Assembly (NCBI GenBank): GCA_946402315.1
Contig: CAMIWC010000003.1
Span: forward strand, 12,879-76,878
Length of the DNA: 64,000 nucleotides
Direction of reading: 5' to 3'
From: an uncultured Clostridium sp.
GTDB lineage: Bacteria; Bacillota_I; Bacilli_A; RF39; UBA660
The notes below the pieces were generated by a model. The model saw only the letters and a program-made list of their open reading frames with translations. It was not told where the DNA came from and did not search any database. This document shows, in pieces, positions 1-64,000 of this stretch. Position numbers and translations under genes: made by a program. Positions within the stretch are counted from its first letter, which is position 1. Each line of letters opens with the position of its first letter.

Positions 1-2
1 TT

Positions 3-575
3 AAAAAGAATAATAAGAATCAATATACATATATATCAGGAGATATAGAAAATATAGTAGATGAGAATAATGTTGTAAAAAGAGATTTAGAAAAAATAGT
101 TTCAGAAGTTGCTACTAGACAAATAACTCAAGGAGCACCTTTTGATGTATATTTTGCTTCTCATCATGGATATAATAGCGCTAATACCGAAGGAGCATTA
201 GGACATGATAATGTAGATGGTACAATTAGCTTTAAAAATGTAATAGTACCTAACAATATTACTTATTTATGTGCATCAGTACCAAAAACAGGAGCAACAG
301 GAATAGCAAATATTTATAATAATCTTAGTAGAACTAATAAGAAAGAAGATAATGATATATATTTTTCTGGAGAAAGAGCTGTAATTGTATCGTATACAAA
401 ATCAGGAGTTAAAATTAATGGAGGTACAGTACTTAAGTGTAAAGGTAATAATAAAACAAATTCTTGTGCTACACCTGTAAGTGCAAGACAAACAGTCGTT
501 AATTTAGCTAAAGAAGTTCATCCAGAACAAAAGGATAAATGTCTTAAAAAGGAATCAATAATAGAAGATAAGTAA
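3..575 (+). CDS. C-terminal part of MBL-fold (ComEC/Rec2-like) hydrolase, 5' truncated by window edge
   Basis: Open frame from base 3 to TAA 573-575, read manually; contains DVYFASHHG, resembling the ComEC-type MBL 'xxHHG' motif. Confidence 0.55.
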   Translation, partial: KKNNKNQYTYISGDIENIVDENNVVKRDLEKIVSEVATRQITQGAPFDVYFASHHGYNSANTEGALGHDNVDGTISFKNVIVPNNITYLCASVPKTGATGIANIYNNLSRTNKKEDNDIYFSGERAVIVSYTKSGVKINGGTVLKCKGNNKTNSCATPVSARQTVVNLAKEVHPEQKDKCLKKESIIEDK

Positions 576-589
576 TAACTTATCTTTTT
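565..589 (+). terminator. Intrinsic terminator
   Basis: AAGATAAGT-AATA-ACTTATCTT followed by a T run. Confidence 0.7.
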
Positions 590-629
590 ATTTGAATAAT
601 TATTTGATACAATAAATTTGGTGATAAAT

Positions 630-2432
630 ATGGATAAATCTCATATTAGAAATTTCTCAATTATCGCTCATATAGATCATGGTAAAAGTACTTTAGCAGA
701 TAGAATATTAGAAGTAACTGGTGCTGTTAGTTCTAGAGAAGCTAAAGATCAATTACTAGATAGTATGGATATTGAAAGAGAAAGAGGAATTACAATTAAA
801 CTTAATACAGCATCTCTTCATTATACTTATAAAGATGAAGTTTATAATTTGAACTTAATAGATACTCCAGGACATGTAGATTTTTCTTATGAAGTATCAC
901 GTAGTTTAGCTGCTTGTGAAGGAGCTATTTTAATAGTGGATGCTACTCAAGGAATAGAAGCCCAAACTATTGCTAATATGTATCTTGCTATGGAAAATGA
1001 TTTAGCTATTATTCCTGTTATAAATAAGATTGATTTACCTAATGCTGATCCTAATAAAGTAAAAAAAGAAATAGTAAAAGTATTTGGTTATCAAGAAGAA
1101 GATATATTATGTGTCAGTGCTAAAACTGGAGAAGGAGTAAAAGAATTACTAGATCATATAGTTGAAGTTGTTCCTGCTCCAAAAGGAGATAAAAACGATA
1201 AATTACAAATGCTAGTATTTGATAGTATATTTGATTCTTATCGAGGAGTAGTTGTATCTGTTCGTGTAGTAAATGGTACAGTTCATGTAGGAGATACTAT
1301 TGAAATGATGTCTAATGGTAAAACCTATGATGTAGTAGAAATAATTAGACATACTCCAAAAGAAGAAAAACTAAATGAATTACATGCAGGAGAAGTTGGT
1401 TTTATAAGTGCGGCTATAAAAGATATAAGTGATATCTCAGTAGGTGATACTATAACTAACTTTAAAGATAAAGCAACTTCTAAACTTCCAGGATATAGAC
1501 CAATGAAATCAATGGTGTTCTGTGGATTATTTCCAATTGAATCAAATAAGTTTGAAGATCTAAGAGAAGCGCTTCAAAAATTAAAATTAAATGATGCATC
1601 TTTAGAATTTAGTCCAGAAACTTCAACTGCTTTAGGATTTGGATTTAGATGTGGATTCCTAGGACTATTACATATGGATGTAATAAAAGAAAGAATCACA
1701 AGAGAATTTAATATAGATATTATTACAACTGCACCTTCAGTTATATATGAAGTAGTTATGACTAGTGGTGAAATAATATATATAGATGCACCAAGCAAGA
1801 TGCCTGAAACAACTAAAATAAAAGAAATAAGAGAACCATATATTAAAACAAGTATTTTTACCCCTTCAGAGTACATTGGACCAATAATGGAATTATGCCA
1901 AGAAAAGCGTGGTAACTATGTCAATATGGAATACATAGATGAAACAAGAGTAAATCTTCATTATGAGATACCACTTTCAGAAGTAGTATATGATTTCTTT
2001 GATAAATTAAAAAGTTATACTAAAGGATATGCTTCATTTGATTATGAATTAATTGGTTATTTACCAAGCAACCTAGTAAAGATGGATATCTTATTAAATG
2101 GAGAAGTAATTGATGCACTAAGTATAATTGTCCATAAAGACTTTGCATATAATAGGGGTAAGAGTGTAGTAGAGCATTTAAAAGATGCAATTCCACGACA
2201 ATTATTTGAAGTACCAATACAAGCTGCAATTGGTCATAAGATAATAGCTAGAAGTACTGTTAAAGCTCTTCGTAAAGATGTACTAGCTAAATGTTATGGT
2301 GGAGATGTTACAAGAAAGAGAAAACTACTTGAAAAACAAAAAGAAGGTAAAAAGAAGATGAAACAAATAGGTAGTGTAGAACTTCCTCAAGAAGCATTTA
2401 TGAGTGTTTTATCTGATGATTATAATGAATAG
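630..2432 (+). CDS. lepA: Elongation factor 4 (LepA)
   Basis: [32 protein letters not shown] and C-terminal [21 protein letters not shown]; ATG 630 after GGTGAT. Confidence 0.98.
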
Positions 2433-2440
2433 AAAGGAGT

Positions 2441-3544
2441 ATGAATATGTATAAATCAATCTATATTCATATTCCTTTTTGTCATAACATTTGTTCTTAT
2501 TGTGATTTCTGTAAGATGTTTTATAACAAGGACTTAGTGGATAGATACTTAGATGAGTTAAAAAATGAATATGAATCTTTAAAAGAAGATAATATGATAG
2601 ATACAATCTATATTGGAGGAGGTACTCCTTCTAGTTTAAGTATGCAAGAGTTAGATAAATTATTTTCTATTTTTAAAGATATAGAACTAAGTACTAATTA
2701 TGAATTCACTTTTGAAATAAATCCAGAAGACATAACAGAAGAACTATTACAAAAATTAAAAGAAAACAAAGTAAATCGTATCAGTATAGGTATCGAAACT
2801 ATTAATGATAAGTTTTATAAGTTCTTAAACAGGTACAATAACAAAGAAGAATTATTAGAAAAGATAAATATATGTAAAAAGTACTTTAATAATATAAATA
2901 TCGATTTAATATATGCTTTTCCTAAAGAAACTATTAATGATTTGAAAAATGACTTAGATTTCTTTAAATTATTAGATGTAACTCATATATCTACATATTC
3001 TCTTATTATTGAAGATAATACTGTTATAGGTATAAATAATACTAAGTCTATATCAGAAGAATTAGATCGTGAAATGTATGATTATATTATTAATTACTTA
3101 GAAGATAATAATTACAATCATTATGAAATAAGTAATTTTTCTAAAGAAGGATATGAGTCTAAACATAATCTTACATATTGGAATAATGAAACATATTTAG
3201 GAATAGGTTTAGGTGCTTCAGGATATCTTAATAAAGTTCGTTATACTAATACTAGAAGTATAAATAAGTATCTAGATGGAGATTATATTTATGAAAAAGA
3301 AAAAGTGTCTACTAGACAGCAAGAAGAATATGAGATAATTCTAGGGCTTAGACAAGTAAAAGGTATAGAAAAAAATAAATTTTTTACTAAATATGGTGTA
3401 CATATAGAGGATGAATTTGATATATTAAATCTAGTGGATAAAAAATTAATTGAAGATAAAGATGGATATATTAGAATACCTAAAGATAAACTGTATATTG
3501 AGAATCAAATATTAATTAATTTTATAGGAGATAATGATGAATAA
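2441..3544 (+). CDS. hemW: Radical SAM heme chaperone HemW (HemN-like)
   Basis: YIHIPFCHNICSYCDF (CxxxCxxC), YIGGGTPS, YEISNF, HNLTYW; follows lepA as is typical. Confidence 0.9.
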   Translation: MNMYKSIYIHIPFCHNICSYCDFCKMFYNKDLVDRYLDELKNEYESLKEDNMIDTIYIGGGTPSSLSMQELDKLFSIFKDIELSTNYEFTFEINPEDITEELLQKLKENKVNRISIGIETINDKFYKFLNRYNNKEELLEKINICKKYFNNINIDLIYAFPKETINDLKNDLDFFKLLDVTHISTYSLIIEDNTVIGINNTKSISEELDREMYDYIINYLEDNNYNHYEISNFSKEGYESKHNLTYWNNETYLGIGLGASGYLNKVRYTNTRSINKYLDGDYIYEKEKVSTRQQEEYEIILGLRQVKGIEKNKFFTKYGVHIEDEFDILNLVDKKLIEDKDGYIRIPKDKLYIENQILINFIGDNDE

Positions 3545-4118
3545 AGTAGATTATTTTAAAAAAGAAATATCTTATATAAAAAATAATACCTTTAAAAAAG
3601 ATTTAAAACTTTTAATAGAAGGTATTCCTGATTATTTCTTTAGTATTCCAGCATCATCTACTGGTAAGTATCATCCTGAGTATACTACTGGTGAAGGAGG
3701 ATTGCTTCGTCATACCAAAGTAGTAACACGTATAGCTTATGATTTATTATCAAACCCATCTATTGGAAATAAATATACAAAAGAAGAAAAAGATTTAATG
3801 ATTATAGCATGTATTTTACATGATGGATTTAAATCTGGGGTAAATAAGGAACAATATACTAGATATGATCATCCTTTGATAGCAGCTAAGTATATTCGTG
3901 ATAGAAAAGAAGAATTAAGTATGAGTGAAGAAAACAATGAATTAATTGCATCTTGTATTGAAACTCATATGGGGCCTTGGACAACAGACTATAATGGAGT
4001 AGAGGTACTTAGTCCTCCAAAGACTAAATATCAAAACTTTGTTCATATGTGTGATTTCCTAGCAAGTAGAAAATTTTTATCAGTAAAATTTGATGAAGAA
4101 AATAATATTATTGATTAG
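3534..4118 (+). CDS. HD-domain phosphohydrolase
   Basis: ASSTGKYHP...GGLLRHT...ILHD...HMG...VHMCD. Confidence 0.85.
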   Translation: MMNKVDYFKKEISYIKNNTFKKDLKLLIEGIPDYFFSIPASSTGKYHPEYTTGEGGLLRHTKVVTRIAYDLLSNPSIGNKYTKEEKDLMIIACILHDGFKSGVNKEQYTRYDHPLIAAKYIRDRKEELSMSEENNELIASCIETHMGPWTTDYNGVEVLSPPKTKYQNFVHMCDFLASRKFLSVKFDEENNIID

Positions 4119-4126
4119 GAGGTTTT

Positions 4127-5326
4127 ATGAAATTATCAAATTTAAAAATTAAATTACTTGAAACTACACCATTTTTAAAAGAAGATGGTACATTTGATTT
4201 AAAACGTGCAATGGATTTCTCAGGAAAGGTAGGAGGAATTTGCTATAACGAAGATGGACTAATGGCATCTTTTGATGAACCACAAGAAAAAACAGATAAT
4301 AGAATTGCTAGTACTACTTCTAATGAACACCAAAGTGTATTTGAACATGTTAATATTGGGATGTATTTAAAAGATGCTTCAAAGATGCTTATTATGGTAT
4401 TAAACTGTGAACATCAATACGCTACAAGCGAAAGAAGTATGAGATACACTCCAATTAAAGAAGTTGCCTCAAATTTATCACCTGAAGAAATAGCTTTATA
4501 TAATAAATGGTATGAAATATTATTAAATAGAATTACTGCTGCTTATGGAGGTGTTTTAAAACCATTTAAGATTAAAACACTTGCTAAAGAAAATGCAAGA
4601 TATATGGCTTCAGTATTTTTAAATACTGAAATGTTACATACTATTCCTTTAGCTCAATTAAATAGAATAGTTGCTTATATGAAAGATTTTATGGCCAAAG
4701 AAGATAAGGATGATTTTGAAACTAGATTATCTCAAGACTTTGAAATGTTTATTGGAGAATGTTCTAGATTAAATCTTTTAGATGAAAGATTACAATCTAA
4801 CAGAAAACATAGAAAACTTGCTATATTTGGTGAAGATTTAGATAGTATTCCTGAAGAATTTGGGGTTACTTATTCAACAAACTATGTTGGATCATTTGTA
4901 GAATTTGCTCAAGCAGAAAGACATCGTAAAGGAGAATATCAATTAGAAAGAAATCCAGAAAACGGATTCTTTGTACCACCAATCATTGCTGATGATCCTG
5001 AATTAAAAGATGAATGGTTAAGAGATATGGAAAGTGTTAGAAAGTATTTCCCACAAGGAGAATTAGTTACAATTAATGAAAGAGGAAGTTTTGATACTTT
5101 TATTATGAAATTAAAAGAAAGAGATTGTTCAGCTGCTCAACTTGAAATATTTAGACAATCTAATGATACTAAACAAAAATATTATGATGCTTTAGCAGAA
5201 AAAGATCATCCGTTTGTTAAAAAGTTAGAGCCATACATGCATGGTAGAAGATGCTCATATTCTGACTTTGATTGTCCAAATCCATGTGGATTTAAAGAAG
5301 GAATAGACGGTAGTAGACGAGTATAG
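4127..5326 (+). CDS. thyX: Flavin-dependent thymidylate synthase, tandem two-domain form
   Basis: HQSVFEH, SERSMRY, AKENARY in the first half; QAERHR and KERDCSAAQLEI in the second half; directly upstream of tmk. Confidence 0.75.
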   Translation: MKLSNLKIKLLETTPFLKEDGTFDLKRAMDFSGKVGGICYNEDGLMASFDEPQEKTDNRIASTTSNEHQSVFEHVNIGMYLKDASKMLIMVLNCEHQYATSERSMRYTPIKEVASNLSPEEIALYNKWYEILLNRITAAYGGVLKPFKIKTLAKENARYMASVFLNTEMLHTIPLAQLNRIVAYMKDFMAKEDKDDFETRLSQDFEMFIGECSRLNLLDERLQSNRKHRKLAIFGEDLDSIPEEFGVTYSTNYVGSFVEFAQAERHRKGEYQLERNPENGFFVPPIIADDPELKDEWLRDMESVRKYFPQGELVTINERGSFDTFIMKLKERDCSAAQLEIFRQSNDTKQKYYDALAEKDHPFVKKLEPYMHGRRCSYSDFDCPNPCGFKEGIDGSRRV

Positions 5327-5342
5327 TTAATTGGAGACTAAA

Positions 5343-6008
5343 ATGAGAGGTAAATTGATTGTTATAGAAGGAACTGATTGTTCTGGTAAAGAGACTCAAT
5401 CTAAATTATTAGTTGAGAATTTAAAAAAAGAAGGTATTAAAGTGTTTGAAATGGGATTTCCTAGATATGATACTCCTACTGGTAAGATAGTAGGGGGATG
5501 TTATTTAGGTAAACCAGAAATATGTCCTTCATACTTTACAGAAGGTGCTACTAATGTTGATCCTAAGGTTGCATGTCTATATTATGCAGCTGATAGAAAG
5601 TATAATATGACTGAAGCTATGGAATATCTTGAAAAAGGATATTATGTAATACTTGATCGTTATACTACATCTAATATGGGTCATCAAGGTGGTAAACTTC
5701 ATGATAAAGAAGAACGTTTCAATATGTATCAATGGATTGATAGATTAGAATACTGGTTACTTGAATTACCTAAACCAGATATAACTATATTTTTACATAT
5801 GCCATATGAGTATTCTCTTGAACTTAAAAAGAATAGAGAACATTTAGATGAACATGAGAAATCTCCAGAACATCTAAAGAATGCTGAAACTGCTTATATT
5901 GAATTAAGTGAGTTATATAACTGGAAAACTATAGAATGTGTTTCTGATGGAAAAATTAAATCTATCGAAGACGTATCTAAAGAAGTACTTAAATTAGTAA
6001 AAGAATAA
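5343..6008 (+). CDS. tmk: Thymidylate kinase
   Basis: LIVIEGTDCSGKETQ P-loop, LDRY, LPKPDITIFL; ATG 5343 after GGAG. Confidence 0.9.
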   Translation: MRGKLIVIEGTDCSGKETQSKLLVENLKKEGIKVFEMGFPRYDTPTGKIVGGCYLGKPEICPSYFTEGATNVDPKVACLYYAADRKYNMTEAMEYLEKGYYVILDRYTTSNMGHQGGKLHDKEERFNMYQWIDRLEYWLLELPKPDITIFLHMPYEYSLELKKNREHLDEHEKSPEHLKNAETAYIELSELYNWKTIECVSDGKIKSIEDVSKEVLKLVKE

Positions 6009-6066
6009 GACCTTATGGTCTTTTTTTTATTTAAATAAAAAAGTTAGGAGTTTATCCTAACTTTTT
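6007..6066. terminator. Two back-to-back terminator hairpins between convergent genes
   Basis: AAGACC-TTAT-GGTCTT(T)n at 6007-6028; AAAAAGTTAGGA-GTTTA-TCCTAACTTTTT at 6038-6066. Confidence 0.75.
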
Positions 6067-7948
6067 AATAGTATTCATCATCTTCTGGATCATATTCCAT
6101 TGGAAGATTTACATCTTTTTCTTTTTCTAATTCATCTAGTATTTCTTTTTTTCTTTCTGTTTTAATTGTATCTTCTACGATATCTTCAATAGTAGGTCCT
6201 TCATTAGAGTAGGCATCAATTATATCGAATAGTTCTTTATAATTAAATTCAACATTACTTAAATCCATTATATATTGATTATTTAATAGATCATCTTCTG
6301 GTGTACCACCTAAGACATTAGCTAATGTATTGTTTTCAACTAATTCTAATTCTTGACCTTCTTCATTTATAATATCTGGAATCTTTGTTAGATTATCCAT
6401 AAAGTTATTTAAGCTATAGTTTTCAGCCATCTTTCTAGCTTCCATTTCTTCTCGTTCTTCTTCGATAGTCTTTTCTTCTTCTTCACGAAGTACTTTATTT
6501 TCTTCGAATAAGAATTTTAAGAAGTTTGGATCACTATGTTCAAGGTCTTTATTAAATAACTTAAAGATTCTATCATGAACAATAATATCAGTATTAAGAG
6601 TAGGTAAGTCATTTTCATCTTTAACATCGATATCGATAATATCAATTTCATCATCGAAGACATCATCGAAGTTGTTCCAGTCAATTTCTTCAGCATCATC
6701 TTCAAATCCAAATGCATCTACATCTTCCATACCAATATCACTACGAATTTCATTGTCTAAGTCAACATCGATATCAACAACACGATAAATTTCTTGGAAT
6801 GTTGTAAATCCTAGTAATACTTTTTCTAGAGCATCTTGAAGTAGTGTAGTAGTATCTTCTCTTGCATATACTTCTTCACGTAATTGTTCTTTATCAACTG
6901 ATTCATCAGCAATCTTATCACGTAATCTTTCAGATATATATAATACTTCATGTAAAGCAATACGTCCTGTAAATCCTTTGAAACAATTATCACATCCGAC
7001 TGGTTCATATATTTCTTTAACTTTTTTATGAAGGACACGGGCAAACATATGTCTTTCATATTTAGTAGTTCTTCTTAATCTTTTACATTTAGGACAAAGT
7101 GTTCTAGCTAACTTTTGAGAAATGATACCAGTAACAGAAGTAGCAATCATGTATCTTTCTACACCCATGTCTATCAAACGTTCAATAGTTGCTAAAGAGT
7201 TATTGGTGTGGATAGTAGATAAAACTAAGTGTCCTGTAATAGAAGCACGAACAGCTATTTGAGCAGTTTCTTCGTCACGCATCTCTCCGATAAGTATGAT
7301 ATTAGGGTCTTGACGTAAGATAGAACGTAGAGCAGCAGCAAATGTCATACCGATATCACTATTAACTTGAACTTGGTTGATTCCCTCAATATTCATTTCT
7401 ATTGGGTCTTCAACAGTAATTATATTTGTTTCTTCCGTATTTAAAGCTTGTAACATTGAATAAGTAGTAGTAGATTTACCAGAACCAGTAGCACCTGTAA
7501 CTAGGATGATACCGTTAGGTACAGCTAACATTTTTTCAATCTTTTTAAAGTTCTTAGGTGAAAATCCTAAAGACTCAAGTCCACTTAATCCTTTTTGGAA
7601 GTCCAAAATACGGATAACGCATTTTTCACCTTCATTAGTAGGTAGAATAGATACACGCATATCTAGGTCTCTACCTCCGATACGTCCTTTAATAGCACCA
7701 TCTTGTGGAAGACGAGTTTCTGTAATATTCATCGCAGAAACTAGTTTAATTCTTGTTATTAGGTTCCTTTCATATACTTTAGGAACTAGAGAATGATTAT
7801 GAAGATCTCCATCAAATCTCATTCTAATCATTAGTGCATCTTCTAAAGGGTCGAAGTGAATATCGCTGGCTTTATGTTGAGCTGCATATAATATAATTTG
7901 GTTTACTATGTCTACTATTGGTACTTTCGCGAAATCATACTCTACCAT
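6065..7948 (-). CDS. GspE/PilB/ComGA-family pilus assembly ATPase with long acidic C-terminal extension
   Basis: ASDIHFDP, ETRLPQDG, GATGSGKST Walker A, EDPIE, LRQDPNIILIGEMRD, TGHLVLSTIH, CxxC...CxxC. Confidence 0.92.
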   Translation of the reverse strand: MVEYDFAKVPIVDIVNQIILYAAQHKASDIHFDPLEDALMIRMRFDGDLHNHSLVPKVYERNLITRIKLVSAMNITETRLPQDGAIKGRIGGRDLDMRVSILPTNEGEKCVIRILDFQKGLSGLESLGFSPKNFKKIEKMLAVPNGIILVTGATGSGKSTTTYSMLQALNTEETNIITVEDPIEMNIEGINQVQVNSDIGMTFAAALRSILRQDPNIILIGEMRDEETAQIAVRASITGHLVLSTIHTNNSLATIERLIDMGVERYMIATSVTGIISQKLARTLCPKCKRLRRTTKYERHMFARVLHKKVKEIYEPVGCDNCFKGFTGRIALHEVLYISERLRDKIADESVDKEQLREEVYAREDTTTLLQDALEKVLLGFTTFQEIYRVVDIDVDLDNEIRSDIGMEDVDAFGFEDDAEEIDWNNFDDVFDDEIDIIDIDVKDENDLPTLNTDIIVHDRIFKLFNKDLEHSDPNFLKFLFEENKVLREEEEKTIEEEREEMEARKMAENYSLNNFMDNLTKIPDIINEEGQELELVENNTLANVLGGTPEDDLLNNQYIMDLSNVEFNYKELFDIIDAYSNEGPTIEDIVEDTIKTERKKEILDELEKEKDVNLPMEYDPEDDEYY

Positions 7949-8052
7949 ACATTTTGCCCCTTTTTAAACTTAGTCTAAACTTAGTCTAGTTTTTTATTCT
8001 AATTTATTATATAATACTTTTGTAATATAATCAATAAAGGTTAGTGATAAAA

Positions 8053-8628
8053 ATGAAAATTAATAATAAAGAGGGGTTTGTTTTAGCAGAAGCAATAGTA
8101 GTAGGAGTATTTATATTAACATTATTTACTTTCTTATTTATTAACATCGTTCCTTTAGTAGGTAAATATGACTCTATAAAACAATATGATACTGTTGAAG
8201 GAGTATATAATACTAATCTAATTAAAATGATGATTCTAGAATATGATGATGATAATAGATTCCTTGGTTCTGTAGATTCTACTCATCCATACGATATTTA
8301 TGACGCAAATGGTTTTTGTCACGAAGTTAGTTGTTCTATTAGTGCATGTCAAAGAATAGAGTATTGTTATAAATTACTTTCTCATACATATATTGACGTT
8401 AAATCTATAATTATAACTAGATATAGATTAGGTACAGAATCAGGAACTCATAATGGTACTATTAAATATCAAATAAAATCTAATGGAGATTTTACTAGAG
8501 CTCAAAGAGAATATATTTTAAGCCTAGATAATTATACACAACCAGCCGGAAACTATTATGATAACTATCATAGAATTATAGTTGAATATGCTGATGGTAG
8601 TTTTGCTAATCTAGAAATAAAGAAGTAA
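8053..8628 (+). CDS. Prepilin-type (type IV pilin-like) protein
   Basis: KEG|FVLAE class III signal peptide with Glu+5 followed by a hydrophobic helix. Confidence 0.8.
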   Translation: MKINNKEGFVLAEAIVVGVFILTLFTFLFINIVPLVGKYDSIKQYDTVEGVYNTNLIKMMILEYDDDNRFLGSVDSTHPYDIYDANGFCHEVSCSISACQRIEYCYKLLSHTYIDVKSIIITRYRLGTESGTHNGTIKYQIKSNGDFTRAQREYILSLDNYTQPAGNYYDNYHRIIVEYADGSFANLEIKK

Positions 8629-8639
8629 AGGGGTATAAT

Positions 8640-9902
8640 ATGAAAGTACTTAAAGATCAAAGTGGATTTACTATTATTGAATTGATACTTAGCTTTGTAT
8701 TTGTATTTACTATTGCTTTTTCTATGTATCAATTAGTATTTAATTATCGTGAAAAAAGGGATCAAGAAGCTATATATGCTACTATGACTGATTATAAGAA
8801 TGAAGTAGTATTAGCTATTCAAAGAGATTTAAATGATAGAGTTCTTAAAAGTATTGATTACTGTACTACTAACTCAGTACTAATACCTAGATGTTTAGTT
8901 CTATATTTTAATGATGGTACAAGTAAACAATTATCTGTAGAAACAGAACAAATTGAATATGATGGAGAATTAATTGATTCAGACTATATTAAATATGGAA
9001 ATGTAAATTATAAGAATGATGAAGCATTTTTAGTAGAGTTTAAAGCTAATTATATGTTATACAAAGTTCCTGAAGAAGAAATTAAAAGAAATAGAACTAT
9101 CTATAAAATAGCTATCCCTATTTATCATAATGATTTAGGAGATGAAGATTTTGGTATCTATATTGTCGCTGTTGGATTTAATTATAACAGTGCTACTGTA
9201 GATGGAGATGGAACTAGTGGAACATCTACACTTCCTGTATGGAGTAGTGAAGGTAGAACATTTTCTGCTGATAATCATACAAAATGTACTACTAGAGTTT
9301 TCTCGCATAATGATATATCTAGTCAAGTAATGATTGTTAGATTTAGAATAAATGATTTAGATAAATCAAAAGGTAGTCGTATTATGAGTAATATGAATAA
9401 TAATGGTTCTGCTTTATTTATTAATTCGTCTGGTAAGCTATGTTATGGAGCTTATACTTTAAGTACATTTAGTTCAAAACCAGTAGTCAAAACGGTATGT
9501 ACTTCATCTACTTTAGTTGAAGGAAAATGGTATAATATTGAAGCTGGATTTACAAAAACTGACCCAGGATACAATTTTTCTATTTATGGTCAAAGAGAAG
9601 ATGGAACAAATCTTGGTATAGTAATTACTTCATCCCAAAATAATGACTATAGAATAGCTGGATCTCATATGAATTACTCTATAGGTGCTGAGCCAGGAAA
9701 TGCTATTAATCTAGGATATTTTGATGGAACTATTCAAGATATTGCTTTATATAATGGAGTTGCTCCTAATTCTAATAATGCTAGAAATCTAGGTACTGGA
9801 AGTATTAACACAAAAATTGAACAAATCTATGGAACTGAAAAGAGAGTATTCCATTATGATTTTACAGATAACTCTGTATATGCAACCTATTGTTTAGAAT
9901 AA
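8640..9902 (+). CDS. Prepilin-type protein with C-terminal LamG/concanavalin-like domain
   Basis: QSG|FTIIE cleavage motif; C-terminal beta-rich segment with GKWYNI...YFDGTIQDIALYN resembling LamG. Confidence 0.75.
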   Translation: MKVLKDQSGFTIIELILSFVFVFTIAFSMYQLVFNYREKRDQEAIYATMTDYKNEVVLAIQRDLNDRVLKSIDYCTTNSVLIPRCLVLYFNDGTSKQLSVETEQIEYDGELIDSDYIKYGNVNYKNDEAFLVEFKANYMLYKVPEEEIKRNRTIYKIAIPIYHNDLGDEDFGIYIVAVGFNYNSATVDGDGTSGTSTLPVWSSEGRTFSADNHTKCTTRVFSHNDISSQVMIVRFRINDLDKSKGSRIMSNMNNNGSALFINSSGKLCYGAYTLSTFSSKPVVKTVCTSSTLVEGKWYNIEAGFTKTDPGYNFSIYGQREDGTNLGIVITSSQNNDYRIAGSHMNYSIGAEPGNAINLGYFDGTIQDIALYNGVAPNSNNARNLGTGSINTKIEQIYGTEKRVFHYDFTDNSVYATYCLE

Positions 9903-9954
9903 GAATACTAATGTATTCTTTTTTTATTTTTGTTATAATTATTTTGGTGGTCTT

Positions 9955-10983
9955 ATGAAAAGAATTAAAAGAATTAAAAATGCTATAATGCAATTTGTTG
10001 ATGAAAATATAAAAGAATTATTATTTATATTTGGTGCATATATAGTTTTATCAACACCATTACCATATTATATCTTAGTTTCTGGTGGAACTATAGAAGT
10101 AGATAATCGTGTTGAAATAAAAGAAGAATATGATACTGAAGGTAGTTTTAATTTAGCTTATGTAGATCAACTACAGGCTACATTACCTACCTATCTCTTA
10201 TCTAAAGTAATTGATTCTTGGACACTTTATAAAATGGAAGATTTTACATATGATTCAGAAGAAGATGCTAAAGATGTAGATGTAAGGGATAAGATTGATT
10301 TAGATAGTGCAATTCAAAATGCTGTAATTAATGCTTATCGAGAATCAGGAAAAGAATTTGTTATAAAGAATACTCATCATTATGTTTATTATGTAGATGA
10401 ACCAATTAAAGATAAAGGATTAGAAGTTGGTGATGAGATAGTTTCTATTAATGGTAAAGAATTTGCTAATATAACTGAATTTAAAGAAGAAATATCTAAA
10501 TTAGAAGTAGGAGATAAAGTAACCTTAAAATATATTAGAAAAGGTAAAGAAAAAATTGTATATTTAAAAGTACGTGAAGAAAATAATAGTAAGATTCTTG
10601 GTCTTATGGTTGTAACTATATATGACTATGAAACAATCCCTGAAATATCTTTTAAATTTGGTAAAAAAGAAGGAGGATCTAGTGGAGGTCTTACTTTAGC
10701 TTTAGCTATTTACAATAAATTAGTTGAGGAAGATATTACTCATGGTTATACAATTGTTGGAACTGGAACTATTGATGAAAATGGAGTAGTAGGGCCAATA
10801 GGTGGAGTTAAATATAAACTAAAAGGTGCCGTAAAAAAGAAGGCAGATATCTTCCTAGTACCTAATGGAGAAAACTATCAAGAAGCTATAAAAGAAAAAG
10901 AAAAACATAATTATAAGATTGATATTATTGGGGTTGATACATTTAGTGATGCTATAAAGAAATTAGAAGAATATAGTAAATAG
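9955..10983 (+). CDS. YlbL-like membrane-anchored PDZ/Lon protease
   Basis: N-terminal TM, PDZ (GLEVGDEIVSING), Lon S16 motifs GGSSGGL and GTGTI...IGGVKYK. Confidence 0.88.
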   Translation: MKRIKRIKNAIMQFVDENIKELLFIFGAYIVLSTPLPYYILVSGGTIEVDNRVEIKEEYDTEGSFNLAYVDQLQATLPTYLLSKVIDSWTLYKMEDFTYDSEEDAKDVDVRDKIDLDSAIQNAVINAYRESGKEFVIKNTHHYVYYVDEPIKDKGLEVGDEIVSINGKEFANITEFKEEISKLEVGDKVTLKYIRKGKEKIVYLKVREENNSKILGLMVVTIYDYETIPEISFKFGKKEGGSSGGLTLALAIYNKLVEEDITHGYTIVGTGTIDENGVVGPIGGVKYKLKGAVKKKADIFLVPNGENYQEAIKEKEKHNYKIDIIGVDTFSDAIKKLEEYSK

Positions 10984-10990
10984 GTGATTT

Positions 10991-11836
10991 ATGGAAATAA
11001 TTGTAGGTATAAGTGCATGCTTCTGTAGTGGAGTTCAACTATCAGTAGACAAAACAAAAGATTTATTAAAATCTAAAGAAACTTGCTACTGTTTAGGTTC
11101 ATTGGTACATAATAAAGAAGTAATTAAAGATTTAGAAAAAAATGGTCTTGTAATTATAGATAGTTTAGATGAAGTAGAAGATGATTCTTCTGTTATAGTA
11201 AGAGCTCATGGTATTCCTAAAGAAGTATATGAAGAAGCAGAAAGAAGAAATATTACTTTAATAGATTTAACTTGTCCTAGAGTTCTTAGAATACATGATT
11301 TAGTTAAGAAAGATAATAATTTTATAATTCTATTTGGAGAAGAAGGTCATCCCGAAGTAGTGGGTACACTTAGTTTTTGTCGAGATGGAGTTGTAGTATA
11401 TACCGAAGATGATGTAAGAAAAGCTATTAAATATATTAAAAAGAATAAGATAGATAGTGTATCTGTATATACACAAACTACTTATTCCTTAGAAAAATAT
11501 AATGAATTAATAGAGATTATAAAAGAAGAATTAGGAGATTTAGATTTAAATATTAATAATAATATATGTGCTGTGACTAGAACTAGACAAAAAGAAACTT
11601 ATGAATTAGCGCGTACTGTTGATCTTATGATAATTATTGGTGGTAGAAATAGTTCTAATACTTTAAAACTATATGATATTGCATCTTCTATTACTAAGAC
11701 CTATGCTATAGAAACATATAAAGATTTAGAAGATAAAGATTTAAATTATAATAGAATTGGTATTATGGCAGGATCATCTACTCCAAAGAGTAGTATTGAT
11801 GAATGTATAGAATATATTCAAAATAAAAGACACTAA
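10991..11836 (+). CDS. ispH: 4-hydroxy-3-methylbut-2-enyl diphosphate reductase
   Basis: CFCSGV, LVHN, VRAHG, TCPRV, HPEV, QTT, ICAVT, GGRNSSNT, AGSSTP. Confidence 0.95.
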   Translation: MEIIVGISACFCSGVQLSVDKTKDLLKSKETCYCLGSLVHNKEVIKDLEKNGLVIIDSLDEVEDDSSVIVRAHGIPKEVYEEAERRNITLIDLTCPRVLRIHDLVKKDNNFIILFGEEGHPEVVGTLSFCRDGVVVYTEDDVRKAIKYIKKNKIDSVSVYTQTTYSLEKYNELIEIIKEELGDLDLNINNNICAVTRTRQKETYELARTVDLMIIIGGRNSSNTLKLYDIASSITKTYAIETYKDLEDKDLNYNRIGIMAGSSTPKSSIDECIEYIQNKRH

Positions 11837-11848
11837 TGTGTCTTTTTT
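11825..11848. terminator. Bidirectional terminator
   Basis: AAAAGACAC-TAAT-GTGTCTTTTTT between convergent genes. Confidence 0.75.
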
Positions 11849-11849
11849 A

Positions 11850-12989
11850 TTACATATGATTAGATTTTTCAGGTTCTTTATGAATAGTAATTGATTTTGG
11901 CCCGTTCTGTGTTTGAACAGTTATTTCTTTATCATTAGGAAGAAATTTAAATACATTTTCTACATAATGTGGATCACCTACTGTTACAACATAACGATAA
12001 TTCATCCAACCATTATATGTAGGATCTGCTATTATATCTTCTTTACTTATTCCTTCGGCTTCACTACAAGCATTTAATACTTTTTTAATATTTCCTGGAC
12101 CAAAGTTATATGCTTGTAAGGTTAAAGGAATATTGCCATTATACATACGTAAGTAATCAGCCCATATAGCCGCACCAGTTTCAATATTAGATTCTAGATC
12201 TTGTAATTTTTCTGCAGTAACATAAATAGTATCATATTGATTAGTTTCATAATTGTATACTCTAAGTGTTTCTCCTATATGTACTGATTTTTGAATTTGC
12301 ATTATTCCTTCAGCAGCACCTTTACCAACATTTTCATAATGTTTACCGCTTCCTTCTTGAGCAGCGATAGCAATTAATAGTTCAGGATCAACTCCATATC
12401 TATTACCATATTTTACAAAGTATTCTTCATATCTTCTTGCATTTTGGACGCAAACTGGATCTCCTTCTTTATTATATGAATATGAGAAAGTATTTCCTTC
12501 TTCATAATCTTCAGTTACTTCAGGCTCTTCAGTATCATAAACTATAGAAGAAGAATCATAAATAATATCATCTGGATAAGTAGGCATATCTCCTTTTGTT
12601 TCGATATAATCAGGTGGAAGATTAGGAACATCAGTAGTAGTACGATTTTTAGCTAAATTAATTGCTCCTGTAATAGTTAATGCAGCAGCAACTATAACAG
12701 CAGTTGCTTTTGGATATGATTTTACTAGTGCAATTGGTACTTTAGGCAGATTATATATTATTAGTTTAACTTTATTTCTTTTTATATATCTTTCATATTC
12801 ATCAATAATTGAACTAATTCTTCCGTGTACTGTACCATCTTCTTCTAATGATGCTTCTTTATCTTCACAAATAGAAGCTAATTTTTCTAAATGATCTATA
12901 TCTCTAATAGTTTTAACAGTATGATCTACATATATTTTGGCATAAGGACCTTTTTCATCTCTAAAGAATTGTATTCTTTTTCTTGCCAT
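11850..12989 (-). CDS. Membrane-anchored lytic transglycosylase (SLT domain)
   Basis: TM helix then GVDPELLIAIAAQEG, GIMQI, NIETGA, AYNFGPGN. Confidence 0.85.
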   Translation of the reverse strand: MARKRIQFFRDEKGPYAKIYVDHTVKTIRDIDHLEKLASICEDKEASLEEDGTVHGRISSIIDEYERYIKRNKVKLIIYNLPKVPIALVKSYPKATAVIVAAALTITGAINLAKNRTTTDVPNLPPDYIETKGDMPTYPDDIIYDSSSIVYDTEEPEVTEDYEEGNTFSYSYNKEGDPVCVQNARRYEEYFVKYGNRYGVDPELLIAIAAQEGSGKHYENVGKGAAEGIMQIQKSVHIGETLRVYNYETNQYDTIYVTAEKLQDLESNIETGAAIWADYLRMYNGNIPLTLQAYNFGPGNIKKVLNACSEAEGISKEDIIADPTYNGWMNYRYVVTVGDPHYVENVFKFLPNDKEITVQTQNGPKSITIHKEPEKSNHM

Positions 12990-13121
12990 ACATATCCCTC
13001 GATTCTATCTAATATTAATCTATCATAATATATATATTTATTCAAAAATATTTACATATATTGTGTAAAATATAGTTTTAATTTATAAAATAATATATAA
13101 TAAATAAGCAAGGGTGATTGT

Positions 13122-15674
13122 ATGAATAGAAATGAAGTAGATCGTAATAAAATTAGTCCAATGATGAAGCAATATCTAGAAATAAAAGATAATTATCCAG
13201 ATACTTTAATCTTTTATAGATTAGGTGATTTCTATGAAATGTTTTTTGAAGATGCAATCATCGGTAATAGAGAACTAGGACTAACTCTAACAGGAAGAAA
13301 TGCTGGCCTTGATGAGAGAGTACCTATGTGTGGAGTACCACATCATGCTTATGTATCATATTTAGATAAATTAGTAGAAAAAGGATATAAAGTTGCAATA
13401 TGTGAACAAATGGAAGATCCTAAACTAGCTAAAGGTATGGTAGATAGAGATATAGTACAAGTAGTAACTAAAGGTACTAGACTTGATTCTGACTTATATG
13501 AAAAAGATAATAATTATATAGGTAGTATATATGATTTTAATTATTGTTATATTTTAACTTTTGCTGATATAACTACTGGATCTATTTATTCTATGGTAGT
13601 AGATCATGATAAAGAATTAATTATTAAAGAAGTTACTAAAAGAAATATAAAAGAACTAATAGTAAGTGAAAAAATAGATAGAGGAATTATAAATGTTTTT
13701 AGAGAACAATATAATGTACTAGTTACTATTTATGATGAACTATATGAAGATAATAATTATGAATCTATTTATAAAGAAATTAATGATTTAAGAGTTATTA
13801 CAGGTATTAAACATTTATTATCATATGTAATAGGTGCTAAAAAAGGAGATTTATCTCATTTACAAAAAGTAGAAATAATTAATAGTGATAAATTCTTATT
13901 ATTTGATGTACATACTAAAAGAAATCTAGAGCTTATTGAAACTATACGTACTAAAGATAGAATTTATTCATTATTATGGTTACTTGATAAAACTAAGACT
14001 GCTATGGGAGGAAGATTACTTAAATATAATATTGAGAACCCTATAACAGATAAGCAAGAATTAAATAGAAGATTTGATGTAATAGAAAAATTATTAAATG
14101 AATTTATCTTAAAAGAAGATTTAATAAGAGAACTAGATCAAGTATATGACTTAGAAAGATTAACTGGTAGAGTAGCTTATGGTAACTTGAATGCAAGAGA
14201 CTTAATACAATTAAAGAACTCTTTAAAAGTATTACCATTTATTCATGATATTTTAGAAGAATTAAAATATGATAAGAATGTAGAACCATTAGAAGATTTA
14301 TATAGTTTACTTGAACAATCTATTAATGAAGATGCTCCAGTTACAGTTAGAGAAGGTTCTTTAATTAAGGCTGGATATAGTAGTGAATTAGATGAACTTA
14401 AAAGTGTTAGAAGTAATAGTAAGGACTTTATCTTAGAGTTTGAAGCAGAAGAAAGAGAAAGAACAGGTATTAAGAACTTAAAAGTAGGATTTAATAAAGT
14501 CTTTGGTTATTACATAGAGATATCTAAAGGAAATATTCCACTAGTTAAAGATGAATGGAATTATGATCGTAAACAAACACTTGTTAATTGTGAAAGATTT
14601 ATTACACCTATCTTAAAAGAAAAAGAAAATATTATCTTAGGTGCCGAAGAAAAGATAATTGAACTTGAATATAAACTATTTATGGAAATTAGAGATGAAG
14701 TTAAGAAATATATTTCTGTTATTCAAGAAAATAGTAAAGTATTAGCTGAAATAGATATGTTAGCATCTTTTGCAACAGTTACAGAAGAGAACTCTTATGT
14801 AAGACCTAAATTTACAGATACAAGAGATATTATTATTAAAGATGGAAGACATCCAGTAGTAGAAAAAGTAATAAAAGATAATTATATTAGTAATGATATT
14901 ATTATGAAAGATGATGTAGATATTTTACTTATTACTGGACCTAATATGGCAGGTAAATCTACTTATATGAGACAACTTGCAATCACTGTTATTATGGCTC
15001 AAATAGGTTGTTTTGTACCAGCTAAAGAATGTACTATACCAATATTTGATAAGATCTTTACAAGAATTGGTGCTAGTGATGATTTAGTTAGTGGAGACTC
15101 TACATTTATGATAGAAATGAAAGAAGCAAATACAGCTATCACAGAAGCAACAGAAAATAGTCTAATTCTATTTGATGAATTAGGTAGAGGAACAGCTACT
15201 TATGATGGTATGAGTCTTGCTCAAGCAATATTAGAATATATTCATGATAATATTCATGCAAAGACTTTATTTTCAACACATTATCATGAATTAACAGTAT
15301 TAGAACATGATTTACATAATTTAAAGAATGTTCATGTAAGTGCAATCCTAGAAGATGGTAAATTAGTATTTTTACATAAAGTAAAGAATGGTTCAGTAGA
15401 TAAGAGTTATGGTATTCATGTAGCTAGTCTTGCTCATTTACCAGAAAGTTTAATTAATCGAGCAAACGATATCCTATCTATCTATGAAAATAGTAATAAG
15501 AAAGATCGTGAATTTACTCAAACATCTTTATTCTTAGATTTTGGAGATGAAGAAAAAAGTAAAGAATCTATTGTAGAAGAAAAATTAAAAAGTATTGATC
15601 CGCTTGAAACTACACCTATTGAAGCCTTAAATATTTTATATGAATTAAAAAAAGATATTGATGATAAGAAATAA
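13122..15674 (+). CDS. mutS: DNA mismatch repair protein MutS
   Basis: SPMMKQY, FYRLGDFYEMFF, TGPNMAGKSTY, STFMIEM, DELGRGT. Confidence 0.98.
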   Translation: MNRNEVDRNKISPMMKQYLEIKDNYPDTLIFYRLGDFYEMFFEDAIIGNRELGLTLTGRNAGLDERVPMCGVPHHAYVSYLDKLVEKGYKVAICEQMEDPKLAKGMVDRDIVQVVTKGTRLDSDLYEKDNNYIGSIYDFNYCYILTFADITTGSIYSMVVDHDKELIIKEVTKRNIKELIVSEKIDRGIINVFREQYNVLVTIYDELYEDNNYESIYKEINDLRVITGIKHLLSYVIGAKKGDLSHLQKVEIINSDKFLLFDVHTKRNLELIETIRTKDRIYSLLWLLDKTKTAMGGRLLKYNIENPITDKQELNRRFDVIEKLLNEFILKEDLIRELDQVYDLERLTGRVAYGNLNARDLIQLKNSLKVLPFIHDILEELKYDKNVEPLEDLYSLLEQSINEDAPVTVREGSLIKAGYSSELDELKSVRSNSKDFILEFEAEERERTGIKNLKVGFNKVFGYYIEISKGNIPLVKDEWNYDRKQTLVNCERFITPILKEKENIILGAEEKIIELEYKLFMEIRDEVKKYISVIQENSKVLAEIDMLASFATVTEENSYVRPKFTDTRDIIIKDGRHPVVEKVIKDNYISNDIIMKDDVDILLITGPNMAGKSTYMRQLAITVIMAQIGCFVPAKECTIPIFDKIFTRIGASDDLVSGDSTFMIEMKEANTAITEATENSLILFDELGRGTATYDGMSLAQAILEYIHDNIHAKTLFSTHYHELTVLEHDLHNLKNVHVSAILEDGKLVFLHKVKNGSVDKSYGIHVASLAHLPESLINRANDILSIYENSNKKDREFTQTSLFLDFGDEEKSKESIVEEKLKSIDPLETTPIEALNILYELKKDIDDKK

Positions 15675-15710
15675 AAAGTATGATATACTAAAAACATATA
15701 GGAGGTATTT

Positions 15711-16430
15711 ATGAACTTTTTAGCTATAAATGTAATAGATGTAATTATTGTCTTAATGATTCTATTAGCTGGTGTTATTGGATTTAAAAGAGGAGTATTT
15801 AAAGAATTAGTTTTAACAGTTGGATACTTTATCTTAATAATCTTAGCTTATTGGATTAAGACACCTATTGGAGAATTCTTAGCAGAAAATTTCCCATTCT
15901 TAACATTTGGAGGAAAATTAATATATATGCCAGTTGTAAATATTATTTTCTATCAAATGATCGCATTTATTATAGTTTTTGCTATTCTAGCTATAGTATT
16001 TAATATTATTCTATTCTTAACTAAAGTATTAGAAAAAATATTAGATGCTACTATAGTATTAGGATTAGTTTCAAGAATATGTGGTTTTGTAGTTGGATTA
16101 ATTGAAGGATATATTATTATGTATTTTGTCTGCGTATTATTATCATTCCCAATATTTAATCAAACAGTAGTAGCTGAATCTAAATTAAAAGAAAGTATGC
16201 TTAATAATACTCCAATTTTAAGTAAATATACTGGTGGTTTAGTTAAGACAGTAAATGGAGTAGTAGAACTTGCTGATGATTTTAAAGAAGATAAAGCAGA
16301 CGAATTTAACTTAAAAACTATAGAATTAATGCTAGATAATAAAATGGTTTCTAAAAAACATATCCAAACTTTACAAAAACAAAATAAACTTGATACTCCA
16401 GGATTGGATGAATTATTAGAAAGATATTAA
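15711..16430 (+). CDS. CvpA/colicin V production family membrane protein
   Basis: DVIIVLMILLAGVIGFKRGVFKEL start, several TMs, RICGFVVGLIEG. Confidence 0.8.
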   Translation: MNFLAINVIDVIIVLMILLAGVIGFKRGVFKELVLTVGYFILIILAYWIKTPIGEFLAENFPFLTFGGKLIYMPVVNIIFYQMIAFIIVFAILAIVFNIILFLTKVLEKILDATIVLGLVSRICGFVVGLIEGYIIMYFVCVLLSFPIFNQTVVAESKLKESMLNNTPILSKYTGGLVKTVNGVVELADDFKEDKADEFNLKTIELMLDNKMVSKKHIQTLQKQNKLDTPGLDELLERY

Positions 16431-16459
16431 TAAAAAAACATAACCGTTTGGTTATGTTT

Positions 16460-17017
16460 TTAATTTGTATATTTATTTATTATTGAATACTCTAGGTTTA
16501 TTTTATTTAAATCTTTAGTAGGTATTTCTACTATATATTTAACATCATCTAAGTATTCTTTTTTTGTTTCATATTCTTTTAATAGATTATCTATATTTTT
16601 TTGAGAATAGTAATCAGTATTAAATGTGATAGTAGCGTATTCTATTTCTTCAGTAACATTTTCTTGTAAAGCATTTGATACAGAATCAGTATAAGCTCTA
16701 ATAAGTCCACCCATACCAAGTTTAATACCTCCAAAGTATCTTATTACAATACAAAGAGTATTATTTAAATTATTTTTATTTAATACTTCTAGTATTGGAA
16801 TACCAGCACTACCTCCTGGTTCTCCATCATCACTTGATTTTTTCATATTATTTATTACATATGCATAACAGTAGTGTGTAGCTTTAGGATATTTCTTTTT
16901 ATATTCATTAATTATATCTTTTATTTGATCTGTATCTTTTTGTTTTATAAGAATACAAATAAATTTAGATTTCTTAACTTCTAAAACACTTTCTTTATTT
17001 GAAATAATGGTATTCAT
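16460..17017 (-). CDS. YigZ/IMPACT family protein
   Basis: VKKSKF, ATHYCYAY, DDGEPGGSAG, RYFGGIKLGMGGLIRAY. Confidence 0.92.
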   Translation of the reverse strand: MNTIISNKESVLEVKKSKFICILIKQKDTDQIKDIINEYKKKYPKATHYCYAYVINNMKKSSDDGEPGGSAGIPILEVLNKNNLNNTLCIVIRYFGGIKLGMGGLIRAYTDSVSNALQENVTEEIEYATITFNTDYYSQKNIDNLLKEYETKKEYLDDVKYIVEIPTKDLNKINLEYSIINKYTN

Positions 17018-17090
17018 AAAATCACCAATTAAATTCTAACAAATAATTAATTATATGTAAAATATGATATAATTAACGCAAGGAGTTTTT

Positions 17091-18860
17091 ATGACTAGTA
17101 ATTACATTAAAGAAAAATTAAAACTAATTCCAGAACTACCAGGAAGTTATCAATTTAAGAATAAAGATGGAATTATTATCTATGTAGGTAAAGCTAAGAA
17201 TTTAAAAAGAAGAGTATCTTCTTATTTTAATCATGTCCAAACTGGTAAAACTTTAATGTTAGTCAATGATATAGTTGATTTAGAATATATTGTAACATCT
17301 AGTGAATTAGAGTCTTTAATACTAGAAATAACTCTTATTAAAAAATATGATCCTAAATATAATATTCTTTTAAAAGATGATAAAAGTTATCCATATATTG
17401 AATTTACTAGAGATAAGTATCCTACTTTAAAAGTAGTTAGAAACTTAAATCGTAAAAAGAATAAGAATCATTTATTTGGTCCTTATCCTAATGTAACCGC
17501 AGCTCGTAAAACAGTAGATATAATTAATAGAATATACCCATTACGTAAATGTGATAATTTAAAGAAAGATTTATGTCTTTATTATCATATAGGAGAATGT
17601 CTAGGATATTGTAAGTTAAATATAAATAAATCTGAAATAGATTCTATGTGTGATGAAATAATATCTTTCTTAAAAGGTAACAGTGATATTGTTAAAAAGA
17701 AAATTAATGAAAAAATGTTAAAAGCTAGTGAAGAAATGAACTACGAACGAGCATTAGAATATAAACAAATGTTAGAAGATATAGATATTACCTTATCTCA
17801 TCAAAAGATAATTCTAAATAAGAAGTATAATTTTGATGTATTTAACTTATATCGTCATAATAACTATGCTTCTATAGAAGTATTCTTTGTAAGAGACGGT
17901 GTCTTATTTGGTAAACATGAGGATATTATTACTGTTGTAGATGAAAATGAAGAAGTATTAACTGAGTACATTATTAAATTCTATGAAAAGAATAATGTTC
18001 TACCCAAAGAAATAATAGTACCTTCATATATTGATCAATCTCTTTTAGGAGAATACTTAAATATAAAAGTATCTAGTCCTAGTCGTGGAGATATAAAGAA
18101 ATTGCTTAGTCTTGCAGAAGAAAATGCTAAGATAAAATTAAATAATAAAGAAGAAACATTATCTCGTAGTGAAAAAGCTAGAATGGAAGCATTAAATGAT
18201 TTAAGAAATATTTTAAATGATCAATCTATATCTCGTATGGAAGCATTTGATAACTCACATTTATTTGGTACATTCTATGTAGGTGGAATGGTAGTTTTTG
18301 ATGACTTCCTACCTAACAAGAATCTATATCGTAAATTTAAAGTAGCGCCTTCTGTTAAAGATGATTTAGCTGCGATGAAAGAAGTACTTTATCGTAGATA
18401 TTTTAAAGTACTTATGGGTGAAGAAGAAAAATGTGATCTTATAGTAATCGATGGAGGAGAAAATCAAGTTAAAGTATGTAAAGAAATAATAGATTCTCTA
18501 AAGTTAGATATTAAAATTATTGGTCTTAAAAAGGATGATAAACATCGTACTAGTTCTTTAATAAATAGTGACTTATCTGAAATACCAATTGATAAACATA
18601 GTAACTTATTCATCTTCTTAAGTAAGATTCAAGAAGAAGTACATAGGTATGCGATAAGTTACCATCGTCAAATAAAAAGTAAAGGTACTTTATCAAGTGT
18701 CCTTGAAATGGTAGATGGTATTGGTCCTAAAAGAAGAAAGATGTTACTTAGAAGGTTTGATTCTTTAAAAAAGATGAAGGAAGCATCACTAGAAGAACTA
18801 GAAGAAGTACTTAATCATGATGTGGCTTTAAACTTATATAATTATTTAAAAACTATTTAA
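17091..18860 (+). CDS. uvrC: Excinuclease ABC subunit C
   Basis: GIY-YIG (PGSYQF...YVGKAKNLKRRV), EAFDNSH, DLIVIDGG, HhH GIGPKR. Confidence 0.97.
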   Translation: MTSNYIKEKLKLIPELPGSYQFKNKDGIIIYVGKAKNLKRRVSSYFNHVQTGKTLMLVNDIVDLEYIVTSSELESLILEITLIKKYDPKYNILLKDDKSYPYIEFTRDKYPTLKVVRNLNRKKNKNHLFGPYPNVTAARKTVDIINRIYPLRKCDNLKKDLCLYYHIGECLGYCKLNINKSEIDSMCDEIISFLKGNSDIVKKKINEKMLKASEEMNYERALEYKQMLEDIDITLSHQKIILNKKYNFDVFNLYRHNNYASIEVFFVRDGVLFGKHEDIITVVDENEEVLTEYIIKFYEKNNVLPKEIIVPSYIDQSLLGEYLNIKVSSPSRGDIKKLLSLAEENAKIKLNNKEETLSRSEKARMEALNDLRNILNDQSISRMEAFDNSHLFGTFYVGGMVVFDDFLPNKNLYRKFKVAPSVKDDLAAMKEVLYRRYFKVLMGEEEKCDLIVIDGGENQVKVCKEIIDSLKLDIKIIGLKKDDKHRTSSLINSDLSEIPIDKHSNLFIFLSKIQEEVHRYAISYHRQIKSKGTLSSVLEMVDGIGPKRRKMLLRRFDSLKKMKEASLEELEEVLNHDVALNLYNYLKTI

Positions 18861-18912
18861 TTAATAATTTAATTATGATATTATATTTGTAGAATTGAAA
18901 AGGAGAATAATT

Positions 18913-19302
18913 ATGGATAAAAAGAAAAAAACACCACCAAAAAAGAAAATAGATTTTAGATGGATTATTGTAGGATGTGCTATTGTATTAGTAATTATTA
19001 TTGCATTAGTATTAGTACTTACAAATAAACCTAAAAAAGATGATAAAAAAGATAAACCAAAAGAAGAAGATACTGGAATAAAAGTTATTACTGATGAAAG
19101 TACTATGGAAAAAGATTATGGTTTTTCTAAAGAAGATGCAATCAATGCAGTAAAAGAAACATATCAAAGTGATAATTATACATTTACTGCAGTAGCAAAT
19201 GATGATAATACTTATACAGTTATTGTAGAAAATGAAGAAAATGGTGAGATAACTAAATGGACAGTTGATCCTAGTGATGGTTCTCGTTCAATGGATAGTT
19301 AA
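18913..19302 (+). CDS. Hypothetical membrane-anchored protein
   Basis: AAAGGAG RBS; basic N-terminus, single TM, small extracellular domain. Confidence 0.7.
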   Translation: MDKKKKTPPKKKIDFRWIIVGCAIVLVIIIALVLVLTNKPKKDDKKDKPKEEDTGIKVITDESTMEKDYGFSKEDAINAVKETYQSDNYTFTAVANDDNTYTVIVENEENGEITKWTVDPSDGSRSMDS

Positions 19303-19322
19303 TAGTTAGGATAGTGTTGTTT

Positions 19323-21071
19323 ATGAGTAAAATTTTAGTTATGGATGAAAGTCTAGCTAATAAGATCGCAGCTGGAGAAGTAGTTGAAAAAACAGTCAGT
19401 GTAGTAAAAGAATTAGTTGAGAACTCAATAGATGCTAACGCAACAGAAATTAAAATTGAACTTATAGATAGCGGTGTTAAAGAAATAAGTGTATCTGATA
19501 ACGGCGTTGGAATGGATAAAGAAGACGCCGTTTTATGTTTTTCTAGACATGCTACTAGTAAATTAAAATCAGAACATGATTTATTTAATATAGAACATTT
19601 AGGTTTTAGAGGTGAAGCTCTTCCTTCAATCGCATCTATTAGTAAATTAACTTTGACTACATCTAATGGTAAAACTGGTACTCAAGTATTAATTGAGGGT
19701 GGAGAAATAAAAGAAACAAAGAAAGCATCTCGTGAGCAAGGTACAACTATTGTTGTAAAAGATTTGTTTTATAATACTCCTGTAAGACTTAAATATATTA
19801 AAAATCTATATACTGAACTTGCTAATGTTACAGAGTACGTTGATAAGATGGCTTTATCTTATCCTAATATTAAGTTTAAGTTATCTAATAATGATAAATT
19901 AATACTTAATACTGATGGATCAGGAAATATCTTAAAAGTAATTAGTAAAGTATATGGTATAGAAGTAGCTAAAAAGATGATAGAAGTAAATGCTAGTAAT
20001 GAAGATTATACAATTACTGGATATATTTCTTATCCTGAAGAAGCTAGAACTACTAGAAATATAATAACTACTTTTGTAAATAACAGATTAATAAAGAATC
20101 AAGATATAAATAGAATTATTTTAGATGCATATCATACATATATTCCTGTATCTAAGACTCCTTTTATTGTTTTAAATATAGAAGTAGATCCTATCTTAAT
20201 AGACGTTAATATACATCCTACTAAGATGGATATTAAGTTTTCTAAAATGGATACTTTAACAGAATTACTTACTAAGACTATTAAAGAAAAATTAGAAACA
20301 AGAAATCTAATTCCAGAACTTAAAAGTAAAACTACTAATACTGATATGAAATCTAAATTAGAAGAATTAGTAGAAAAATATACTGAAGTAGAAGAAGAAA
20401 AACCTATTTATGAAGAATTAACATTAGATTTAGATGAACCTGAAATACATGAAGAAAGTGTTGTTTATGAACATAAATCTGATCGTATTAAAAAGATGTA
20501 CCCAGTAGGTTTAGTTAAAGGAACATATATTATTGCTGAAAATGAAGATGGAATGTATATAATAGATCAACATGCAGCAGCTGAAAGAATTAATTATGAA
20601 AAGTATTTAAAGGCTATGGGTACTCATGATAATCATATGATGGATTTACTTATACCTTTAAAAATAGAATTATCTAACAGTGATTATATTATTCTAAAAG
20701 AAAAGATGGATAAATTAATAGATCTTAATTTTGAAGTAGAAGACTTTGGACTCAATACTATTATGGTTAGATCTCATCCGTATTGGTTACCAGAATATGC
20801 TTTAAGTGAAGCTATTAGAAAGATAATAGATATAGTAATAAGTGAGAATGAATTTGATCCATATAAGTTTACAGAGAAAGTCGCAACAACTCTTGCTTGT
20901 AAGATGAGTATTAAAGCTAATGATCATATAGAAATGGCTGCTATGGAAGATTTACTTGATCGATTAAGACAAACAGATAATCCATTTACTTGTCCACATG
21001 GTAGGCCTACTATTATTAGTTATTCTAATTATGAATTAGAGAAATTGTTTATGAGAAGTATGGAATCATAG
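19323..21071 (+). CDS. mutL: DNA mismatch repair protein MutL
   Basis: ANKIAAGEVVE, KELVENSIDA, LGFRGEAL, DQHAAAER, CPHGRP. Confidence 0.98.
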   Translation: MSKILVMDESLANKIAAGEVVEKTVSVVKELVENSIDANATEIKIELIDSGVKEISVSDNGVGMDKEDAVLCFSRHATSKLKSEHDLFNIEHLGFRGEALPSIASISKLTLTTSNGKTGTQVLIEGGEIKETKKASREQGTTIVVKDLFYNTPVRLKYIKNLYTELANVTEYVDKMALSYPNIKFKLSNNDKLILNTDGSGNILKVISKVYGIEVAKKMIEVNASNEDYTITGYISYPEEARTTRNIITTFVNNRLIKNQDINRIILDAYHTYIPVSKTPFIVLNIEVDPILIDVNIHPTKMDIKFSKMDTLTELLTKTIKEKLETRNLIPELKSKTTNTDMKSKLEELVEKYTEVEEEKPIYEELTLDLDEPEIHEESVVYEHKSDRIKKMYPVGLVKGTYIIAENEDGMYIIDQHAAAERINYEKYLKAMGTHDNHMMDLLIPLKIELSNSDYIILKEKMDKLIDLNFEVEDFGLNTIMVRSHPYWLPEYALSEAIRKIIDIVISENEFDPYKFTEKVATTLACKMSIKANDHIEMAAMEDLLDRLRQTDNPFTCPHGRPTIISYSNYELEKLFMRSMES

Positions 21072-21123
21072 AGCAATTGCTCTTTTTTTATGTTATTATA
21101 TTGTTGATTTGAAGGTGATTTAA

Positions 21124-21996
21124 ATGATAGTAGCAATTGTAGGACCTACTGGTGTAGGTAAAACTAAGTTGAGTGTAGAACTAGCTAAAAAAATTAATGC
21201 TGAAATAATTAATGGGGATTCTATGCAAGTATATAAAGGACTTAATATAGGTACTGCTAAAGTAACAGAAGAAGAAAAAGATGGAGTACCTCATCATTTA
21301 TTTGATATTGTCGATGTAAATGATATTTATACTGTTTATGATTATCAAAGAGATTGTCGTAAGAAAATAGAAGAACTACAAAAACTAAATAAAAATATAA
21401 TTATTGTAGGTGGTACTGGTCTATATATAAAAGCTGCTTTATATGATTATAAATTTGATCAAGAAGAGAATAAAAAAGATTTTAGTAATTTATCTTTAGA
21501 AGAATTAGTAAATAGAATTAAAAATATTGATCCTAGTATTAATATAGATTTTTCTAATCGTCGTAGAGTAGAAAGAACGTTAGAAAAACTAGAGAACAAT
21601 AGTAGTTTTACTAATGATGAAGATAAAGTAGTATATCCAGTTACTATAATTGGTCTTACTACTGATAGAGATAATCTATATGAAATTATTAATAAAAGAG
21701 TAGATAAAATGGTTAATACAGGTTTAATAGAAGAAGTTAAAGGACTATATGATAAAAAAATAAGAACCAAAGCAATAAATACTGGTATTGGATATAAAGA
21801 ATTATATCAATATTTTGATGGAGAAATTACTTTAGATGAAGCACTTGAATTAATTAAAAAGAATTCACGTAAATATGCTAAAAGACAATATACATTTTTT
21901 AATAATAAAATGAGTGTAAAGTGGTTTAATACAGATTACAATAACTTTACAAATACAATTGACGAAGTTTACAATTATATAAGGGATAGAAAATAA
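21124..21996 (+). CDS. miaA: tRNA dimethylallyltransferase
   Basis: GPTGVGKT, DSMQVYKGLNIGTAK, GGTGLY, YAKRQYTF. Confidence 0.97.
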   Translation: MIVAIVGPTGVGKTKLSVELAKKINAEIINGDSMQVYKGLNIGTAKVTEEEKDGVPHHLFDIVDVNDIYTVYDYQRDCRKKIEELQKLNKNIIIVGGTGLYIKAALYDYKFDQEENKKDFSNLSLEELVNRIKNIDPSINIDFSNRRRVERTLEKLENNSSFTNDEDKVVYPVTIIGLTTDRDNLYEIINKRVDKMVNTGLIEEVKGLYDKKIRTKAINTGIGYKELYQYFDGEITLDEALELIKKNSRKYAKRQYTFFNNKMSVKWFNTDYNNFTNTIDEVYNYIRDRK

Positions 21997-22090
21997 AAAT
22001 ATTTTATAAAAAACTATTTAAAGATTTTCTATAAAATGATAGAATAGATATATCTAGAAAAATCAAAAAGGAAAAATCAGAGGTGATTTT

Positions 22091-23503
22091 ATGGGAAATT
22101 TAACAACTAGTGACATGATTATAGTAATAACATTAGTTTCAATTATATTAGTATTAGTCATCGTTATTATTGTTCTAGATATTTTAAATAAAAGAAATAA
22201 AAAAGAAGATATTGAAATAGATAAAATATTTGATGAAGAAGAAAAGTTAGAAACTCCAAAAATTGAACTACCTTCTCCAAATACACCATCTAGAGTAGAA
22301 GAAATAAGATATGTTGAAGAAGATGAAGAAGAAGAAAGAACTAAAGCTAGATTAGAGCTTCAAGCTTTAAAAGAAGAATTAGAAAGACAAAAAGAAGAAA
22401 ATACTATTTCTCCTTTAGCAGAAGCTGTTGAAGAAGAGGTCTTAGAAAATATTGAACCAACACCTGTAGTAGCAAAAGAAGAACCTTCTGAACCTATTAA
22501 ATATAACTTTGATAAAATGGTTGAATCTGTTGTTTTAGATGAAACTAAACCAGAAGAGGTTATAGTAGAAGAACCTAAAAGAAGAGAATTTAAATATCAA
22601 AGAGATGATTTTGACAATGTAGAGATTCAAGAAGCTGTTACTACTCCAGAAGTAGTTGAAGAAGAACCAGTTAAGGAAGAAGTATATAATCGTTTTGTTG
22701 AAGAACCAACTATCGAAATGGAACCTATATATGAGGTGCCAGAACCACAAGAATTTGTACCACTTCCAATTGAGAATATTGATGACGCTACTATTGAAAT
22801 GGAACCTATAAATGTCGATGATCAATTAGATAAGACAGTAGAAATACAAGTAGCTGAAGATACTACAGTAGAAGAACCAGTTGTAGAAGAAGTACAACCT
22901 GTAGTTGAAGAAAAACCAATTCAAATAGAAGAAATAGCTACTACTATTACTGAAGATTTAAAAGAAGTAGAACAAGCTAATCTTAAGAGAGCTAATGAAG
23001 TACAACAAGATCTTAATGAATTATTAAATGATAATATTCATCAAGAAATTACTCATCATGAAGATTTAGAAGAAGAAAACGCTATTATATCTGTTGAAGC
23101 ATTAACTCAATTAAGTGATCAAGTATATGATGATAACGAAAATTATCAAATGAGTTATGAAGATGAAGGTAATGAACCAATCAGTATTAGAGAATTAGAG
23201 AAACTATATAATACTACTGATTTAAGAGAAGTTACTGAAATTATTAAGAATGAACCAGAAGTTGTTAAAGAAGAAGTAAAAACTCCTGAGATAGATTTTA
23301 AGAGATTAGAGGATTTACCTCCTATCTCATCAGAGATTAAGTTTAAATCCAGTCCTTTTATTTCACCAGTATTTGGTGTAACTGAGTCACCATCTACAAT
23401 GGAACTTGAACAAACTGCTAACTTAGATAAGTTGAATGATGAAATAAAGAAGACTAATGAATTCTTAAATAAACTTAGAGAACTTCAAAAAAACTTAGAC
23501 TAA
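22091..23503 (+). CDS. Hypothetical single-TM, highly acidic low-complexity protein
   Basis: N-terminal TM, Glu-rich body, C-terminal SPFISPVFG and coiled coil. Confidence 0.7.
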   Translation: MGNLTTSDMIIVITLVSIILVLVIVIIVLDILNKRNKKEDIEIDKIFDEEEKLETPKIELPSPNTPSRVEEIRYVEEDEEEERTKARLELQALKEELERQKEENTISPLAEAVEEEVLENIEPTPVVAKEEPSEPIKYNFDKMVESVVLDETKPEEVIVEEPKRREFKYQRDDFDNVEIQEAVTTPEVVEEEPVKEEVYNRFVEEPTIEMEPIYEVPEPQEFVPLPIENIDDATIEMEPINVDDQLDKTVEIQVAEDTTVEEPVVEEVQPVVEEKPIQIEEIATTITEDLKEVEQANLKRANEVQQDLNELLNDNIHQEITHHEDLEEENAIISVEALTQLSDQVYDDNENYQMSYEDEGNEPISIRELEKLYNTTDLREVTEIIKNEPEVVKEEVKTPEIDFKRLEDLPPISSEIKFKSSPFISPVFGVTESPSTMELEQTANLDKLNDEIKKTNEFLNKLRELQKNLD

Positions 23504-23554
23504 TAATGATAAAAGATGCTATAATAAAGTAGCATTTTTTTGTGGAGGAATATT

Positions 23555-24826
23555 ATGAAAGTAGGAATATATACTTTAGGTTGCAAAGTAAATACTTATG
23601 AATCTGAATATGTAACAAAATTATTAGAAGATGCTAACTACGAAATATGTTCATTTGATGACGTGTGTGACATCTATATAATTAATACTTGTACTGTAAC
23701 TAATAGTAGTGATAGTAAGAGTCGTAAGATAATTAGACAAGCTAGAAGAAGAAATAAAGATGCTTGTGTTATTGCGATGGGATGCTTTATTCAAAAAGAA
23801 AAAGAAATAATGCCTGAAGTAGATATTGCTATTGGTAATAAAGATAAAAGTAAGATTATCGATTTAATAGAAGAATATTTCTCTAATAATAATAAGATTA
23901 ATGTTGTATCAAAAGACTTAAATACTTTTGAAGATATGTACCTTGATAAATATTTATCTCGTACTCGTGCATTTGTAAAAATACAAGATGGATGTGAGAA
24001 CTTCTGTAGTTATTGTATTATTCCATTTGTTAGAGGTAAATGTCGCAGTAAAGATTTTGATACTGCTATAAAAGAAATAACTGAATTAGTACATAATGGT
24101 TATAAAGAGATAGTTTTAACCGGAATACATACTGGTAACTATGGTGTAGATATAGATAAATCTTTTGCTGATTTATTAAAAGAATTAGTAAAAATTAAAG
24201 GACTTGAAAGACTTAGAATTTCATCAATTGAAGCAACTGAACTTAATGAAGATGTACTTGATGTAATTAGATCTAGTAAGGTAATTGTAGATCACTTTCA
24301 TATACCTATTCAGGCAGCATCAGATCATGTTTTAAAATTAATGAATAGAAAGTATGATTTAAAGTACTTTATCAATAAAATAGATGAAATTAGAAGCATT
24401 AGACCAGATGTATCTATTACTACTGATATTATTACAGGGCATCCAGGAGAAACAGATGAAGACTTTAATTCGTCTATAGATGTATTAAAAAGAATTAACT
24501 TTTCAAAATTACATGTATTTCCATATTCTATGAGATATGGTACACGTGCAGCAGGAATGGAACAAGTAAAAGATTCTATTAAAGATGAAAGAACTCATAG
24601 ACTACTTAAATTATCTAAAGAATTAGAAATAGATTACATGCATAAATTTATTAATAAAGAATTAGATGTTCTAGTAGAAAGATCTAAGAATGGTATTTCG
24701 ACTGGTCATACATCTAATTACTTACAAGTTAAAATAAATGAAGAAATACCATCAGGAGAAATAGTACCAATTCTAATAGAAAAAGAAGAATACCCATTTT
24801 TGATTGGAAAAGTTAAGAAAAACTAG
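23555..24826 (+). CDS. mtaB: tRNA methylthiotransferase MtaB
   Basis: TLGCKVNTYES, NTCTVT, KIQDGCENFCSYC, LHVFPYS, C-terminal TRAM domain. Confidence 0.93.
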   Translation: MKVGIYTLGCKVNTYESEYVTKLLEDANYEICSFDDVCDIYIINTCTVTNSSDSKSRKIIRQARRRNKDACVIAMGCFIQKEKEIMPEVDIAIGNKDKSKIIDLIEEYFSNNNKINVVSKDLNTFEDMYLDKYLSRTRAFVKIQDGCENFCSYCIIPFVRGKCRSKDFDTAIKEITELVHNGYKEIVLTGIHTGNYGVDIDKSFADLLKELVKIKGLERLRISSIEATELNEDVLDVIRSSKVIVDHFHIPIQAASDHVLKLMNRKYDLKYFINKIDEIRSIRPDVSITTDIITGHPGETDEDFNSSIDVLKRINFSKLHVFPYSMRYGTRAAGMEQVKDSIKDERTHRLLKLSKELEIDYMHKFINKELDVLVERSKNGISTGHTSNYLQVKINEEIPSGEIVPILIEKEEYPFLIGKVKKN

Positions 24827-24891
24827 TCAAAATCTTGAAAAAGATACCTAAATCAATTTATAATAAAAGTATAGATTTAGGAGGTGTAGGT

Positions 24892-25488
24892 ATGAATCTT
24901 ACAGTAGCAATAATTGTACTATTAGTTTGTACATTATTAATTGACTTTTTTACATATAAGAAAGATATAGATAAGAAACTAGACACTAAAACGGTTAACT
25001 ATTTAAATCGTAGTTTTATTAGTGATGCAGTTACTTATCTTTTATTTACTTTAACTTTTTCTCTTATGTATAAACATTTCTTAGTTGGTAATGAATATTT
25101 TATTTGTAATAATAATTGCCATATAGAAGTATTAAATACTTTCTTTGGAGTTCTATTTATAATATTCCAAATACTAAATATTTATAACTTCTATGATAGT
25201 TATGTACATACATATATTATTTATACAGCATACCAAGATATTTTTAGTAGAATTCTAATAGTTATAGGATGTATTGTAGTAGTACTATTTAATGAATTCT
25301 TACTATCAAATATTAATTTAAATATTATATTCTTTAAAGCAGGATTCTTTACTTTCTTACTTAATCTAATCAAATATTCTTTATATATTTTCTTACCTTT
25401 AGTAATTATTAAAAGAGAAGTAGGAAGATATCTACGCGAAAGAAGATTAGAAGAAATAGAAGAAGATGAATTTATTCAAGAACTATAA
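24892..25488 (+). CDS. Hypothetical multi-pass membrane protein
   Basis: GGAGGT RBS before ATG 24892; several hydrophobic helices. Confidence 0.65.
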   Translation: MNLTVAIIVLLVCTLLIDFFTYKKDIDKKLDTKTVNYLNRSFISDAVTYLLFTLTFSLMYKHFLVGNEYFICNNNCHIEVLNTFFGVLFIIFQILNIYNFYDSYVHTYIIYTAYQDIFSRILIVIGCIVVVLFNEFLLSNINLNIIFFKAGFFTFLLNLIKYSLYIFLPLVIIKREVGRYLRERRLEEIEEDEFIQEL

Positions 25489-26131
25489 TATGAAATATGA
25501 AATAGATAATGTTATATATAGTGTTGAAATAATTAGAAAGATTAGAAACAAAAGAACTTATATTAGAATTAAAGATAATAATGTTATATATGTAACCACT
25601 AATACATTTGTAACTAATTTTCAAATAAAAAAACTTTTAAAAGATTATGAACAATCTATTAGAAGAATGATTAAAGCTAAGGAAAAAGAAAATATTTGGA
25701 ATAATGAGTTCTTTTATTTAGGTAAAAAATATAATGTAATTAAAACTAATACTAAGGATATATCTTTTTCTGATAATAATGTTTATATAGGAAATATTAA
25801 TATTGATTCTTTCTATAAAAAAGAAGCAAAAAAGATTTTTGAAGAAAGATTAGATTATTGGTATAAGTCTTTTACAAGAAAGATACCTAAACCAACACTT
25901 ACTATTAGAAAGATGACTACTAGATGGGGAGTATGTAATACTAAAGACAAAAAGATTACTCTTAATCTGGAATTAATTAAACATAATACTGATTGTTTAG
26001 ATTATGTCATAGTCCATGAATTATCTCATTTAATATATGCAGATCATTCTAAGAATTTTTGGAACTTAGTAGAAGAGAATTATTCTAATTATAAAAATAT
26101 AAGAAAAAAGATGAAGAATCATGAAGAATAG
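25466..26131 (+). CDS. YgjP/DUF45 (SprT-like) zinc metallopeptidase
   Basis: MTTRWGVCN, DYVIVHELSHL, HSKNFW. Confidence 0.88.
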   Translation: MNLFKNYNMKYEIDNVIYSVEIIRKIRNKRTYIRIKDNNVIYVTTNTFVTNFQIKKLLKDYEQSIRRMIKAKEKENIWNNEFFYLGKKYNVIKTNTKDISFSDNNVYIGNINIDSFYKKEAKKIFEERLDYWYKSFTRKIPKPTLTIRKMTTRWGVCNTKDKKITLNLELIKHNTDCLDYVIVHELSHLIYADHSKNFWNLVEENYSNYKNIRKKMKNHEE

Positions 26132-26140
26132 AGGGATTAT

Positions 26141-26878
26141 ATGGTTATAACTAGTGTTATGAATAATAAAATAGTTGAATATGAAAAACTAAAACAACCT
26201 AAATATCGTAAAAGAGAACACTTGTTTATTGTTGAAGGAGAACATTTAGTAGAAGAAGCTTATAAGAATAATAGAATAAAAGAAGTATTTGTTTTAGAAG
26301 ACTATAAAATAAACATAGATGTACCATATACAATTGTCAACGAAAATGTTATGGCTAAATTATCTAGTTTAGATACAGTTAGTGGTATTCTAGCTATATG
26401 TACTTATAATGATAATAATACTATTAAAGGAAATAGAATACTTATGTTAGATTGTGTTCAAGATCCAGGAAATTTAGGTACTATTATTAGAAGTAGTTTA
26501 GCTTTTAATATTGATACAATCGTATTATCTAATGATTCAGTTGACTTATATAATCCAAAAGTAATTAGATCAACTCAAGGAATGTTATTTGGTATTAATA
26601 TAGTTTATACTGATTTAGATAAATGTATCCTTGATTTAAAAAATAAAAACTATATAATATATGGCACAGATGTAAATGACGGAATTGATGCTAGAAAATT
26701 AGATAAAGCTGCTAAAGAAAAGTTCGTTCTTGTAATGGGAAACGAAGGAAGAGGACTTAGTTCTAATGTAAAAGACTTATGTGATAAGTTTTTATATATA
26801 AACATGAACTCTAAAGTAGAAAGTCTTAATGTTGCAGTAGCGACTTCAATTCTTATTTATGAATTAGATAATAGGTGA
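26141..26878 (+). CDS. TrmH-family RNA methyltransferase
   Basis: VQDPGNLGTIIRS, VMGNEGRGL, ESLNVAVA. Confidence 0.93.
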   Translation: MVITSVMNNKIVEYEKLKQPKYRKREHLFIVEGEHLVEEAYKNNRIKEVFVLEDYKINIDVPYTIVNENVMAKLSSLDTVSGILAICTYNDNNTIKGNRILMLDCVQDPGNLGTIIRSSLAFNIDTIVLSNDSVDLYNPKVIRSTQGMLFGINIVYTDLDKCILDLKNKNYIIYGTDVNDGIDARKLDKAAKEKFVLVMGNEGRGLSSNVKDLCDKFLYINMNSKVESLNVAVATSILIYELDNR

Positions 26879-26882
26879 TTCT

Positions 26883-27377
26883 ATGGAATATATTTATATA
26901 GGTAAAATAGTTAATACTCATGGTATTAAAGGTGAACTTAGAATAATTAGTGATTTTAAATTTAAAGATAAAGTATTTGTACCAAATTTTTACTTTTATA
27001 TTGGAAATAATAAAGTAAAAGAAAAAGTAATATCATATCGTCATCACAAAATATATGAAATGGTTATGTTTGATGGGTATAATGATATTAATCAAGTACT
27101 TAAATACTTAAATGAAGAAGTATATATATTAAAAGATGATTTAAAACTTGATAGTACTGAATACTTAGATTCTGATTTAATAGGTATGAAAATACTAGAA
27201 GATGATCAAGTAATTGGTATAGTTACTGATATAACATATGCTTCAAAAACTAATAAATTAATAGAAGCAAATATAAATAATAAAAAAGCATATATTCCGT
27301 TTAATGAAGAGTTTATCCTTGATATTAATTTACAAGATAGAGTAATTAAAGTAAAATTAATAGAGGGGATGATATAA
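26883..27377 (+). CDS. rimM: Ribosome maturation factor RimM
   Basis: IGKIVNTHGIKGELRI; adjacent to trmD. Confidence 0.95.
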   Translation: MEYIYIGKIVNTHGIKGELRIISDFKFKDKVFVPNFYFYIGNNKVKEKVISYRHHKIYEMVMFDGYNDINQVLKYLNEEVYILKDDLKLDSTEYLDSDLIGMKILEDDQVIGIVTDITYASKTNKLIEANINNKKAYIPFNEEFILDINLQDRVIKVKLIEGMI

Positions 27378-28048
27378 TGCGTATTGATATATTGACATTG
27401 TTCCCTCATATGTTTGATGGAATACTAAATGAATCTATTATAAAAAGAGCTATAGAAAAAGATATAGTTAAAATAAATATAATTAATTTTAGAGATTTTT
27501 CTAAATTAAATAATAGTCAAGTAGATGATACTCCATATGGTGGAGGAGCTGGAATGGTTCTTATGTGTGAACCAATAGTAGATGCAATTGAATCAGTCAA
27601 AACAGATGATTCAGTAGTAATACTTCTTACTCCACAAGGTAAAACTTATAATCAAAAAATGGCTTATGACTTTAGAAATAAGAAACATCTAATTCTAATT
27701 TGTGGTCATTATGAAGGTTTTGATGAAAGAATTAGATCATTTGTAGATTTAGAATTAAGTGTAGGTGATTATATTCTTACAGGTGGAGAAATACCAGCTA
27801 TGACAGTAGTTGATTCAGTAGTAAGATTATTAGATGGTACGATAAATGAAGAGTCATACTTAGATGATTCATTTACTAATAATTTGTTAGATTATCCTAC
27901 ATATACTAAACCAGCTGATTTTAGAGGTATGAAAGTACCTGAAGTACTTTTATCAGGAGATCATAAAAAAATAGCTGAATATCGAAAAGAAGAAGCTATT
28001 AAAAGAACAAAAGAAAGAAGACCAGAATTATTAAAGGAAGGTGAATAA
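27377..28048 (+). CDS. trmD: tRNA (guanine37-N1)-methyltransferase
   Basis: DDTPYGGGAGM, CGHYEGFDER, SVGDYILTGGE, VPEVLLSGDH. Confidence 0.98.
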   Translation: MRIDILTLFPHMFDGILNESIIKRAIEKDIVKINIINFRDFSKLNNSQVDDTPYGGGAGMVLMCEPIVDAIESVKTDDSVVILLTPQGKTYNQKMAYDFRNKKHLILICGHYEGFDERIRSFVDLELSVGDYILTGGEIPAMTVVDSVVRLLDGTINEESYLDDSFTNNLLDYPTYTKPADFRGMKVPEVLLSGDHKKIAEYRKEEAIKRTKERRPELLKEGE

Positions 28049-28049
28049 A

Positions 28050-28526
28050 ATGCCAATTAAACAAAGATTTCTAGTTGTTAAAGATAAGGATTCAAAAACA
28101 ATTACTTATATGGATTATGATAAGACAGCTGGTTATCAAGTTAATCCTAAAAATAATATTAAGTTTAGAGATGCGATTAACGTAAAAAGTATGGTACTTA
28201 TTAATCCAACTTTAATAGAAAAAATGGTAGATATAAAAGCTAGAAAAAGATTTAATCACTTAATTAATTTATTATCTATTATTTATGAAGATGAATCAGG
28301 TGGTTCTGAAGGATTAATGCTTGCGAAAAATGAAGCAGAAAAATTCCGTATGGAAATAATAAATAAATATAAGAAATATTTAAGTGCTGAAAAATTAGAA
28401 TTATATGAAAATAAATTAGCTATTTTAGAAGATGAATTAAATTTAAGACTTGAATATTTAAGAAATGATATGAATCAAGATCTTAGTCTAGATAGTGAAG
28501 AAAAAGTGTCAAATAGAAGTAGATAA
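28050..28526 (+). CDS. Hypothetical protein
   Basis: ORF overlapping the trmD stop; no recognisable motif. Confidence 0.6.
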   Translation: MPIKQRFLVVKDKDSKTITYMDYDKTAGYQVNPKNNIKFRDAINVKSMVLINPTLIEKMVDIKARKRFNHLINLLSIIYEDESGGSEGLMLAKNEAEKFRMEIINKYKKYLSAEKLELYENKLAILEDELNLRLEYLRNDMNQDLSLDSEEKVSNRSR

Positions 28527-28580
28527 TACTTCTTTTTTTTGTATTCTATTATATACTTATTATAGTAGGAAGTGATATAT

Positions 28581-30449
28581 ATGGCAAAGTATAGACAATA
28601 TGGTGCTTATGAAGAAAGTAAAGCAACAAGACTTGAAGAAGAATTAGAAAAAGATGTAAATCGTATACAACATGAAATTTGGGATATTGATAGAAGAAGA
28701 AAAGCATATGGGAAGCCTGATTTAGATGCTTCTAGATTATTTCATCTTCAAGAAGAATTATTAGAAAAAACATTTTCTAGAATGGCCGAAAGCAGTAAAG
28801 CTAGAGTTGCAAATTTGAATCAAAATAAAACACTTTTTAATGGTTCTGAAAGAAGAAAAACAATAAATAGAATTACTGAATGTCAAAATGCAGCAGAAGC
28901 TGTTAGAACAGTTAGATCTAACTCTTTAGTTGAAGGTGATATAGATTATACTTCATTAATGAGAGATTCTAGACCAGTATTTGAATTAGAAGGATTTGTA
29001 GGTGCCTTAAAACAAAATCAAGCATTTAAAGATGATCCTGATATTCAAGCAGCAATTAGAGCAGCTGAACAATTAACAAGTGCTCATAGTACAGTACTTA
29101 ATACAAAAGAAACAAGCTTAGTTAACCAAGTAAAAGAAGCATTTGCAGTTATTGAAGCAGCACCTAAAGATACTACTCTTACTCAAGTAGTTCATGAATA
29201 TCATGAAGAAGTAAAGAAAGTTATTAATAAGAATGGTGTTCATGCACTAGAAAATAGTCAATCTAAATATTCTGATATGGCTGAAGGTAGAAAAAAACAT
29301 GATGGATTACATGCAGAAGAAAGTTTAAAAAGAGATATTGAATTTGCTTTTTCACAAGGGAATATGGACTTAGCTACTAGATTACAAAGTGGTACTAGAC
29401 TTGTATCTAAACAAGCGATATTAGATCAATTACATGAAATGGTTACAAGAGTATCAGATTTATTACCTGAAAAAGAAAGATATGGTAAAGAAGAATATGA
29501 TTTTACTCCTGTTCATGATAAGACTAAAGCTGCTTTAACTACATTAACTGAAGTAAGAGAAAAAATGCAAGCTACTATGGATCAAGTAGGTTATACTGAA
29601 GCTCATCAACAATTAGAAGCTGCAAGAACAAGATATAGTCAAGTTATGACATTAAGTCGATTATATGAAAGATTAGGACCAAATGTTGCTGGTTCAGTTA
29701 GAAAAGATATAGAAAATGATATAGATAATTATTTAAGCGGTTTAGGATTATCTGGTCCTGAACTAGATGTTATAAAAATGGAAGCACAAAATGTTGCAGA
29801 TGCTAAGAGAAATGCTGAAATGGCAGAAGCAGCTTCTAAAGCCGATGCTGCTCGTGTAAGAGAAGATAGACAAATAGCTCAAGCTAATCTTACAGGATTA
29901 TCAGAAGCAGATTTAGATGAAATAGCTAGAGATGTAACACGTTATGCTAATTCACAATTTACTGATGAAAGAGAAAGGAACGAATATATAAGACAAGAAA
30001 TAGCTAGGCGTGCTGAACATAAAGCTGGACTATTGTTTGATGAAGGTAGAAGAGAAATTGCTTCTCAAGAAGCAATAATTAGAGCTAATACAGAAAAACA
30101 ACAAGAACATCAATTTACAGATGATCAATTACAATTTGCTGCTGATAGATTGGTAGCTGATGGAATGATATCATCATTTGATCTTAGAGATTTATCTCAA
30201 GAAGAAATGGGAACTGTTATTGACTATGCTATTAAGTTAAAAGGTCTTGCTGGAAAATCTGATCAAGAGATAGCTGAAGCTATGGTAACAGATCCGTACG
30301 TTTCAAATGGAAGAATTGTATATAGAGAAGTAAATGCTGGTACAATTATGGCACAAAAACAAGTTAATGATATGCATGGATTACATGGCGATACTCTAGA
30401 AGCAGTATATGGACCATCTAAAGAAGAAACTCGCTCTTCTTCAAAATAA
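28581..30449 (+). CDS. Hypothetical large helical/coiled-coil protein
   Basis: 625-codon ORF, Ala/Glu/Gln-rich, no signal peptide or motif recognised. Confidence 0.7.
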   Translation: MAKYRQYGAYEESKATRLEEELEKDVNRIQHEIWDIDRRRKAYGKPDLDASRLFHLQEELLEKTFSRMAESSKARVANLNQNKTLFNGSERRKTINRITECQNAAEAVRTVRSNSLVEGDIDYTSLMRDSRPVFELEGFVGALKQNQAFKDDPDIQAAIRAAEQLTSAHSTVLNTKETSLVNQVKEAFAVIEAAPKDTTLTQVVHEYHEEVKKVINKNGVHALENSQSKYSDMAEGRKKHDGLHAEESLKRDIEFAFSQGNMDLATRLQSGTRLVSKQAILDQLHEMVTRVSDLLPEKERYGKEEYDFTPVHDKTKAALTTLTEVREKMQATMDQVGYTEAHQQLEAARTRYSQVMTLSRLYERLGPNVAGSVRKDIENDIDNYLSGLGLSGPELDVIKMEAQNVADAKRNAEMAEAASKADAARVREDRQIAQANLTGLSEADLDEIARDVTRYANSQFTDERERNEYIRQEIARRAEHKAGLLFDEGRREIASQEAIIRANTEKQQEHQFTDDQLQFAADRLVADGMISSFDLRDLSQEEMGTVIDYAIKLKGLAGKSDQEIAEAMVTDPYVSNGRIVYREVNAGTIMAQKQVNDMHGLHGDTLEAVYGPSKEETRSSSK

Positions 30450-30495
30450 TAAATTTTAGTTGAAATATAATATGTTTTATGTTAAAATTACTTCT

Positions 30496-30527
30496 AGTGA
30501 TCCGCTGGACTTGTATTTATGATCACT
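30496..30527 (+). promoter_or_regulatory. L19 (rplS) leader RNA
   Basis: AGTGATC-CGCTGGAC...AT-GATCACT: closing stem with the internal CCGCUG typical of Firmicutes L19 leaders, immediately 5' of the rplS RBS. Confidence 0.7.
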
Positions 30528-30552
30528 TTTAAATAAGGAAGGAGAGAAAACT

Positions 30553-30900
30553 ATGGCAAACGTAATTGATAAGATTACTGAAAAACAACTTAATCCTAAC
30601 GTTCCTGAATTTAGAGTTGGAGATACTGTTAAAGTAGATGTTAAGATTATCGAAGGAAAAAGAGAAAGAATCCAAGCATTTGAAGGTATTGTTACTTCAA
30701 GAAAAGGATCTGGAATCAGTGAAACATTCACTGTAAGAAAAGTATCATATGGTGTAGGAGTAGAAAGAATATTCCCAGTTCATTCACCTAAGGTTGCTAA
30801 TATTACAGTAATTAAGAAAGGTAAAGTTAGAAGAGCTAAACTAAATTTCTTAAGAAATGTTGTTGGTCAATACAGAATTAAAGAAAGAGGACAAAAATAA
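30553..30900 (+). CDS. rplS: 50S ribosomal protein L19
   Basis: [35 protein letters not shown]. Confidence 0.99.
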
Positions 30901-30932
30901 GGCAACATAGCCTTATTTTTTGATTTAAAAGT

Positions 30933-31442
30933 ATGAAGTATATTAAAGAATATATCCCATATTTTATAATAATTATAGTTGTACTTTTAATTAAACAATT
31001 CGTTATTACTCCAGTTGTTGTAAGTGGAGATTCAATGCATTCAACATTACATGATAAAGATATAATGATATTAAACAGATTATATAAACCTAAAGATATT
31101 AAAAGATATGATATTATTGTTATAAGATATAAGAATAAAAATATAATTAAAAGAGTAATTGGTCTTCCGGGAGATATGGTTGAATGTGTAGATAATACCC
31201 TATATATAAATGGAAAAGCTATTAAAGAGGATTATCTCGATCCAGGAACAGTAACAGAAGACTTTTCTCTACAAGATTTATTTGATGTAGATGTTGTACC
31301 AGAAAATTCTTACTTTGTTTTAGGAGATAATAGAAGTGTATCCTTAGATAGTAGATCAATAGGTTTCATAGAAAGTAAAAATATTAAAGGTAAAGCTACT
31401 CTTACTATCTTTCCATTTGACAGAATTGGACTAAAAAAATAG
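30933..31442 (+). CDS. lepB: Signal peptidase I
   Basis: VSGDSMHSTL (Ser), IIKRVIGLPGD (Lys), GDNRSVSLDSR. Confidence 0.95.
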   Translation: MKYIKEYIPYFIIIIVVLLIKQFVITPVVVSGDSMHSTLHDKDIMILNRLYKPKDIKRYDIIVIRYKNKNIIKRVIGLPGDMVECVDNTLYINGKAIKEDYLDPGTVTEDFSLQDLFDVDVVPENSYFVLGDNRSVSLDSRSIGFIESKNIKGKATLTIFPFDRIGLKK

Positions 31443-31522
31443 ATGTAAATTTTACATCTTTTTTTATTGTATTCCTTGAATATAAATCTATAAAAAAGTA
31501 GAATTATACTAGAGGTGTATGT

Positions 31523-32923
31523 ATGAAAAAATTAAAATATTTATTTTTATTTCTAATGCTAATACCAATCAATGTATTTGCATTAGATAAAGAAGAAGTA
31601 AAAACAATGCTAGGAAATACAACAACTAGTACTTGTGAAGATTCAGAAGAAATAATAATTGCTGAGCCAGTAGTAGGAGAAACTCCTGCATCAACAGTAA
31701 AGTATATTTATAAAATTGGAGAACAAACAATAGAGAAAGAATATGACATTGTTTGGTATGAACATGAACATTCTCTTTATGAAATATTTTATATTTTAAA
31801 AGATTCTCCAGAAGGTACTTTAATGACAAGTGATAAATTTGAAAAAGATAAGTACTATGAATGGGACTTTACTGATGAAAGTTATGATCAATATGAAGAT
31901 GATTTAGATGCTTTACCAGAATCAAGTTGTGAAAAATATGAGCATTACTACAATGGTAATTCTATGATCCTAAAAACTCAAGATATCTTATTTAGAGCAA
32001 CAAAAGCTATTGAAAAGAATAATAAAGTAGAATTAACTGAAGCTTATTTAGTATTTGATTCTGATCCTAATTATTTGCTTGATAAAGAATTAATGCCTGA
32101 AACAAATGGATTAAAAATTAATATTGATTTTAGTTTTGTAAAAGTAAATGATATATCATTTTATCAAGTTAGATTAGTTAATGGTACTAATGAAGAATTA
32201 GAAATTGGTACTACAACACCAAAAACAAGTGATTATATTCAATATTTATATACGTTTGGTGATGATTCTAATATTGTAAAACCATATTCTAGTAAAGTAA
32301 TTTATATAATAGCTCAATATAAAAATGAAGTACCTGCAGATTTATTAGATGAAGGATATACTGAATCTAATGAAGTAGAATTAACTTTAGGAAGTGAAGC
32401 TACTCCAAATGCAGATAATCCTAAAACTGGTATTTCTACTGCAATTATCGTAATAGGTTTAACTGCTGCTGTAGTAATTGGAATTATAAGAATTGGAATT
32501 AAAAAGAAAGTTAAATACTTAGTATTAGTTCTTGGGTCATTATTTGTATTTGTTCCATTTACTGCTAATGCTTTAAAACAAGTTACTTTAACTATTGAAT
32601 CTAAAGTAGTTATTGAACAAATAAAAGAATTTAAACTTGATGATGAAATATATAGATTTGAAAAAGGAATGACATTCAAAGAATGGATGAATAGTAGTTA
32701 TAACGTAGATAATATTGAATTAGTAGATATGTTTGATTGTGACACTTATAAGGAAGAATATGTTGGTAAAAGACATTTTGAACCAATTCAAGGTGTAAGT
32801 ACTAGTGAACAAACTATCGATGTAGTTGTAATTGAAGAAAACAAAGAATATGAAACAGAACTAATTACTGCAAATACATGTTTTCCAGAAATTTCTTCTG
32901 AAGAGCATCTAGATTTAGAATAA
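31523..32923 (+). CDS. Secreted/surface protein with internal NPKTG sorting signal plus a second signal-like segment (paralog 1)
   Basis: Sec signal ending VFA; NPKTG at 32417 then TM, KKK, a second hydrophobic stretch ending TANA, and ~110 further residues. Confidence 0.75.
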   Translation: MKKLKYLFLFLMLIPINVFALDKEEVKTMLGNTTTSTCEDSEEIIIAEPVVGETPASTVKYIYKIGEQTIEKEYDIVWYEHEHSLYEIFYILKDSPEGTLMTSDKFEKDKYYEWDFTDESYDQYEDDLDALPESSCEKYEHYYNGNSMILKTQDILFRATKAIEKNNKVELTEAYLVFDSDPNYLLDKELMPETNGLKINIDFSFVKVNDISFYQVRLVNGTNEELEIGTTTPKTSDYIQYLYTFGDDSNIVKPYSSKVIYIIAQYKNEVPADLLDEGYTESNEVELTLGSEATPNADNPKTGISTAIIVIGLTAAVVIGIIRIGIKKKVKYLVLVLGSLFVFVPFTANALKQVTLTIESKVVIEQIKEFKLDDEIYRFEKGMTFKEWMNSSYNVDNIELVDMFDCDTYKEEYVGKRHFEPIQGVSTSEQTIDVVVIEENKEYETELITANTCFPEISSEEHLDLE

Positions 32924-33007
32924 CAAAGAGATGTAAAGATTTACATCTTTTTTTTGAACCTTGAAGATTAGTTTTAAAAAATGTACAATTATAATAGAGG
33001 TGTATGT

Positions 33008-34387
33008 ATGAAAAAAGTATTATTATTCTTATTAGTATTAATGTTTTTTCCAACTACAACGTTTGCCATAACTAGTCGTAAAGATTTTGGAAAGATAGAG
33101 TCAAAAAAGTCTTTACAAACTTGTAATCAATATATCAATTACTATTTTGATTATCCTATTGTAGGTGAAAATCCATCTGAAACTGTAAAAGCAGTCTATA
33201 AAACTTCTGAAAATGAAGGTACAATTAACATCAGAGTAGATTGGTATGAATATGATAGTTCTGCTTATGACGCATTAATGTTGGATTATTCTATTGATGG
33301 AACTAAACTTGAAGGTAAATTTAAAAAAGGAAAATATTATATTTGGGATTTTGCAGAAGATTTAACTGCTGAAGAAAGAGTTGAATTAAATTCAATAAAT
33401 AGAGAGTTTACTTGTAATCCTTCTACAATTATAAATGATGTTTCTCATAATAATTCTTCTGAATTAGATTGGGATATATTTAATTTTGTAACTCCAATTG
33501 AAAAAAATGACACTATTGAAATAACTGATGCTAGTGTTATTGACTATATGGATGATTATGACAAATTATATGATTCTATTGAAGATTTTATGTATGGTAC
33601 AATTGATGGATTAAATGTTAGTTTTAATCTTAAATTTGATAGAGTTGATACTTCATATACATATTTAATTACAATAAAAAATGGATATAATGAAGATGTA
33701 GAGATACATGTTGGAGAATTAGCAAATAAAAGTGATTATGTAGAATACGATTTTAGATTTGCTGATAGTAATAATATTGCTAAAGCATATTCAAATAAAT
33801 ACTTATATGTAACAGCTACTTATAAAATTGAAGTACCTGAAGAACAATTAGAAAATGGTTATACAGAATCTAATGAAATAGAATTAAAAGTAGGTACTGA
33901 TCCACTTCCAGATGATAAAGAAAACAATCCTAAGACTAATACATCTACAGCAATCATAATAGTTGCTTTATCTGTTGCGTTAATAATTGCAATTATTAGA
34001 ATTGGAGTTAAGAAAAAAATTAAATATTTTGTAATTGTTCTAGCATCTTTATTTATATTTGTTCCATTTACTGTAGATGCAGTTAAAAGTGCTACTTTAA
34101 AAGTAGTTACTAATGTAGAAATTACTTATGAAATGACTTCTATTAAAATAGATGATGAAACAATATATATTAGATCTGGTATGACATTAGATGAATTTAT
34201 ACATAGTGATTATAACGTTAATCATTACGTAGAATGTATTTCTTGTAGTGAAGTAACTAGTGAGTTGGTAGGCAAACAAGCACTATGTCCAATCTATGTA
34301 TCAATAAATAAAGGAAAAAATGATCCAATTATGGATGAAGGTAACTTTGAAGTAGTTACACTAGATTACTGTCAAGAAGTAAAATAG
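33008..34387 (+). CDS. Secreted/surface protein with internal NPKTN sorting signal plus a second signal-like segment (paralog 2)
   Basis: Same RBS context (AGAGGTGTATGT-ATG) as paralog 1; shared GYTESNE(V/I)EL, NPKT, RIG(I/V)KKK, FVPFT motifs. Confidence 0.75.
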   Translation: MKKVLLFLLVLMFFPTTTFAITSRKDFGKIESKKSLQTCNQYINYYFDYPIVGENPSETVKAVYKTSENEGTINIRVDWYEYDSSAYDALMLDYSIDGTKLEGKFKKGKYYIWDFAEDLTAEERVELNSINREFTCNPSTIINDVSHNNSSELDWDIFNFVTPIEKNDTIEITDASVIDYMDDYDKLYDSIEDFMYGTIDGLNVSFNLKFDRVDTSYTYLITIKNGYNEDVEIHVGELANKSDYVEYDFRFADSNNIAKAYSNKYLYVTATYKIEVPEEQLENGYTESNEIELKVGTDPLPDDKENNPKTNTSTAIIIVALSVALIIAIIRIGVKKKIKYFVIVLASLFIFVPFTVDAVKSATLKVVTNVEITYEMTSIKIDDETIYIRSGMTLDEFIHSDYNVNHYVECISCSEVTSELVGKQALCPIYVSINKGKNDPIMDEGNFEVVTLDYCQEVK

Positions 34388-34491
34388 AGGAAGAGTATTA
34401 AATACTCTTTTTTTATGTAAATATATTAAATATATACTTGATACTGATATTTATTAATAATAAAATATATATTGTAGGATAGGTGATATAA

Positions 34492-35337
34492 GTGTATAAA
34501 GTACTATATAATAAACAAATTAGCCCTGATTCATATGAAATGCTTATAGATGCTCCTTTAGCAATAAAAAAAGCAATACCAGGACAATTTGTAATAGTAA
34601 TGGCAAAAAAGGATAGTGAGAGAATTCCATTAACTATTTATGATATGGATAAAGAGAAAGGTCTACTTACAATTATTTATCAAGTAATTGGTGCTTCTAC
34701 TGAAGAATTAACTCATGTAAAAGAAGAATTATTTAGTGTAGTAGGACCTCTTGGTAATCCAAATGAAATTTGTGCTAATCCAGAAGAATTTAAAGGTAAA
34801 AGAATTTGTTATGTAGCTGGTGGAGTTGGTATTGCACCAGTATATCCTCAAGTAAAACATTTAAAAGAAAATGGTATAGATGTAGATGTTATATATGGTT
34901 CTCGTAATAAAGATTTATTACTTATTAGAGATAAAATAGAAGCAGTATGTGATAATGTTATTTATACAACAGATGATGGTAGTTATGGTAGACAAGGATT
35001 TGTTACTACTGTTTTAGAAGAAAATTTAGATAAGTATGATGTAGTAGTAGCAATCGGACCTATTATTATGATGAAGAATGTTGCTGAAGTAACAAGAAAG
35101 AATAATATTAAAACTATAGTTAGTATGAATCCATTAATGGTAGATGGTTCTGGTATGTGTGGTGCTTGTCGTTGTGAAGTAGATGGTAAACCTAAATTTG
35201 CTTGTATTCATGGACCTGAATTTGATGGACATAAAATAGATTTTGATCTTGCTTTGAAACGAATGAAAATATATAAAGAAGAAGAAAAAGTTAAATGGGA
35301 TCAAATGAAAGAATTATTAGCAAAGGACAATTCTTAG
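34492..35337 (+). CDS. nfnA: NfnA/SudB-type FAD/[2Fe-2S] subunit of NADH-dependent ferredoxin:NADP+ oxidoreductase
   Basis: PGQFVIV, ERIPLTI, GPLG, AGGVGIAP, MVDGSGMCGACR...ACIHGPEFDG. Confidence 0.85.
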   Translation: MYKVLYNKQISPDSYEMLIDAPLAIKKAIPGQFVIVMAKKDSERIPLTIYDMDKEKGLLTIIYQVIGASTEELTHVKEELFSVVGPLGNPNEICANPEEFKGKRICYVAGGVGIAPVYPQVKHLKENGIDVDVIYGSRNKDLLLIRDKIEAVCDNVIYTTDDGSYGRQGFVTTVLEENLDKYDVVVAIGPIIMMKNVAEVTRKNNIKTIVSMNPLMVDGSGMCGACRCEVDGKPKFACIHGPEFDGHKIDFDLALKRMKIYKEEEKVKWDQMKELLAKDNS

Positions 35338-35346
35338 GAGGTTATT

Positions 35347-36705
35347 ATGGAAGATAAAAAGGTAAAAGGAAGATTACAATCTCCAGAAGAACGTGTTAAG
35401 AATTTTAATGAAGTAGAGTTTGGTTTTAATGATGAAGAAGCAAAACAAGAAGCAGATAGATGCTTACATTGTATGAATCCACAATGTGTTAAAGGTTGCC
35501 CAGTTAATATTATGATTCCTGAATTTATTCAATGTATTAAAGAAGGAGATATTAAAGGAGCTTATGATGTAATAACTAGAAGTTCATCTCTTCCAGCTAT
35601 TTGTGGAAGAGTTTGTCCTCAAGAAAAACAATGTGAATCTAAGTGTATTAAAGGAATCAAAGGAGATGCAATATCTATTGGTTCTCTTGAAAGATATGTT
35701 GCTGATCAAGCTATAATTAATAATTTTAATGTAAGTAAAAAAGTAGAAAAGAATGGTAAAAAAGTAGCAATCGTAGGTAGTGGACCAGCTGGTCTTACTT
35801 GTGCTGGTGACCTTGCTAAAGCAGGATTTGATGTAACTATATTTGAGATTCTTCACAAAGCAGGAGGAGTACTTACTTATGGTATTCCTGAATTTAGACT
35901 TCCAAAAGCAATAGTAGAAAAAGAAGTAGAAAGTCTAAAGAAATTAGGTGTAAGAATTAATACTAATGTACCTATTGGTAATGCTATAACTATTCCAGAA
36001 CTACAAGAACAATATGATGCAGTATTTGTTGGTACAGGTGCTGGACTTCCTAAATTTATGGGTATTCCTGGTGAAGATGCAAATGAAGTATTTAGTGCTA
36101 ATGAAATACTTACTCGTATTAATTTAATGGGTGCATATAAGGATGATTCTAAGACTCCAATTAAGCACTTAAAGAAGGCTTATGTTATTGGAGGAGGAAA
36201 CGTAGCAATGGATGCTGTACGTTCTCTAAAGAGACTTGGAATAGATGCTCATTTAATGTATCGTCGTAGTGAAGAAGAACTTCCTGCTAGAAAAATGGAA
36301 GTAGAACATGCTAAAGATGAAGGAATTATCTTCGATGTACTTACTAATCCAGTTAGAATACTTACAGATGAAAATAACTCAGTTATTGGTATGGAAGTAG
36401 TTAATATGGTTTTAGGTGAACCAGGAGAAGATGGTAGACGTAGTGTTAATGAAGATGAGTCTTCACTTCATAAAGTAGATTGTGATATGGTAGTTATGGC
36501 ACTTGGTACTAGTCCTAATCATGAAGCACTAAAAAATAGTGATATTGAATTAAGTGATAGAGGATTAATTGTTGTAGAAGGTACTAAGACATCTTTAGAT
36601 AATGTCTATGCTGGTGGAGATGCTGTAACAGGTGCTGCTACTGTAATTCTTGCTATGGAAGCTGGTAAGAAAGCTGCACAAGAAATAATAGATAAATTAA
36701 AGTAG
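35347..36705 (+). CDS. nfnB: NfnB/SudA-type (GltD-like) flavo-iron-sulfur subunit
   Basis: RCLHCMNPQCVKGCP, CGRVCPQEKQCE, GSGPAG, GGGNVAMD, AGGDAVTG; paired with nfnA and no gltB nearby. Confidence 0.85.
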   Translation: MEDKKVKGRLQSPEERVKNFNEVEFGFNDEEAKQEADRCLHCMNPQCVKGCPVNIMIPEFIQCIKEGDIKGAYDVITRSSSLPAICGRVCPQEKQCESKCIKGIKGDAISIGSLERYVADQAIINNFNVSKKVEKNGKKVAIVGSGPAGLTCAGDLAKAGFDVTIFEILHKAGGVLTYGIPEFRLPKAIVEKEVESLKKLGVRINTNVPIGNAITIPELQEQYDAVFVGTGAGLPKFMGIPGEDANEVFSANEILTRINLMGAYKDDSKTPIKHLKKAYVIGGGNVAMDAVRSLKRLGIDAHLMYRRSEEELPARKMEVEHAKDEGIIFDVLTNPVRILTDENNSVIGMEVVNMVLGEPGEDGRRSVNEDESSLHKVDCDMVVMALGTSPNHEALKNSDIELSDRGLIVVEGTKTSLDNVYAGGDAVTGAATVILAMEAGKKAAQEIIDKLK

Positions 36706-36752
36706 GATTTTCCTACTTTTTTTGATATACTTAAAATAGAAGGTGAGTCTAT

Positions 36753-39700
36753 ATGAATAAAAAGAGAAATTTAATTATAATTATATTATTTATTCTTTTA
36801 ATTTTATTAATACCTATAATATTAATTACTATTATTAAGAATAATAATAATAAACTAAAAGAAAAAGAATTAGTAATAACTATTGAAAACGGAGAACTAC
36901 AACCTGAATTTAATCTAAATACATATAATTATGTGGTTTATACAAAGAATGACACCATTAAAATAATATGTAATATAGATATAGATGATTGTAATCAAGA
37001 TATTGATATAAATGAATTAGAAAGTTATAAAATTAAGTACAATAATAAGTATTATTATTTTGATTTTATTAAAGTAGAAGATGATATAGAGATTCCTACT
37101 ATAAAAATATTAGATGTAAAAGGTAATAGTACTAATTGGGTAAGAGAATTAACTTTAGAAGTACAAGTGTATAATCCTAATAATGAAGAATTATCTTATT
37201 CATTTGATAATGGTACTTCATGGTCTAATTCTAATAAAAAGAAGATTACTACTAATGGTATTTATACTATTTTAGTTAAAAGTACTAATATAGTAGATCA
37301 AACCGAAGTAGAAATAACTAAAATAGATAATACTGCTCCTATAGTTAGTATTAATCAAAAGAAAATTAATAATAATGAAATAACTTTAGAAGCAACTGCT
37401 CATGATGATTTATCAGGAATAGATACTTATACATGGAGTACTAAAGAAACTACTACAAGTATTAAAGTAACTAAGAATGGTAAATATACTCTTACTGTTA
37501 AGGATAAAGCTGGTAATGAAACTAAAAATGAAGTAAATGTAACTACAATTGGAACAAATACAAATCCAGAGACTACATTTAATGCTGTTTTTGATAGTAA
37601 TGATAATACTGGTAAACTAACTAATTTATCTTGTACTACTAAAACAGGTAGTTGTACTATAACTGCTCCTCAAATAACTAGAAATGGTTATATTGTCTTA
37701 GGATGGAGTACTAATCCTAATAGTAAAACTGCTGAATATAAAGTTAATGATAAGATTACTTTAAATAAGAATTCTATATTCTATGCTATTACGTATAAAA
37801 CTATTACTGTTACTTTTGATCGTAATGGTAATACTAGTCAAACTGATAATAATGTTACAACTACAAATATAATTACTAAGAAATGTAATATATATAATAA
37901 AGAAACAAAATGTACTATTAAAACTCCTAAAATAAATATGAATGGATTTACTATTTTAGGATATAGTACAGGAAGTACTACCTATAGTGATTACTGGAAA
38001 GAAAATACAGATGGATTTGTATATGATAATAAAAAGTACTATGCTCAAACATATAAAGAACCAAGAACAGTAAGTGTATTTTTCTATCGTAATGGTAATG
38101 AATCTTTAATAAATAGTGCCGGTAAAACTATAACTGATAAAGAATACAAAGAATCTTGTACTATTCCTAGTGCTAGAAATGGTTCTAATCAAAATGATTA
38201 TTGTTCAATTATAAGTCCAACTATTATAATGTCTGGAAATACTATATTAGGATATTCAAACTTTTCTAATGATACTACTATTACATGGGAACATAATACT
38301 AAAAAGAATATTAAAAATACTGGTTGGTATTATGCTCAAACATATAAAAAATATAATGCTACATTTGATAAGAATGGATCTACTAGTGTTGGAGCAACTG
38401 CCTTGAATTGTATATCATATAACAATAATAATGGATGTAATATTACAGCTCCTACTATTACAAGAAAAGGATTTACTATTAATGGATGGAGTACCAATAT
38501 GAATGCTTCAACTGGAGAGTATCTAGTAGGTAATATAATATTCTTAACAAAGAATAATAGTAAGTTCTATGCTATTACTAGTAAAGAAATAACTGTTACA
38601 TTTAATAAGAATGGAAATACTAATCAAATTGATGGTGGTAATACTTATACTAGTGATACTTATAATAAGAAATGTACTATTAGAAATATTGCAACATCTT
38701 GTAATATAACACCTCCGACAGCAAACACTAATAATTATGAATTCTTAGGATATACAACTGGATCTACTGTCTATAGTAATTTTTGGAAAACAGGAGCCAA
38801 ATCATTTACTCAAAATGCTACTTATTATGGACAAACTATTAAGACTGTAACTGTTACATTTGATAAGAATACTACATTTGATCATAATACTGTACCTAAA
38901 ACAAGCAGTGATTATCATTGGTCTAAAACTAATATAGCTGCTACTAAGTTAAGTTTCTATAATAGAACGTGCACAAGTAGAAATAATGTTGGATGTTATA
39001 TAGGTAAAGTACCAATTATTTATTCATCTGGAAACGAGGTTGTTGGTTGGTCATTTTCTTCAGATGGAGGAATAAGTTATATAGGTAAACTTCAATTCAA
39101 ACAAGATACTACTATTTATGCTAGAATCTATAACAGTCATAGTAAAGGAACATTTAATTGTTCTAATTGTAGTAATACTAATCCTAAAAAGATTGGTAAT
39201 ATGATTATTGAATATGATAATTCTATCAGTGGTTCTAAACAAAATAGTTATAATACTTATTTAGAGCATATGTATGCTAAAATGCCTCAAATGTTTAAAA
39301 CAACTGCTAAGATTAGAGTAGTATCAAGAGAATCATTTAATGATTGGTGGGGAGCTTATGGAGGTATTACAGGAGGATATTATGAATATCCAATAGTTGA
39401 TATTCCTGAATATGGTGAAAATCATTTTAGAGGTGCAATTGCTCACGAACTTGGCCATGCTTTAGATAGATATTATGGTGTTTTCTCTAGTAGTAGAAAA
39501 CGTATTAGTCAAGATCAAACATTAATAAATATGGCTGAGAAATGTAGAACCGATGTTAATGAATGTGGATATATTTGGGAACATGGAACTTCTGATAGTG
39601 AAATGAATGAATTTGTAGCTAATATGTTCCACGTTTATTTCTATAATATTGCTAATACAGAAGATCTATGGACACCATCAAATCCAGATAAGATGATTCT

Positions 39701-39761
39701 AAGTACTAAATTAAGAAATAAGATTATTAATTATTTAAATGAAGTGTCTGCATTTGAATAG
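36753..39761 (+). CDS. Large membrane-anchored extracellular protein: Ig-like domains, ~6 InlB B-repeat-like units, C-terminal HExxH metalloprotease
   Basis: N-terminal TM; repeats of T(V)TFDxNG...C...C.I..P.....G...LG(W/Y)S...YYA; AIAHELGH and downstream NEFVA. Confidence 0.8.
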   Translation: MNKKRNLIIIILFILLILLIPIILITIIKNNNNKLKEKELVITIENGELQPEFNLNTYNYVVYTKNDTIKIICNIDIDDCNQDIDINELESYKIKYNNKYYYFDFIKVEDDIEIPTIKILDVKGNSTNWVRELTLEVQVYNPNNEELSYSFDNGTSWSNSNKKKITTNGIYTILVKSTNIVDQTEVEITKIDNTAPIVSINQKKINNNEITLEATAHDDLSGIDTYTWSTKETTTSIKVTKNGKYTLTVKDKAGNETKNEVNVTTIGTNTNPETTFNAVFDSNDNTGKLTNLSCTTKTGSCTITAPQITRNGYIVLGWSTNPNSKTAEYKVNDKITLNKNSIFYAITYKTITVTFDRNGNTSQTDNNVTTTNIITKKCNIYNKETKCTIKTPKINMNGFTILGYSTGSTTYSDYWKENTDGFVYDNKKYYAQTYKEPRTVSVFFYRNGNESLINSAGKTITDKEYKESCTIPSARNGSNQNDYCSIISPTIIMSGNTILGYSNFSNDTTITWEHNTKKNIKNTGWYYAQTYKKYNATFDKNGSTSVGATALNCISYNNNNGCNITAPTITRKGFTINGWSTNMNASTGEYLVGNIIFLTKNNSKFYAITSKEITVTFNKNGNTNQIDGGNTYTSDTYNKKCTIRNIATSCNITPPTANTNNYEFLGYTTGSTVYSNFWKTGAKSFTQNATYYGQTIKTVTVTFDKNTTFDHNTVPKTSSDYHWSKTNIAATKLSFYNRTCTSRNNVGCYIGKVPIIYSSGNEVVGWSFSSDGGISYIGKLQFKQDTTIYARIYNSHSKGTFNCSNCSNTNPKKIGNMIIEYDNSISGSKQNSYNTYLEHMYAKMPQMFKTTAKIRVVSRESFNDWWGAYGGITGGYYEYPIVDIPEYGENHFRGAIAHELGHALDRYYGVFSSSRKRISQDQTLINMAEKCRTDVNECGYIWEHGTSDSEMNEFVANMFHVYFYNIANTEDLWTPSNPDKMILSTKLRNKIINYLNEVSAFE

Positions 39762-39769
39762 GAGAGATT

Positions 39770-39952
39770 ATGGGAATATTTAGTTTTCTATTTGAAGATA
39801 CTAACTTTCAAAAAGAAAAGAAAGAAAAAGACAATTTAGCCGGATTAGACAAATGGCAAAAAGAAGAAGTAAAGAAAGGAAACTATGATACATTTAACTT
39901 CGAAGAAGAAGAATTAGAAGATGATGATTATTACTTCGAAGATGATAAATAA
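39770..39952 (+). CDS. Small acidic hypothetical protein (60 aa)
   Basis: GGAGAG RBS, ATG; acidic C-terminus. Confidence 0.55.
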   Translation: MGIFSFLFEDTNFQKEKKEKDNLAGLDKWQKEEVKKGNYDTFNFEEEELEDDDYYFEDDK

Positions 39953-39962
39953 AAATTTGATA

Positions 39963-39991
39963 TTTACAAAATGTTAAAAACATGATATAAT
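39963..39991 (+). promoter_or_regulatory. SigA promoter for the riboswitch leader
   Basis: TTTACA-17 bp-TATAAT. Confidence 0.75.
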
Positions 39992-39999
39992 ATACACTC

Positions 40000-40115
40000 G
40001 TAATTGGGAGTAGTCCTTAAATGCAATAATGCGACAATTCGTTAGTGAAATCGCTATCCGTATTATTGGGGTGTATATCTGGACAAGACTTTTACTATAA
40101 AGGTCTTGTCTTTTT
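40000..40115 (+). ncRNA. yybP-ykoY (Mn2+) riboswitch with overlapping intrinsic terminator
   Basis: GUAAUUG-GGAGUAG ... stem CAAUAAUGCG/CGUAUUAUUG enclosing ACAAUUCG and hairpin UAGUG-AAAU-CGCUA ... CAAGA-CUUUUAC; terminator GACAAGAC...GUCUUGUC-UUUUU (40082-40115). Motif order matches the known family consensus. Confidence 0.8.
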
Positions 40116-40176
40116 AATTATATTTTTACTTTTTTGCAGGACCTTTATAAAAAAATCTATGAAGGGAATGATGAAA

Positions 40177-40608
40177 ATGAGAAAAGTAAAAGTATTTTTA
40201 GGAGGAACTTGTGCAAGTTCAACATGGAGAGAGGAATTAATTCCAATGTTAGATGATTCTAAAGTTGAAACATTTAACCCAGTAGTGCCTAACTGGACTC
40301 CAGAATGTCAAGCAGAGGAGGATATGCATAGAGAAACAGATGATATTTGTTTATATGTTATAACTCCAGAAGGAGAAGGATTCTATAGTTTCGTAGAAGT
40401 TACTGATGACAGTAATAAAAGACCAGAAAGAACTGTTCTATGTGTACTTATGGAAGCAAATGGAAAGATGTTCGAAGGTCATATAGCAAAATGTGTACTT
40501 AAAACTATGAAGTTAGTAGCTAAAAACGGTGCAACTGTAGTAGACAACCTAGAAGATCTAGCTCAACATTTAAATGATGCTCAACAAAAAATCAAGAGTA
40601 TTCAATAA
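40177..40608 (+). CDS. Nucleoside 2-deoxyribosyltransferase-like protein (Nuc_deoxyri_tr2-type)
   Basis: VFLGGTC...WREELI...FNPVVPNWT...LYVITP...GFYSFVEV. The ORF-track start at 40045 lies inside the riboswitch. Confidence 0.75.
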   Translation: MRKVKVFLGGTCASSTWREELIPMLDDSKVETFNPVVPNWTPECQAEEDMHRETDDICLYVITPEGEGFYSFVEVTDDSNKRPERTVLCVLMEANGKMFEGHIAKCVLKTMKLVAKNGATVVDNLEDLAQHLNDAQQKIKSIQ

Positions 40609-40672
40609 TAGAAAAGAGATTAGTTCATTGAACTAGTCTCTTTTTATATGTTAGAATAATATTGGTGAAGAT

Positions 40673-41296
40673 ATGAAAAATATTATATTTGATATTGGAA
40701 ATATTATTTTTTATTATGATATTAATAAAGTACCAGAATTATTTTCAGATGATCCTGATGAACAAAAGTTCATAATAGATAATCTTATTAAATCTCCAGA
40801 ATGGTTAGGATACGGATTAATTGATACAGGATTATTATCTATTTCTGATCTAGTTAAATTAACACAAGATCGTACTGATCATTTAAAAGATAAACTTATA
40901 TTTAATTTTTGGCATCATTATATGGATTCTGGATATGTATCTAGTGATGTTCTATTACTATTAAAGAATCTAAGTAAAGCAGGATATAAAATATATTTAT
41001 TATCTAATATGAGTCAAAACTTTTATGATAAAGTTGAACCTTCTGGTTTATTTGATTTAGTAGATGGATATGTTTTATCATTTCAAGAATGTGCTTTAAA
41101 ACCATATACTGAAATATATAAGATCTTATTAGATAGATATAATCTTAATCCAGAAGAATCTTTATTTTTAGATGATTTAGATAAAAACATAGAAACAGCT
41201 AAATTATTAGGAATTAGTTCTGAATTAGTAGAAAAAGATAATTATAATGATTTAATAGCTAAATTAAATAAATATAATATTAAAACTGAGTTATAA
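40673..41296 (+). CDS. HAD-superfamily phosphatase
   Basis: IIFDIGNI, LSNM, LKPYTEIY, FLDD. Confidence 0.88.
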   Translation: MKNIIFDIGNIIFYYDINKVPELFSDDPDEQKFIIDNLIKSPEWLGYGLIDTGLLSISDLVKLTQDRTDHLKDKLIFNFWHHYMDSGYVSSDVLLLLKNLSKAGYKIYLLSNMSQNFYDKVEPSGLFDLVDGYVLSFQECALKPYTEIYKILLDRYNLNPEESLFLDDLDKNIETAKLLGISSELVEKDNYNDLIAKLNKYNIKTEL

Positions 41297-41341
41297 GTAT
41301 TTACAATTAATACATCTTATGATAAATTGATTTCAATTGAA

Positions 41342-41535
41342 TGTTGATTAATACTTAGTAATTTAATACTTATTTTTTAGAGAGTTCGTGGTTGGTGTAA
41401 ATGAATAAATACTATTAAATGAAATACATATTAAGAATTCAATCGGTAGTAACGTTATAGCTTTGAGGTAATAATAATTACAAATTAAGGTGGTACCACG
41501 AATATTTCGTCCTTATGACAAGTATTTGTGTTTTT
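41342..41535 (+). promoter_or_regulatory. T-box leader, tyrosine specifier
   Basis: Stem I with AGAGAG/GGTTGGTG tip and GAAA-UAC-A specifier (UAC at 41425-41427); T-box AAGGTGGTACCACG (41487-41500) pairing with TTCGTCCTT; promoter TTTACA-17-TAAATT at 41300-41328. Confidence 0.9.
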
Positions 41536-41552
41536 TAATTTTAGGAGTTATT

Positions 41553-42569
41553 ATGGGATTAATTTTTTCTAAAAATTTACAAGGATTATTGGAGAGAGAA
41601 AATGTTTCTCTGTCTAAATCAGGAATCGATACAACTAATATAGATTTATCTTCAATAAGAAGTAGTGATGAATTAATATCTAGATTAGTTAGTACTAATA
41701 GCTTATTTGCTAACGAAGAAAGAGATAAAAAATCTATAGAAAGATATCTAGAATTAAGAAATATGGATATTTTATCAATGCTTTATTACTTTGAAGGTCC
41801 TGGAGACAATATGGATTTAGCAAAAGCATCTAGATATGATGGTGGTGCAGTAATAAGTGGTGAAGAACATTTTACCCAAGAACAATTACTATCGCGTGGT
41901 AAATATGATTATCGTATTACTATGAGAGGATCAAATAAAATTAGTACTGAAGAAGCTCTAGCATATGTTGATGCTTTAATAAGAGAAGCTAATAATAGAA
42001 AATTAAATATTAGAATGAAAGATCAATGGACTCATGATGCAGTTATTTTATATGTAAATCAAGAAGAATTGCTTTCAACTGTAAGAATGTTAGAAGATTT
42101 AAGAAATGATACTAGTTATGGAACTCTTGTTCAAGATGCAATAAAACACTTTGGACCAATAATGCCTTTTGGAGCAACTATAAGTAAAGATTCATATTAT
42201 AGTATAGGTATGGCTCATTCTGAAGGAGAATTCGGAAAAGTATCTTCTCAACTTAGAGGTTCTTATGGTGGTAATTTTGGTAATACCTTTGGAGGTTATA
42301 TTGAAGATACTTGTTTAGCACCAACATATGATAGTTTATTAGCTAAGTATAATGGTGATGCTAGCAAAATAACAGTAGATGAAATGTATAATGGCGCTGT
42401 TAATAGACATAAGATGTATATGTTAGGTAATACTAATGAAAATATACCTTTATGGATGAATAGAAGAAATTACACTGATTATAAAAATATGAAAAGAAAA
42501 AGCAATGAAGAAATGAATGGATTTAGAAGAGCAACAGACTTTGATCTTGAATCTTCTGTCCATAAATAG
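41553..42569 (+). CDS. Orphan protein between the T-box and tyrS (possible HopA1/phosphothreonine-lyase-like fold)
   Basis: AGGAG RBS then ATG 41553; the track start at 41490 is inside the T-box. Fold guess is from motif spacing only. Confidence 0.65.
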   Translation: MGLIFSKNLQGLLERENVSLSKSGIDTTNIDLSSIRSSDELISRLVSTNSLFANEERDKKSIERYLELRNMDILSMLYYFEGPGDNMDLAKASRYDGGAVISGEEHFTQEQLLSRGKYDYRITMRGSNKISTEEALAYVDALIREANNRKLNIRMKDQWTHDAVILYVNQEELLSTVRMLEDLRNDTSYGTLVQDAIKHFGPIMPFGATISKDSYYSIGMAHSEGEFGKVSSQLRGSYGGNFGNTFGGYIEDTCLAPTYDSLLAKYNGDASKITVDEMYNGAVNRHKMYMLGNTNENIPLWMNRRNYTDYKNMKRKSNEEMNGFRRATDFDLESSVHK

Positions 42570-42580
42570 GAGGTATAAAT

Positions 42581-43807
42581 ATGACTTTATATGAAGAATT
42601 AGTATGGAGAGGACTAATCCAAGAAATAAGTAGTCCTGATTTAATTGAAAGATTGAACAATGGTGGTATGACATTTTATATAGGAACTGATCCTACCGCA
42701 GACTCTATGCATATAGGACATTATTCTTCATTTTTAATATCAAAGAGACTAGCTAAAGCAGGACATAGACCACTATTATTAGTTGGAGGAGCAACTGGAT
42801 TAATTGGGGACCCTAAACCTACTGCTGAAAGACCTATAATAAGTAAGGAAGAAGTAGAAAAAAATATAAAAGGCCTTACTAAACAAGCTAAAGAGATATT
42901 TGGATTTGAAGTAGTAAATAACTGGGATTGGACTAAAGATGTAAATATATGTGATTTCTTAAGAGATTATGGTAAGTATTTTAATATTAATTATATGCTT
43001 GCAAAGGACCATGTTAAATCTAGAATGGATGTAGGTATTACCTATGCAGAATTCTCTTATATGTTACTTCAAGCAATGGACTTCTATTATTTATATAAGG
43101 AATATAATTGTGAACTTCAAGTAGCTGGATCAGATCAATGGGGAAATATTACTTCTGGTATCGAATTAATCCGTAAGAAATTAGATAAAGAAGCATATGG
43201 TATGGTAATGCCACTAGTAACTGATTCTATGGGTGTTAAATTTGGTAAAACTGAAGGTAATGCATTATGGTTAGATGAAGAGAAAACATCGTCATATGAG
43301 TTATATCAATACTTAATTAACCTAGAAGATTCTATGATTATTGATTACTTAAAGAAATTGACTTTCTTATCTAAAGAAGAAATAGAAGGTATTGAAAGAG
43401 AACATCTAAAGAATCCAGAAATGAGACTTGCTCATAAAGCTTTAGCTAAAGAAATTATTACTGATCTACATGGAGAAGAAAGTTATAAAGAAGCTTTAAG
43501 AATATCAGAACAATTATTTAATGGTGATATAAAGAACTTTACTGAAAAAGAAATTGAATCTGCTTTTAGAGGATTAGAACCATTTAAAATAAATGAAGAT
43601 TCTAATATCTTAGATTTCTTAGTAAATAATGGTATTTGTTCTAGTAAAAGAGAAGCTAGAGAATTTGTTAGTGCTGGATCTATTACTTTAAATGGAGAAA
43701 AGATTACTGATTTAGAATATGTAGTAACTAAAGATTCTTGTTTACATAACAAGTACTTAATTGTAAGAAGAGGTAAAAAGAAATATTCTATAGGTATATA
43801 TGAATAA
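42581..43807 (+). CDS. tyrS: Tyrosine--tRNA ligase
   Basis: YIGTDPTADSMHIGH (HIGH), QVAGSDQWGNI, KFGKT (KMSKS equivalent), C-terminal S4 domain. Confidence 0.98.
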   Translation: MTLYEELVWRGLIQEISSPDLIERLNNGGMTFYIGTDPTADSMHIGHYSSFLISKRLAKAGHRPLLLVGGATGLIGDPKPTAERPIISKEEVEKNIKGLTKQAKEIFGFEVVNNWDWTKDVNICDFLRDYGKYFNINYMLAKDHVKSRMDVGITYAEFSYMLLQAMDFYYLYKEYNCELQVAGSDQWGNITSGIELIRKKLDKEAYGMVMPLVTDSMGVKFGKTEGNALWLDEEKTSSYELYQYLINLEDSMIIDYLKKLTFLSKEEIEGIEREHLKNPEMRLAHKALAKEIITDLHGEESYKEALRISEQLFNGDIKNFTEKEIESAFRGLEPFKINEDSNILDFLVNNGICSSKREAREFVSAGSITLNGEKITDLEYVVTKDSCLHNKYLIVRRGKKKYSIGIYE

Positions 43808-43844
43808 GGAGTACAGATGTACTTCTTTTTTATTGTAAATTTAT

Positions 43845-43862
43845 ATAGAACAAGTGTTCTAT
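43845..43862. promoter_or_regulatory. LexA (SOS) box
   Basis: ATAGAAC-AAGT-GTTCTAT = GAAC-N4-GTTC, overlapping the -35 of an extended -10 promoter (TG-TACAAT, 43877-43885). Confidence 0.8.
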
Positions 43863-43903
43863 TTTTAATAAAAATATGATACAATTGTTTTAGTGGTGAT
43901 AAT

Positions 43904-45388
43904 ATGGATAAAATATATATGTGTATTGATTTAAAAAGCTTTTATGCATCAGTAGAATGTGTAGAAAGAGGATTAGATCCATTAACGACAAATCTTGTTG
44001 TAGCTGATAAATCTCGAACAGAAAAGACCATTTGTTTAGCGGTATCACCAGCTCTAAAACAATATGGTATTGGTGGTAGAAGTAGATTATATGAAGTAAT
44101 AGAAAAAGTAAAAGAAGTAAATTTAGAAAGAAGAAGTAAAATAAAAACTAATTTTACTGGTACTTCTTATAATGATATAGCTTTAAAAAATGATTTAAAT
44201 TTAAAATTAGATTTTATTATTGCACCACCTAGAATGAAATACTACATGAAATATAGCAATGATATTTATAATATATATTTAAAATATTTATCTCCAGATG
44301 ATATCTTTGTATATTCAATAGATGAGGTCTTTTGTGATATTACTAATTACATAAAATTATATAATCTTACCAGTCAAGAACTAACTACTAAAATCATAAA
44401 AGATGTCTATGAAACAACTGGAATAACTGCAACAGCTGGTATAGGCACTAATATGTATTTAGCTAAGATTGCTATGGATATAGTAGCAAAGCACTCTAAT
44501 CCTGACGAAAATGGTGCTAGAATGGCTTATTTAGATGAATCATTATATCGTAAACTATTATGGAATCATGAACCTCTTACTGATTTTTGGAGAGTAGGTA
44601 AGGGAATAAGTAAAAGATTAGAAAATTATAATATTAAAACTATGGGTGATATTGCTAGAACCTCATTAAATGATGAGAATTTACTTTATAAGATATTAGG
44701 TGTAGGAGCAGAAATATTAATAGATCATGCTTGGGGATTTGAACCTTGTACTATTTCTGATATTAAGAAATATAAACCAAGAAGTTCTTCATTATCATCA
44801 GGACAAGTATTACATGAACCATATAACTATCGTAAAACTAGACTAATTGTTAAAGAAATGACTGAATTATTAACTCTTGATTTAGTTGCTAAAGGATTAG
44901 TAACTGATAAAATAGTTCTTACTATTGGTTATGATATAGAAAATTTAAAAAATAAAACTATTAAAGGTAATTATACCGGAGAAATAGTAAAAGACTTTTA
45001 TGGTAGAAGTATTCCTAAACATAGTCATGGTACTATTAATATTGATCATAAGACTGCATCTACTAAACTAATTTCATCTAAAGTATTAAGTTTATATGAT
45101 AGTATTATTAACCCAGAATTACTAGTTAGAAGAATTAATATAGCTGTTTGTGATTTGAGTAGTATTAAAGATAAAAAAGAAATAAATAATCAATGTAGTC
45201 TTTTTACTTTAGAGGATGATAAGAAAAAACAAGAATTATTAGAAGAGCAATCTGAATATAATTTACAAAAAGTAATAATAGAACTTAAAAATAAATATGG
45301 TAAGAATGCTATTCTAAAAGGAATGAATTTAGAAGAAGGTGCTACTACTATAAGTAGAAATAATCAAGTAGGAGGACATAGTGGATAA
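43904..45388 (+). CDS. Y-family translesion DNA polymerase (UmuC/UvrX-like)
   Basis: CIDLKSFYASVE, TICLAVS, YSIDEVFCD, GIGTNMYLAK, FWRVG. Confidence 0.9.
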   Translation: MDKIYMCIDLKSFYASVECVERGLDPLTTNLVVADKSRTEKTICLAVSPALKQYGIGGRSRLYEVIEKVKEVNLERRSKIKTNFTGTSYNDIALKNDLNLKLDFIIAPPRMKYYMKYSNDIYNIYLKYLSPDDIFVYSIDEVFCDITNYIKLYNLTSQELTTKIIKDVYETTGITATAGIGTNMYLAKIAMDIVAKHSNPDENGARMAYLDESLYRKLLWNHEPLTDFWRVGKGISKRLENYNIKTMGDIARTSLNDENLLYKILGVGAEILIDHAWGFEPCTISDIKKYKPRSSSLSSGQVLHEPYNYRKTRLIVKEMTELLTLDLVAKGLVTDKIVLTIGYDIENLKNKTIKGNYTGEIVKDFYGRSIPKHSHGTINIDHKTASTKLISSKVLSLYDSIINPELLVRRINIAVCDLSSIKDKKEINNQCSLFTLEDDKKKQELLEEQSEYNLQKVIIELKNKYGKNAILKGMNLEEGATTISRNNQVGGHSG

Positions 45389-45767
45389 GTATTTAGATAT
45401 TATAGATATAAAGCATTATGAACCTAGATTTCATAATCGAATGACTATTGAAAATAGATCTGCTATCTTTGCTCCTTTTGCTGCTCTTACTGGATATGAA
45501 GACTGTATAAATGAATCATCTAGATTTGTAGAAAGTAAGATTGATTTATCATTTGATGAATTAGAACTATTAAATAGAAAAGTAATTGATTATAAAAATA
45601 AAAATATTAAAATTACTTATTTTATAAAAGATAAATATAAATCAGGAGGAATCTATATAACTATTACTGATAAAATTAAGAAAATAGATTTAATTACTAA
45701 AGAAATTATATTAGAATCAAGAGAAATAATTAAAATAGAAGATATTTTAGATATAGATATGGTATAA
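45381..45767 (+). CDS. YolD-like protein
   Basis: RMTIENRSAIFAPFAALTGYE; overlaps the umuC-like stop. Confidence 0.88.
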   Translation: MDKYLDIIDIKHYEPRFHNRMTIENRSAIFAPFAALTGYEDCINESSRFVESKIDLSFDELELLNRKVIDYKNKNIKITYFIKDKYKSGGIYITITDKIKKIDLITKEIILESREIIKIEDILDIDMV

Positions 45768-45784
45768 TTAATTAAGGTGATTAT

Positions 45785-46321
45785 ATGGAAATTAAACAAA
45801 CTAATAAAAAGGATTTAGTAAAGAAATTACTTAAACAAGAAATAAGTGAAGAAGATGAAAATGATTTAATAGAAATGCTTATTGATAAACCTATTACAAT
45901 TGATGTAGATAAACAAGAAGATAAAGATTTAACTAAAGGAGAAAAACTCGCAGATAAACTATCTGAAGTAGCTGGTTCTTGGGGATTTATAATAGGATTT
46001 ACATTATTCATTTTAATTTGGATTGGAATTAATACTTTCTTAATTAAAAAAGGAGGAGATCCATACCCATTTATCTTATTAAACTTAGTTTTATCATGTT
46101 TAGCTGCGGTACAAGCACCAGTAATCATGATGAGTCAAAATAGACAAGCAAAAAAAGATAGTCTTAGAAACCAAAATGATTATCAAGTAGATTTAAAAAG
46201 TGAACTTATTCTAGAAAGATTACATGATGAAATACTAGAAAGTATTAAAAATGAAAGACAAATTATTAAACTACTAAATGAAATAAAAGAAGAACAAGAA
46301 GAAAAAAAAGAATCTAAATAG
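45785..46321 (+). CDS. DUF1003 membrane protein
   Basis: GEKLADKL...GSWGFI...DPYPFILLNLVLSCLAAVQAPVIMMSQNRQ. Confidence 0.9.
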   Translation: MEIKQTNKKDLVKKLLKQEISEEDENDLIEMLIDKPITIDVDKQEDKDLTKGEKLADKLSEVAGSWGFIIGFTLFILIWIGINTFLIKKGGDPYPFILLNLVLSCLAAVQAPVIMMSQNRQAKKDSLRNQNDYQVDLKSELILERLHDEILESIKNERQIIKLLNEIKEEQEEKKESK

Positions 46322-46332
46322 TAGGTGATTAT

Positions 46333-47037
46333 ATGAAAAAGAAATTATTATTATTAAGTTTAATTATATTATCAGTTATTACTATAACTGGATGTAAATC
46401 AAAAAAAGATTATGGATTAGAATTTAAGAAAGAATATGAAGCTTTAAATGGTACTACTAATAAAGGTGGTAAAGAACATAGAACAGTTGCTATCCCACAA
46501 GATAATCCTTATATTAAAGTAAATCCATCAGAAATAGTAGAAAAGATAGATAATAAAGAAACATTCTATCTATATGTGGGAGATCCTTTATGTCCTTGGT
46601 GTAGAAGTGTTATTGAAAAATCTATTGAAATAGCAAAAGAACATAATATTAAAAAAATTTATTATATAGATATATGGGATGATGATGGTAATGAAATACT
46701 TAGAGATAAATATGAATTTGTAGATGGTAAATTAACTCAAACAAAGAAGGGTACATCAGAATATAATAGATTATTAAAAGAATTTAAAGATGTATTACGT
46801 GATTATGAATTAGTTAATGAAGAAGATGGTAAAACATATACAACAGGAGAAAAGAGAATATATGCTCCTAACTTCTTCTATATTAAAGATGGTAAAGTAG
46901 TTAAATTAGTTACTGGTAAATCTGAAAAACAAAAAGATTCACGTGAAGAATTAACTGAAGAAATGCTACAAGATGAAGAAGATCAATTTAATGAATTATT
47001 TAAATTACAAAATGAATGCAAAGACAAATCTTGTTAA
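46333..47037 (+). CDS. Thioredoxin-like lipoprotein
   Basis: Lipobox ITGC; CPWC motif. Confidence 0.8.
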   Translation: MKKKLLLLSLIILSVITITGCKSKKDYGLEFKKEYEALNGTTNKGGKEHRTVAIPQDNPYIKVNPSEIVEKIDNKETFYLYVGDPLCPWCRSVIEKSIEIAKEHNIKKIYYIDIWDDDGNEILRDKYEFVDGKLTQTKKGTSEYNRLLKEFKDVLRDYELVNEEDGKTYTTGEKRIYAPNFFYIKDGKVVKLVTGKSEKQKDSREELTEEMLQDEEDQFNELFKLQNECKDKSC

Positions 47038-47065
47038 TAATTTTTAAGATAAAAAGGTGATATTT

Positions 47066-49891
47066 ATGAAAAAGACATTTCTTGTTGTATTAATTTGTTT
47101 AGTAGTAGGAACAGTTTTATTAATTGATAGTATTAGGGTTGATAGATTAAGTACTGCTATATCAGTTAATAATATAAATAATGATCAAACTAATAACAGT
47201 TTAAATACTGTATCTGGAGTTACATTTAAACCATCAAAACTTGGAAGTAATGTTAAGAATATAGCAATATTATCTCCTGGAGATGATAGTTATTTAACTA
47301 CAATTACATATGTAAATAGTAATATGGAAACTACTAATCAAGTATTTATGGACACATTTTTAGTTATGGGTAATACTATTGATGAAAAAATTGATACTTT
47401 GAATAAACTAGAAAAAAGAGTAGCCGAATTAAATAAAAAACATAATACAAATATCAAACTTAATATTATATTAGGATTTGGTACAATGAAAAACAAATAT
47501 AAAGATAGTGATACTACAACAAGTGTATTTAAAGCTTTAGACAATGAGCAAATATCACAAATACATACAACAATTGATAATAATATTACGGCATTTAAAA
47601 ATAAAAATTATACCAAATTAAATCTTATTGGTTTCTATTGGAATCCTGAGAGTGTAAATAATAGTAATTCGACTGTATCAATGATAGTAGAATTTAATAA
47701 TTATGTTCATAATAAAGGATATAAAACAATATGGATTCCATATATTACGGGATATGATAGATTAAGAAATGGGGATCATTTAATTAGTAGCAATGATCTT
47801 AATACAGCATGTCAAAAATATAAAAATTCAATTACTAAAGATGTATGTAATTCTGGTAAAGAATCGTTAGCAAATAGTAATGGTGTTCTAATTTATAGAG
47901 ATGAATTTCCATATTATGGATATAGTATGGGATTTGATTATGTATCAATTCAATCAAATTATGAATTCCATGGAAATAATCCTAGCTGGAATAAATATCG
48001 TTCTGGTAATGAAAATACTGTTGTAGATAGACTTAAATTTTCTGATTATGTATCTAGAAGTTTGAAAACTGGAATTGAAGTAGAATTAGATCCCGATAGT
48101 AGTAGAAACTTCTCTTTATATGGTAGTGATGGATGTACTAGATATAAAGAATGGATGACATATGCCAACAAAAATAACTGGAATCAATATGTAAAAGTAT
48201 ATTATATATATACAGAATTTAAACCAGCATATCTAGAACAAGGTGGAGTAGTAAGATCTTATTATGATATTACTTATAAATATGCAAAAGGAAATCTTAC
48301 TCAAAATGATATTAATAAATTAACTTGTGATAGAGAGTATTATTCTAGATATGTAAATGTATCTAAAGGTAAATCATATACTACAACATTAAAAAAATAT
48401 AAAAAAGCTCCAAATGATGGTAAAGAATATGGTTATAATTATTTAGATGCTAATCAAAATATAAAATGGAAAAAAGATCATAATAGATATTGCGAATATA
48501 AAGAATCTGATATAGATGGTAAATATACAAGTGCATTATATTGTGACGATGGGATTAAATTAACAGATGGAAAATTTGCTATGTCTCCTTATAGTACATT
48601 TGATGAATGGGTAGTATTTAATGCAAAAAAAGATCCAAAACCACGTCAAGTAATTGTTGATTTGGGTAAAAATGATGTAGCTCTTACATATTTTGCTATG
48701 GAATTAAATAATCAAAGTAGTAGTGGTGTTAAAATATTTCCTAGAGATGCTAAAGGACAAGTAAATATTTATGTGTCTGAAGATAATAAGAATTATAAAT
48801 ATATTGGTCATTTAACTCCAGTAGAAAAAAGAAATATAATTATGGCAGCATATCATGAGTTAAAACTTTCTAAAGGAGTTTCTGGTAGATATGTTAAATT
48901 TGATATTGATTATAAAGGATCTGACGGAATAATAATGATTTCTGAAGTAATAGTTGGTAAAACATCTACTATTGATGTTAGTAAACCTATATCTTATGCT
49001 TATGAAAATTCTGGTAAATATGTTGTACCAATTACAATGGTAAATGCAAAACCAGTTAATTTAAAAGCAACAAGTTCTGATCCTAATGTAGCAACTGCAT
49101 ATATTTCAGATAATAATCTAAAAATTACACCATTGAAAAAAGGAACAGCTGTTATAACAATTACAGATAAAAACTGGGGTACTACAACAACACATACTGT
49201 TCGTGTATATCAAAGAAGGCAAATTACTTTAAAGAGTAAAGGAGCAAATATAAACGGAAAGACTATTGACGTAGTAATAAAAGACGGTTCCAATAGTGCT
49301 ATTCCTGCTGCTGTTAAAAAAGGTTATACTTTTGCGGGATGGAAAACATCAAATGGTACTAAAATAATTAATGCTGATGGATCAATTAAAAAGAATAGTT
49401 ATATTAGCAGAGATTCTAAAGGGGTTCTAAAGATTAAAGCAAATTTGGTACTATATCCAATCTTCTACGAAAATAGTAATTCTGGTTATACAGCAGTTAA
49501 TAAAGCCGATATTGAAGACATAGATACAAAAACATTTATTGAGATAAATATTAAAAAAGCTGAAGTAACTATTCCTGATGGTGAAGCAGAAACTGAAATT
49601 ACAGATGAAATTCATGATGAACCAACAAGTGAAAACGATGATTCGAAAGAATCAGAAGAAGTAGAGGAAGAAAAAGAAGAAGAAACAAAAGAACAAGATC
49701 AAAACGAAGAAAATACTGAAAAAGAAGAAAAAGAAGAAGAATTAGAAAAAGAAACAAATAATAATAAAGAGAAAAAAGAAAATAATAAAAAGGATAAAGA
49801 TAAGGGGAATATATTTAGCAATGTTATTCTATATACTAGTGCAATTATTATAGTTATAATTATTGGATTAAAAATAATTATTAAAAAATAG
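47066..49891 (+). CDS. Surface protein: DUF4855-like domain, discoidin-like, Ig-like and B-repeat domains, acidic linker, C-terminal TM
   Basis: IGFYWNPES, IWIPY, GFDYVSIQSNY, GIEVELD; LTDG...VIVDLG; SSDPNVAT; KGYTFAGW; C-terminal TM plus KK. Confidence 0.7.
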   Translation: MKKTFLVVLICLVVGTVLLIDSIRVDRLSTAISVNNINNDQTNNSLNTVSGVTFKPSKLGSNVKNIAILSPGDDSYLTTITYVNSNMETTNQVFMDTFLVMGNTIDEKIDTLNKLEKRVAELNKKHNTNIKLNIILGFGTMKNKYKDSDTTTSVFKALDNEQISQIHTTIDNNITAFKNKNYTKLNLIGFYWNPESVNNSNSTVSMIVEFNNYVHNKGYKTIWIPYITGYDRLRNGDHLISSNDLNTACQKYKNSITKDVCNSGKESLANSNGVLIYRDEFPYYGYSMGFDYVSIQSNYEFHGNNPSWNKYRSGNENTVVDRLKFSDYVSRSLKTGIEVELDPDSSRNFSLYGSDGCTRYKEWMTYANKNNWNQYVKVYYIYTEFKPAYLEQGGVVRSYYDITYKYAKGNLTQNDINKLTCDREYYSRYVNVSKGKSYTTTLKKYKKAPNDGKEYGYNYLDANQNIKWKKDHNRYCEYKESDIDGKYTSALYCDDGIKLTDGKFAMSPYSTFDEWVVFNAKKDPKPRQVIVDLGKNDVALTYFAMELNNQSSSGVKIFPRDAKGQVNIYVSEDNKNYKYIGHLTPVEKRNIIMAAYHELKLSKGVSGRYVKFDIDYKGSDGIIMISEVIVGKTSTIDVSKPISYAYENSGKYVVPITMVNAKPVNLKATSSDPNVATAYISDNNLKITPLKKGTAVITITDKNWGTTTTHTVRVYQRRQITLKSKGANINGKTIDVVIKDGSNSAIPAAVKKGYTFAGWKTSNGTKIINADGSIKKNSYISRDSKGVLKIKANLVLYPIFYENSNSGYTAVNKADIEDIDTKTFIEINIKKAEVTIPDGEAETEITDEIHDEPTSENDDSKESEEVEEEKEEETKEQDQNEENTEKEEKEEELEKETNNNKEKKENNKKDKDKGNIFSNVILYTSAIIIVIIIGLKIIIKK

Positions 49892-49904
49892 TAAAGGAGA
49901 TAGT

Positions 49905-50009
49905 ATGGAATATATAAGAGTAAATAAATCTACATCATTTGAAGAAATAAATGAAAAATATACTAAGAAATATATGAACGGAAGACAAAAAAGTATTTCT
50001 CATCCATAG
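49905..50009 (+). CDS. Small ORF (34 aa) upstream of the ABC exporter
   Basis: AAGGAG RBS and ATG; MEYIRVNKSTSFEEINEKYTKKYMNGRQKSISHP. Confidence 0.35.
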   Translation: MEYIRVNKSTSFEEINEKYTKKYMNGRQKSISHP

Positions 50010-50021
50010 AAAGGAATAATT

Positions 50022-50783
50022 ATGATTGAAATTAAAAATGTATCAAAGGAATTTATTAAAATAGATAATAAAAAGAAAAAAACTAAGTTCTTAGCAGATG
50101 ATGATGTTTCCTTTAAAGTAAATGATGGTGAAATACTTGGTTTATTAGGACCTAATGGTGCTGGTAAAACAACATTACTTAGAATTATAGCTGGTATTAT
50201 GAAACCTACTAAAGGAAAAGTAATTATTAGTGGTAAAGAACTTAATGAAAATGAAATAGAATTAAAAAAACAAATGGCATTCCTATCTGGTAATACTAAA
50301 TTATATAAAGATATTTCTTGTGTTGAACTATTAAAGATGTGCGCAGCTTATTATGGCATGGATAAAAATACTATTGATAAAAGAATTGATGAAGTAATTA
50401 AAAGATTTGATATAGAATCATTTAAAAATCAAAGAATAGGTAATCTATCTACTGGGCAAACTCAAAGAGTAGGAGTTTCTCGTTGTGTAGTACATGATCC
50501 ACATTACTATATTTTAGATGAAGCTACATCTGGATTAGATATTATATCTAGTCAAGTTATATTAGACTTTATTAAAGAAGAGAGAGATAAAGGTAAATGT
50601 ATTATTTATTCAACTCATTACATGGAAGAAGCAGAAAATATATGTAATAGAGTAGTATTAATCAATAAAGGTAAGATTATTGCGATAGGTACTCCAAAAG
50701 AAATAGAAAAGGATACTAAAACAACTAATATTAGAGATGCCTTCTTTAAATTAATAGGAGGTGTTAATCATGAGATGGAATAA
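50022..50783 (+). CDS. ABC exporter ATP-binding protein (NatA-like)
   Basis: GPNGAGKTT, LSTGQ signature, ILDEATSGLD, STH. Confidence 0.9.
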   Translation: MIEIKNVSKEFIKIDNKKKKTKFLADDDVSFKVNDGEILGLLGPNGAGKTTLLRIIAGIMKPTKGKVIISGKELNENEIELKKQMAFLSGNTKLYKDISCVELLKMCAAYYGMDKNTIDKRIDEVIKRFDIESFKNQRIGNLSTGQTQRVGVSRCVVHDPHYYILDEATSGLDIISSQVILDFIKEERDKGKCIIYSTHYMEEAENICNRVVLINKGKIIAIGTPKEIEKDTKTTNIRDAFFKLIGGVNHEME

Positions 50784-51921
50784 TGTAAAAATAACTATTT
50801 TTAAAGAACTAAGAGGAATTTTTAGAGATAAGAAATCATTTCATAAACTATTACTACTACCTTTATTAATACCATTTATTATTTTCTTATTTGGATTCTT
50901 ATCTGACTTTATGGAAAATACTAATTACACAGTAGGTATTAACTATGAATTAACTCCTGAAGAAAAAGAAATATTAAAAGAATATAAGAATTTAGAATTA
51001 GAAACATATAAAAATGAAGATGAATTAAAACAAGCATATGATATAGGTGATATTGTTGGATACATAGTTAAAGAAGATAATCAATATACTATCTATACAG
51101 ACAATTCTTCTACAAGTAGTGAAGCTATATATTACTATTCAAGTGCTTATCTAGAAGAATATGCTAAGACTTTAGCAACTAACTATTTAATTAATGAAAA
51201 TATAGATCCTAATCTTGTATTTAATAATATTATAGTTGATGCTAAATCATTGAATGAAGAAGATGAAGAAGCAAGTTCAATGTTTATAGTACTATTATCA
51301 TTACCTATTACTTATGTATTAATGATTGTAGTTATGGCATGTATTACAGTAGCAACTGATGCTACATCAGGAGAAAAAGAAAGAGGTACACTAGAAACAA
51401 TTCTTACATTCCCAGTAAATAGTTCAGACTTAGTAACTGGTAAGTATCTAGCAACTGCTATACTAGGATTAATAATTGGATTATTCTCTTATATGTTAAC
51501 TCTTCCTTCAATTTATCTAAGTAAATTAATGTTTACTACTTTTAAAGATTTAAATGTAATTATTAATTTTAAAATGTTTTTCTTAGCATTAGTAATTATA
51601 ATAATATCTTCGTTCTTAGCTGCTGGAGTATGTATTGCTCTTTCTGGAAAAGCTAAAACTTATAAAGAAGCTCAATCATCTTTACAATTTGTATCATTCT
51701 TTCCGATGATTCCATACTTTGTACAAATAATGGAAGTAGATAATTCTATATTTAATCTAATACCTATTGCTAACTGTGGTATGGCTTTAAATGATATTAC
51801 AATGAATAAATTTAATCTTAATTCATTTATAATTATTGTATTAAGTTCATTAATATATATAATTATTATTCTATTCTATATATCTAAACAATATAAATCA
51901 GAAAAGACATTATTTGGATAA
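50770..51921 (+). CDS. ABC-2 permease (NatB-like)
   Basis: KELRGIFRD, ATSGEKERGTLETIL, GKYLA, AKTYKEAQS. Confidence 0.88.
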   Translation: MRWNNVKITIFKELRGIFRDKKSFHKLLLLPLLIPFIIFLFGFLSDFMENTNYTVGINYELTPEEKEILKEYKNLELETYKNEDELKQAYDIGDIVGYIVKEDNQYTIYTDNSSTSSEAIYYYSSAYLEEYAKTLATNYLINENIDPNLVFNNIIVDAKSLNEEDEEASSMFIVLLSLPITYVLMIVVMACITVATDATSGEKERGTLETILTFPVNSSDLVTGKYLATAILGLIIGLFSYMLTLPSIYLSKLMFTTFKDLNVIINFKMFFLALVIIIISSFLAAGVCIALSGKAKTYKEAQSSLQFVSFFPMIPYFVQIMEVDNSIFNLIPIANCGMALNDITMNKFNLNSFIIIVLSSLIYIIIILFYISKQYKSEKTLFG

Positions 51922-51991
51922 ATGTAAAAAAATAAAAATAATTATATGAATATTAATATAATTATTTTATAATATAAGTAGAGGTGATTTT

Positions 51992-52780
51992 ATGGCAGAT
52001 GTAGATACATTTGAAACTTCACAACAACATTTTGTTAATTTAGAAAATAAATTAAAACGCACAATAATGCAATGTAGCGATAAGAATTTAGTAGAAAGTT
52101 TTAATAAATATGATGCTTTAAAATTAGGAGTTAAAAATGCAACAGATGTTGCTCATTATCAATTAGAAAATGGACTCCATGTATATAAATTTCTTAATGG
52201 TAATCAACCAATAGATTATTGGATAGCTGGTAAACCATTATATGAAAGTTATACTTATAGAGGAACTGATGGAAAAGAATGTCAAGGTAAAAAGTTTAAT
52301 GGTAATTCTGGACTTGAATACTCTGCTGGTGGTATAGGTAATAGTCTTCCTCTAGATGGTGTAGATCATTATAGTACTCAAAGAATTGTCGCAGTAATGA
52401 TTCCAGGACCTAATAAGGCATATTTGAAATCAGATATACAAGCTGCCGAAGGATTCCCAATACAAGGTGGACTTTTTAGTACATTTAAAGATTATTGTTA
52501 TTATTCTGCTCCTAGAGGTGAAAGATCAGCTGCCCAATATTTCGAAGAAGGGGATTTAGTTGGATATATATCTGCTTGTCAAATACAACAATATCAACCT
52601 GATAATAAAGCCATTAAAGAAGACTTATTAGATACTTTTGGAAAAATTGATCAATTAACTATATCAAAGCAAAATGAACCTGAAAAAAAGAGAGGTTTCT
52701 TAAAAGGTCTTCTTAGTAGGAATAAAGATTTAGATCAACTATTAGATCCATTTACAGCAGAAAAGAGTAAAGGTAAATAA
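51992..52780 (+). CDS. Orphan hypothetical protein
   Basis: Own TATAAT-like promoter and AGAGGTGA RBS; no motif recognised. Confidence 0.65.
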   Translation: MADVDTFETSQQHFVNLENKLKRTIMQCSDKNLVESFNKYDALKLGVKNATDVAHYQLENGLHVYKFLNGNQPIDYWIAGKPLYESYTYRGTDGKECQGKKFNGNSGLEYSAGGIGNSLPLDGVDHYSTQRIVAVMIPGPNKAYLKSDIQAAEGFPIQGGLFSTFKDYCYYSAPRGERSAAQYFEEGDLVGYISACQIQQYQPDNKAIKEDLLDTFGKIDQLTISKQNEPEKKRGFLKGLLSRNKDLDQLLDPFTAEKSKGK

Positions 52781-52781
52781 T

Positions 52782-52958
52782 ATGAATTTTGATTTAAATA
52801 ATTTAGATGAATGTATTAATATACTTACAGATGATCAATCATTAGTAGATGAATTACCTGAAGAGGCAGTAGATACTTTAATTGATTATTTACAAAAAGA
52901 GATAGCAAGAAAAGAAACATTATTAAAGCAATTACAAGAAACAAATACAGAAGAATAG
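52782..52958 (+). CDS. Small acidic protein (58 aa), not in ORF track
   Basis: ATG 1 nt after the upstream stop; MNFDLNNLDECINILTDDQSLVDELPEE...; followed by a terminator-like T run. Confidence 0.6.
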   Translation: MNFDLNNLDECINILTDDQSLVDELPEEAVDTLIDYLQKEIARKETLLKQLQETNTEE

Positions 52959-53034
52959 TATTAACTATATCTTCTTTTTTTGTATGTTATAATTATATTG
53001 AATTAATTATGATATAATTATCATAGGAGGATAT

Positions 53035-54408
53035 ATGAAAAATAAAATATTTATATTAGTAGCGATTCTTTTATTAGTAGTTTTAGGAGTAGTTGGTTTT
53101 ATTCTAACTAATAAACCTAATGAAGAAGATTTATCTATTATTACTTTAGATATAAATCCTAGTATTGAAATTAAAGTTAATAAAGATAATAAAGTAAAAT
53201 CTATTACTGCTTTAAATGATGATGCTAAAGAAATAGTTAAAGATGTAGAAAATGGTGATTTAGAAGAATCATTAAAGAAATTAATAGATAATTTATATAG
53301 TAGTAATTATTTAGAAGAAAGATATGTAGTTATAATTATGCATGTAGAAGGAACTAATAATAATTATGAAGACATAATTAGACGTAATTTTGAAGAAAAA
53401 GAAGCATATGCAGAAATAATTACAATTAATGAAATATCTAAAGAAGATAAAGAACTAGCTAAAAAATATAATATTACACCAGCAAAAGCTGCTTATATTA
53501 ACGCTATATCTAAAGAAACAAATATAGATGTAGAAGTACTAGCAAATAAACCAGCAGAAGAATTAAAAGATACTAAAGAGCGCGGTACATATTGTGATGA
53601 TGGTTATATTTTAGAAGGAGATTGGTGCTTAAAAGAAACAAATAGAGTACCAGCTACTAATGGACAAGTATGTCCTGAAGGATATTTAGAATATCAAGGT
53701 AAATGTTATGAAGAAAAACCATCAGAAGAAACAGGAGTATTAAAATGTAGAAATGGTTATACTCTAAAAAATGAAAAATGTATTAGAATGGTTACTGAAA
53801 ATGCTTTTCCTAATGAATATGAATGTTCTAAAGGAGAATTAAAAAAGAAAAGTGAAATAGGTCTTTCAGTTGGAGGTTCAGGTGATGATACTTATGTCTG
53901 CGCAGATACTTCTACTGCTAAAGAACCAGTACTAAGATGTTTAAATAACTCTGGACATATTATGATTAATGGTAAATGTTATAATGGACCAGCTCCTACA
54001 ATAAATGGAGGATGTCCTAATGGAGATACTTTAAGAAATGGATGGTGTTATTCATTAGATTCATACGATCAATATGAATGTCCTGATGGAAAAATATATG
54101 AAAAATCTAAAGGATCAGTTCCTAAATATTGTCCTGATACTATTAAAACAACAAAACCTACTATTAAATCATATAAATGTAATGAAGGATTTACTTTAGA
54201 TGATACTAAATGTATTAAAGAAGAAACAGAAGATCCAGAACGCGAAAAAAAATGTCCAGATGGATTCACTACAGTAAATAATGATAGATGTATTAATTAT
54301 AATAATATTAAAGCTAAAGTAGATGGATATTACTGTGAAAATGAACATGCTAGATTAAGGGGTTCAACATGTGTTATCTATGAAATGATAGAAGCTAAAC
54401 ATAATTAA
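53035..54408 (+). CDS. Membrane protein with RsgI-like extracytoplasmic domain and Cys-rich repeats
   Basis: TM then ITLDINPSIEIKVN...ALNDDAK (RsgI periplasmic motif); repeated C-x-x-G-(Y/F)-x-L...C units. Confidence 0.75.
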   Translation: MKNKIFILVAILLLVVLGVVGFILTNKPNEEDLSIITLDINPSIEIKVNKDNKVKSITALNDDAKEIVKDVENGDLEESLKKLIDNLYSSNYLEERYVVIIMHVEGTNNNYEDIIRRNFEEKEAYAEIITINEISKEDKELAKKYNITPAKAAYINAISKETNIDVEVLANKPAEELKDTKERGTYCDDGYILEGDWCLKETNRVPATNGQVCPEGYLEYQGKCYEEKPSEETGVLKCRNGYTLKNEKCIRMVTENAFPNEYECSKGELKKKSEIGLSVGGSGDDTYVCADTSTAKEPVLRCLNNSGHIMINGKCYNGPAPTINGGCPNGDTLRNGWCYSLDSYDQYECPDGKIYEKSKGSVPKYCPDTIKTTKPTIKSYKCNEGFTLDDTKCIKEETEDPEREKKCPDGFTTVNNDRCINYNNIKAKVDGYYCENEHARLRGSTCVIYEMIEAKHN

Positions 54409-54421
54409 ATAAGAGGTAGAA

Positions 54422-54703
54422 ATGAAACACTATATTATTATTAAATTTAAAGATGGATACAATTACATAAATGAAATAGATAGTATTAATAATCTATTTA
54501 ATGAAGCATTAAGTATTAATGGAATTAATAAAATAAATATTTACAAATCTAATTCTAGTCTAAGTAATAGATATGATTTAATGATAGAAATGATTTTAAC
54601 TAAAGAAGCATTAACTGAATTTGATAATTCTTCGATTCATAAAAAATGGAAAGAAGATTATGGTAACACAATAGAAAACAAAGTAATATTTGACTGTGAA
54701 TAG
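54422..54703 (+). CDS. Dabb-like stress-responsive alpha/beta barrel protein
   Basis: MKHYIIIKFK...RYDLMIEM...HKKWK...KVIFDCE. Confidence 0.7.
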   Translation: MKHYIIIKFKDGYNYINEIDSINNLFNEALSINGINKINIYKSNSSLSNRYDLMIEMILTKEALTEFDNSSIHKKWKEDYGNTIENKVIFDCE

Positions 54704-54782
54704 GTAAAAAATAGGAATTCTACTGATAGTTCCTGTTTTTTTATAAAAGATATTATTAAGATTACATCATAAGGAGGATATT

Positions 54783-55802
54783 ATGAATCAATTAAAAATT
54801 GGAAGATTTATTAAAGAAAGAAGAAAAGAAAAGAATTTAACTCAAGAAGTATTGGCAGAAAAATTAAGAGTATCTAATCGAACTATATCTAAATGGGAAA
54901 ATGGTAATAGTATTCCAGATTATTCTATACTAAATGATTTATGTAAAGAATTAGATATTTCAATAGATGAATTATTTAAAGGAGAAAAAATTAATAAAAA
55001 TAATTATAAACAATTAGAAGAATTATTTAAATTAGATAAAAAGAAGAGAAGAAAAAGACTAATACTTATATTATTTTTAGTATTAATATTTTTATTTCTA
55101 ATGTATAAACTATTTATCTTTAATTTTTACATAACTAGAAATAAATCTGATCACCAAGATAATACTTTTCCCTATAATGAAAACATTTCAGATTTAACTA
55201 TTAAAAATAATGATAATGCTAATACAACTATAGATGATAAATTACATATTTATATTCCAGATAATTTTGTTCTAGTAACTGATAAATCTAAATCTCACTT
55301 TGTTAAAGATAACTGTAATACATATATAAATAATCTAGATGATAATAAATTCGATTCAGCTATCATAGTATGTAATAATGATTATGATAATATAATTAAC
55401 TTAGATCATTATGAAATAAATAATTCTATTATTCCATTTTTAGATGTAACTTCTACATTAAAGAAAAACAAAATTAATGATGTAATAGATATCATGAAAT
55501 ATTATCAAAAGCACTACAAAGATAAATTAAATATATTTACTAGTACTAATAAATTAAAGATGTATTACATCTCTAAAAAATATATAGATGAAGTAATACC
55601 TACATATAATAGTTTCTATTATATAAATGGTGATTTATATGGATATTTATTAAATAATAGTAATATTAATTATCAAATAAACATTTATTTTGAAGAAGAA
55701 AATCAAGATTATTCTTATAGTATTTCCTTTATAAATAATAAAGTAGAATACTTTAATTTAGATAATACTCTAGAAATAGTTAAAAGTATAAAAGTAGATT
55801 AA
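54783..55802 (+). CDS. XRE-family HTH regulator with TM and extracellular domain
   Basis: LTQEVLAEKLRVSNRTISKWENG then a TM helix. Confidence 0.85.
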   Translation: MNQLKIGRFIKERRKEKNLTQEVLAEKLRVSNRTISKWENGNSIPDYSILNDLCKELDISIDELFKGEKINKNNYKQLEELFKLDKKKRRKRLILILFLVLIFLFLMYKLFIFNFYITRNKSDHQDNTFPYNENISDLTIKNNDNANTTIDDKLHIYIPDNFVLVTDKSKSHFVKDNCNTYINNLDDNKFDSAIIVCNNDYDNIINLDHYEINNSIIPFLDVTSTLKKNKINDVIDIMKYYQKHYKDKLNIFTSTNKLKMYYISKKYIDEVIPTYNSFYYINGDLYGYLLNNSNINYQINIYFEEENQDYSYSISFINNKVEYFNLDNTLEIVKSIKVD

Positions 55803-55863
55803 TTCTACTTTTTTTGTTATAATTAAAAGGATTATTATTCTATTTAATAGTATAAGGAGATTT

Positions 55864-56529
55864 ATGGAAGTAAAAAGTATAAGTGAAATAAATGGTATAA
55901 ATTTAGTAGAAAATACTGATTTAAATATTTTATCAGTAGGTATAAGTACTGCTGGTAATGCTGAAATAGAAATGGCTAAAAAGAATCCTAATTGTCATAT
56001 TATTGCAACTACTATAGATGAAGAGGGTATAAAACTAACTAAAGAAGTAATAACTAAGCAAGGATTAGAAGATAGAATAGAATTAAAGATAGAAGATATA
56101 TCTAAAAAAATGAAATATAAAGATAACTACTTTGATTATATTTATGCTAGATTAGTTCTTCATTATTTAGATAATGAAAAATTAAAGAATGCATTAACTG
56201 AAATATATAGAGTATTAAATACAAATGGAAAATTTTTTATTGTAGTACGTAGTATAAATGCATGGGAAACTAAATTAGAGGGAACTTCTTATGATGATGT
56301 AACAGGTTTAACTAAATGTATTGATCTTAAATCAAAAGATACAGATAGTATTAAATATTATTATAGAAGATTACATAGTAAAGAATCTATTACTAAATTT
56401 CTAGAAGAAGCTGGATTTAAAATAGAACACATAAAAATATATGATGAATATTTAAGTATTGATTATAATAGAAAACAAATGAACGATAAGCCTAGTGAAC
56501 TTATAGAAGTTTTAGCACGAAAAGTTTAG
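55864..56529 (+). CDS. Class I SAM-dependent methyltransferase
   Basis: ILSVGISTAG, FDYIYARLVLHYL, RVLNTNGKFFI. Confidence 0.82.
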   Translation: MEVKSISEINGINLVENTDLNILSVGISTAGNAEIEMAKKNPNCHIIATTIDEEGIKLTKEVITKQGLEDRIELKIEDISKKMKYKDNYFDYIYARLVLHYLDNEKLKNALTEIYRVLNTNGKFFIVVRSINAWETKLEGTSYDDVTGLTKCIDLKSKDTDSIKYYYRRLHSKESITKFLEEAGFKIEHIKIYDEYLSIDYNRKQMNDKPSELIEVLARKV

Positions 56530-56558
56530 ATATAGATTATATAATTGGAGATGATATT

Positions 56559-56957
56559 ATTAGAAAAATTATTATAGCTGGTAGTTCATCATTTTATAAA
56601 GAAGCTCTTGAAATAAAAAAAGAACTTGAAAAGATAAACTATGATGTCATTGATTATCCTAAAAAAATTAATGATGATAATAAACTTGAATATAAAAAAA
56701 CATATGAAAACTTTTATAATAATTTAAATAAAACAAACGATTTATTATTACTTAATATGGATAAAAAAGGAATTGAAGGTTATATTGGATATGAATCTTT
56801 TGCGGAATTAAGTTATTTAATTGTAAATAAAATACAAACTAATAAAAATCATAAAATATATATTTATAAAATGCCAAGCACTAGAGTTGGATGTTATGAT
56901 GAAATAAAACAATTTTTAGATATTGGTTATATTGAAATATTTAAAAATAATAACTAA
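56559..56957 (+). CDS. Hypothetical 132-aa protein with probable ATT start (NDT/Maf-like flavodoxin-type fold)
   Basis: Frame is open ~200 nt upstream of the track ATG (56757); GGAGATGAT RBS then ATT-AGA-AAA-ATT; RKIIIAGSSSF...LLLNMDKKGIEGYIGYESFAEL. Confidence 0.6.
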   Translation: MRKIIIAGSSSFYKEALEIKKELEKINYDVIDYPKKINDDNKLEYKKTYENFYNNLNKTNDLLLLNMDKKGIEGYIGYESFAELSYLIVNKIQTNKNHKIYIYKMPSTRVGCYDEIKQFLDIGYIEIFKNNN

Positions 56958-56966
56958 GGAGAATTT

Positions 56967-57431
56967 ATGTTAAGAATTTTTGATAAGGATAAAGAAATAA
57001 AATATGATATTAATACATATATAACTGATATATTTCCATTAGAGAATTTTTCTGCTTTTGGATTAACTATGGATGGAATATATTTTAAAACAGGTGAACA
57101 CGCATTCCAATATTTAAAATTTAAAGATAAGGATATATGTAACAAAATAATCAACTGCAACAACCCATATGAAGCAAGAATATTGGGTGGGGAGAACAAG
57201 AGTAAAAGAATTCCAAATTGGTCTGAAGTTAAATATGATTATTTAGAAAAAGTATTTAGATTAAAAGTTGAACAAGATCCTAAAGTCAAAGAAGCTTTAC
57301 TTGCTACTAAAGATTATCAAATATGTGAATACTGTGTTGATGAAGATACTGAATGGGGATTAGACAAAAATGGTAATGGAGAAAATAGATTAGGTAAAGC
57401 ATGGATGAATGTTAGAAATAGTCTAAGATAG
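56967..57431 (+). CDS. NADAR (YbiA-like) family protein
   Basis: LENFSAF, FKTGEHAFQYLKF, NWSEVK, LLAT, EWG...GENRLGKAWMNVR. Confidence 0.88.
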   Translation: MLRIFDKDKEIKYDINTYITDIFPLENFSAFGLTMDGIYFKTGEHAFQYLKFKDKDICNKIINCNNPYEARILGGENKSKRIPNWSEVKYDYLEKVFRLKVEQDPKVKEALLATKDYQICEYCVDEDTEWGLDKNGNGENRLGKAWMNVRNSLR

Positions 57432-57600
57432 ATTATTCATAGGTATCATTTTTTATATACGAGAAATAACTAGGTAAAGAATTACTATAAATGATGAAAA
57501 TATAATTGAATCAGATAATTCTAGAAAAAATATTTTGATAGAGAAAATAAAAATATTATAAAAATAATAAAAATGAAATTAAAAAAATAGAGGTGATACT

Positions 57601-57876
57601 ATGGTAATATTTTGTACAGCATATTATGTACTAAGTTATATTCAATCAATACCACAAATAATTAAACTAATAAAAAATAAATCAAGTAATGATTATAGTT
57701 TAGGTACAATAGCATTAAAATTATTAGCTTTAATATGTTGGTCATTATATATATTTACATCCGTACAAAGTATTGTTGTATATATAGGAACAATTACTGA
57801 TTTAATATTACTTCTATTTGAAGATTTTTTAATTATTAAATACTATAAATTTAATATAAAAAGGAGAAATGCTTAA
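57601..57876 (+). CDS. PQ-loop / SemiSWEET-like small membrane protein
   Basis: IPQIIKLIKNKSSNDYSL; three TMs. Confidence 0.8.
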   Translation: MVIFCTAYYVLSYIQSIPQIIKLIKNKSSNDYSLGTIALKLLALICWSLYIFTSVQSIVVYIGTITDLILLLFEDFLIIKYYKFNIKRRNA

Positions 57877-58271
57877 TGAATACATTCAATATTATTAATG
57901 AATTAGTTGTATCAAATATAACTGAGTCAATAGAGTTTTATAATAATTATTTTGGATTTGTTGTAGAACAGACTGATGGAAATCCAATATCATGGGTACA
58001 ATTAAGTAAAAATGGTGAAACACTAATGTTAGAAGATTACAAGATAGTAGAAAGTGAGATTCATAATTATCCCAAAAAAGCAAATAGTAGTAATATAATA
58101 AAGTTCGAATATAATAATTTAGATGAATTTAAAGAACTATATAATAAACTTAAAGAAAACAAAATAGAATTTATAATAGAATATACAGAAACTGATTATG
58201 GCAAAGTAGAATTTGGAATATATGATTTGGATAGAAATATTATATTAATTTCATCATTTATGAATATTTAA
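57876..58271 (+). CDS. VOC/glyoxalase family protein
   Basis: LVVSNITESIEFY...FGF, TDYGKVEFGIYDLDRN. Confidence 0.85.
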   Translation: MNTFNIINELVVSNITESIEFYNNYFGFVVEQTDGNPISWVQLSKNGETLMLEDYKIVESEIHNYPKKANSSNIIKFEYNNLDEFKELYNKLKENKIEFIIEYTETDYGKVEFGIYDLDRNIILISSFMNI

Positions 58272-58349
58272 ATAATTAATTGATTAATGATGTTTTAAAG
58301 GGATAATAAATTGATTAAAATGAATTAGATAATATAAAAAGGTGATATT

Positions 58350-59513
58350 ATGGATGAAAAATTAAAGAAAAAGAATCATTTTATTCATTTTATTGAAAAA
58401 TGGTTTATTATTGGTATTATATTATTTATTATCATTCAGCTTACTGCTTTAAAAATAATAGATGCTTTTATTCCAAAAAATCAAAGACTTAATTATGACC
58501 AATATGAAGAATATGATAAAGATTATATTGGTCATTGGTACAATGGAACTTTCTTCATTACTATGACTGTTAATGAAAATTTTGAAAGTCAAGAAAAGTA
58601 TGAAGAAATGAACGAAAAATGTCAAAATGATTTAGGAAGAAAAATATGCTTTTTTGCAGGAAATATAGCTATAATAGTAGGTTTTTCATTTTTATGTATT
58701 GCTGCATATAATGAAAGAAAAATGAAACTATTAAAAGGTTATACTCCTAATTATATTATTCTAGGAGGACTATTTTTATTAATATATAAAATAATTGAAG
58801 AAATTGATTTATATATAGAGGTATTGTATTGGAATAAATATAGTAAAGGTTTTTTAAATACCGTTAGTTATTACCCACAAATGCATTATATATTTATTAT
58901 TCCAATGTTACTTATTTTTATGGGTTTAATAATTAGACAAAAACAAAGAAAAAATCTTAAATTATCAATAAATAATAATGAAAAAATAATTAAAATAGTT
59001 AGTGTTTTTACATTAATAATTGGTTTATCTTTTATTCTATATAGATTTGGAATAAGATTGTATGAATTAATGAATATGAATTCAAGTATAAATATTAGAC
59101 TGCCATTTTATTATTATATTTTTGATTTACCAAGAAGTTATGCTTCATCAGCTGCATATTCAAAATTAATTATATTGAGATTTATAAAAGATTTACCTAT
59201 TTTTATAACCTCAACTAGTTCTTTAATTTTGTTTTATAAAATAGTTTTATCTTCTATAAATAGTAAAATAATATCAAAAGAAAATAATAAGAGATATAGA
59301 ATTATCTTTATTTCATTAATAGTTGCTTCATTAATATTTAATATTTTAGGATTATATGAAGTTAAATTATTAAATAATGAATTCTTATATCAATATAAAG
59401 ATGCAACTTATACAATTGCTTTAAGAAGCATAACAGAACCATTATTATATGGATTATTTATATATATATTTAAACATTATATAGAATTAGCTTATACTAT
59501 GAAAGATAAATAA
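58350..59513 (+). CDS. Multi-pass membrane protein (possibly DUF2975-like)
   Basis: About 8 hydrophobic helices; family guess is weak. Confidence 0.6.
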   Translation: MDEKLKKKNHFIHFIEKWFIIGIILFIIIQLTALKIIDAFIPKNQRLNYDQYEEYDKDYIGHWYNGTFFITMTVNENFESQEKYEEMNEKCQNDLGRKICFFAGNIAIIVGFSFLCIAAYNERKMKLLKGYTPNYIILGGLFLLIYKIIEEIDLYIEVLYWNKYSKGFLNTVSYYPQMHYIFIIPMLLIFMGLIIRQKQRKNLKLSINNNEKIIKIVSVFTLIIGLSFILYRFGIRLYELMNMNSSINIRLPFYYYIFDLPRSYASSAAYSKLIILRFIKDLPIFITSTSSLILFYKIVLSSINSKIISKENNKRYRIIFISLIVASLIFNILGLYEVKLLNNEFLYQYKDATYTIALRSITEPLLYGLFIYIFKHYIELAYTMKDK

Positions 59514-59533
59514 TTTAAAAAGAGGTGAAATAA

Positions 59534-59881
59534 ATGATTATGCATTTGGATCCAGATGTATTTGAAGTTGTAAAATATGGTATTAAGAATATTGAAGCAA
59601 GAGTAAATGATGAAAAAAGAAGAAAATTAAAAGTTGGAGATAAAATAACAATTCTAAAAAGATTAGAAGAAACCGAACAAATTACAGCTATAGTAGAAGA
59701 TTTAAATTATTATGATAATTTTATTGATTTAGTTGCAGATTATACAATTGAAGAACTATATTTAAAAAAATATACAAAAGAAGATTATATAAATTTGTTA
59801 AAAAGATTTTATTCGGATGAAGAAATAAATCAAAATGGTGTTGTAGCTATAAAATTCAAAATTATAGATAGAATTAATTAA
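59534..59881 (+). CDS. ASCH domain protein
   Basis: GIKNIEARVNDEKRRKLKVGDKI. Confidence 0.88.
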   Translation: MIMHLDPDVFEVVKYGIKNIEARVNDEKRRKLKVGDKITILKRLEETEQITAIVEDLNYYDNFIDLVADYTIEELYLKKYTKEDYINLLKRFYSDEEINQNGVVAIKFKIIDRIN

Positions 59882-59945
59882 TAATATTATAATAATTGAT
59901 TCCTGGTATTGATGGTTAAAGTTTTGATAGACGAGGTGAATTTGA

Positions 59946-60389
59946 ATGGATAAAAAAATAAGAAAAGCAGTTAGAACGTACCTAATAGAAGATAATAGAG
60001 TTGTTGTTATAAATTATAAAGAACATGATAGTGGATATTATGATATTCCTGGTGGAAAAATTGAAGATGGTGAAACTGCTTATGAAACATCTATAAGGGA
60101 GTTTAAAGAAGAAACTGGTATAACAATTACAAGACAACATTGTATCGGCCATAATACTATTGAATATCCTGAAAGAATATTTGAATTTGATGTGTTTGTT
60201 GTTGATGAGTATTCTGGTGAACCTCTTGAATTTGAAGAAAATAAATCTATGTGGTTTAATATAGCTGATTTATATAAAGAAAGAAAATTATTTCCAAGTA
60301 TTGGAGTAATAAAATATCTAAAAGATAATATGAATATAAAAGTAGATTGTGATAGTAATCATAAGATATTAAGTATTGAAAATAAATAA
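59946..60389 (+). CDS. NUDIX hydrolase
   Basis: Nudix box PGGKIEDGETAYETSIREFKEETG. Confidence 0.92.
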   Translation: MDKKIRKAVRTYLIEDNRVVVINYKEHDSGYYDIPGGKIEDGETAYETSIREFKEETGITITRQHCIGHNTIEYPERIFEFDVFVVDEYSGEPLEFEENKSMWFNIADLYKERKLFPSIGVIKYLKDNMNIKVDCDSNHKILSIENK

Positions 60390-60456
60390 AGAGTTGATCC
60401 AAATGGATGAAAATATAACTAATATAAACTGGTTGATAACAATTCAGTCAAGACCA
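60388..60456 (+). repeat. Copy A of rbgA 5'-end repeat plus downstream arm (putative att junction)
   Basis: AAAGAGTTGATCCAAATGGATGAAAATATAACTAATATAAACTGGT|TGATAACAATTCAGTCAAGACCA. Confidence 0.9.
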
Positions 60457-60476
60457 AGAAAAAAGGAAGTGTAATA

Positions 60477-60998
60477 ATGAATTATACAATTAGATTAGCT
60501 AATCAAAATGATTGCAAAGAATTATCTGAATTAAAACATCAGGTTTGGACGGAAACATATCGTGGCATATATAGTGATGAAAAAATTGATAATTTTGATT
60601 ATTTAAAAAATGAAAAATATTTTTTAGATATAATTAATAACAAAAGCATAGATTTATATATTGTTGAAGATCAAAATAAAATTGTTGGTTACATGAGTTG
60701 TGGAACGCCACTTAGGCCATATAAAGATTATAAACAAGATGTTGGATTGCTATATATATTACAGAAATATCAAAGAAAAGGGATTGGAAAAGAGCTTTTT
60801 AATATAGCTTATAGAAGTATTAAAGAAAATGGATATAAAAAATTTTTTATAAGTTGTAATAAATATAACACTTCTGCTCAAGCATTTTATAAAAAAATGG
60901 GTGGAATAATAGATTGTATAGATGATGACAATATTGATAAATCACTTCCACAAATTAAATTTATTTATAAAATAAAAGGAGTTGATACAAATGAATAA
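60477..60998 (+). CDS. GNAT N-acetyltransferase
   Basis: VWTETYRGI, KIVGYM, LYILQKYQRKGIGKEL, AFYKKMGG. Confidence 0.92.
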   Translation: MNYTIRLANQNDCKELSELKHQVWTETYRGIYSDEKIDNFDYLKNEKYFLDIINNKSIDLYIVEDQNKIVGYMSCGTPLRPYKDYKQDVGLLYILQKYQRKGIGKELFNIAYRSIKENGYKKFFISCNKYNTSAQAFYKKMGGIIDCIDDDNIDKSLPQIKFIYKIKGVDTNE

Positions 60999-61046
60999 TG
61001 AAAATAAAACAAATATAAACTGGTTGATATTGATTTAGTCTAGCCA
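60975..61046 (+). repeat. Copy B of rbgA 5'-end repeat plus downstream arm (putative att junction)
   Basis: AAAGGAGTTGATACAAATGAATAATGAAAATAAAACAAATATAAACTGGT|TGATATTGATTTAGTCTAGCCA. Confidence 0.9.
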
Positions 61047-61211
61047 TTCATGAAACTCCTATAAAATAAGGAAATACTAATATTTAGTAATTACATAATT
61101 TAATAAATAATTACTGAAAAGTATTAAAAATATATAAAAAATAGTCAAAAATAGCATAGTATTTGATACTTGATGTTGACGGTTAACCAATTAATAAGAG
61201 AGGTGAAAAAA

Positions 61212-61670
61212 ATGAATGAATTAGAAGAATATTTAAAGCAAGATGTTTTTAATCCTAAATATTTATTTCATGGTACAGCACATGAAATAGAAAAGCTAGA
61301 ATGTAGACAATCTACTGATAGCAAGAATAAGGATAATGAAGATAATGCTATATTTTTAACAAGTTCATTTTATACAGCTGCTGCTTATGCTTTCAGCAGA
61401 CGTTTAAAAGAAATAAATGAACACTATTCATTTTCTATGAATAATAACGGTGAATTACCAGCTATGATATTTGAGGTAGATAATTTGCCAGATGATTTAT
61501 GTGGGTATGTTTATGTTTTTGAAAAAAGTGATGATATGATAAAAGATAATCACCAATGTACTACTCAATATAGATGTTATCATGATTTAAAGCCGCAAAA
61601 AGTTATCAAAATTAGTTATAAAGATTTTGAAGAATTTTTTAATAGAGAAAATAAGTCTAAAAAGATGTAG
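61212..61670 (+). CDS. Hypothetical protein, possible ADP-ribosyltransferase-like fold
   Basis: AGAGGTGA RBS, ATG 61212; YLFHGT...AIFLTSS..TAAAYA...GYVYVF pattern. Confidence 0.6.
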   Translation: MNELEEYLKQDVFNPKYLFHGTAHEIEKLECRQSTDSKNKDNEDNAIFLTSSFYTAAAYAFSRRLKEINEHYSFSMNNNGELPAMIFEVDNLPDDLCGYVYVFEKSDDMIKDNHQCTTQYRCYHDLKPQKVIKISYKDFEEFFNRENKSKKM

Positions 61671-61671
61671 A

Positions 61672-61718
61672 AAAGGAGATAATCCAAATGAATGAAAATA
61701 AAACTAATATAAACTGGT
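61672..61718 (+). repeat. Copy C: functional RBS and 5' end of rbgA
   Basis: AAAGGAGATAATCCAAATGAATGAAAATAAAACTAATATAAACTGGT|ATCCTGGA. Confidence 0.9.
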
Positions 61719-62563
61719 ATCCTGGACATATGGCTAAAACTAGGAGAGAAATAAAGGATAATATAAATCTAGTTGATATAGTTTATGAAGTAATTGATTC
61801 TAGAATGCCTCTAAGTAGTAAAATCATTGATATAGATGAACTTATTGGTAATAAAGATAAAGTACTTATTATGACTAAATATGACTTATGTGATAAGACT
61901 GAAACAGATAAATTTATAAAATATTATAAGAGTCTTGGATATAAAGTTCTTCCTTTAGATCTTATTAATATGAAAGATGTATCTAAGAAAGTTTTAGAAA
62001 TAAGTAATGATACTTATACTAAAATGAATGATATACGTAAAAATAAGGGGCTTAAACCTCGTAGTTTACGCGCTATGGTTATTGGAGTACCTAATGTAGG
62101 TAAATCTACTTTAATTAATCGTTTAGTTAATAAAAAAGCTGTTAATGTAGGAAACACTCCTGGGGTTACAAAGACTATTAGTTGGATTAGAATTAATAAA
62201 GACCTAGAACTATTGGATACTCCTGGAATACTTTGGCCTAAGTTAGAAAATCAAAAATTTGCTCATAATTTAGCAGTACTTTCATCTATTAAAGAAGAAA
62301 TACTTGATCCAGAACAATTAACTAGTTATATAATTGAAATATTATATAATTTATATCCAGAACAATTAAAAACTAGATATGGAATAGATAAAGTAGACTT
62401 TGATAATTTATTTGATTTATATGATCAAATAGGTAAAAATAGAGGAGCTTTACTTAAAGGTAATTTAGTAGATTATGATAAAGTATTTAGTATTATTATT
62501 AATGATTTAAAAACCAATAAATTTGGTAATATTACTTTTGATAGAATAGAAGAAGTAGAATAA
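61688..62563 (+). CDS. rbgA: Ribosome biogenesis GTPase RbgA (YlqF)
   Basis: INWYPGHMAK, DSRMPLSS, TKYDL, GVPNVGKST, GVT, DTPGILWPK. Confidence 0.97.
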   Translation: MNENKTNINWYPGHMAKTRREIKDNINLVDIVYEVIDSRMPLSSKIIDIDELIGNKDKVLIMTKYDLCDKTETDKFIKYYKSLGYKVLPLDLINMKDVSKKVLEISNDTYTKMNDIRKNKGLKPRSLRAMVIGVPNVGKSTLINRLVNKKAVNVGNTPGVTKTISWIRINKDLELLDTPGILWPKLENQKFAHNLAVLSSIKEEILDPEQLTSYIIEILYNLYPEQLKTRYGIDKVDFDNLFDLYDQIGKNRGALLKGNLVDYDKVFSIIINDLKTNKFGNITFDRIEEVE

Positions 62564-62631
62564 TACTTCTTTTTTTATTTTGTTCTTTAAAAAAATAGAC
62601 ATTGTTGATAAAATATTATTAGGTGATTAAA

Positions 62632-63732
62632 ATGAAGGAATTTATAGATTTATTAGAAAATCTTACAAATGTTGTATTTAAAGGTTTAAATAATTTATCA
62701 GAGAAAATTACATCAGGAAAACATAGTGTTATGATTAAAACTATAATTAGAGTGGTCTTAATAATACTACTATTCTGGTTAATAGGAATACTATTTAACG
62801 CTATAGAATATTTAGGAGTATTTATTATATATACTGTAGGAATGTCTGGAAGATTAGTTGTTTCTACAATATGGAAAATAATTGTAGAATTAACTTATGC
62901 TTTATTTATTATCGTAGCTTTATATAAATTACTTGCTAATTATAAGAATAATTCTAAAGAGAAATTACTATTTAAAAATAAAAAGAAAGATGATAAAGCT
63001 AAAGATAAGTTCTTTAGTACAGCAAATATATTTATTAAAGTACTATCTATAATCATATTAATTCCATTATTTATCGTAGATATTGGTGCTTTATATGTAT
63101 TTGGTTTACTATTTGGACTTATTGGAGAAGGTATAAACTTATCTAGTTTATTTATAATGGTATTTGGTATTATCTTATTTGTTACATCTCTAATATTATT
63201 AGTTAAGAGTCTATTATCAAATAATGATAAAATACCTAGTAAATTCTTCTTTGTTACAATAGTATCTATCTTTGTAATGGCATTTAGTGGAATCTTATTT
63301 GTAATTGAAACTAAAGATTATAAGAGAGTAGATTCTCTTACAAATGATTTTAAGATTACTACTATTAGACAACAATATAAATTGGATTCTAAAAAGAAAT
63401 ATATTATTTCTAATAATGGTGGATTAAGAAAAATTAATGTTATTTATGATGATGACTTAGGTAGTTATATGGAAGTAGAAATAAAACATTATACTACTAG
63501 TTCTATTGATACTTATGTAAGAGAAGGAAATAAAGAAACAATAATTAGTTATAATCAAGATCTAAAACTAGAATTTGAAGATATTGAAAAAGTATATAAT
63601 TTAGTTCTTTCTTGTTTAAAAGAAAAGAGAATATATAATTATAATTTATTAAAATATGGGGATATTACTATTAGAGTATCTAGTGAATATAAAGATAACA
63701 TTAAAGTAGCTAACAGAGTAGAAAATGATTAA
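62632..63732 (+). CDS. Hypothetical multi-pass membrane protein
   Basis: Several TMs followed by a soluble C-terminal domain. Confidence 0.7.
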
Positions 63733-64000
63733 TATAAATAATTATGAATATGAACAAGAATTAATAGATCAAGGTATTACTTTAATAGCAGGAGTAGATG
63801 AAGTAGGTCGTGGTCCTTTAGTAGGTCCAGTTGTTGTAGCAGCGGTTATTCTTCCAATTGGATATAAATTAGAAGGATTAACTGATAGCAAAAAGTTATC
63901 TATCAAAAAAAGAGAATACTTCTATGATATTATTATGAGAGATGCTATTGATGTTTCTATTGCTTTAGAGAGTGAATTGGTAATAGATGATATAAATATT
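63725..64000 (+). CDS. rnhB: Ribonuclease HII, 3' truncated by window edge
   Basis: [24 protein letters not shown]...LTDSKKLS. Confidence 0.95.

Follow-up and report, generated by a model that had tools for sequence, protein, structure and literature searches.

The tandem genes analyzed here, designated A and B, belong, judging from their sequences, to a large, as yet unnamed family of precursors of Gram-positive surface proteins, in which the wall anchor sits before the displayed domain and not behind it. Each ORF very probably contains both an internal sorting signal and a second, cleavable signal peptide, and is therefore likely to give rise to two polypeptides. From the observed anatomy of the proteins, its conservation and the presence of the relevant enzymes in the genome, we infer internal cuts, wall linkage and docking. 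It appears somewhat probable that signal peptidase I (SPase I) and a class B sortase together excise a membrane hairpin from the precursor, which would leave the N-terminal module linked to the cell wall and the C-terminal part (hereafter the cargo) docked on it, rather than released.

The gene pair and its flanking signals

Within the window (the whole stretch of DNA that was analyzed, 64,000 nt), gene A corresponds to an ORF of the (+) strand located at positions 31523-32923 and encoding a protein of 466 aa. Gene B was originally called as the ORF 32981-34387. Its start was corrected to the ATG at position 33008, because the context tagaggtgtatgtATGAAAAAA is duplicated at positions 31510 and 32995; the database protein P0002 (459 aa) begins at the same Met. 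The products of A and B share 36% aa sequence identity over their full length (E=5e-77); the genes are tandem paralogs. The repeat is also visible at the DNA level, with a period of 1485-1512 nt. Its best-kept part (32408-32614 versus 33917-34123, 73% identity) coincides precisely with the sorting signal together with the second signal peptide and its following strand.

A separate promoter-like site, ribosome-binding site and terminator accompany each of the two genes (Table 1). The hairpins found after lepB and after gene A are AT-rich (AGATGTAAA..TTTACATCT followed by a T-run), and both have folding z values below -4. The preliminary description of this region had proposed that the terminator and the ribosome-binding context were duplicated together with the genes, and both observations hold.

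The gene located directly upstream of A, as noticed before, is lepB, which ends at position 31442 and encodes an SPase I, a candidate enzyme for both signal-peptide cuts. The genome contains two SPase I genes; the second, encoding a more distant homolog, is placed on contig C13, where it adjoins a class B sortase gene. A functional link between lepB and the pair was considered and rejected: the adjacency is retained only in a single other genome of the genus, at the orthologous locus, and the other members of the family lie elsewhere. The arrangement rplS-lepB is, moreover, a common housekeeping neighbourhood. No sortase gene adjoins A and B.

Table 1. Features of the lepB-A-B region. Positions are those of the window; a slash between residues marks a predicted cut.
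Feature	Position	Strand	Remarks
lepB, signal peptidase I	30933..31442	+	Pfam Peptidase_S26 E=2.2e-46; TIGR02227 162 bits
Terminator hairpin and T-run after lepB	31441..31465	+	-7.0 kcal/mol, z = -4.9
Promoter-like site of gene A, TTGAAT-17-TAGAAT	31476..31504	+	counterpart at the corresponding location upstream of gene B
Gene A, first signal peptide, aa 1-20, MKKLKYLFLFLMLIPINVFA/L (..INVFA/L)	31523..31582	+	conforms to the family (Pro -6, Ala -1)
Gene A, extra N-terminal domain, aa ~21-195	31583..32107	+	profile match starts only at residue 197
Gene A, Ig-like beta-sandwich module and short linker, aa ~196-298	32108..32416	+	profile match 197-391
Gene A, putative sortase motif NPKTG, aa 299-303	32417..32431	+	predicted cut T302/G303
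Gene A, TM helix aa 304-326 and basic cluster KKKVK aa 327-331	32432..32515	+	
Gene A, h- and c-regions of predicted second signal peptide, aa 332-350, YLVLVLGSLFVFVPFTANA	32516..32572	+	predicted SPase I cut A350/L351
Gene A, conserved putative docking strand, aa 351-364, LKQVTLTIESKVVI	32573..32614	+	AF2 strand 352-364
Gene A, C-terminal cargo, aa 365-466, with motif EKGMTFKEWMNSSYN, and stop codon	32615..32923	+	
Terminator hairpin and T-run after gene A	32925..32955	+	-10.8 kcal/mol, z = -4.4
Promoter-like site of gene B, TTGAAG-17-TACAAT	32961..32989	+	
Gene B, signal peptide aa 1-20, extra N-terminal domain and Ig-like module aa 21-306	33008..33925	+	
Gene B, cassette: NPKTN 307-311, TM 312-334, KKKIK 335-339, predicted second signal peptide YFVIVLASLFIFVPFTVDA 340-358	33926..34081	+	
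Gene B, putative docking strand aa 359-372 VKSATLKVVTNVEI, cargo aa 373-459, stop codon	34082..34387	+	
Third terminator hairpin and T-run, after gene B	34385..34415	+	-11.9 kcal/mol, z = -3.8

Architecture of the proteins and predicted sorting signals

Both proteins are composed of the same elements, arranged in the order: signal peptide, N-terminal domain, Ig-like module, NPKTG (A) or NPKTN (B), TM helix, KKK, second signal peptide, conserved beta strand and about 100 further aa. Thus, every element of the anatomy originally proposed for the pair (signal, domain, sortase motif, TM, KKK, second signal and second domain) is present in A as well as in B. The N-terminal Sec signal peptides were recognized by the pattern of the family (Pro at -6, Val at -3, Ala at -1); that of B reads MKKVLLFLLVLMFFPTTTFA/I. 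The extra N-terminal domain of A is, among the relatives retrieved, common only to B and to the ortholog from genome G007. In the AlphaFold2 model, most of its residues 40-135 and 160-190 have a pLDDT of about 85-93, and the strands of the Ig-like module (198-287) have a pLDDT of 87-95. Searches of Pfam and NCBIfam yielded no family for the N-terminal module or for the cargos of A and B. Weak matches to Wzy_C, GtrII, SosA and exosortase fall on the hydrophobic hairpin and were rejected as composition noise.

The sortase motif is directly followed by a hydrophobic segment of 23 aa and by the cluster KKKVK (A) or KKKIK (B), which appears to have two roles, ending the sorting signal and supplying the n-region for the signal peptide that comes next. 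The internal signal peptide of A consists of KKKVK, the h-region YLVLVLGSLFVFV and the sequence PFTANA/L, and in that of B KKIK and the h-region YFVIVLASLFIFV precede PFTVDA/V. In both cases the h-region comprises 12 residues, with Pro at -6, Ala or Val at -3 and Ala at -1. The hydrophobic stretch and the further domain described earlier were therefore found as reported, with 116 residues following the predicted second cut in A and 101 in B. The sorting signals are not located at the extreme C-terminus, since the chain continues beyond the final Lys of the basic cluster for 135 residues in A and 120 in B.

It is very probable, on sequence grounds, that the internal NPKTG/NPKTN-TM-KKK segment constitutes a true sortase signal. 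The genome encodes four sortase homologs, of which three, with scores of 163-197 bits, belong to class B (TIGR03064, cut-off 153.75 bits), and the fourth, partial at a contig end, is without class assignment. The ordinary C-terminal substrates of this genome terminate with NPETG, NPATG, NPKTG, NPDTG or NPNTA, followed by a TM segment and a basic tail; two of them adjoin a class B sortase. The motifs of A and B fit the NPxTG of these substrates, the fifth residue in B being N and not G. The view of the preliminary description that this is a sortase signal, and that the genome should contain a sortase, is consistent with these three class B enzymes and with the shared motif. The genome also carries a gene for a penicillin-binding protein (peptidoglycan transpeptidase), and therefore a wall to which proteins may be anchored exists. 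A and B gave no match to the LPXTG-anchor model TIGR01167 (cut-off 15.9 bits), which two relatives pass narrowly (P0006, 17.7 bits; P0011, 19.0 bits) and a third, P0008, approaches with 14.5 bits.

The segment following the basic cluster is very probably a cleavable signal peptide rather than a TM anchor. It has a basic n-region, a short h-region, a helix breaker and suitable residues at -3 and -1, as expected for SPase I signals, in which the h-region has about 7-15 residues, position -3 is small or aliphatic and position -1 is Ala. In the relatives compared, the internal site contains Ala at -1 in 133/133 proteins, Pro at -6 in 130/133 and V, I, A or T at -3 in 132/133. The N-terminal signal peptides of the same proteins display a matching pattern (Pro at -6 in 116/124, Val at -3 in 98/124, Ala at -1 in 124/124). 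When a matrix built from the N-terminal sites was applied, the internal site was the second-best in 84 of the 111 proteins and among the top four in 110. The earlier interpretation of the second hydrophobic stretch as a signal peptide is thus strengthened by its agreement with the proteins' own N-terminal sites at -6, -3 and -1.

Family conservation, the putative docking strand and proposed processing

A profile search with the module identified 1109 protein clusters at E<=1e-3 (832 at E<=1e-10), whereas a word-index homolog search with A retrieved only A itself; the family is thus visible only by exhaustive profile search. The strict cassette pattern is present in 136 of the top 150 relatives, mostly in the form NP[KNE]TG. 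In this set, conservation of the motif residues N, P and T reaches 90% or more, and P345 and A350 of gene A correspond to nearly invariant columns. A search for the cassette elsewhere in this genome, as suggested in the preliminary description, found it in two further proteins, and it also occurs in other genomes of the genus. That it recurs in this genome, across the genus and in over 1000 clusters of the database shows that it is not due to chance. The predicted cut sites are separated by 44-50 residues (133 relatives), and the family medians are 22 aa for the first TM segment, 7 aa for the basic cluster and 12 aa for the h-region of the second segment. A contig scan with a 10-sequence alignment located the family at 6 named MAG loci; a contig scan of genomes with a 3-sequence alignment found nothing, and an alignment of 107 sequences contained no segment of sufficient conservation to serve as a query. 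The hosts are uncultured, low-GC bacteria with small genomes, originating from the rumen and gut. An in-frame TAA in the copy from genome G001 was considered as a case of recoding, and was read instead as a sign of a pseudogene or of erroneous sequencing.

Within the C-terminal half, conservation is highest in the first 14 residues after the predicted second cut. They follow the alternating pattern x-I-x-[IV]-x-S-x-[VI]-x-I, conserved in 133 relatives, and are retained although the cargos behind them differ in length and domain content. In the AlphaFold2 model of P0003, a paralog from the same genome, this region forms a 13-residue strand (210-222) with a pLDDT of 98, and the cargo (residues 228-313) has a pLDDT below 50 and is without secondary structure. 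The sole strands long enough to pair with 210-222 are those of the N-terminal module (pLDDT 95-98), and therefore the cargo is probably kept on the anchored module by docking of this strand on the Ig-like sandwich, as far as can be judged from pLDDT and DSSP assignments for the uncleaved precursor modelled as a single chain. In the model of A itself (pTM 0.68 for the whole chain), strand 352-364 could equally belong to the sheet of the cargo. Fold searches of both models against the PDB produced weak, generic Ig-like (PapD/MSP/ASH) matches, one with E=6.5e-4 and the rest above 1e-3.

We also inspected the distribution of Cys residues. Cys at +3 of the mature N-terminal part (ETC) and Cys at +2 of the C-terminal part are both present in 90 proteins and both absent from 20, with 2 mixed cases. 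These counts are not statistically independent, because they reflect only 2-4 changes on the family tree, and the co-occurrence is not significant under phylogenetic control; Cys parity is ambiguous in the C-K-C subclass. A and B contain neither Cys. Mutual information between the docking strand and the N-terminal module mainly reflects the division of the family into subfamilies with and without Cys, and so cannot serve as contact evidence.

The preferred reading may be summarized as the following pathway. The Sec system would export the N-terminal part, and SPase I would remove the first signal peptide. The NPKTG-TM-KKK segment would then halt transfer, and the next hydrophobic segment, acting as an internal signal peptide, would re-start export, so that the C-terminal part would be placed outside the cell as well. 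At this stage, the two parts would be joined solely by a membrane hairpin of about 48 residues. A class B sortase would cut NPKT/G and couple the Ig-like N-terminal module to peptidoglycan, and SPase I would cut after PFTANA in A and after PFTVDA in B. The C-terminal part would then begin with the conserved amphipathic beta strand, which would insert, or remain inserted, at an edge of the Ig-like sandwich of the N-terminal module; in most relatives, a disulfide between the Cys residues of the two parts may be added. The predicted product is a two-chain complex composed of a wall-anchored stalk and a variable cargo, held by strand complementation and with the C-terminus of the cargo free. The excised hairpin would remain in the membrane.

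The same three cuts would also take place if the C-terminal domain were released into the medium as a small secreted protein, in a 1:1 ratio to the anchored one. This was in essence the original proposal for the pair, of which the part concerning two polypeptides from one ORF appears likely and the part concerning separate release is not supported. The cassette evidence applies equally to release, and the cargos of A and B are indeed small (101-116 aa) and without a tethering Cys. However, the strand immediately after the cut is conserved across unrelated cargos and is modelled with high confidence, with possible partners only in the N-terminal module, a free secreted protein would gain nothing from fusion behind a sorting signal, and the counterpart region of streptococcal proteases serves wall localisation (PMC3518915). 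Release is therefore considered unlikely. Slightly less probable is a protein whose N-terminal part is anchored by sortase and whose second segment stays uncut, so that the C-terminal part is retained as a membrane protein via the hairpin or a signal anchor. Up to the last step the topology would be identical, internal signal peptides sometimes escape cleavage, and the second site of the Zmp proteases has been described merely as putative or proposed (PMC3518915). Against this stand the complete conservation of Ala at -1, the almost complete conservation of Pro at -6 and the 12-residue h-region, all of which are typical of cleaved signal peptides and for which an anchor has no need, and the fact that the site mirrors the N-terminal cleavage sites of the same proteins.

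It is quite improbable that the cassette is left unprocessed, with A and B as two-pass membrane proteins exposing both domains outside and NPKTG as a structural remnant. The failure of A and B to reach any sorting-signal HMM, the unusual N in fifth position of the motif of B and the lack of an adjacent sortase gene would agree with such a state. The N, P and T of the motif are, however, conserved across 150 diverged relatives, and the motif is that of the ordinary C-terminal substrates of a genome possessing three class B sortases. Very improbable, in our estimation, is sortase-mediated splicing, in which SPase I would expose the N-terminus of the C-terminal part, a class B sortase would act next, and the Thr acyl-intermediate would be resolved by the N-terminal amine of the C-terminal part or by a nearby Lys; the halves would be re-joined covalently and the hairpin of ~48 residues excised outside the cell. 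Some sortases do use Lys amines of proteins, e.g. in pilus assembly, and Lys is present at +2 or +3 of the C-terminal part in 104/133 relatives, including A and B. Both ends of the hairpin would, in addition, be situated at the outer face of the membrane, with the adjoining strand modelled as paired with the N-terminal module. This Lys is nevertheless not universal, a spliced product would not be bound to the wall, which would remove the obvious benefit of the design, and published accounts of the precedent family place its members at the wall or attached to it (PMC3518915, PMC7695701). Finally, when a stop codon is lost, a sorting signal can readily become fused through its basic tail to the n-region of a signal peptide, and such a loss between two genes may be the origin of the family. 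The possibility that the arrangement stems from an error of assembly or reading frame, or from neighbouring genes fused recently by accident, is nonetheless negligible, as the frame is unbroken in both paralogs, in two more genes of the same genome, in further genomes of the genus and in over 1000 clusters of independently assembled sequences.

Relationship to known anchoring systems

Sortase anchoring is usually taught as strictly C-terminal. To our knowledge, the sole described exception is the pneumococcal IgA1 protease group, which has been treated as a curiosity, and we know of no earlier description of a two-chain complex formed by hairpin excision as a general, portable N-terminal wall-anchoring module.

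Compared by published descriptions only, the design comes nearest to the LPXTG anchor found at the N-terminal side of the streptococcal Zmp/IgA1 proteases, and the principle of an anchor ahead of the cargo is therefore not new (PMC3518915). The order of elements reported for these enzymes is: signal peptide, sortase motif, hydrophobic segment, second signal peptide with an SPase site, and functional domain (PMC3518915). According to the statement in PMC3518915 that cites Bender and Weiser 2006, the anchor region is required for wall localisation; the cut in IgA1 protease is placed 56 residues downstream of the motif where PMC9637739 refers to the same work. The A/B family shares the order of elements and the location of the anchor before the cargo with the streptococcal and Gemella M26 zinc metalloproteases (IgA1 protease/ZmpA, ZmpB, ZmpC and ZmpD), and in both groups the second cut is predicted or reported, on the strength of that secondary citation for IgA1 protease, about 50 residues past the motif. 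The two groups differ in several respects: (i) the Zmp proteins contain LPXTG and are associated with sortase A, whereas the A/B family contains NPxT[GN] and would depend on class B sortases, (ii) a conserved, folded Ig-like module of ~130 aa before the motif and a putative docking strand occur in the A/B family, neither of which figures in the published descriptions of Zmp, (iii) the A/B device is a portable module placed before many unrelated cargos, and (iv) the hosts are uncultured low-GC rumen and gut bacteria in one case, and streptococci and Gemella in the other.

The motif segment of A and B resembles an NPxT[GN] C-terminal sorting signal (IsdC; TIGR01167-type anchor) in its pentapeptide, helix of ~22 residues and Lys-rich tail. 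Unlike such a signal, it is followed by the cargo-bearing part, which reaches 492 residues in relatives, and its basic tail would have a second role in export. A likeness to donor-strand complementation (chaperone-usher pilins; split Ig-like domains) may also be drawn, in principle only and from a predicted model, since a strand from outside would complete the Ig-like sandwich. In the A/B family, by contrast, both chains would come from one precursor by hairpin excision, and neither a chaperone nor an usher is involved.

The A/B family thus appears to use the logic of IgA1 protease as a portable module. If docking holds, it would explain how a Gram-positive surface protein can be fixed to the wall by its N-terminal side with the C-terminus left free. 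Such a pathway would represent a natural way of making a surface complex of two chains with two enzymes, and the module, at about 200 aa, would be a compact tag, possibly useful for surface display. The findings also carry a warning for annotation, as these proteins may be mislabelled as two-pass membrane proteins or wrongly split, and they offer a handle on the surface biology of uncultured rumen and gut bacteria with small genomes.

The cargos range in length from 53 to 492 aa across the family, and include DUF285, DUF6273, Cna_B, LRR_5 and Hint domains. The M26 peptidase domain (HEXXH), which is the cargo of the Zmp proteins, was not found by Pfam in A, B or 107 relatives. The cargo motif EKGMTFKEWMNSSYN is present in 26/150 members of the family. 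The same motif was also observed at the C-terminus of a type IV pilin-like protein encoded in a genome of the same genus.

Organization of the locus and anatomy of proteins A and B

The window is chromosomal DNA of low G+C content (about 27%), taken from a small genome of 0.96 Mb that is available as a draft of 15 contigs with 74% completeness. Genes A and B are located in the same orientation downstream of trmD, rplS and lepB. According to the preliminary description, each product contains a mid-protein cassette (sortase motif, transmembrane (TM) segment, basic cluster and second signal peptide), and the pair follows lepB with duplicated terminators and RBS context; the sequence bears this out in every detail. 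AT-rich hairpins with T-runs are present after lepB, A and B (-7.0, -10.8 and -11.9 kcal/mol, respectively; z from -3.8 to -4.9). The start of B was corrected, because the context tagaggtgtatgtATGAAAAAA recurs before both genes; the same ATG encodes the first Met of P0002, the database copy of B (459 aa).

A and B share 36% aa sequence identity over their full length, and the duplication can be traced at the DNA level with a period of 1485-1512 nt. Its best-kept block (32408-32614 versus 33917-34123, 73%) precisely spans the sorting signal together with the second signal peptide and the next strand. Protein B is collinear with A, with NPKTN, KKKIK, PFTVDA and VKSATLKVVTNVEI at the corresponding positions. 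Searches of both proteins against Pfam and NCBIfam gave no match beyond composition noise over the hydrophobic hairpin.

Features of genes A and B and of two further cassette proteins of the source genome (nucleotide positions in the window unless a contig is named; a slash marks a predicted cut)
Feature	Position	Strand	Details
Promoter-like site of A	31476-31504	+	
Gene A	31523-32923	+	ORF, 466 aa
A signal peptide	aa 1-20		
A extra domain	aa about 21-195		
A Ig-like module	aa about 196-293		
A sortase motif	aa 299-303		NPKTG
A hydrophobic helix	aa 304-326		
A basic cluster	aa 327-331		KKKVK
A second signal peptide	aa 332-350		YLVLVLGSLFVFV-PFTANA
A strand after second cut	aa 351-364		LKQVTLTIESKVVI
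A remainder	after aa 364		102 residues
Promoter-like site of B	32961-32989	+	
Gene B	32981-34387	+	ORF; start corrected to ATG 33008
Cassette protein	C1:34478-36124		NPETG..KKKYNR..PISINA/ICKCDITIESKV; cargo about 320 aa
Cassette protein	C6:2-3277		NPNTN..KRRSV..PFIVKA/IDPSITITYT; cargo about 880 aa; gene interrupted by contig start

Two other ORFs of the region deserve mention. A strongly charged 625-aa ORF (28572-30449, + strand), without a Pfam match, lies between the gene following trmD and rplS. It looks like an insertion specific to the source genome, because rplS comes immediately after the homolog of the 161-aa ORF in the syntenic locus (L006) of G007, which belongs to the same genus. 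The product of the second (36753-39761, + strand) is 1002 aa long. It has a TM anchor at its N-terminus, contains Listeria-Bacteroides repeats (Flg_new, E=1e-8) and bears, in its C-terminal part, a HELGH motif that is possibly a zinc metalloprotease site.

Candidate processing enzymes and distribution of the cassette

A search of the source genome for sortases yielded four homologs: three are of class B (163-197 bits versus the TIGR03064 cut-off of 153.75) and the fourth is interrupted by a contig end. The ordinary surface proteins of this genome carry a C-terminal NPETG, NPATG, NPKTG, NPDTG or NPNTA followed by a TM helix and a basic tail, and two such substrates adjoin a class B sortase. A cell wall exists, judging from the penicillin-binding transpeptidase encoded in the genome. 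Signal peptidase I (SPase I) is encoded twice, by the lepB that adjoins A and by a distant gene on contig C13, where a class B sortase is its neighbour. From its gene content, a sortase reading of the cassette thus appears possible in the source organism.

At C13:6500-9021, the distant SPase I homolog (E=6e-12 to the window LepB) is encoded directly upstream of the sortase, which has a long, Lys-rich, TM-containing C-terminal extension. A nearby gene (C13:3441-5234) specifies a substrate ending with APATG, and the three may form a dedicated processing cluster.

The search for other cassette proteins in this genome added two, on contigs C1 and C6; the cargo of the latter contains repeats which, judged by eye, are similar to those of the 1002-aa protein. 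Further copies with other cargos occur in genomes of the same genus, one being an ortholog at the same lepB locus. A word-index search for homologs found no relatives, and an exhaustive profile search retrieved 1109 clusters at E<=1e-3, of which 832 reached 1e-10 and 146 reached 1e-30. None of ten sampled clusters was named; their members came chiefly from assemblies of ENA, JGI and Logan, two copies being from NCBI. Where a member lies in a named record, that record is a MAG from rumen or gut that bears the label uncultured Erysipelotrichaceae, Tenericutes, Bacillales or Clostridium. Carriers are scattered patchily over the taxonomic family of the window (9 of 301 genomes; 6 of 214 genera), with one to six matches apiece.

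In G007, two near-identical cassette proteins (NPTTG..KNRQTKY..PTVNA/LKEITITMNTK) are encoded at contig starts (L014, C14:1-1785; L015, C2:1-1779). One gene adjoins that of a GspE/PilB-type ATPase and the other a pilin-like gene (GFTLIELLAV), which hints at an element repeated close to genes for type IV pili or competence. In a cassette gene of another genome of the genus (L007 1348-1992, G001:C9), an in-frame TAA falls within the Ig-like module, beyond which the frame is open through NPDTG, a TM helix, SSSKK and LPLGVSA/AKQISVSI to the contig end; this is a pseudogene or a sequencing error.

Conserved unit of the family

Family statistics were obtained from the best 150 of the 1109 members. 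The strict cassette pattern is present in 136 of these 150, most commonly with NPKTG (41), NPNTG (34) or NPETG (7), and the nearly invariant alignment columns are N, P and T of the motif, Pro at -6 and Ala at -1. The first hydrophobic segment has a median length of 22 residues; the second has an h-region of 12 residues (median), then Pro. At the second site, Pro -6 (130/133), V/I/A/T -3 (132/133) and Ala -1 (133/133) recall the signal peptides at the N-termini of these proteins (Pro -6, 116/124; Val -3, 98/124; Ala -1, 124/124). When whole proteins were scored with a weight matrix built from N-terminal sites only, the internal site came second in 84 of 111 and was among the four best in 110. 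Since these c-region features are unneeded for a membrane anchor, the second segment is read, from sequence, as a putative cleaved internal signal peptide. The predicted sites place the second cut 44-50 residues (median 48) after T/G.

The 14 residues following this cut are conserved (consensus L-C-K-C-E-I-K-I-E-S-N-V-x-I; in the Cys-less subclass, which includes A and B, L-K-x-[LIV]-T-[LI]-x-[IV]-x-[ST]-x-V-x-I). The cargo past the strand varies freely, from 53 to 492 aa (median 191, best 150 of 1109). Most cargos of the 107 members scanned have no Pfam family; the matches were to DUF285 (11), DUF6273 (3), Cna_B (2), a BspA-type LRR (1) and Hint/intein (1). The conserved strand and variable cargo thus indicate, at the sequence level, a unit composed of the Ig-like N-module, the cassette and the strand, with interchangeable cargo.

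A motif, EGMTW.E[WY].NS.YN, occurs just behind the strand in A (32615-32720), B and 26 of the 150 best members. A type IV pilin-like protein (MKNKKGFTLIELLAV...) from a genome of the same genus (L009 793-1767, G005:C1) has a small C-terminal domain with the motif YEDGMTLTQWINSSYNTDNF; because the motif is the same, one small module may be displayed on sortase-anchored stalks and pilin-like proteins alike.

In the AlphaFold2 model of P0003, a paralog from the source genome, the N-module (residues 25-150) has a pLDDT of 95-98 and the strand (210-222) of 98; the two hairpin helices reach about 67, and residues 228-313 fall below 50, without secondary structure. DSSP marks the 13-residue strand as paired. 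Because a paired strand needs a partner, and only the N-module has strands long enough, we infer from the model that the post-cut strand docks on the Ig-like sandwich or belongs to it. Our likeliest guess is that it pairs with the last strand of the N-module, in which case the membrane hairpin would be inserted into the turn of a beta-hairpin. For A, the model reaches a mean pLDDT of 73.9 and a pTM of 0.68, with strands 352-380 at 82-88. Fold searches gave weak, generic Ig-like matches (PapD/MSP/ASH).

Most members carry one Cys in the mature N-part, at +3 (A/ETCD), and a Cys at +2, often with another at +4, in the C-part, i.e. the strand with its cargo. The two sites both hold Cys in 90 proteins and both lack it in 20, with 2 mixed cases; A and B have no Cys at either. 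The pattern fits, weakly, an interchain disulfide between the two parts. The co-occurrence is not independent evidence, because it requires only 2-4 changes on the module tree; mutual information between strand and N-module is confounded likewise, and Cys parity is ambiguous in the C-K-C subclass. In those proteins of this subclass that have a single N-part Cys (among P0005-P0150; not A or B), the Cys outside the cargo are odd in number, the cargo count being even in 38 of 47. One Cys is thus without an obvious partner; it might remain a free thiol, bind a metal or connect the protein to another partner.

Proposed processing and comparison with streptococcal proteases

The sequences directly show how the proteins are built, that this anatomy is conserved and that the enzymes are encoded; from this we infer the two internal cuts, the attachment to the wall and the docking, as follows. 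Sec export and the first SPase cut would come first; the sorting signal would then stop transfer and the internal signal peptide would re-initiate export. Sortase B would cut NPKT/G and join the N-module to the wall, and SPase I would cut after A350 (A) or A358 (B), leaving behind a membrane hairpin of about 48 residues. The cargo would be held on the anchored module via its N-terminal strand and, in most relatives, by a disulfide as well. The outcome would be a protein anchored by its N-terminal side with a free C-terminus.

Free release of the C-part, as proposed in the preliminary description, shares these cuts and differs in the fate of the C-part, whose strand is predicted here to be paired; we consider it improbable. 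Slightly less probable still is an uncleaved second segment, by which the C-part would stay membrane-bound in spite of the c-region features. That the cassette undergoes no processing at all, in a genome encoding three class B sortases, is quite unlikely, and re-ligation by the sortase onto the precursor's own cargo even more so. An artefact, given the number of clusters retrieved, is hardly conceivable. The docked, wall-anchored arrangement is the reading we favour, with moderate confidence.

The principle of an N-terminal or internal sortase anchor is already known from the literature on the streptococcal M26 zinc metalloproteases (Zmps), which include IgA1 protease and carry an N-terminal LPXTG anchor. 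All four Zmps contain the motif and two predicted TM segments (PMC3518915, own sequence analysis). A passage of the same paper, citing Bender and Weiser 2006, gives the atypical motif location as required for wall localisation, and a passage of PMC9637739, citing the same work, has IgA1 protease cleaved 56 residues downstream of the motif. Full-text literature searches for internal or N-terminal sortase signals returned no description of the present family, which lies outside the M26 family because Pfam detects no peptidase domain of that type in A, B or the 107 members scanned. Compared by published descriptions, the A/B family would work like the Zmp anchor, but it differs in sortase class and motif, in the folded Ig-like module before the motif, in the conserved, predicted docking strand after the second cut, in the use of the module with many cargos, and in its hosts.

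Follow-up and report, generated by a model that had tools for sequence, protein, structure and literature searches.

A divergent yybP-ykoY-type leader that probably places a soluble NDT/TIR-like protein under Mn2+ riboswitch control in rumen and gut Bacilli

In the current understanding, Mn2+ riboswitches serve metal exporters as fail-safe switches. Four-way-junction members of the yybP-ykoY class (Rfam RF00080) include L. lactis yoaB, the X. oryzae riboswitch, E. coli mntP, and B. subtilis yybP and ykoY/meeY. E. coli alx is a three-way-junction member in which a capping loop, L2, replaces P2, L1 is conserved, and L3 is variable with one conserved adenosine (PMC12934788; PDB 9JGM as cited there). 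The L3 adenosine is absolutely conserved and its N7 contacts Mn2+ (PMC12934788, PMC11672702), and pH-tuned Mn2+ sensitivity has been described for alx only (PMC12934788).

We analyzed a 64,000-nt window, by which we mean the whole stretch of DNA from an uncultured Clostridium sp., and compared one of its leaders with these systems. Our results suggest that this leader is most probably a divergent three-way-junction yybP-ykoY (Mn2+) riboswitch, an ON switch with two locks, controlling a soluble protein with a nucleoside deoxyribosyltransferase (NDT)/TIR-like fold. Like alx, the leader has two helical legs at a three-way junction, an L2 capping loop in place of P2, a conserved L1, and an L3 with a conserved adenosine; alx is an ON switch, and the window leader appears to be one as well. 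Whereas alx, in a proteobacterium, gates the translation of a Mn2+ exporter of the TerC type, the window leader combines an intrinsic terminator with a Shine-Dalgarno (SD) sequestor, comes from a member of the Bacilli with a small, low-GC genome, and precedes a soluble NDT/TIR-like cargo. With the four-way-junction riboswitches it shares the L1 letters (GGGAGUAG ... C[A/G]AGAC) and a P3.1 of about 10 bp around a 6-7-nt L3 that opens with [A/U]CA, and with their Firmicutes members a terminator overlapping the 3' strand of P1. It differs from them in having no P2 hairpin, a P4 cut to 4 bp, and no detectable match to RF00080, and its cargo is not a P-type ATPase, MntP, TerC, GDT1, or Na_Ca_ex protein. 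Cargo type is a habit of the yybP-ykoY family that lies outside its definition; the gene at the window locus encodes neither a Mn2+/Ca2+ exporter nor another membrane transporter, the typical cargo.

The locus consists of the following elements.
39963–39991, plus strand: sigma-70-type promoter, with -35 TTTACA at 39963–39968, a 17-nt spacer, and a TG-extended -10 TATAAT at 39986–39991
40000–40095, plus strand: predicted aptamer of the three-way-junction yybP-ykoY type, from covariance models and covariation in 20 homologs
40081–40116, plus strand: intrinsic terminator, a 14-bp hairpin at 40081–40111 (arm 40081–40094, 3-nt loop, arm 40098–40111) followed by a U run
40177–40608, plus strand: Nuc_deoxyri_tr2-like cargo gene, with ATG at 40177, 143 aa (MRKVKVFLGG...), and stop at 40606–40608
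40611–40650, plus strand: cargo-gene terminator, a 16-bp hairpin at 40611–40645 followed by a U run (z = -5.0)

No promoter-like site in a scan of the region was better than this promoter, which matches the consensus at 11 of 12 positions; homologous leaders are likewise preceded by equivalent promoters (TTGACA...TATAAT). Transcription would start at about 39996–39999, 1-4 nt ahead of P1, and the 5' UTR spans approximately 39997–40176. The leader (~120 nt) folds with z = -4.05 relative to shuffled sequences, none of 200 of which folds as well, and its terminator is the sole terminator-like site in the region (0.2 expected by chance). Homologs back ATG 40177 as the real start of the ORF. As the gene carries its own terminator, the unit is monocistronic. 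An earlier note on this DNA had described a promoter ahead of the leader, a 10-bp stem, a CAAGA with P1 pairing and an overlapping terminator, and a further terminator behind the ORF at about 40612–40643; each of these is present in the sequence, the stem as P3.1 and the last as the 16-bp hairpin and its U run.

The cargo protein, which the same note had called Nuc_deoxyri_tr2-like, matches Pfam PF15891 (Nuc_deoxyri_tr2) above the cut-off (E 7.7e-10; 39.5 bits against 30 bits), and the structural prediction agrees: an AlphaFold2 model (pLDDT 91.9) has the NDT/TIR-like flavodoxin fold of the superfamily. The best fold match is 4mcj (BDI_0649, a structural-genomics entry named 'putative nucleoside deoxyribosyltransferase'; TM 0.60-0.64), followed by bacterial TIR domains and true NDTs. 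No solved structure exceeds 19% sequence identity to the protein, and neither the protein nor its profile gave a significant match when searched against PDB sequences. A transporter-associated domain, the outcome named in the earlier note as speaking against its reading, was not what we found, the cargo being a soluble NDT/TIR-like fold.

Relatives of the cargo are numerous (810 close homologs; 1613 clusters at 50% identity). In distant homologs the domain is the N-terminal head of multi-TIR/WD40/LRR proteins, which puts it in the company of domains that process nucleotides and NAD; the window protein stands alone. No PADLOC defence-system model matches it, and riboswitch control has not been reported for the subfamily. 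A conserved cluster (Y70-S71...E74...D77-D78) is only suggestive of N-glycosidic bond transfer or hydrolysis. The cargo presumably acts as an enzyme on the N-glycosidic bond of a nucleoside, a nucleotide, or a substrate resembling NAD, cleaving or transferring it.

The aptamer resolves into two helical legs (P1.1-L1-P1.2; P3.1-L3-P3.2 plus P4) joined at a three-way junction.
40000–40006 with 40089–40095, plus strand: P1.1, GUAAUUG with CUUUUAC
40007–40012 with 40085–40088, plus strand: L1 internal loop, invariant in all 20 family leaders
40006–40013, plus strand: GGGAGUAG, the L1 5' letters
40081–40089, plus strand: GGACAAGAC, the region of the L1 3' side
40013–40016 with 40081–40084, plus strand: P1.2
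40017–40023, plus strand: L2 capping loop, UUAAAUG, 7 nt between P1.2 and P3.1, with P2 absent
40024–40033 with 40059–40068, plus strand: P3.1, 10 bp, enclosing L3 and the inner hairpin
40034–40040, plus strand: L3, ACAAUUC
40036, plus strand: L3 adenosine A40036, by alignment at the position of the invariant Mn2+-contacting A
40041–40058, plus strand: P3.2 hairpin
40069–40080, plus strand: P4, a mini-helix of 4 bp

Across an alignment of 20 non-identical homologous leaders, this fold is paired in 92.8% of cells, compared to 33-45% when the partners are slid. Compensatory changes occur in 15 aptamer pairs, including nine of the ten in P3.1 and all four in P4, and the observed covariation values were reached by none of 500 shuffles. 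P1.1 contains one U-U mismatch in the window. The L1 letters are in register with the canonical consensus, with GGGAGUAG on the 5' side at 40006–40013 and C(A/G)AGAC on the 3' side at 40084–40089. These unpaired letters stay invariant while the helices around them covary, which points to a site of tertiary contact or ligand binding and not to a simple hairpin. L3 is variable but opens with [A/U]-C-A in 19 of the 20 family members; the exception, L019, has no A at the L3 position in this alignment. By alignment, A40036 would correspond to the invariant L3 adenosine (A41 in L. lactis, A37 in alx).

Nineteen of the 20 family leaders precede a Nuc_deoxyri_tr2-like gene, and the remaining one (L080) precedes another ORF, a truncated cargo too short for Pfam. 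This pairing of the riboswitch with an NDT/TIR-like gene recurs in about 20 rumen and gut bacteria. The leader is nearly always present with cargo homologs of at least 65% identity and is absent with homologs of 58% identity or less. Flanking genes are unrelated between occurrences, no conserved neighbours being found beyond a same-genus genome, and the gene is present in only one of 60 relatives; leader and gene thus behave as a cassette. The adjoining HAD hydrolase gene in the window is not conserved alongside it.

A model built from the family (R3) located a second copy in the same genome (C9:2851–2958, minus strand, 48 bits), which has a P2 hairpin and lies before a gene for a 192-aa orphan, and up to six copies per genome, the maximum being in the relative G382. 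BLAST of the leader against its own genome returned only itself and, weakly, the terminator portion of the second copy. In the bacterial family of the window, copies with assignable cargo precede, besides NDT-like genes, those for proteins without a Pfam match or an SPFH protein, the orphans being lipoprotein-like or small membrane proteins. The orphan cargo of the same-genus copy L190 ('KFYFASPVF') was considered as NDT-like and rejected (hhalign probability 0.3).

Outside the family, members of the class have the riboswitch ahead of genes for an E1-E2 (P-type) ATPase, Mntp, Na_Ca_ex, CitMHS, or Na/Pi cotransporter, also with P2-less versions of the RNA; TerC and GDT1 likewise occur as cargo of class relatives. 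The survey of downstream genes that the earlier note had called for separates non-transporter cargo in the family from ATPase, MntP, and Na_Ca_ex cargo in the rest of the class, and bears out its description of the association as unusual. In the genome of the window, which is 74% complete, tblastn did not find TerC, MntP, or GDT1; it did find a Na_Ca_ex-like gene and, as a distant match, a P-type ATPase, and the riboswitch precedes neither. The pairing of a Mn2+-type riboswitch with an NDT/TIR-like cargo is unreported, a search of one literature library having found no publication that joins 'yybP-ykoY' and 'deoxyribosyltransferase'.

In riboswitches of other classes, controlled genes that differ in this way have been a sign that the ligand had changed. 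The copies in this lineage could descend from yybP-ykoY and yet sense something else, be it another cation (Ca2+, Fe2+, Co2+, Cd2+), mainly pH, to which alx responds in part, or a metal-nucleotide complex. Such a change would explain the move away from exporter genes, given that all cargo found in the family of the window is non-transporter (NDT-like, lipoprotein-like, small membrane orphans, SPFH) and that elsewhere in the class it consists of transporters. Family members keep the L2 loop (UUAAAUG) with little variation, and in alx the part that responds to pH is L2 (PMC12934788); the S. pneumoniae member responds to Ca2+ as well (PMC11672702). However, L1 is letter-for-letter canonical, and L3 sequences are common to both kinds of loci: the core CGUCAACACG is found with NDT cargo (L009/L139) and with P-type ATPases (L213/L215), and CGUCAAGACG with orphan cargo (L187/L189) and with an ATPase (L216). 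No systematic base change separates the cargo groups, so the binding core gives no hint of a changed ligand. We consider altered sensing unlikely and Mn2+ the likely ligand of the leader.

The earlier note had identified the leader as a Mn2+-type (yybP-ykoY) riboswitch and had proposed checking it with the Rfam covariance model. With that model the check failed: cmscan with Rfam 15 did not detect yybP-ykoY in the window at the gathering threshold (45 bits for RF00080) or in 39900–40250 (351 nt) at E<=10. The only match from the scan of the window at the gathering threshold was a T-box at 41335–41517. RF00080 found nothing in the genome of the window and 60 relatives, and among 300 genomes of the class it produced sub-threshold matches only, none reaching the 45-bit cut-off. 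In the release-15 model (177 positions), neither GGGGAGUAG nor the 3' CAAGAC strand (P1/L1) is paired, and the model gives just 20.9 bits to a TerC-linked four-way-junction element and 19.6 bits, from P3/L3 only, to a GDT1-linked element. Because RF00080 is weak on such clear relatives and exceeds its cut-off in none of the 300 genomes, the miss reflects the model more than the RNA.

We derived a pattern from the leader (GGGAGTAGTCC, 40-70 nt, GGRCRAGAC) and used it to scan metagenomes and viral contigs. It returned high-GC elements before GDT1/UPF0016 and Na_Ca_ex-type genes, mid-GC four-way-junction elements before TerC, and low-GC elements resembling the window leader. On viral contigs it found no NDT-linked copy, the returns being TerC-linked four-way-junction elements and chance coding matches. 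A model of 38 transporter-linked elements (GDT1/antiporter; R1) gave the leader as the only significant match in the window at 24.2 bits, a result that is partly circular since the training pattern came from the window. For this reason, we built a second model (R2) from 15 elements that RF00080 had found (E 1e-7 to 1e-4) in genomes of the class other than that of the window, where they lie ahead of genes for P-type ATPases, MntP, and Na_Ca_ex; nothing from the window went into it. R2 placed the leader (39998–40098) top in the 64 kb, both strands included, with a full-length match of 33.8 bits (E 2.3e-6) and a runner-up of 17.7 bits. L1, the 10-bp P3.1, L3, and CAAGAC align in register and P2 alone is deleted. 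In the reverse direction, R3 recovered RF00080 loci (G324:C14, G125:C1, G087:C8, and G100:C4).

The leader is thus homologous to yybP-ykoY elements, and the identification made in the earlier note stands on the R2 match, the register of its parts, and the reverse recovery. The lack of a significant covariance-model score, which that note had listed as speaking against it, applies formally to RF00080 of Rfam 15 only. These searches also bear on the idea of a structured leader or attenuator that binds no ligand directly, being protein- or sRNA-dependent or constitutive, and resembles yybP-ykoY by convergence or chance. Such a leader would fit the missing Rfam match, and AT-rich sequence favours spurious hairpins. 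Yet R1 and R2, both built without this family, give the leader as their sole significant match in the window, recognition by R3 works in reverse, and L1 is unpaired and invariant amid covarying helices; we regard this idea as very improbable.

Downstream of P3.1 and P4, the following segments make up the expression platform.
40081–40094, plus strand: segment A, the 3' strand of P1.2/L1/P1.1 and at the same time the terminator 5' arm
40098–40111, plus strand: segment B, the terminator 3' arm
40137–40149, plus strand: segment C, CAGGACCUUUAUA, which pairs with arm B (anti-sequestor, 13 bp) or, through CCUUUAUA at 40142–40149, with the SD region (sequestor)
40158–40167, plus strand: SD region, with GAAGGGA at 40161–40167; 40158–40165 (UAUGAAGG) is covered by segment C while the terminator arms stay paired

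The terminator and P1 are mutually exclusive because the terminator 5' arm is the 3' strand of P1/L1, the sharing that characterizes an ON-switch platform. In the 20 homologs, the A:B terminator pairing holds in 98.6% of cells, with a compensatory change in one pair. The 13-bp B:C pairing holds in 97.2% of cells with three compensatory pairs, and none of 500 shuffles was as good. All three segments change together in L014 and L018 (GACGAGAC / GUCUCG / CGAGAC). Pairing of C with the SD was seen in the fold of 19 of 19 sequences, with co-changes such as CCUUCAU/AUGAAGG (L013) and CCUUUAU/AUAAAGG (L012); this hairpin, at -2.4 to -9 kcal/mol, is weak in some members. When we folded 11 complete UTRs without constraint, the minimum-energy structure had the terminator and a paired SD in every case. 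Forcing P1 flipped all 11 to B:C with the SD largely free, at an energetic cost of 3-15 kcal/mol, which in the folding model would have to be paid by ligand-dependent docking. The refolding and the double use of the P1 3' strand point to an ON switch, in line with the earlier note.

We propose the following mechanism. Without ligand, segment A would pair with B to form the intrinsic terminator, and in transcripts that escape termination A:B would persist, leaving segment C to pair with the SD. When a ligand, most likely Mn2+, sits between L1 and L3, where A40036 would occupy the invariant-adenosine position, the helical legs would dock and P1 would be held. Segment A would then be unavailable and no terminator would form, and the freed segment B would pair with C and expose the ribosome-binding site. 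The platform would thus act as a four-helix relay of P1, terminator, anti-sequestor, and SD sequestor that gates transcription and, as a back-up, translation.

Leader and ORF appear to form one transcribed unit. Among metatranscriptome contigs from sheep and bovine gut, which are assembled, low in depth, strandless, and open to DNA carry-over, X1 covers 40015–40574 and X9 covers 40015–40167. X1 contigs run from the leader across the terminator and on into the ORF, and neither flank is covered. This coverage is consistent with, and supportive of, a monocistronic mRNA with a riboswitch 5' UTR that is at least partly in the read-through state. We give scant credence to the view that the leader is chiefly a separate trans-acting small RNA (promoter, ~120 nt, terminator) with the ORF served by its own promoter, for which the strong terminator, the terminated form as default fold, and the confinement of X9 to 40015–40167 would speak, but which is contradicted by the lack of a promoter-like site in 40117–40176, by segment C coupling the terminator arm to the SD and covarying with it, by the X1 contigs that run from leader to ORF, and by the joint travel of leader and gene into unrelated neighbourhoods.

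Counting against a Mn2+ riboswitch that controls a soluble NDT/TIR-like protein are the missing RF00080 match, a cargo that is not a metal transporter, the missing L3 adenosine in L019, the P1.1 mismatch, and the weak C:SD pairing in some members.

Our favoured guess is that cells make the protein only under plentiful Mn2+, for the reason that it either needs the metal or eases Mn2+ stress on the nucleotide pool; the earlier note had likewise raised a possible link to metal stress. The leader itself would be a compact natural case of one aptamer driving four mutually exclusive helices to lock both transcription and translation. RF00080 misses this leader family together with many GDT1-, TerC-, and ATPase-linked members, so surveys of Mn riboswitch cargo that used it are biased to a narrow subset. 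More tentatively, and at somewhat less than even chances, the Mn2+ riboswitch may have left metal export in this small-genome (~1 Mb) family of rumen and gut Bacilli and become a general-purpose sensor that drives a regulon peculiar to the lineage, made up of orphans that are soluble, lipoprotein-like, or membrane proteins, with the mobile riboswitch and NDT/TIR-like cassette as its most widespread unit. On that tentative reading, Mn2+ (or Mn2+/pH) sensing would be tied to nucleotide or NAD+ chemistry, either as a new arm of the Mn stress response or through an aptamer with a quietly changed ligand. The riboswitch link offers the first physiological clue for an uncharacterised PF15891 subfamily, and the roughly 20 independent examples with soluble NDT/TIR-like cargo would represent an undescribed part of the manganese response or of the signalling range of riboswitches.

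The riboswitch leader lies downstream of two protein-coding genes, and a T-box unit occupies a further part of the window:

36753-39761, 1002-aa Asn/Thr-rich protein
39770-39952, 60-aa ORF, immediately 5' of the riboswitch promoter
from 41335, T-box leader (94.6 bits)
41490/41553-42569, orphan ORF of ~338-359 aa, directly after the T-box leader
42581-43807, tyrosyl-tRNA synthetase-like gene, after the orphan ORF

The 1002-aa protein begins with a signal anchor, contains Listeria-Bacteroides repeats (PF09479) and bears a zinc-protease-like HELGH motif in its C-terminal part; a role at the cell surface, as protease or adhesin, is therefore probable. The 60-aa ORF, which ends in a very acidic C-terminus (EEEELEDDDYYFEDDK) and has no match in Pfam, is kept at the equivalent position in a genome of the same genus (G007) with 78% identity. 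In the T-box unit, the synthetase-like gene stands second rather than first, behind an orphan ORF that likewise has no Pfam match.

Comparison of the window with the sheep-gut metatranscriptome contig that spans the leader and ORF revealed two changes in the expression platform, G40136A and, at 40149, a 1-nt shortening of the A run adjoining segment C (40137-40149). These are strain differences that leave both the anti-sequestor pairing of segment C with the terminator 3' arm and its pairing with the Shine-Dalgarno sequence unaffected.

In five distant homologs of the cargo protein (P0154, P0191, P0241, P0246 and P0265), the Nuc_deoxyri_tr2-like domain forms the N-terminal head of proteins of 1000-1600 aa that also contain three TIR domains and WD40 or LRR repeats. 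This architecture is typical of conflict or immunity proteins.

The Rfam release-15 Manganese model (RF00080; 177 positions, with the 3' strand of P1/L1 left unpaired) gave no matches above its 45-bit cut-off among 300 genomes of the class, and scored TerC- and GDT1-linked elements at only ~20 bits; we therefore conclude that it undercounts the Mn riboswitch class. With the covariance model of the leader family, we found that the genome holds another riboswitch of the yybP-ykoY type, outside the window (L196; contig C9:2851-2958, minus strand; 48.3 bits, E 2e-10). It includes a P2 hairpin, giving a four-way junction, carries its own terminator, and precedes a gene for a 192-aa orphan protein that has no match in Pfam. 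Additional copies of this riboswitch type are present in two relatives, six in G382 (L189, L195, L198, L199, L200 and L201) and two in G351 (L187 and L197), and wherever the downstream ORF could be called it encodes an orphan (a lipoprotein-like, small membrane or hypothetical protein). The copies in these two relatives look like expansion of a riboswitch regulon within a small-genome lineage.

Follow-up and report, generated by a model that had tools for sequence, protein, structure and literature searches.

The 5' end of rbgA is the described attachment site of Tn5252/Tn5253-type ICEs in streptococci (PMC4701971, PMC8571831). In streptococci and enterococci, Tn5253 inserts behind nt 20 of the rbgA CDS, which is restored by the duplicated site (PMC8571831). 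These ICEs are about 65 kb in length, carry a tyrosine integrase and conjugation modules, and are present as single copies. SCC/SCCmec elements are moved by a large serine recombinase (CcrAB or CcrC) whose target is one end of a conserved housekeeping gene, namely the 3' end of rlmH (orfX). Because each SCC element (3–60 kb) carries a replacement gene end, direct repeats lie between stacked elements, many of which have no recombinase (pseudo-SCC) and would need one supplied in trans. Integrons serially capture mostly single, unrelated genes at one site, with the newest next to the platform, using the tyrosine recombinase IntI and attC sites. The attC sites are imperfect palindromes with R''/L''-L'/R' boxes and a GTTRRRY core. 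Tycheposons and accreted CIMEs and IMEs combine autonomous and integrase-less elements with common att sites in tandem piles beside a conserved gene and thereby create a hypervariable island in small genomes; they mainly use tyrosine recombinases, tRNA or 3' gene ends, and larger units.

The locus described here lies in a window of 64,000 nt (the whole stretch of DNA analysed) from a 0.96-Mb MAG. Positions 60434–61718 are interpreted, with a probability of about 75%, as two non-autonomous integrative cassettes that were serially inserted, in a site-specific manner, into the first codons of rbgA, probably by a serine recombinase of ~410 aa. The features of the locus are as follows.

59892–59945, + strand: remnant of the 3' part of a long cassette arm (expression module), upstream of the NUDIX gene, identified by alignment
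59946–60389, + strand: NUDIX hydrolase gene (Pfam NUDIX, E=1.7e-14); its stop codon abuts core A
60388–60433, + strand: core A, a stranded decoy with rbgA RBS, ATG at 60403, 10 codons and TGGT end
60434–61024, + strand: GNAT cassette, 591 bp, with short arm, RBS, GNAT ORF and replacement rbgA start B
60434–60455, + strand: short, promoter-less arm of the GNAT cassette, TGATAACAATTCAGTCAAGACC
60477–60998, + strand: GNAT acetyltransferase ORF (Pfam Acetyltransf_1/10/7, E about 1e-13)
60976–61024, + strand: core B, a second stranded rbgA RBS, with ATG at 60991, 11 codons and TGGT end
61025–61718, + strand: ART-like cassette, 694 bp, with long arm, ORF and functional replacement rbgA start
61025–61211, + strand: long cassette arm with putative half-site TGATATTGATTTAGTC, palindrome CTCCTATAAAATAAGG, TTACAT hexamer and conserved 5' leader
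61212–61670, + strand: cargo ORF of 152 aa, weakly ADP-ribosyltransferase-like (Pfam ART-PolyVal, E=8e-4, below cut-off)
61672–61718, + strand: core C, from the ART-like cassette, with the RBS in use and the initial 31 nt of rbgA
61688–62563, + strand: rbgA (ylqF), ribosome-biogenesis GTPase (TIGR03596 YlqF, 322.5 bits against a cut-off of 208)
61715–61718, + strand: TGGT, the putative crossover, comprising the Trp codon and the first base of the Tyr codon

A first-pass annotation of this DNA had claimed three rbgA-type starts, with ATGs at 60403, 60991 and 61688. This was confirmed with a 28-nt rbgA-start probe, AATGAAAATAAAACTAATATAAACTGGT, which gave three matches with ≤2 mismatches in the window (60406–60433, 60997–61024 and 61691–61718) as compared to 0 matches in 100 dinucleotide shuffles and a chance expectation of 0. 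The RBS together with the initial 31 nt of rbgA is present in triplicate, in cores that end at 60433, 61024 and 61718 and that, with the RBS included, span 60383/60388–60433, 60974/60976–61024 and 61668/61672–61718. No copies beyond these three were found in the MAG. The start-to-start spacing of the cores is 591 and 694 nt, in agreement with the unit lengths first reported. The three cores are mutually distinct, differing by substitutions and one indel as the annotation had observed, and the 3-nt indel is accounted for by one additional codon in copy B.

Copies A and B also switch, as had been claimed, to a common arm (TGATA..ATT.AGTC) that begins exactly after TGGT and has the form TGATA(A/T)(C/T)(A/G)ATT(C/T)AGTC(A/T)AG, whereas the genuine rbgA reads ATCCTGGACATATGGC after TGGT and encodes W-Y-P-G-H-M. 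Each junction is composed of an rbgA start and the arm TGATnnnnATTTA. The best junction match in the window was core B and its arm (61007–61096, 69.6 bits, E=8.8e-21); the core A junction matched model R1 at 60417–60464 (26.3 bits, E=3e-7). A full junction-model search found no junctions upstream in the window beyond A and B. By sequence, core A would be the left half of an attL/attP-like junction and core C the left half of an attR/attB-like site. From 61719 onward, rbgA is the resident chromosomal gene, followed downstream by rnhB at 63725.

Across relatives, the breakpoint always lies exactly after ..A(C/T)TGGT. Unrelated rbgA 5' ends, including MNENKTNINW, ..KVFSNTVINW, ..KVFQKSQINW, ..EEVYKIGINW and ..NRQNSTINW, meet the arms exactly after the Trp codon and T. 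TGGT is the sole sequence common to all left and right junctions and to the four half-site combinations; its positions never vary in attB-type sites and hardly do so in junctions. The 5' end found in core C recurs in other genera in which the body of rbgA is only ~70% identical. The codon position appears to be the same as that used by Tn5253 in S. pneumoniae, where nt 20 falls just past the Trp of IQWFPGHM.

The GNAT and ART-like units are both junction-bounded, with att-type ends on both sides, a single ORF each and no recombinase inside, and can be classed as candidate non-autonomous (trans-mobilised) integrative cassettes. The GNAT ATG sits 2 nt past the stop codon of the peptide ORF of decoy A (60403–60474), and the GNAT ORF extends, with its final 7 codons, across core B's RBS and start. 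Short arms of the GNAT-cassette type were also found in two relatives. The NUDIX gene appears to be the cargo of an older unit with a lost left junction, because the remnant at 59892–59945, which aligns to the 3' portion of the arm in the ART cassette as well as to two cassette arms from another genome, marks its upstream side. The cargo assignments made at first (NUDIX, GNAT and ART-like) hold by Pfam, the ART-like match being weak and below the cut-off. ART-PolyVal matches 19 of the 32 members of this cargo-ORF family, at best with E=1.8e-5. An AF2 model of the ORF has a pLDDT of 89, and the best PDB matches are to the Arr rifampin ADP-ribosyltransferase (E=0.086, TM 0.40–0.43).

The long arm (61025–61211) is 83–89% identical to the arms of four other genera, and its TGATATTGATTTAGTC is the predicted recombinase-side half-site. 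The arm may act as a promoter, a role that is kept as a suggestion because canonical –35/–10 spacing after the conserved TTGCAT/TTACAT occurs in just 17 of 66 arms. A promoter and terminator scan gave 36 promoter-like sites, as compared to 30.8 expected, and 0 terminators, an outcome that carries no information in a sequence of only 24% GC. With regard to structured RNAs or riboswitches in the arm, there was no Rfam match at E≤0.1 over 56000–62000. The junction palindrome displays no covariation (75.8% paired as compared to 77.3% in shuffles). A hairpin at CCTTATAAAATAAGG was rejected as a candidate; covariation was absent and the observed values were never above shuffles on any measure.

The same architecture is widespread in a family of uncultured Bacilli from the rumen and gut, where a junction-model search found the junction in 142 of 401 genomes, belonging to 102 of 214 genera. 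Junctions concentrate on one contig per genome, and arrays reach 10 or more. At 24 loci, 67 junction-bounded units were delimited (median 942 bp), 44 of them with a single ORF; unit size ranges from 0.3 to 5.2 kb with one to five ORFs, and 112 cargo proteins fell into 85 clusters. Variable numbers of units bounded by the same repeat, with the breakpoint after ..A(C/T)TGGT, support the earlier proposal that a recombinase encoded outside the window serially inserted small one-gene units, each with a replacement 5' end for rbgA. In the MAGs of 8 of about 38 relatives, the contig ends ≤210 nt upstream of rbgA, as expected for a repeated and variable site. MAG assemblies can mis-join arrays at repeated cores. 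These sequence comparisons support the notion that the rbgA start is a widespread, integron-like gene-capture site in these relatives.

Whole cassettes are 94–97% identical in DNA between genomes whose rbgA genes are merely 68–69% identical, and a complete cassette of identical type recurs at this level in different genera with different neighbours. Horizontal transfer of whole cassettes is evident from these comparisons. The ART-cassette arm is found with different cargo in five other genomes or loci, and ART-like cargo is found with different arms and neighbours at four loci. In other genomes the ART-like cargo is placed mid-array, next to rbgA or ahead of other cassettes. The link between arm and cargo is not a strict one, an ART gene of 94% identity being found in quite different flanks, and therefore other recombination also shapes these regions. 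One polymorphism beside an identical ART gene, seen between loci L124 and L125, breaks at a terminator hairpin outside the rbgA context.

Neither circles nor empty sites were seen, and at the strain level there was no gain or loss at a junction; an exact-protein look-up of RbgA gave a single contig, and its array was the same. For the UMGS1271-type RbgA of one human-gut species, the array and recombinase are identical in 22 contigs from many samples.

This apparent fixation within species, together with the decay of junctions, the fusion of genes into operons, the reassortment of arms and cargo, and the two ends that small units have in common with recombinase-bearing units of 3.1–5.2 kb, would be compatible with the one-gene units being immobile. 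They would then be decay products of serially accreted recombinase-bearing elements and would have spread via homologous recombination across the cores and rbgA. We consider this unlikely, since the small units have a uniform, compact build, their predominant 5'-end type (MNENKTNINW) differs from the types on recombinase units, and the same complete cassette occurs at 94–97% identity among different genera and neighbours. Cassettes also follow non-homologous decoys, such as KVFQKSQINW followed by TGATTACG at locus L103, which homologous recombination would not yield.

The candidate enzyme for insertion of the cassettes is provided by the 3–5 kb elements (3.1–5.2 kb) that have the same two ends. 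These encode a large serine recombinase of ~410 aa with Resolvase (PF00239), Recombinase (PF07508) and Zn_ribbon_recom (PF13408) domains, and the units that bear it begin with the same arm, preceded by a decoy core. Of 17 homologues in GTDB genomes, 10 are located immediately upstream of rbgA and a further 3 inside arrays; in a family search the ~410-aa subfamily adjoins junctions in five genomes (G110, G310, G119, G252 and G332). The recombinase is evidently physically linked to the rbgA site in relatives. The family search, at 1e-80, also drew ordinary phage/ICE integrases of 520–550 aa, and the count was restricted to open frames of ~410 aa scoring above about 300 bits; the subfamily is present in only about 15–17 of the 401 family genomes as compared to the 142 with junctions. 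Its best family-level similarity is to the CcrB and XisF models and the TnpX catalytic domain. NCBIfam CcrB gives 90 bits against a cut-off of 900, so the enzyme is not a CcrA/B or CcrC orthologue.

The first-pass annotation had noted that the window holds no recombinase. A serine recombinase of this type is indeed absent from the window and also from the MAG, which is 74% complete, and the enzyme would therefore act in trans (or has been lost). The domain set of large-serine-recombinase elements is found in the relatives' same-ended units, not in the window or MAG; the very short sequence common to attL and attR that goes with such elements is found here as TGGT only. Two relatives (G069 and G138) have arrays and no resolvase-domain match whatsoever. 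The compact ~410-aa large serine recombinase is most likely the enzyme that moves the cassettes, and we infer its catalysis from this linkage.

It is also conceivable, at a distinctly lower probability, that the same cassettes are moved at the same site by a tyrosine recombinase, either a Tn5252/Tn5253-type integrase of a visiting ICE or host XerC/XerD. Tn5253 uses rbgA in the same way, after nt 20 with the CDS restored by the duplicated site (PMC8571831), and ICEs of this type encode tyrosine integrases (PMC4701971). The only recombinases found in the MAG are two tyrosine recombinases of Xer size, at a distance of 17 kb and on a different contig, and the core includes TAATATAAACT, in which, by our own reading, 9 of 11 positions match the B. 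subtilis XerD arm. However, no tyrosine integrase adjoins any examined array (15 relatives), whereas the serine recombinase does so repeatedly. Junctions with unrelated 5' ends share TGGT alone, which is too short for an Xer/tyrosine core with a 6–8 bp overlap inside the upstream core, and no dif-like site is recognisable in the MAG. A search for a B. subtilis-like dif in the MAG at ≤6 substitutions gave none, and looser patterns were unconvincing.

Finally, although repeated cores of ~45 nt break or mis-join short-read assemblies and many relatives' contigs terminate at the rbgA site, it is highly improbable that the triplication arose from collapsed or chained strain variants upstream of rbgA in the metagenome assembly, since the cores are not identical (substitutions and an indel), arrays of the same kind are present on long contigs and in closed MAGs (locus L099 from a circular chromosome, and the single contigs G149 and G342), and an independent contig (ENA ERZ12289775 NODE_19706; 99.9% identity over window positions 58307–64000, 6 mismatches in 5.7 kb) has the same gene order and array. 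A one-off misassembly, which the first-pass annotation had named as grounds for refutation, is therefore unlikely.

Insertion of cassettes by the ~410-aa recombinase would proceed as follows. The attachment point would be TGGT, the invariant Trp codon of the INW(Y/F)PGHM motif and the next base. A cassette would consist of an arm (the half-site and, optionally, a promoter-like leader), a single cargo ORF, and an RBS, ATG and ~10 surrogate codons leading to TGGT, and would presumably pass through a circular one-gene intermediate. Because the cassette ends in a surrogate rbgA start, integration would leave the former start behind as a decoy, here cores A and B, and join the new one to the gene, here core C. 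The newest cassette would adjoin rbgA, which would be co-transcribed with it, and the recombinase would be supplied in trans from the 3–5 kb elements that share both cassette ends. Since the surrogate start resembles the replaced start, attR would resemble attB and attL would resemble attP, so the site would stay receptive and arrays would grow.

A further-reaching model, to which we give slightly less than an even chance, is that the rbgA start is the serine-recombinase counterpart of an integron platform, at which the trans-acting ~410-aa enzyme both inserts cassettes and removes the rbgA-proximal one. No directionality factor would be needed, because each surrogate start would make attR equal to attB and attL equal to attP. 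Transcription of cargo linked to an essential gene would secure the expression and retention of the newest cassette.

As with Tn5252/Tn5253, the first codons of rbgA serve as the attB and the element restores the CDS (PMC8571831; PMC4701971). The difference is in scale and content, as the units here are one-gene cassettes and 3–5 kb serine-recombinase elements in arrays of 10 or more, and no tyrosine integrase or conjugation module was found in these units of 0.3–5.2 kb and one to five ORFs. The resemblance to SCC extends to the type of recombinase, the replacement gene end and the stacked elements without a recombinase. However, the target is a 5' rather than a 3' gene end, and each unit must for this reason bring its own RBS, start codon and N-terminal codons, and in many cases a promoter as well. 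Most units are single genes of 0.5–1.5 kb, the one ~410-aa recombinase scores far under the Ccr cut-off, and the hosts, uncultured Bacilli of the rumen and gut, have genomes of about 1 Mb.

Serial capture with the newest gene next to the platform is shared with integrons, as are the range of cargo (GNAT, NUDIX, VOC, small enzymes, toxin-antitoxin and defence-like genes) and the presence of some promoter-less cassettes with short arms. The initial description of the locus as integron-like is accurate for how the site would work, but not for its parts. There is no IntI, none being adjacent to the arrays, and no attC, the junction not being an attC-type palindrome; the linked enzyme is a serine recombinase, most cassettes carry their own promoter-like arm, and the equivalent of attI lies inside the coding start of an essential gene. 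The initial statement that no described cassette system was known to use rbgA as its attachment site has to be qualified, since Tn5252/Tn5253-type ICEs use this site; what appears to be undescribed is the use of the site for arrays of one-gene cassettes, of which we found no description in the literature.

If this is true, a 5' gene end can be an attachment site, with the element providing promoter, RBS and N-terminus, and the system would be an integron analogue made from other parts, namely a serine recombinase and an att site placed where the coding sequence of an essential gene begins. The small recombinase, with its defined natural attP/attB pairs, might serve as a genome-engineering tool. 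The arrays would also account for the hypervariable region and the assembly break that recur in these MAGs, and would provide a catalogue of the mobile cargo of uncultured gut bacteria, including acetyltransferases, phosphotransferases, ART-like and defence-like genes and a class-A beta-lactamase-like gene. Should the mechanism hold, the reduced-genome Bacilli of the gut and rumen, a sizeable group about which little is known, would renew their accessory genes via a compact cassette system.

The RBS, the ATG and the first ten codons of rbgA are present three times in the sequence from 59400 to 62800 (cores A, B and C, with C as the working start). A 28-nt probe from the true rbgA start located all three copies and gave zero matches in 100 dinucleotide-preserving shuffles.

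Features at the rbgA start in the window.
NUDIX gene, ending at core A
60406-60433, core A (two mismatches to the probe)
60477-60998, GNAT acetyltransferase ORF between copies A and B
60997-61024, core B (one mismatch)
61212-61670, 152-aa ORF with a sub-threshold ART-PolyVal match (ART-like), between copies B and C
61691-61718, core C (zero mismatches)
61688-62563, plus strand, rbgA

According to a repeat finder, successive copies start 591 and 694 nt apart, and their identity continues upstream through the RBS. When aligned, the copies are in register as far as ..AACTGGT, with one additional codon in copy B. Beyond that point copies A and B both read TGATA..ATT.AGTC.AG, and copy C reads ATCCTGGACATATGGC, coding WYPGHMA. 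The gene downstream is a true YlqF/RbgA (TIGR03596, 322 bits). The triplicated start with intervening cargo, as described in the first-pass annotation, was therefore confirmed as written by the probe, the repeat finder, the alignment and the ORF and domain calls. The genome-wide search for more copies that it had also proposed returned these three only (0.96-Mb MAG, 15 contigs, 74% complete). Within 60403-60479, start A, now stranded from its gene, opens a 23-codon ORF that stops 2 nt ahead of the GNAT ATG, so translational coupling of the two is possible. The end of the GNAT ORF overlaps core B at 60976-60998, taking in its RBS and ATG, and its last 7 residues are thus encoded by the repeat.

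An assembly artefact, the case that had been named as refuting this picture, is made unlikely by an independent ENA assembly, in which a contig retrieved by exact-protein look-up of RbgA is 99.9% identical to window 58307-64000 (6 mismatches, no gaps) and has the same order of membrane protein, ASCH, NUDIX, GNAT, ART-like and rbgA; cores A, B and C also differ from each other.

rbgA was located in 40 relatives and the upstream DNA was retrieved. Eight of their contigs start or stop within ~210 nt of the rbgA start (genomes G001, G004, G009, G014, G019, G005, G022 and G016), an expected effect of a repeated or polymorphic site on short-read assemblies. The rbgA 5' ends fall into several unrelated types that do not track taxonomy: the window type, MNENKTNINW, occurs near base-for-base in other genera whose rbgA body is only ~70% identical, and other species of the window's genus have different types. 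Two units in G023, from another genus, share the core and the ~190-nt arm (the sequence directly after the junction) of the window's ART-like unit, with NUDIX and FMN-reductase as cargo. In G020 a window-type core leads into another arm and a RhuM-like gene, and the working rbgA start that follows them is quite dissimilar.

A family-wide search with the arm, followed by inspection of ten loci, uncovered arrays with as many as seven units (e.g., G061, G069, G066, G196 and G095), located on the rbgA side that carries rplS and lepB in G069 and G021. A junction model built from 48 distinct junctions (-18 to +72 around the breakpoint) detected junctions in 142 of 401 sampled family genomes and 102 of 214 genera. 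In any one genome the matches group on one contig, spaced by 0.7–2 kb, and reach at least 10, in agreement with the prediction that relatives would carry varying numbers of repeat-bounded units. Delimitation of 67 units in 24 loci gave a median of 942 bp (range 306–5159); 44 of the 67 hold a single ORF (at least 60 aa), and the 112 cargo proteins form 85 clusters. Cargo includes GNATs, NUDIX, MazG, HD, UDG-like, APH phosphotransferase, FMN reductase, methyltransferases, RhuM, Bro-N, zeta-toxin-like and other P-loop kinases, barstar, HEPN, reverse transcriptase, a YbaK-type editing domain, DUF1653 and ABC transporters. In the G196 array, the last junction is directly followed by an IS110-family transposase (DEDD_Tnp_IS110 and Transposase_20; L090, 9274-10470, minus strand).

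The junctions point to a likely crossover. Arms are joined to sequence-unrelated left halves (..ACTAATATAAACTGGT, ..ACGGTTATCAATTGGT, ..AGCCAAATCAATTGGT, ..ATCGGTATCAACTGGT and ..TCCATTTCGTGGT), and arm starts vary too (TGATATTG.., TGATAACA.., TGATTACG.., TGTTCTGT.., ATAAACCG.. and AAAGTACG..); rbgA continues after the breakpoint as (A/T)(T/C)CC. TGGT is the sole sequence common to the attP-like, attB-like, attL and attR configurations. Working sites show no variation at positions -4 to -1, and arms are conserved at +1 to +4 (TGAT) and +9 to +13 (ATTTA). Since TGGT spans the Trp codon and the opening base of the Tyr/Phe codon of the conserved INW(Y/F)PGHM motif, the target is kept constant by protein function.

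The ~190-nt long arm, a portable module, occurs with at least four cargos (ART-like, NUDIX, FMN reductase and GNAT).

Copies of the long arm.
Window, 61025-61211
Comparison locus L049, 1-190 and 697-882
Comparison locus L151, 799-985

Its 3' part is conserved (..AAAAATAGCATAGTATTTGATACTTGnTnTTGAnGGTTAA..GAGGTG). Conservation suggests that the arm may serve as a promoter. The long arm had no Rfam match, and a small palindrome in it showed no covariation.

Whole cassettes appear in distant backgrounds, which is evidence that they have moved. A 731-nt cassette in G066 matches one in L102 from end to end at 94% identity, against 68% for the rbgA genes of the two; G196 and G069 share another at 96%, and more such cases exist. 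Cargo clusters reappear at different array positions with different neighbours. The ART-like family has 159 homologues, many on cassette-sized contigs. These adjoin rbgA in a two-gene unit (L115), lie mid-array (L118), precede a NUDIX cassette and then rbgA (L120), make up a full 704-nt cassette whose arm differs (L123) or precede a GNAT cassette with the window-type long arm (L151). The AF2 model of the 61212-61670 product (pLDDT 89, pTM 0.85) best matched the rifampin ADP-ribosyltransferase Arr in the PDB (2hw2, 9iaf; E about 0.1, TM 0.40–0.43), and 19 of 32 family members have a weak Pfam ART-PolyVal match, making an ADP-ribosyltransferase fold plausible. In the metagenome contig L116 (about 1740-1810), rbgA contains a ~66-nt insertion or duplication relative to L115 and is annotated as two ORFs; misassembly or a disrupted allele may account for this.

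The window's stack is itself older and longer than its two units with recognisable junctions, because upstream genes have homologues among the cassette cargo of other genomes (NADAR, 53% with G095; PQ-loop, 79% with G196; ASCH, 45% with G066) and ~55 nt ahead of the NUDIX start align to the 3' part of the long arm. The accessory island at 54422-59881 is probably an old, decayed portion of the stack; the junction model found no surviving junction there.

Homologous and illegitimate recombination likewise shape the regions upstream of rbgA, because arms and cargo reassort among cassettes, one 94%-identical ART gene is found in unrelated flanks, junctions decay and cassettes merge into operons. 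Some of the units may be what is left of larger elements and not cassettes that move independently. Neither the near-identical ENA contig nor 22 contigs of a human-gut species of UMGS1271 type showed a gain or loss between strains at a junction. Gene order is identical in those 22 contigs, from many samples (L140-L145: RhuM, a class-A beta-lactamase-like protein (Beta-lactamase2), a Zn-ribbon protein, DpnD/PcfM, serine recombinase, an RT-like 526-aa protein and rbgA). Two further contigs (L124 at 3738, L125 at 1763) have the same ART-like gene, with sequence that is 99.98% identical downstream and wholly different upstream. They diverge at a terminator-like hairpin (AAAGAGGA..TCCTCTTT) outside any rbgA context, apparently another type of variable-region boundary.

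The recombinase was previously expected to act in trans; the MAG encodes only two Xer-sized tyrosine recombinases. The arrays of relatives point to a serine recombinase instead. Inside arrays of G098, G066 and G007 lies a large serine recombinase of ~410 aa that has Resolvase, Recombinase and zinc-ribbon domains. A GTDB genome scan with it yielded 17 close homologues, all from MAGs of rumen, reindeer or human gut that carry the labels Bacilli, Tenericutes or Erysipelotrichaceae; rbgA follows 0.1–1.7 kb after the gene in 10, and 3 more lie between junctions. The subfamily is present in roughly 15–17 of 401 family genomes, again adjoining junctions (G110, G310, G119, G252 and G332). At the front of these recombinase units, 1–3 kb upstream, a decoy rbgA start is joined to the arm TGATATTGTTTTATTCAACCCC; at their end, a TATAAT-type promoter and an RBS precede a ..KVFSNTVINW or ..KVFQKSQINW start that is fused to rbgA. 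With a decoy and arm in front and a replacement start at the end, they share one architecture with the small cassettes. At L103 such a unit's own start was stranded in turn by a later cassette (..CAAATCAATTGGT joined to TGATTACG). Given this architecture and its recurrent placement in arrays and at rbgA, the recombinase is most likely the integrase, with one-gene units as probable non-autonomous passengers of the same system. Among characterised proteins it comes closest to the TnpX catalytic domain (E=5.5e-30) and SPbeta SprA; CcrB and XisF models match at sub-threshold scores. Most array-bearing genomes, the window's MAG included, lack it, and G069 and G138 have arrays without any resolvase-domain match; incomplete MAGs and mobile DNA lost during binning may be part of the reason. 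An RT-like 526–550-aa protein (RVT_1, E=1e-7, YxDD motif) accompanies the serine recombinase in some units (L097, 8241-9821; L112, 8104-9756) and a HEPN protein in others, both possibly defence cargo.

We estimate a probability of roughly 75% that integrative cassettes and a serine recombinase explain the stack. The stronger claim, present-day mobilisation in trans of the small cassettes themselves, is a tentative proposal, slightly short of even odds. The integration reading of the first-pass annotation is supported by the relatives, with a correction to its integron comparison: the arrays resemble integrons functionally and lack their defining features. Its remark that no cassette system attaching at rbgA is known to have been described agrees with a full-text literature search, which found no paper on such arrays at rbgA or on such a serine-recombinase cassette system, but the site itself has precedent. 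Streptococcal ICEs with tyrosine integrases attach at the rbgA 5' end (PMC4701971), and Tn5253 inserts after nt 20 of the rbgA CDS, downstream of a conserved 11-bp core, restoring the CDS (PMC8571831). Judging from the conserved IQWFPGHM start, the Tn5253 site and TGGT would occupy the same codon position. The closest analogue in mechanism is SCC at rlmH, where a large serine recombinase is likewise paired with a replacement gene end, composite islands stand in tandem and some members lack the recombinase. The rbgA stack is best read as a case of site-specific accretion at a conserved gene end, shrunk to one-gene cassettes at the start of an essential gene.

Follow-up and report, generated by a model that had tools for sequence, protein, structure and literature searches.

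Repeated rbgA start sequences in an uncultured gut Bacilli genome as the probable seams of tandem cassettes inserted by a large serine recombinase in trans

The window analysed here is a stretch of 64,000 nucleotides from the genome of an uncultured member of the Bacilli (assembly of 0.96 Mb, 74% complete, 26% G+C). Within it the ribosome-binding site (RBS) and first ten codons of rbgA are present three times in direct orientation, the copies ending at positions 60433, 61024 and 61718. The question raised by this locus is how the start of an essential gene came to be repeated in this manner, and what the junction found at the end of the second copy represents. The most probable answer, to which a probability of roughly 0.8 is given, is that positions 61004-61046 are the seam of two tandem cassettes at the 5' end of rbgA, neither of which encodes a recombinase, and that such stacks are built by a large serine recombinase (LSR) supplied in trans. 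We infer both the LSR catalysis at these sites, from sequence comparison, and the mobility of the two cassettes of the window. The features of the locus are the following.

59900-59945, + strand: T1-type second motif, CCTGGT/ATTGATGGTTAAAGTTTTGATAGACGAGGTG, ahead of a NUDIX gene
60383-60433, + strand: copy A, a decayed copy of the rbgA leader and the left (P-type) half of junction A
60430-60433, + strand: TGGT core of junction A; crossover placed within these 4 bp, TG being the favoured dinucleotide
60434-61024, + strand: cassette 1 (591 bp), with a short-form T2 left end, RBS, GNAT gene and, at its right end, a leader copy
60434-60456, + strand: putative P' arm of cassette 1, TGATAACAATTCAGTCAAGACCA, the sequence following the TGGT of copy A, where ATTCAG replaces the conserved ATTTAG
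60477-60998, + strand: GNAT acetyltransferase gene, cargo of cassette 1 and sole complete gene between copies A and B
60970-61024, + strand: copy B, the right end of cassette 1 and P arm of junction B (RBS GGAG, ATG at 60991, peptide MNNENKTNINW)
61004-61046, + strand: junction B, a 43-bp attP-like site, with P arm ending in AAACAAATATAAAC, then TG, then P' arm GTTGATATTGATTTAGTCTAGCCA
61021-61024, + strand: TGGT core of junction B, to which the crossover is mapped
61025-61718, + strand: cassette 2 (694 bp), with a long-form T1 left end of ~190 nt, ART-like gene and the leader now serving rbgA
61056-61073, + strand: imperfect palindrome CTCCTATAAAATAAGGAA, conserved in long-form left ends
61155-61211, + strand: second motif of junction type, lacking the leader, TTGATACTTGAT/GTTGACGGTTAACC..., ahead of the cargo-gene RBS
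61212-61670, + strand: ART-like gene (152 aa), cargo of cassette 2 and sole complete gene between copies B and C
61668-61718, + strand: copy C, the cassette-borne RBS, ATG (61688) and first ten codons in present use by rbgA, with TGGT at 61715-61718
61688-62563, + strand: rbgA (ribosome-biogenesis GTPase A, 291 aa), the essential target gene
61719-61745, + strand: B' arm, conserved rbgA coding sequence (Y-P-G-H-M-A-K-T) and invariant chromosomal half-site

The letters and positions that the initial annotation had reported for junction B and copy A are all correct: junction B reads AATATAA (61012-61018), ACTGGT (61019-61024), TGATATT (61025-61031) and ATTTAGTCTAGCCA (61033-61046), while copy A has ACTGGT at 60428-60433 and ATTCAGTCAAGACCA at 60442-60456. 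The three copies are alike over ~50 bp, and the 13-mer with which all of them end, AATATAAACTGGT, occurs exactly in the 64 kb searched at 60421, 61012 and 61706 only. Copy A possesses a weakened RBS (AAAGAG) and an ATG at 60403, encoding the peptide MDENITNINW. Homology with rbgA had been said to stop at the end of the 6-bp spacer, and the similarity does end immediately after TGGT (61024 and 61718, respectively), from where copy C continues with ATCCTGGACATATGG, encoding the Y-P-G-H-M core of RbgA, and copy B with TGATATTGATTTAGTCTAGCCA. Following TGGT, copies A and B have TGATA...ATT(C/T)AGTC in common, a shared 22-nt motif replacing rbgA. The right half of seam B, forming the left end of cassette 2, reads TGATATTGATTTAGTCTAGCC. 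A and B are attP-like seams of the GNAT and ART-like cassettes and the rbgA copy is attR-like, copy C being its P half. Junction A, the leftmost junction still detectable in the window, appears older and slightly decayed, with its weakened RBS and ATTCAG in place of ATTTAG. Beyond copies A, B and C, no further copy was detectable in the 64-kb window by profile search. Downstream of rbgA lie a membrane ORF and then rnhB. The leftover leader of copy A (60403-60474) is a short ORF, MDENITNINWLITIQSRPRKKEV, whose stop codon is 1 nt from the ATG of the GNAT gene, and translational coupling of the two is possible; that of copy B (60991-61038) is likewise a short ORF, MNNENKTNINWLILI, its stop codon being the TAG of the conserved ATTTAG.

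Junctions of this kind are widespread. The pattern was identified at 0-1 mismatch in ~16 of 301 genomes of the same family, belonging to many genera, and the loci of those matches show arrays of 2-7 junctions that run into rbgA. A species-level scan (one genome per species) yielded at least 120 loci. With a profile built from the junctions of other genomes only, the copies of the window being left out, full junctions were found in 102 of the 120 loci listed (at least 177 junctions, plus at least 25 leader-only matches), and the junction type is present in at least ~100 species-level genomes of small, AT-rich, uncultured gut Bacilli. The same profile matched copy A with E=1.1e-14, copy B with E=4.5e-14 and, in the leader half only, copy C with E=1.2e-7; as it derives from the junctions of other genomes, the likeness of the window exceeds chance. 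The matches listed come from uncultured Bacilli, Erysipelotrichaceae and 'Tenericutes' of the rumen and of the gut of rabbit, mouse, chicken and human; among them the densest array has 11 junctions per 8 kb and the median junction spacing is 923 bp. The sequence AA(C/T)TGGT (AAYTGGT) is the breakpoint in 170 of the 173 unique sites among these matches, and in 157 of the 173 the next four bases are TGAT, TGAG or TGGT. The right arms that follow are of four types, with junction B agreeing with the T1 consensus.

Right arm type T1: TGATATTGATTTAGTC
Right arm type T2: TGAKNNCAATTTAGTY
Right arm type T3: TGATTACGATTTAT
Right arm type T4: AAAGNACGACTTAT

A YRATTTA block at +7 to +13 is common to T1-T4 and overlaps the 'distal arm' that had been noticed in copies A and B, so that the predicted conservation of this arm across homologous junctions is borne out. 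The breakpoints do not scatter, 170 of the 173 listed sites ending in AAYTGGT, and this near-fixed position together with the conserved arms among the listed relatives supports the original proposal of a site-specific recombination junction.

A candidate enzyme was identified beside these sites. In genome G074 a protein of 412 amino acids with Resolvase, Recombinase and Zn-ribbon domains (Pfam matches PF00239, PF07508 and PF13408) is encoded directly upstream of a leader and junction. The family was searched with this LSR as the query and the surroundings of the best 30 homologues were read: in 15 of these 30 the rbgA site follows downstream within less than 1.7 kb, always on the strand of the LSR and never on the opposite one; in G074 and G332 a junction, not the rbgA site, is located downstream of the LSR; and in G106, G118 and G260 rbgA is within 2.6 kb of it. 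Overall, the LSR is found 0-2.6 kb upstream of rbgA or a junction, on the same strand, in at least 20 of the best 30 homologues. In G007, a congener whose RbgA is 85% identical, the LSR gene ends ~60 nt before the rbgA leader, and an LSR adjoins the site also in G098, G062, G028 and others. Complete LSR-carrying elements bounded by these same ends were seen in G318 (2.6 kb: junction, T3 left end, LSR, one more gene, leader, rbgA) and in G232 (1.8 kb, with a decayed LSR), and in G195 two large LSR-pair elements follow one another in tandem, with a junction of this kind between them. As a control, all tyrosine-recombinase and LSR domains were located in the 60 nearest relatives; among the genome of the window and 36 same-family relatives, an LSR stands immediately upstream of rbgA in G007, G028 and G012. 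The assembly of the window itself (74% complete) contains no serine recombinase and no match to PF00239 or PF07508. The complete LSR-carrying elements seen have T3 or T4 ends, and none of the contiguous LSR-carrying elements seen has the left-end types of the window (T1 and short-form T2); in G195 a conjugative-type element with a T2 end is divided between contigs. Tandem LSR genes (~575 and ~525 aa) in a ccrA/ccrB-like arrangement were also observed directly upstream of rbgA (G190:C33, G254:C59, G195:C10, G291:C7, G255:C17, G302:C2 and G249:C21).

The predicted model of the 412-aa LSR (L180:5779-7014; mean pLDDT 82) has fold matches to the integrases of SPbeta, Bxb1, PhiC31 and Listeria phages (9dxh, 9iu2, 4kis). 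Across 41 homologues Ser13 is invariant, with R11 and Y9 nearly so. Following the zinc ribbon the model contains only short helices (357-371 and 383-389) before the protein ends at residue 412, while longer relatives (520-570 aa) carry PF14287. On the model, the short LSRs (397-415 aa) seem to be a clade devoid of the long coiled coil of classical serine integrases. In the latter, a long coiled-coil motif within the zinc-ribbon domain controls directionality.

The units between the junctions are co-oriented with rbgA and have left ends of two forms. Long-form ends (~190 nt) possess a conserved palindrome and a promoter-like stretch, and short-form ends go directly into the RBS. The layout of the long form is fixed, being composed of the P' arm, the palindrome CCTTATAAAATAAGG, the promoter-like stretch TCTTGCATG...TGTTAAAAT, the motif AGGAATTGATATGGT/GAGAACGG.. 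and the RBS, and was seen at 61025-61211 of the window, at L071, L075, L078, L082 and L083 and at other loci. The AGGAATTGATATGGT/GAGAACGG motif looks like a second junction with the coding part of its leader deleted; its type (T1, T2 or T3) is the same as that of the first arm within one cassette. It was described from an alignment-free listing, a regular expression for it being too strict and yielding one true case. The motif of this kind at 59900-59945 is probably a relic of the left end of an older cassette, which suggests that the small genes running in the same direction upstream of copy A are probably earlier cassettes that have lost their seams through erosion. A profile search upstream of copy A found no older junctions, the one recognisable relic there being that ahead of the NUDIX gene. 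Further upstream, the 'intergenic' stretch at 56530-56966 of the window resembles a 134-aa ORF of G069 (L082 4557-4961) and looks like a decayed or oddly started gene, while the ASCH gene after this ORF in G069 resembles the gene at 59534-59881 of the window; by this likeness, old cassettes appear to be common to different genera. At L087 (G204:C24) an ORF on the minus strand (11274-12470), inside or just past the cassette array, has an N-terminus that looks, by eye, like that of an IS110-family transposase.

The 152-aa protein of cassette 2 has a weak match to ART-PolyVal (ADP-ribosyltransferase-like, E=8e-4) and homologues in 11 other genomes of the family. In G072 (L281) no other gene stands between the homologue and the rbgA leader, in G129 (L280) the homologue is located 1.3 kb upstream of rbgA, and in the congener G007 it is on a different contig from rbgA, a distribution that weakly backs mobility of the cassette. 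Several other cargo proteins recur in arrays, namely the MGIFVFAFTATGKS protein (G074 and G204), the MSLQEILLTDD protein (G074 and G146) and the xYKLIKSS protein (G204, G069 and G077).

These cargo data bear on the first alternative, which grants that the junctions are scars of a serine recombinase and takes the units between them for leftovers of internal deletions in successive large conjugative elements or prophages, not for mobile cassettes. It would suit the use of the same site by large LSR-pair elements, the lack of an LSR in the assembly of the window, the decay of copy A (weak RBS, ATTCAG for ATTTAG) and the genes upstream of it without recognisable junctions. It is nevertheless unlikely, as the units are regular (a median of 923 bp among the matches listed), and mostly contain a single complete gene, co-oriented and equipped with an RBS, arrays of different genera include the same cargo between intact ends, and one conserved left-end module precedes unrelated cargo.

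The position of the crossover bears on the second alternative, according to which the site is a tyrosine-recombinase core with 7-nt inverted arms around a 6-bp ACTGGT overlap, acted on by a Tn5253-like integrase or by host XerC/D/S. It has a precedent in the Tn5253-family elements, which enter the 5' end of rbgA by means of a tyrosine Int and Xis, with an attB that ends at nucleotide 20 of the coding sequence (PMC6079316, PMC4701971). Local features also speak for it: the 6/7 inverted arms of copy B, two Xer-like genes in G000, one of them 17 kb downstream of rbgA, and a tyrosine-recombinase fragment upstream of the array in G103. The exchange itself, however, can be read in genera where the native leader of rbgA ends in ...TTTCG-TGG (S-I-S-W). 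At empty sites (G020 and G016) this leader goes straight into rbgA (...TTTCG-TGGT-ATCC); left junctions with the same native leader (G232 and G074) read ...TTTCG-TGGT-AAAG or -ATAT; and the matching right junction, at the other end of the G232 element, reads ...ATCAAC-TGGT-ATCC. The partners share TGGT only (TCG-TGGT versus AAC-TGGT), which places the exchange inside TGGT, in the Trp codon. Tyrosine recombinases need 6-8 bp of identity, whereas serine recombinases cross over at 2 bp. A common core of at most 4 bp thus excludes both the 6-bp ACTGGT overlap and any identical overlap of 6-8 bp, and fits the 2-bp crossover of a serine recombinase.

The symmetry of the sites points in the same direction. 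In the 7-6-7 arrangement, the inverted arms average 6.1/7 in T1 but only 3.8-4.0/7 in T2 and T3, the two commonest junction types, and 1.9/7 at the rbgA sites; the 6/7 arms first described hold for copy B, copy A having only 4/7, and their symmetry about ACTGGT is a property of T1 and not of the junctions in general, for which the shared core is TGGT. When measured as mean matches out of 20 arm positions (null 6.0, sd 2.1), dyad symmetry centred on TG scores 9.4-12.8 in every junction class, as against 3.6-5.6 for a GG centre and 6.9-8.0 for a GT centre, a moderate symmetry obtained with several centres scanned. The arms read outward from TG are GTTtATATTAGTTTT and GTTGATtACGATTTA, and the count of 11/15 matches around TG reported previously is correct for copy B. 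TG is most likely the exact crossover dinucleotide. The sites on the rbgA side show no dyad symmetry (5.75/20), in agreement with the earlier view of the rbgA copy as the asymmetric attB/attR side; of the options given there, A and B are read here as attP-like and the rbgA copy as attR-like. Of the two enzyme classes that had been offered, the second, a serine recombinase acting at a central TG, is the better fit, given the core of at most 4 bp, the TG-centred symmetry and the association with LSRs.

No tyrosine-recombinase gene was found within any element bounded by these junctions, and all PF00589 genes on rbgA contigs (genome of the window and 36 same-family relatives) are 3-79 kb downstream of rbgA. 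XerC/D/S, suggested previously as candidates, are not supported as the agent, the Xer-like genes being 3-17 kb downstream of rbgA and never inside the elements. With these points taken together, the tyrosine-recombinase reading is quite improbable. As an observation on the neighbourhood, where a tyrosine recombinase and rbgA are on one contig the former is mostly 3-20 kb downstream (e.g. G000:C3:91342-91851) and looks like a conserved Xer/CodV-type neighbour of rbgA.

Local duplication, or homologous (Campbell-type) recombination through the rbgA leader, would dispense with a site-specific recombinase and could draw on the ~50 bp common to the three copies, but left junctions with unrelated native leaders match the incoming end over 4-10 bp only, the breakpoint is near-fixed (170 of 173 listed sites) in at least ~100 species and a conserved arm unrelated to rbgA follows every junction, making such an origin very improbable. 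A purely regulatory role of the repeats, as upstream ORFs or attenuators of the downstream genes, is suggested by the RBS and short ORF of each copy and by the closeness of the copy A stop codon to the GNAT start, yet is just as hard to credit, since no Rfam match was found at 55000-62000, a promoter scan of 59400-61800 was no richer than shuffled sequence and showed no terminator, folding was no better than that of shuffled sequence, and the exact mimicry of rbgA and the link with LSRs would be left unexplained; a secondary role of the scars in expression is compatible with the data.

The preferred reading, of cassettes stacked by an LSR in trans, can be set out as a series of steps. A circular cassette would carry an attP-like site, with the leader copy as its P arm and the left end of the cassette as its P' arm. 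An LSR supplied in trans would pair this site with the rbgA site (leader followed by TGG-TAY-CCN-GGN-CAY-ATG), make 2-bp staggered cuts within the invariant Trp codon, TG being the likeliest position, and then exchange the strands. The old leader would stay upstream as a dead copy (first A, then B) and that of the cassette would become the new RBS and start of rbgA (copy C). By bringing a new RBS and start, the cassette would keep the essential gene intact and regenerate the target for the next one. At each seam, the right end of one cassette (...AAC-TGG-T for cassette 1) and the left end of the next would rebuild the attP-like site of the circular form, and repeated insertion would produce the observed stack, with copy C as the next target. 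Canonical LSRs recombine attP with attB only; stacking implies that an attR-like site (P + B') must serve as a target. A further and more tentative proposal, which is possible but on balance doubtful, is that the rbgA start is an integron-like platform for gene capture run by the short LSRs of ~400 aa without the long coiled coil. The seams would be attP-like and the rbgA-proximal site attB-like, one enzyme could both insert and excise the last cassette without a directionality factor, and single-gene cassettes of ~0.6-1 kb, each bringing a new start for the essential gene, would pass freely between genera of gut Bacilli.

If true, the main reading would describe the equivalent of an integron based on a serine recombinase, and of SCCmec in miniature, in which gut bacteria with small genomes trade accessory genes at a site that they cannot lose. 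For an LSR of unusually small size it would also provide defined attP-like and attB-like sequences in which the crossover has been mapped, and these may be of use as a compact integration tool. Contigs end 0-207 nt upstream of rbgA in 11 of 59 relatives with an rbgA match (G001, G004, G009, G005, G014, G033, G019, G057, G032, G022 and G016). Repeated leaders, or cassette content that varies from strain to strain, would be expected to create such a hot spot of assembly breaks, and cassette stacking would account for metagenomic assemblies breaking at this point.

No account of LSR cassette arrays at rbgA was found in the literature searched. The sole published integration found at the 5' end of rbgA is that of the Tn5253 and Tn5252 family of Streptococcus, which employs a tyrosine integrase with Xis and an 83-bp attB (PMC6079316, PMC4701971). 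The system described here has in common with these elements the target gene and the end of it that is used, a recombinase gene at the rbgA-proximal end of the element and a repeat made up of upstream sequence and the first ~20 nt of the coding sequence, leaving the protein unchanged. It differs in its association with LSRs, its common core of at most 4 bp and its arrays of mini-cassettes, which are not described for Tn5253/Tn5252. The accretion of ICEs, IMEs and CIMEs in the manner of ICESt1/ICESt3 is similar in that integrase-less, att-flanked units gather beside autonomous elements at a single attB, but involves tyrosine integrases, the 3' end of fda and few units, compared with the arrays of 6-11 seen here. 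With regard to the enzyme, the prophage and transposon LSRs of solved structure (SPbeta SprA/YokA, TnpX, Bxb1, PhiC31 and Listeria A118-type) likewise have an NTD, alpha-E, recombinase domain and zinc ribbon with the invariant Ser motif, while their long coiled coil is replaced in the present model by two short helices.

As in integrons, single-gene cassettes that face the same way and mostly lack a promoter are stacked at one site, with the newest beside the fixed site, and with cargo such as GNAT, NUDIX, glyoxalase and methyltransferase genes. Unlike integrons, the site appears to be double-stranded and of LSR type, and the platform is the start of an essential gene rather than attI with a Pc promoter. 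No IntI-type tyrosine recombinase was found at the site in the genome of the window or on the rbgA contigs of relatives, and junctions A and B show no attC-like single-strand folding on either strand (z -0.9 to +0.1). The SCC/SCCmec elements of staphylococci, to which the enterococcal cassette chromosomes are akin, are inserted by the LSRs CcrAB or CcrC at an attB in the 3' end of rlmH. As with SCC, a serine recombinase would here insert elements at a conserved housekeeping gene, each element bearing a copy of the end of that gene; the units are in tandem, some without a recombinase, with a direct repeat of the target-gene end at every seam; recombinase-less units would be mobilised in trans; and tandem LSR pairs also occur at the rbgA site. 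In contrast to SCCmec, integration is at the 5' end of rbgA, whose RBS and start codon would be replaced at each insertion, most units consist of a single gene and measure 0.6-1 kb as opposed to 20-60 kb, the recombinases resemble TnpX and SprA and the hosts are uncultured gut Bacilli with small genomes. On the basis of these comparisons, the system may be classed as SCCmec-like stacking that works like an integron.
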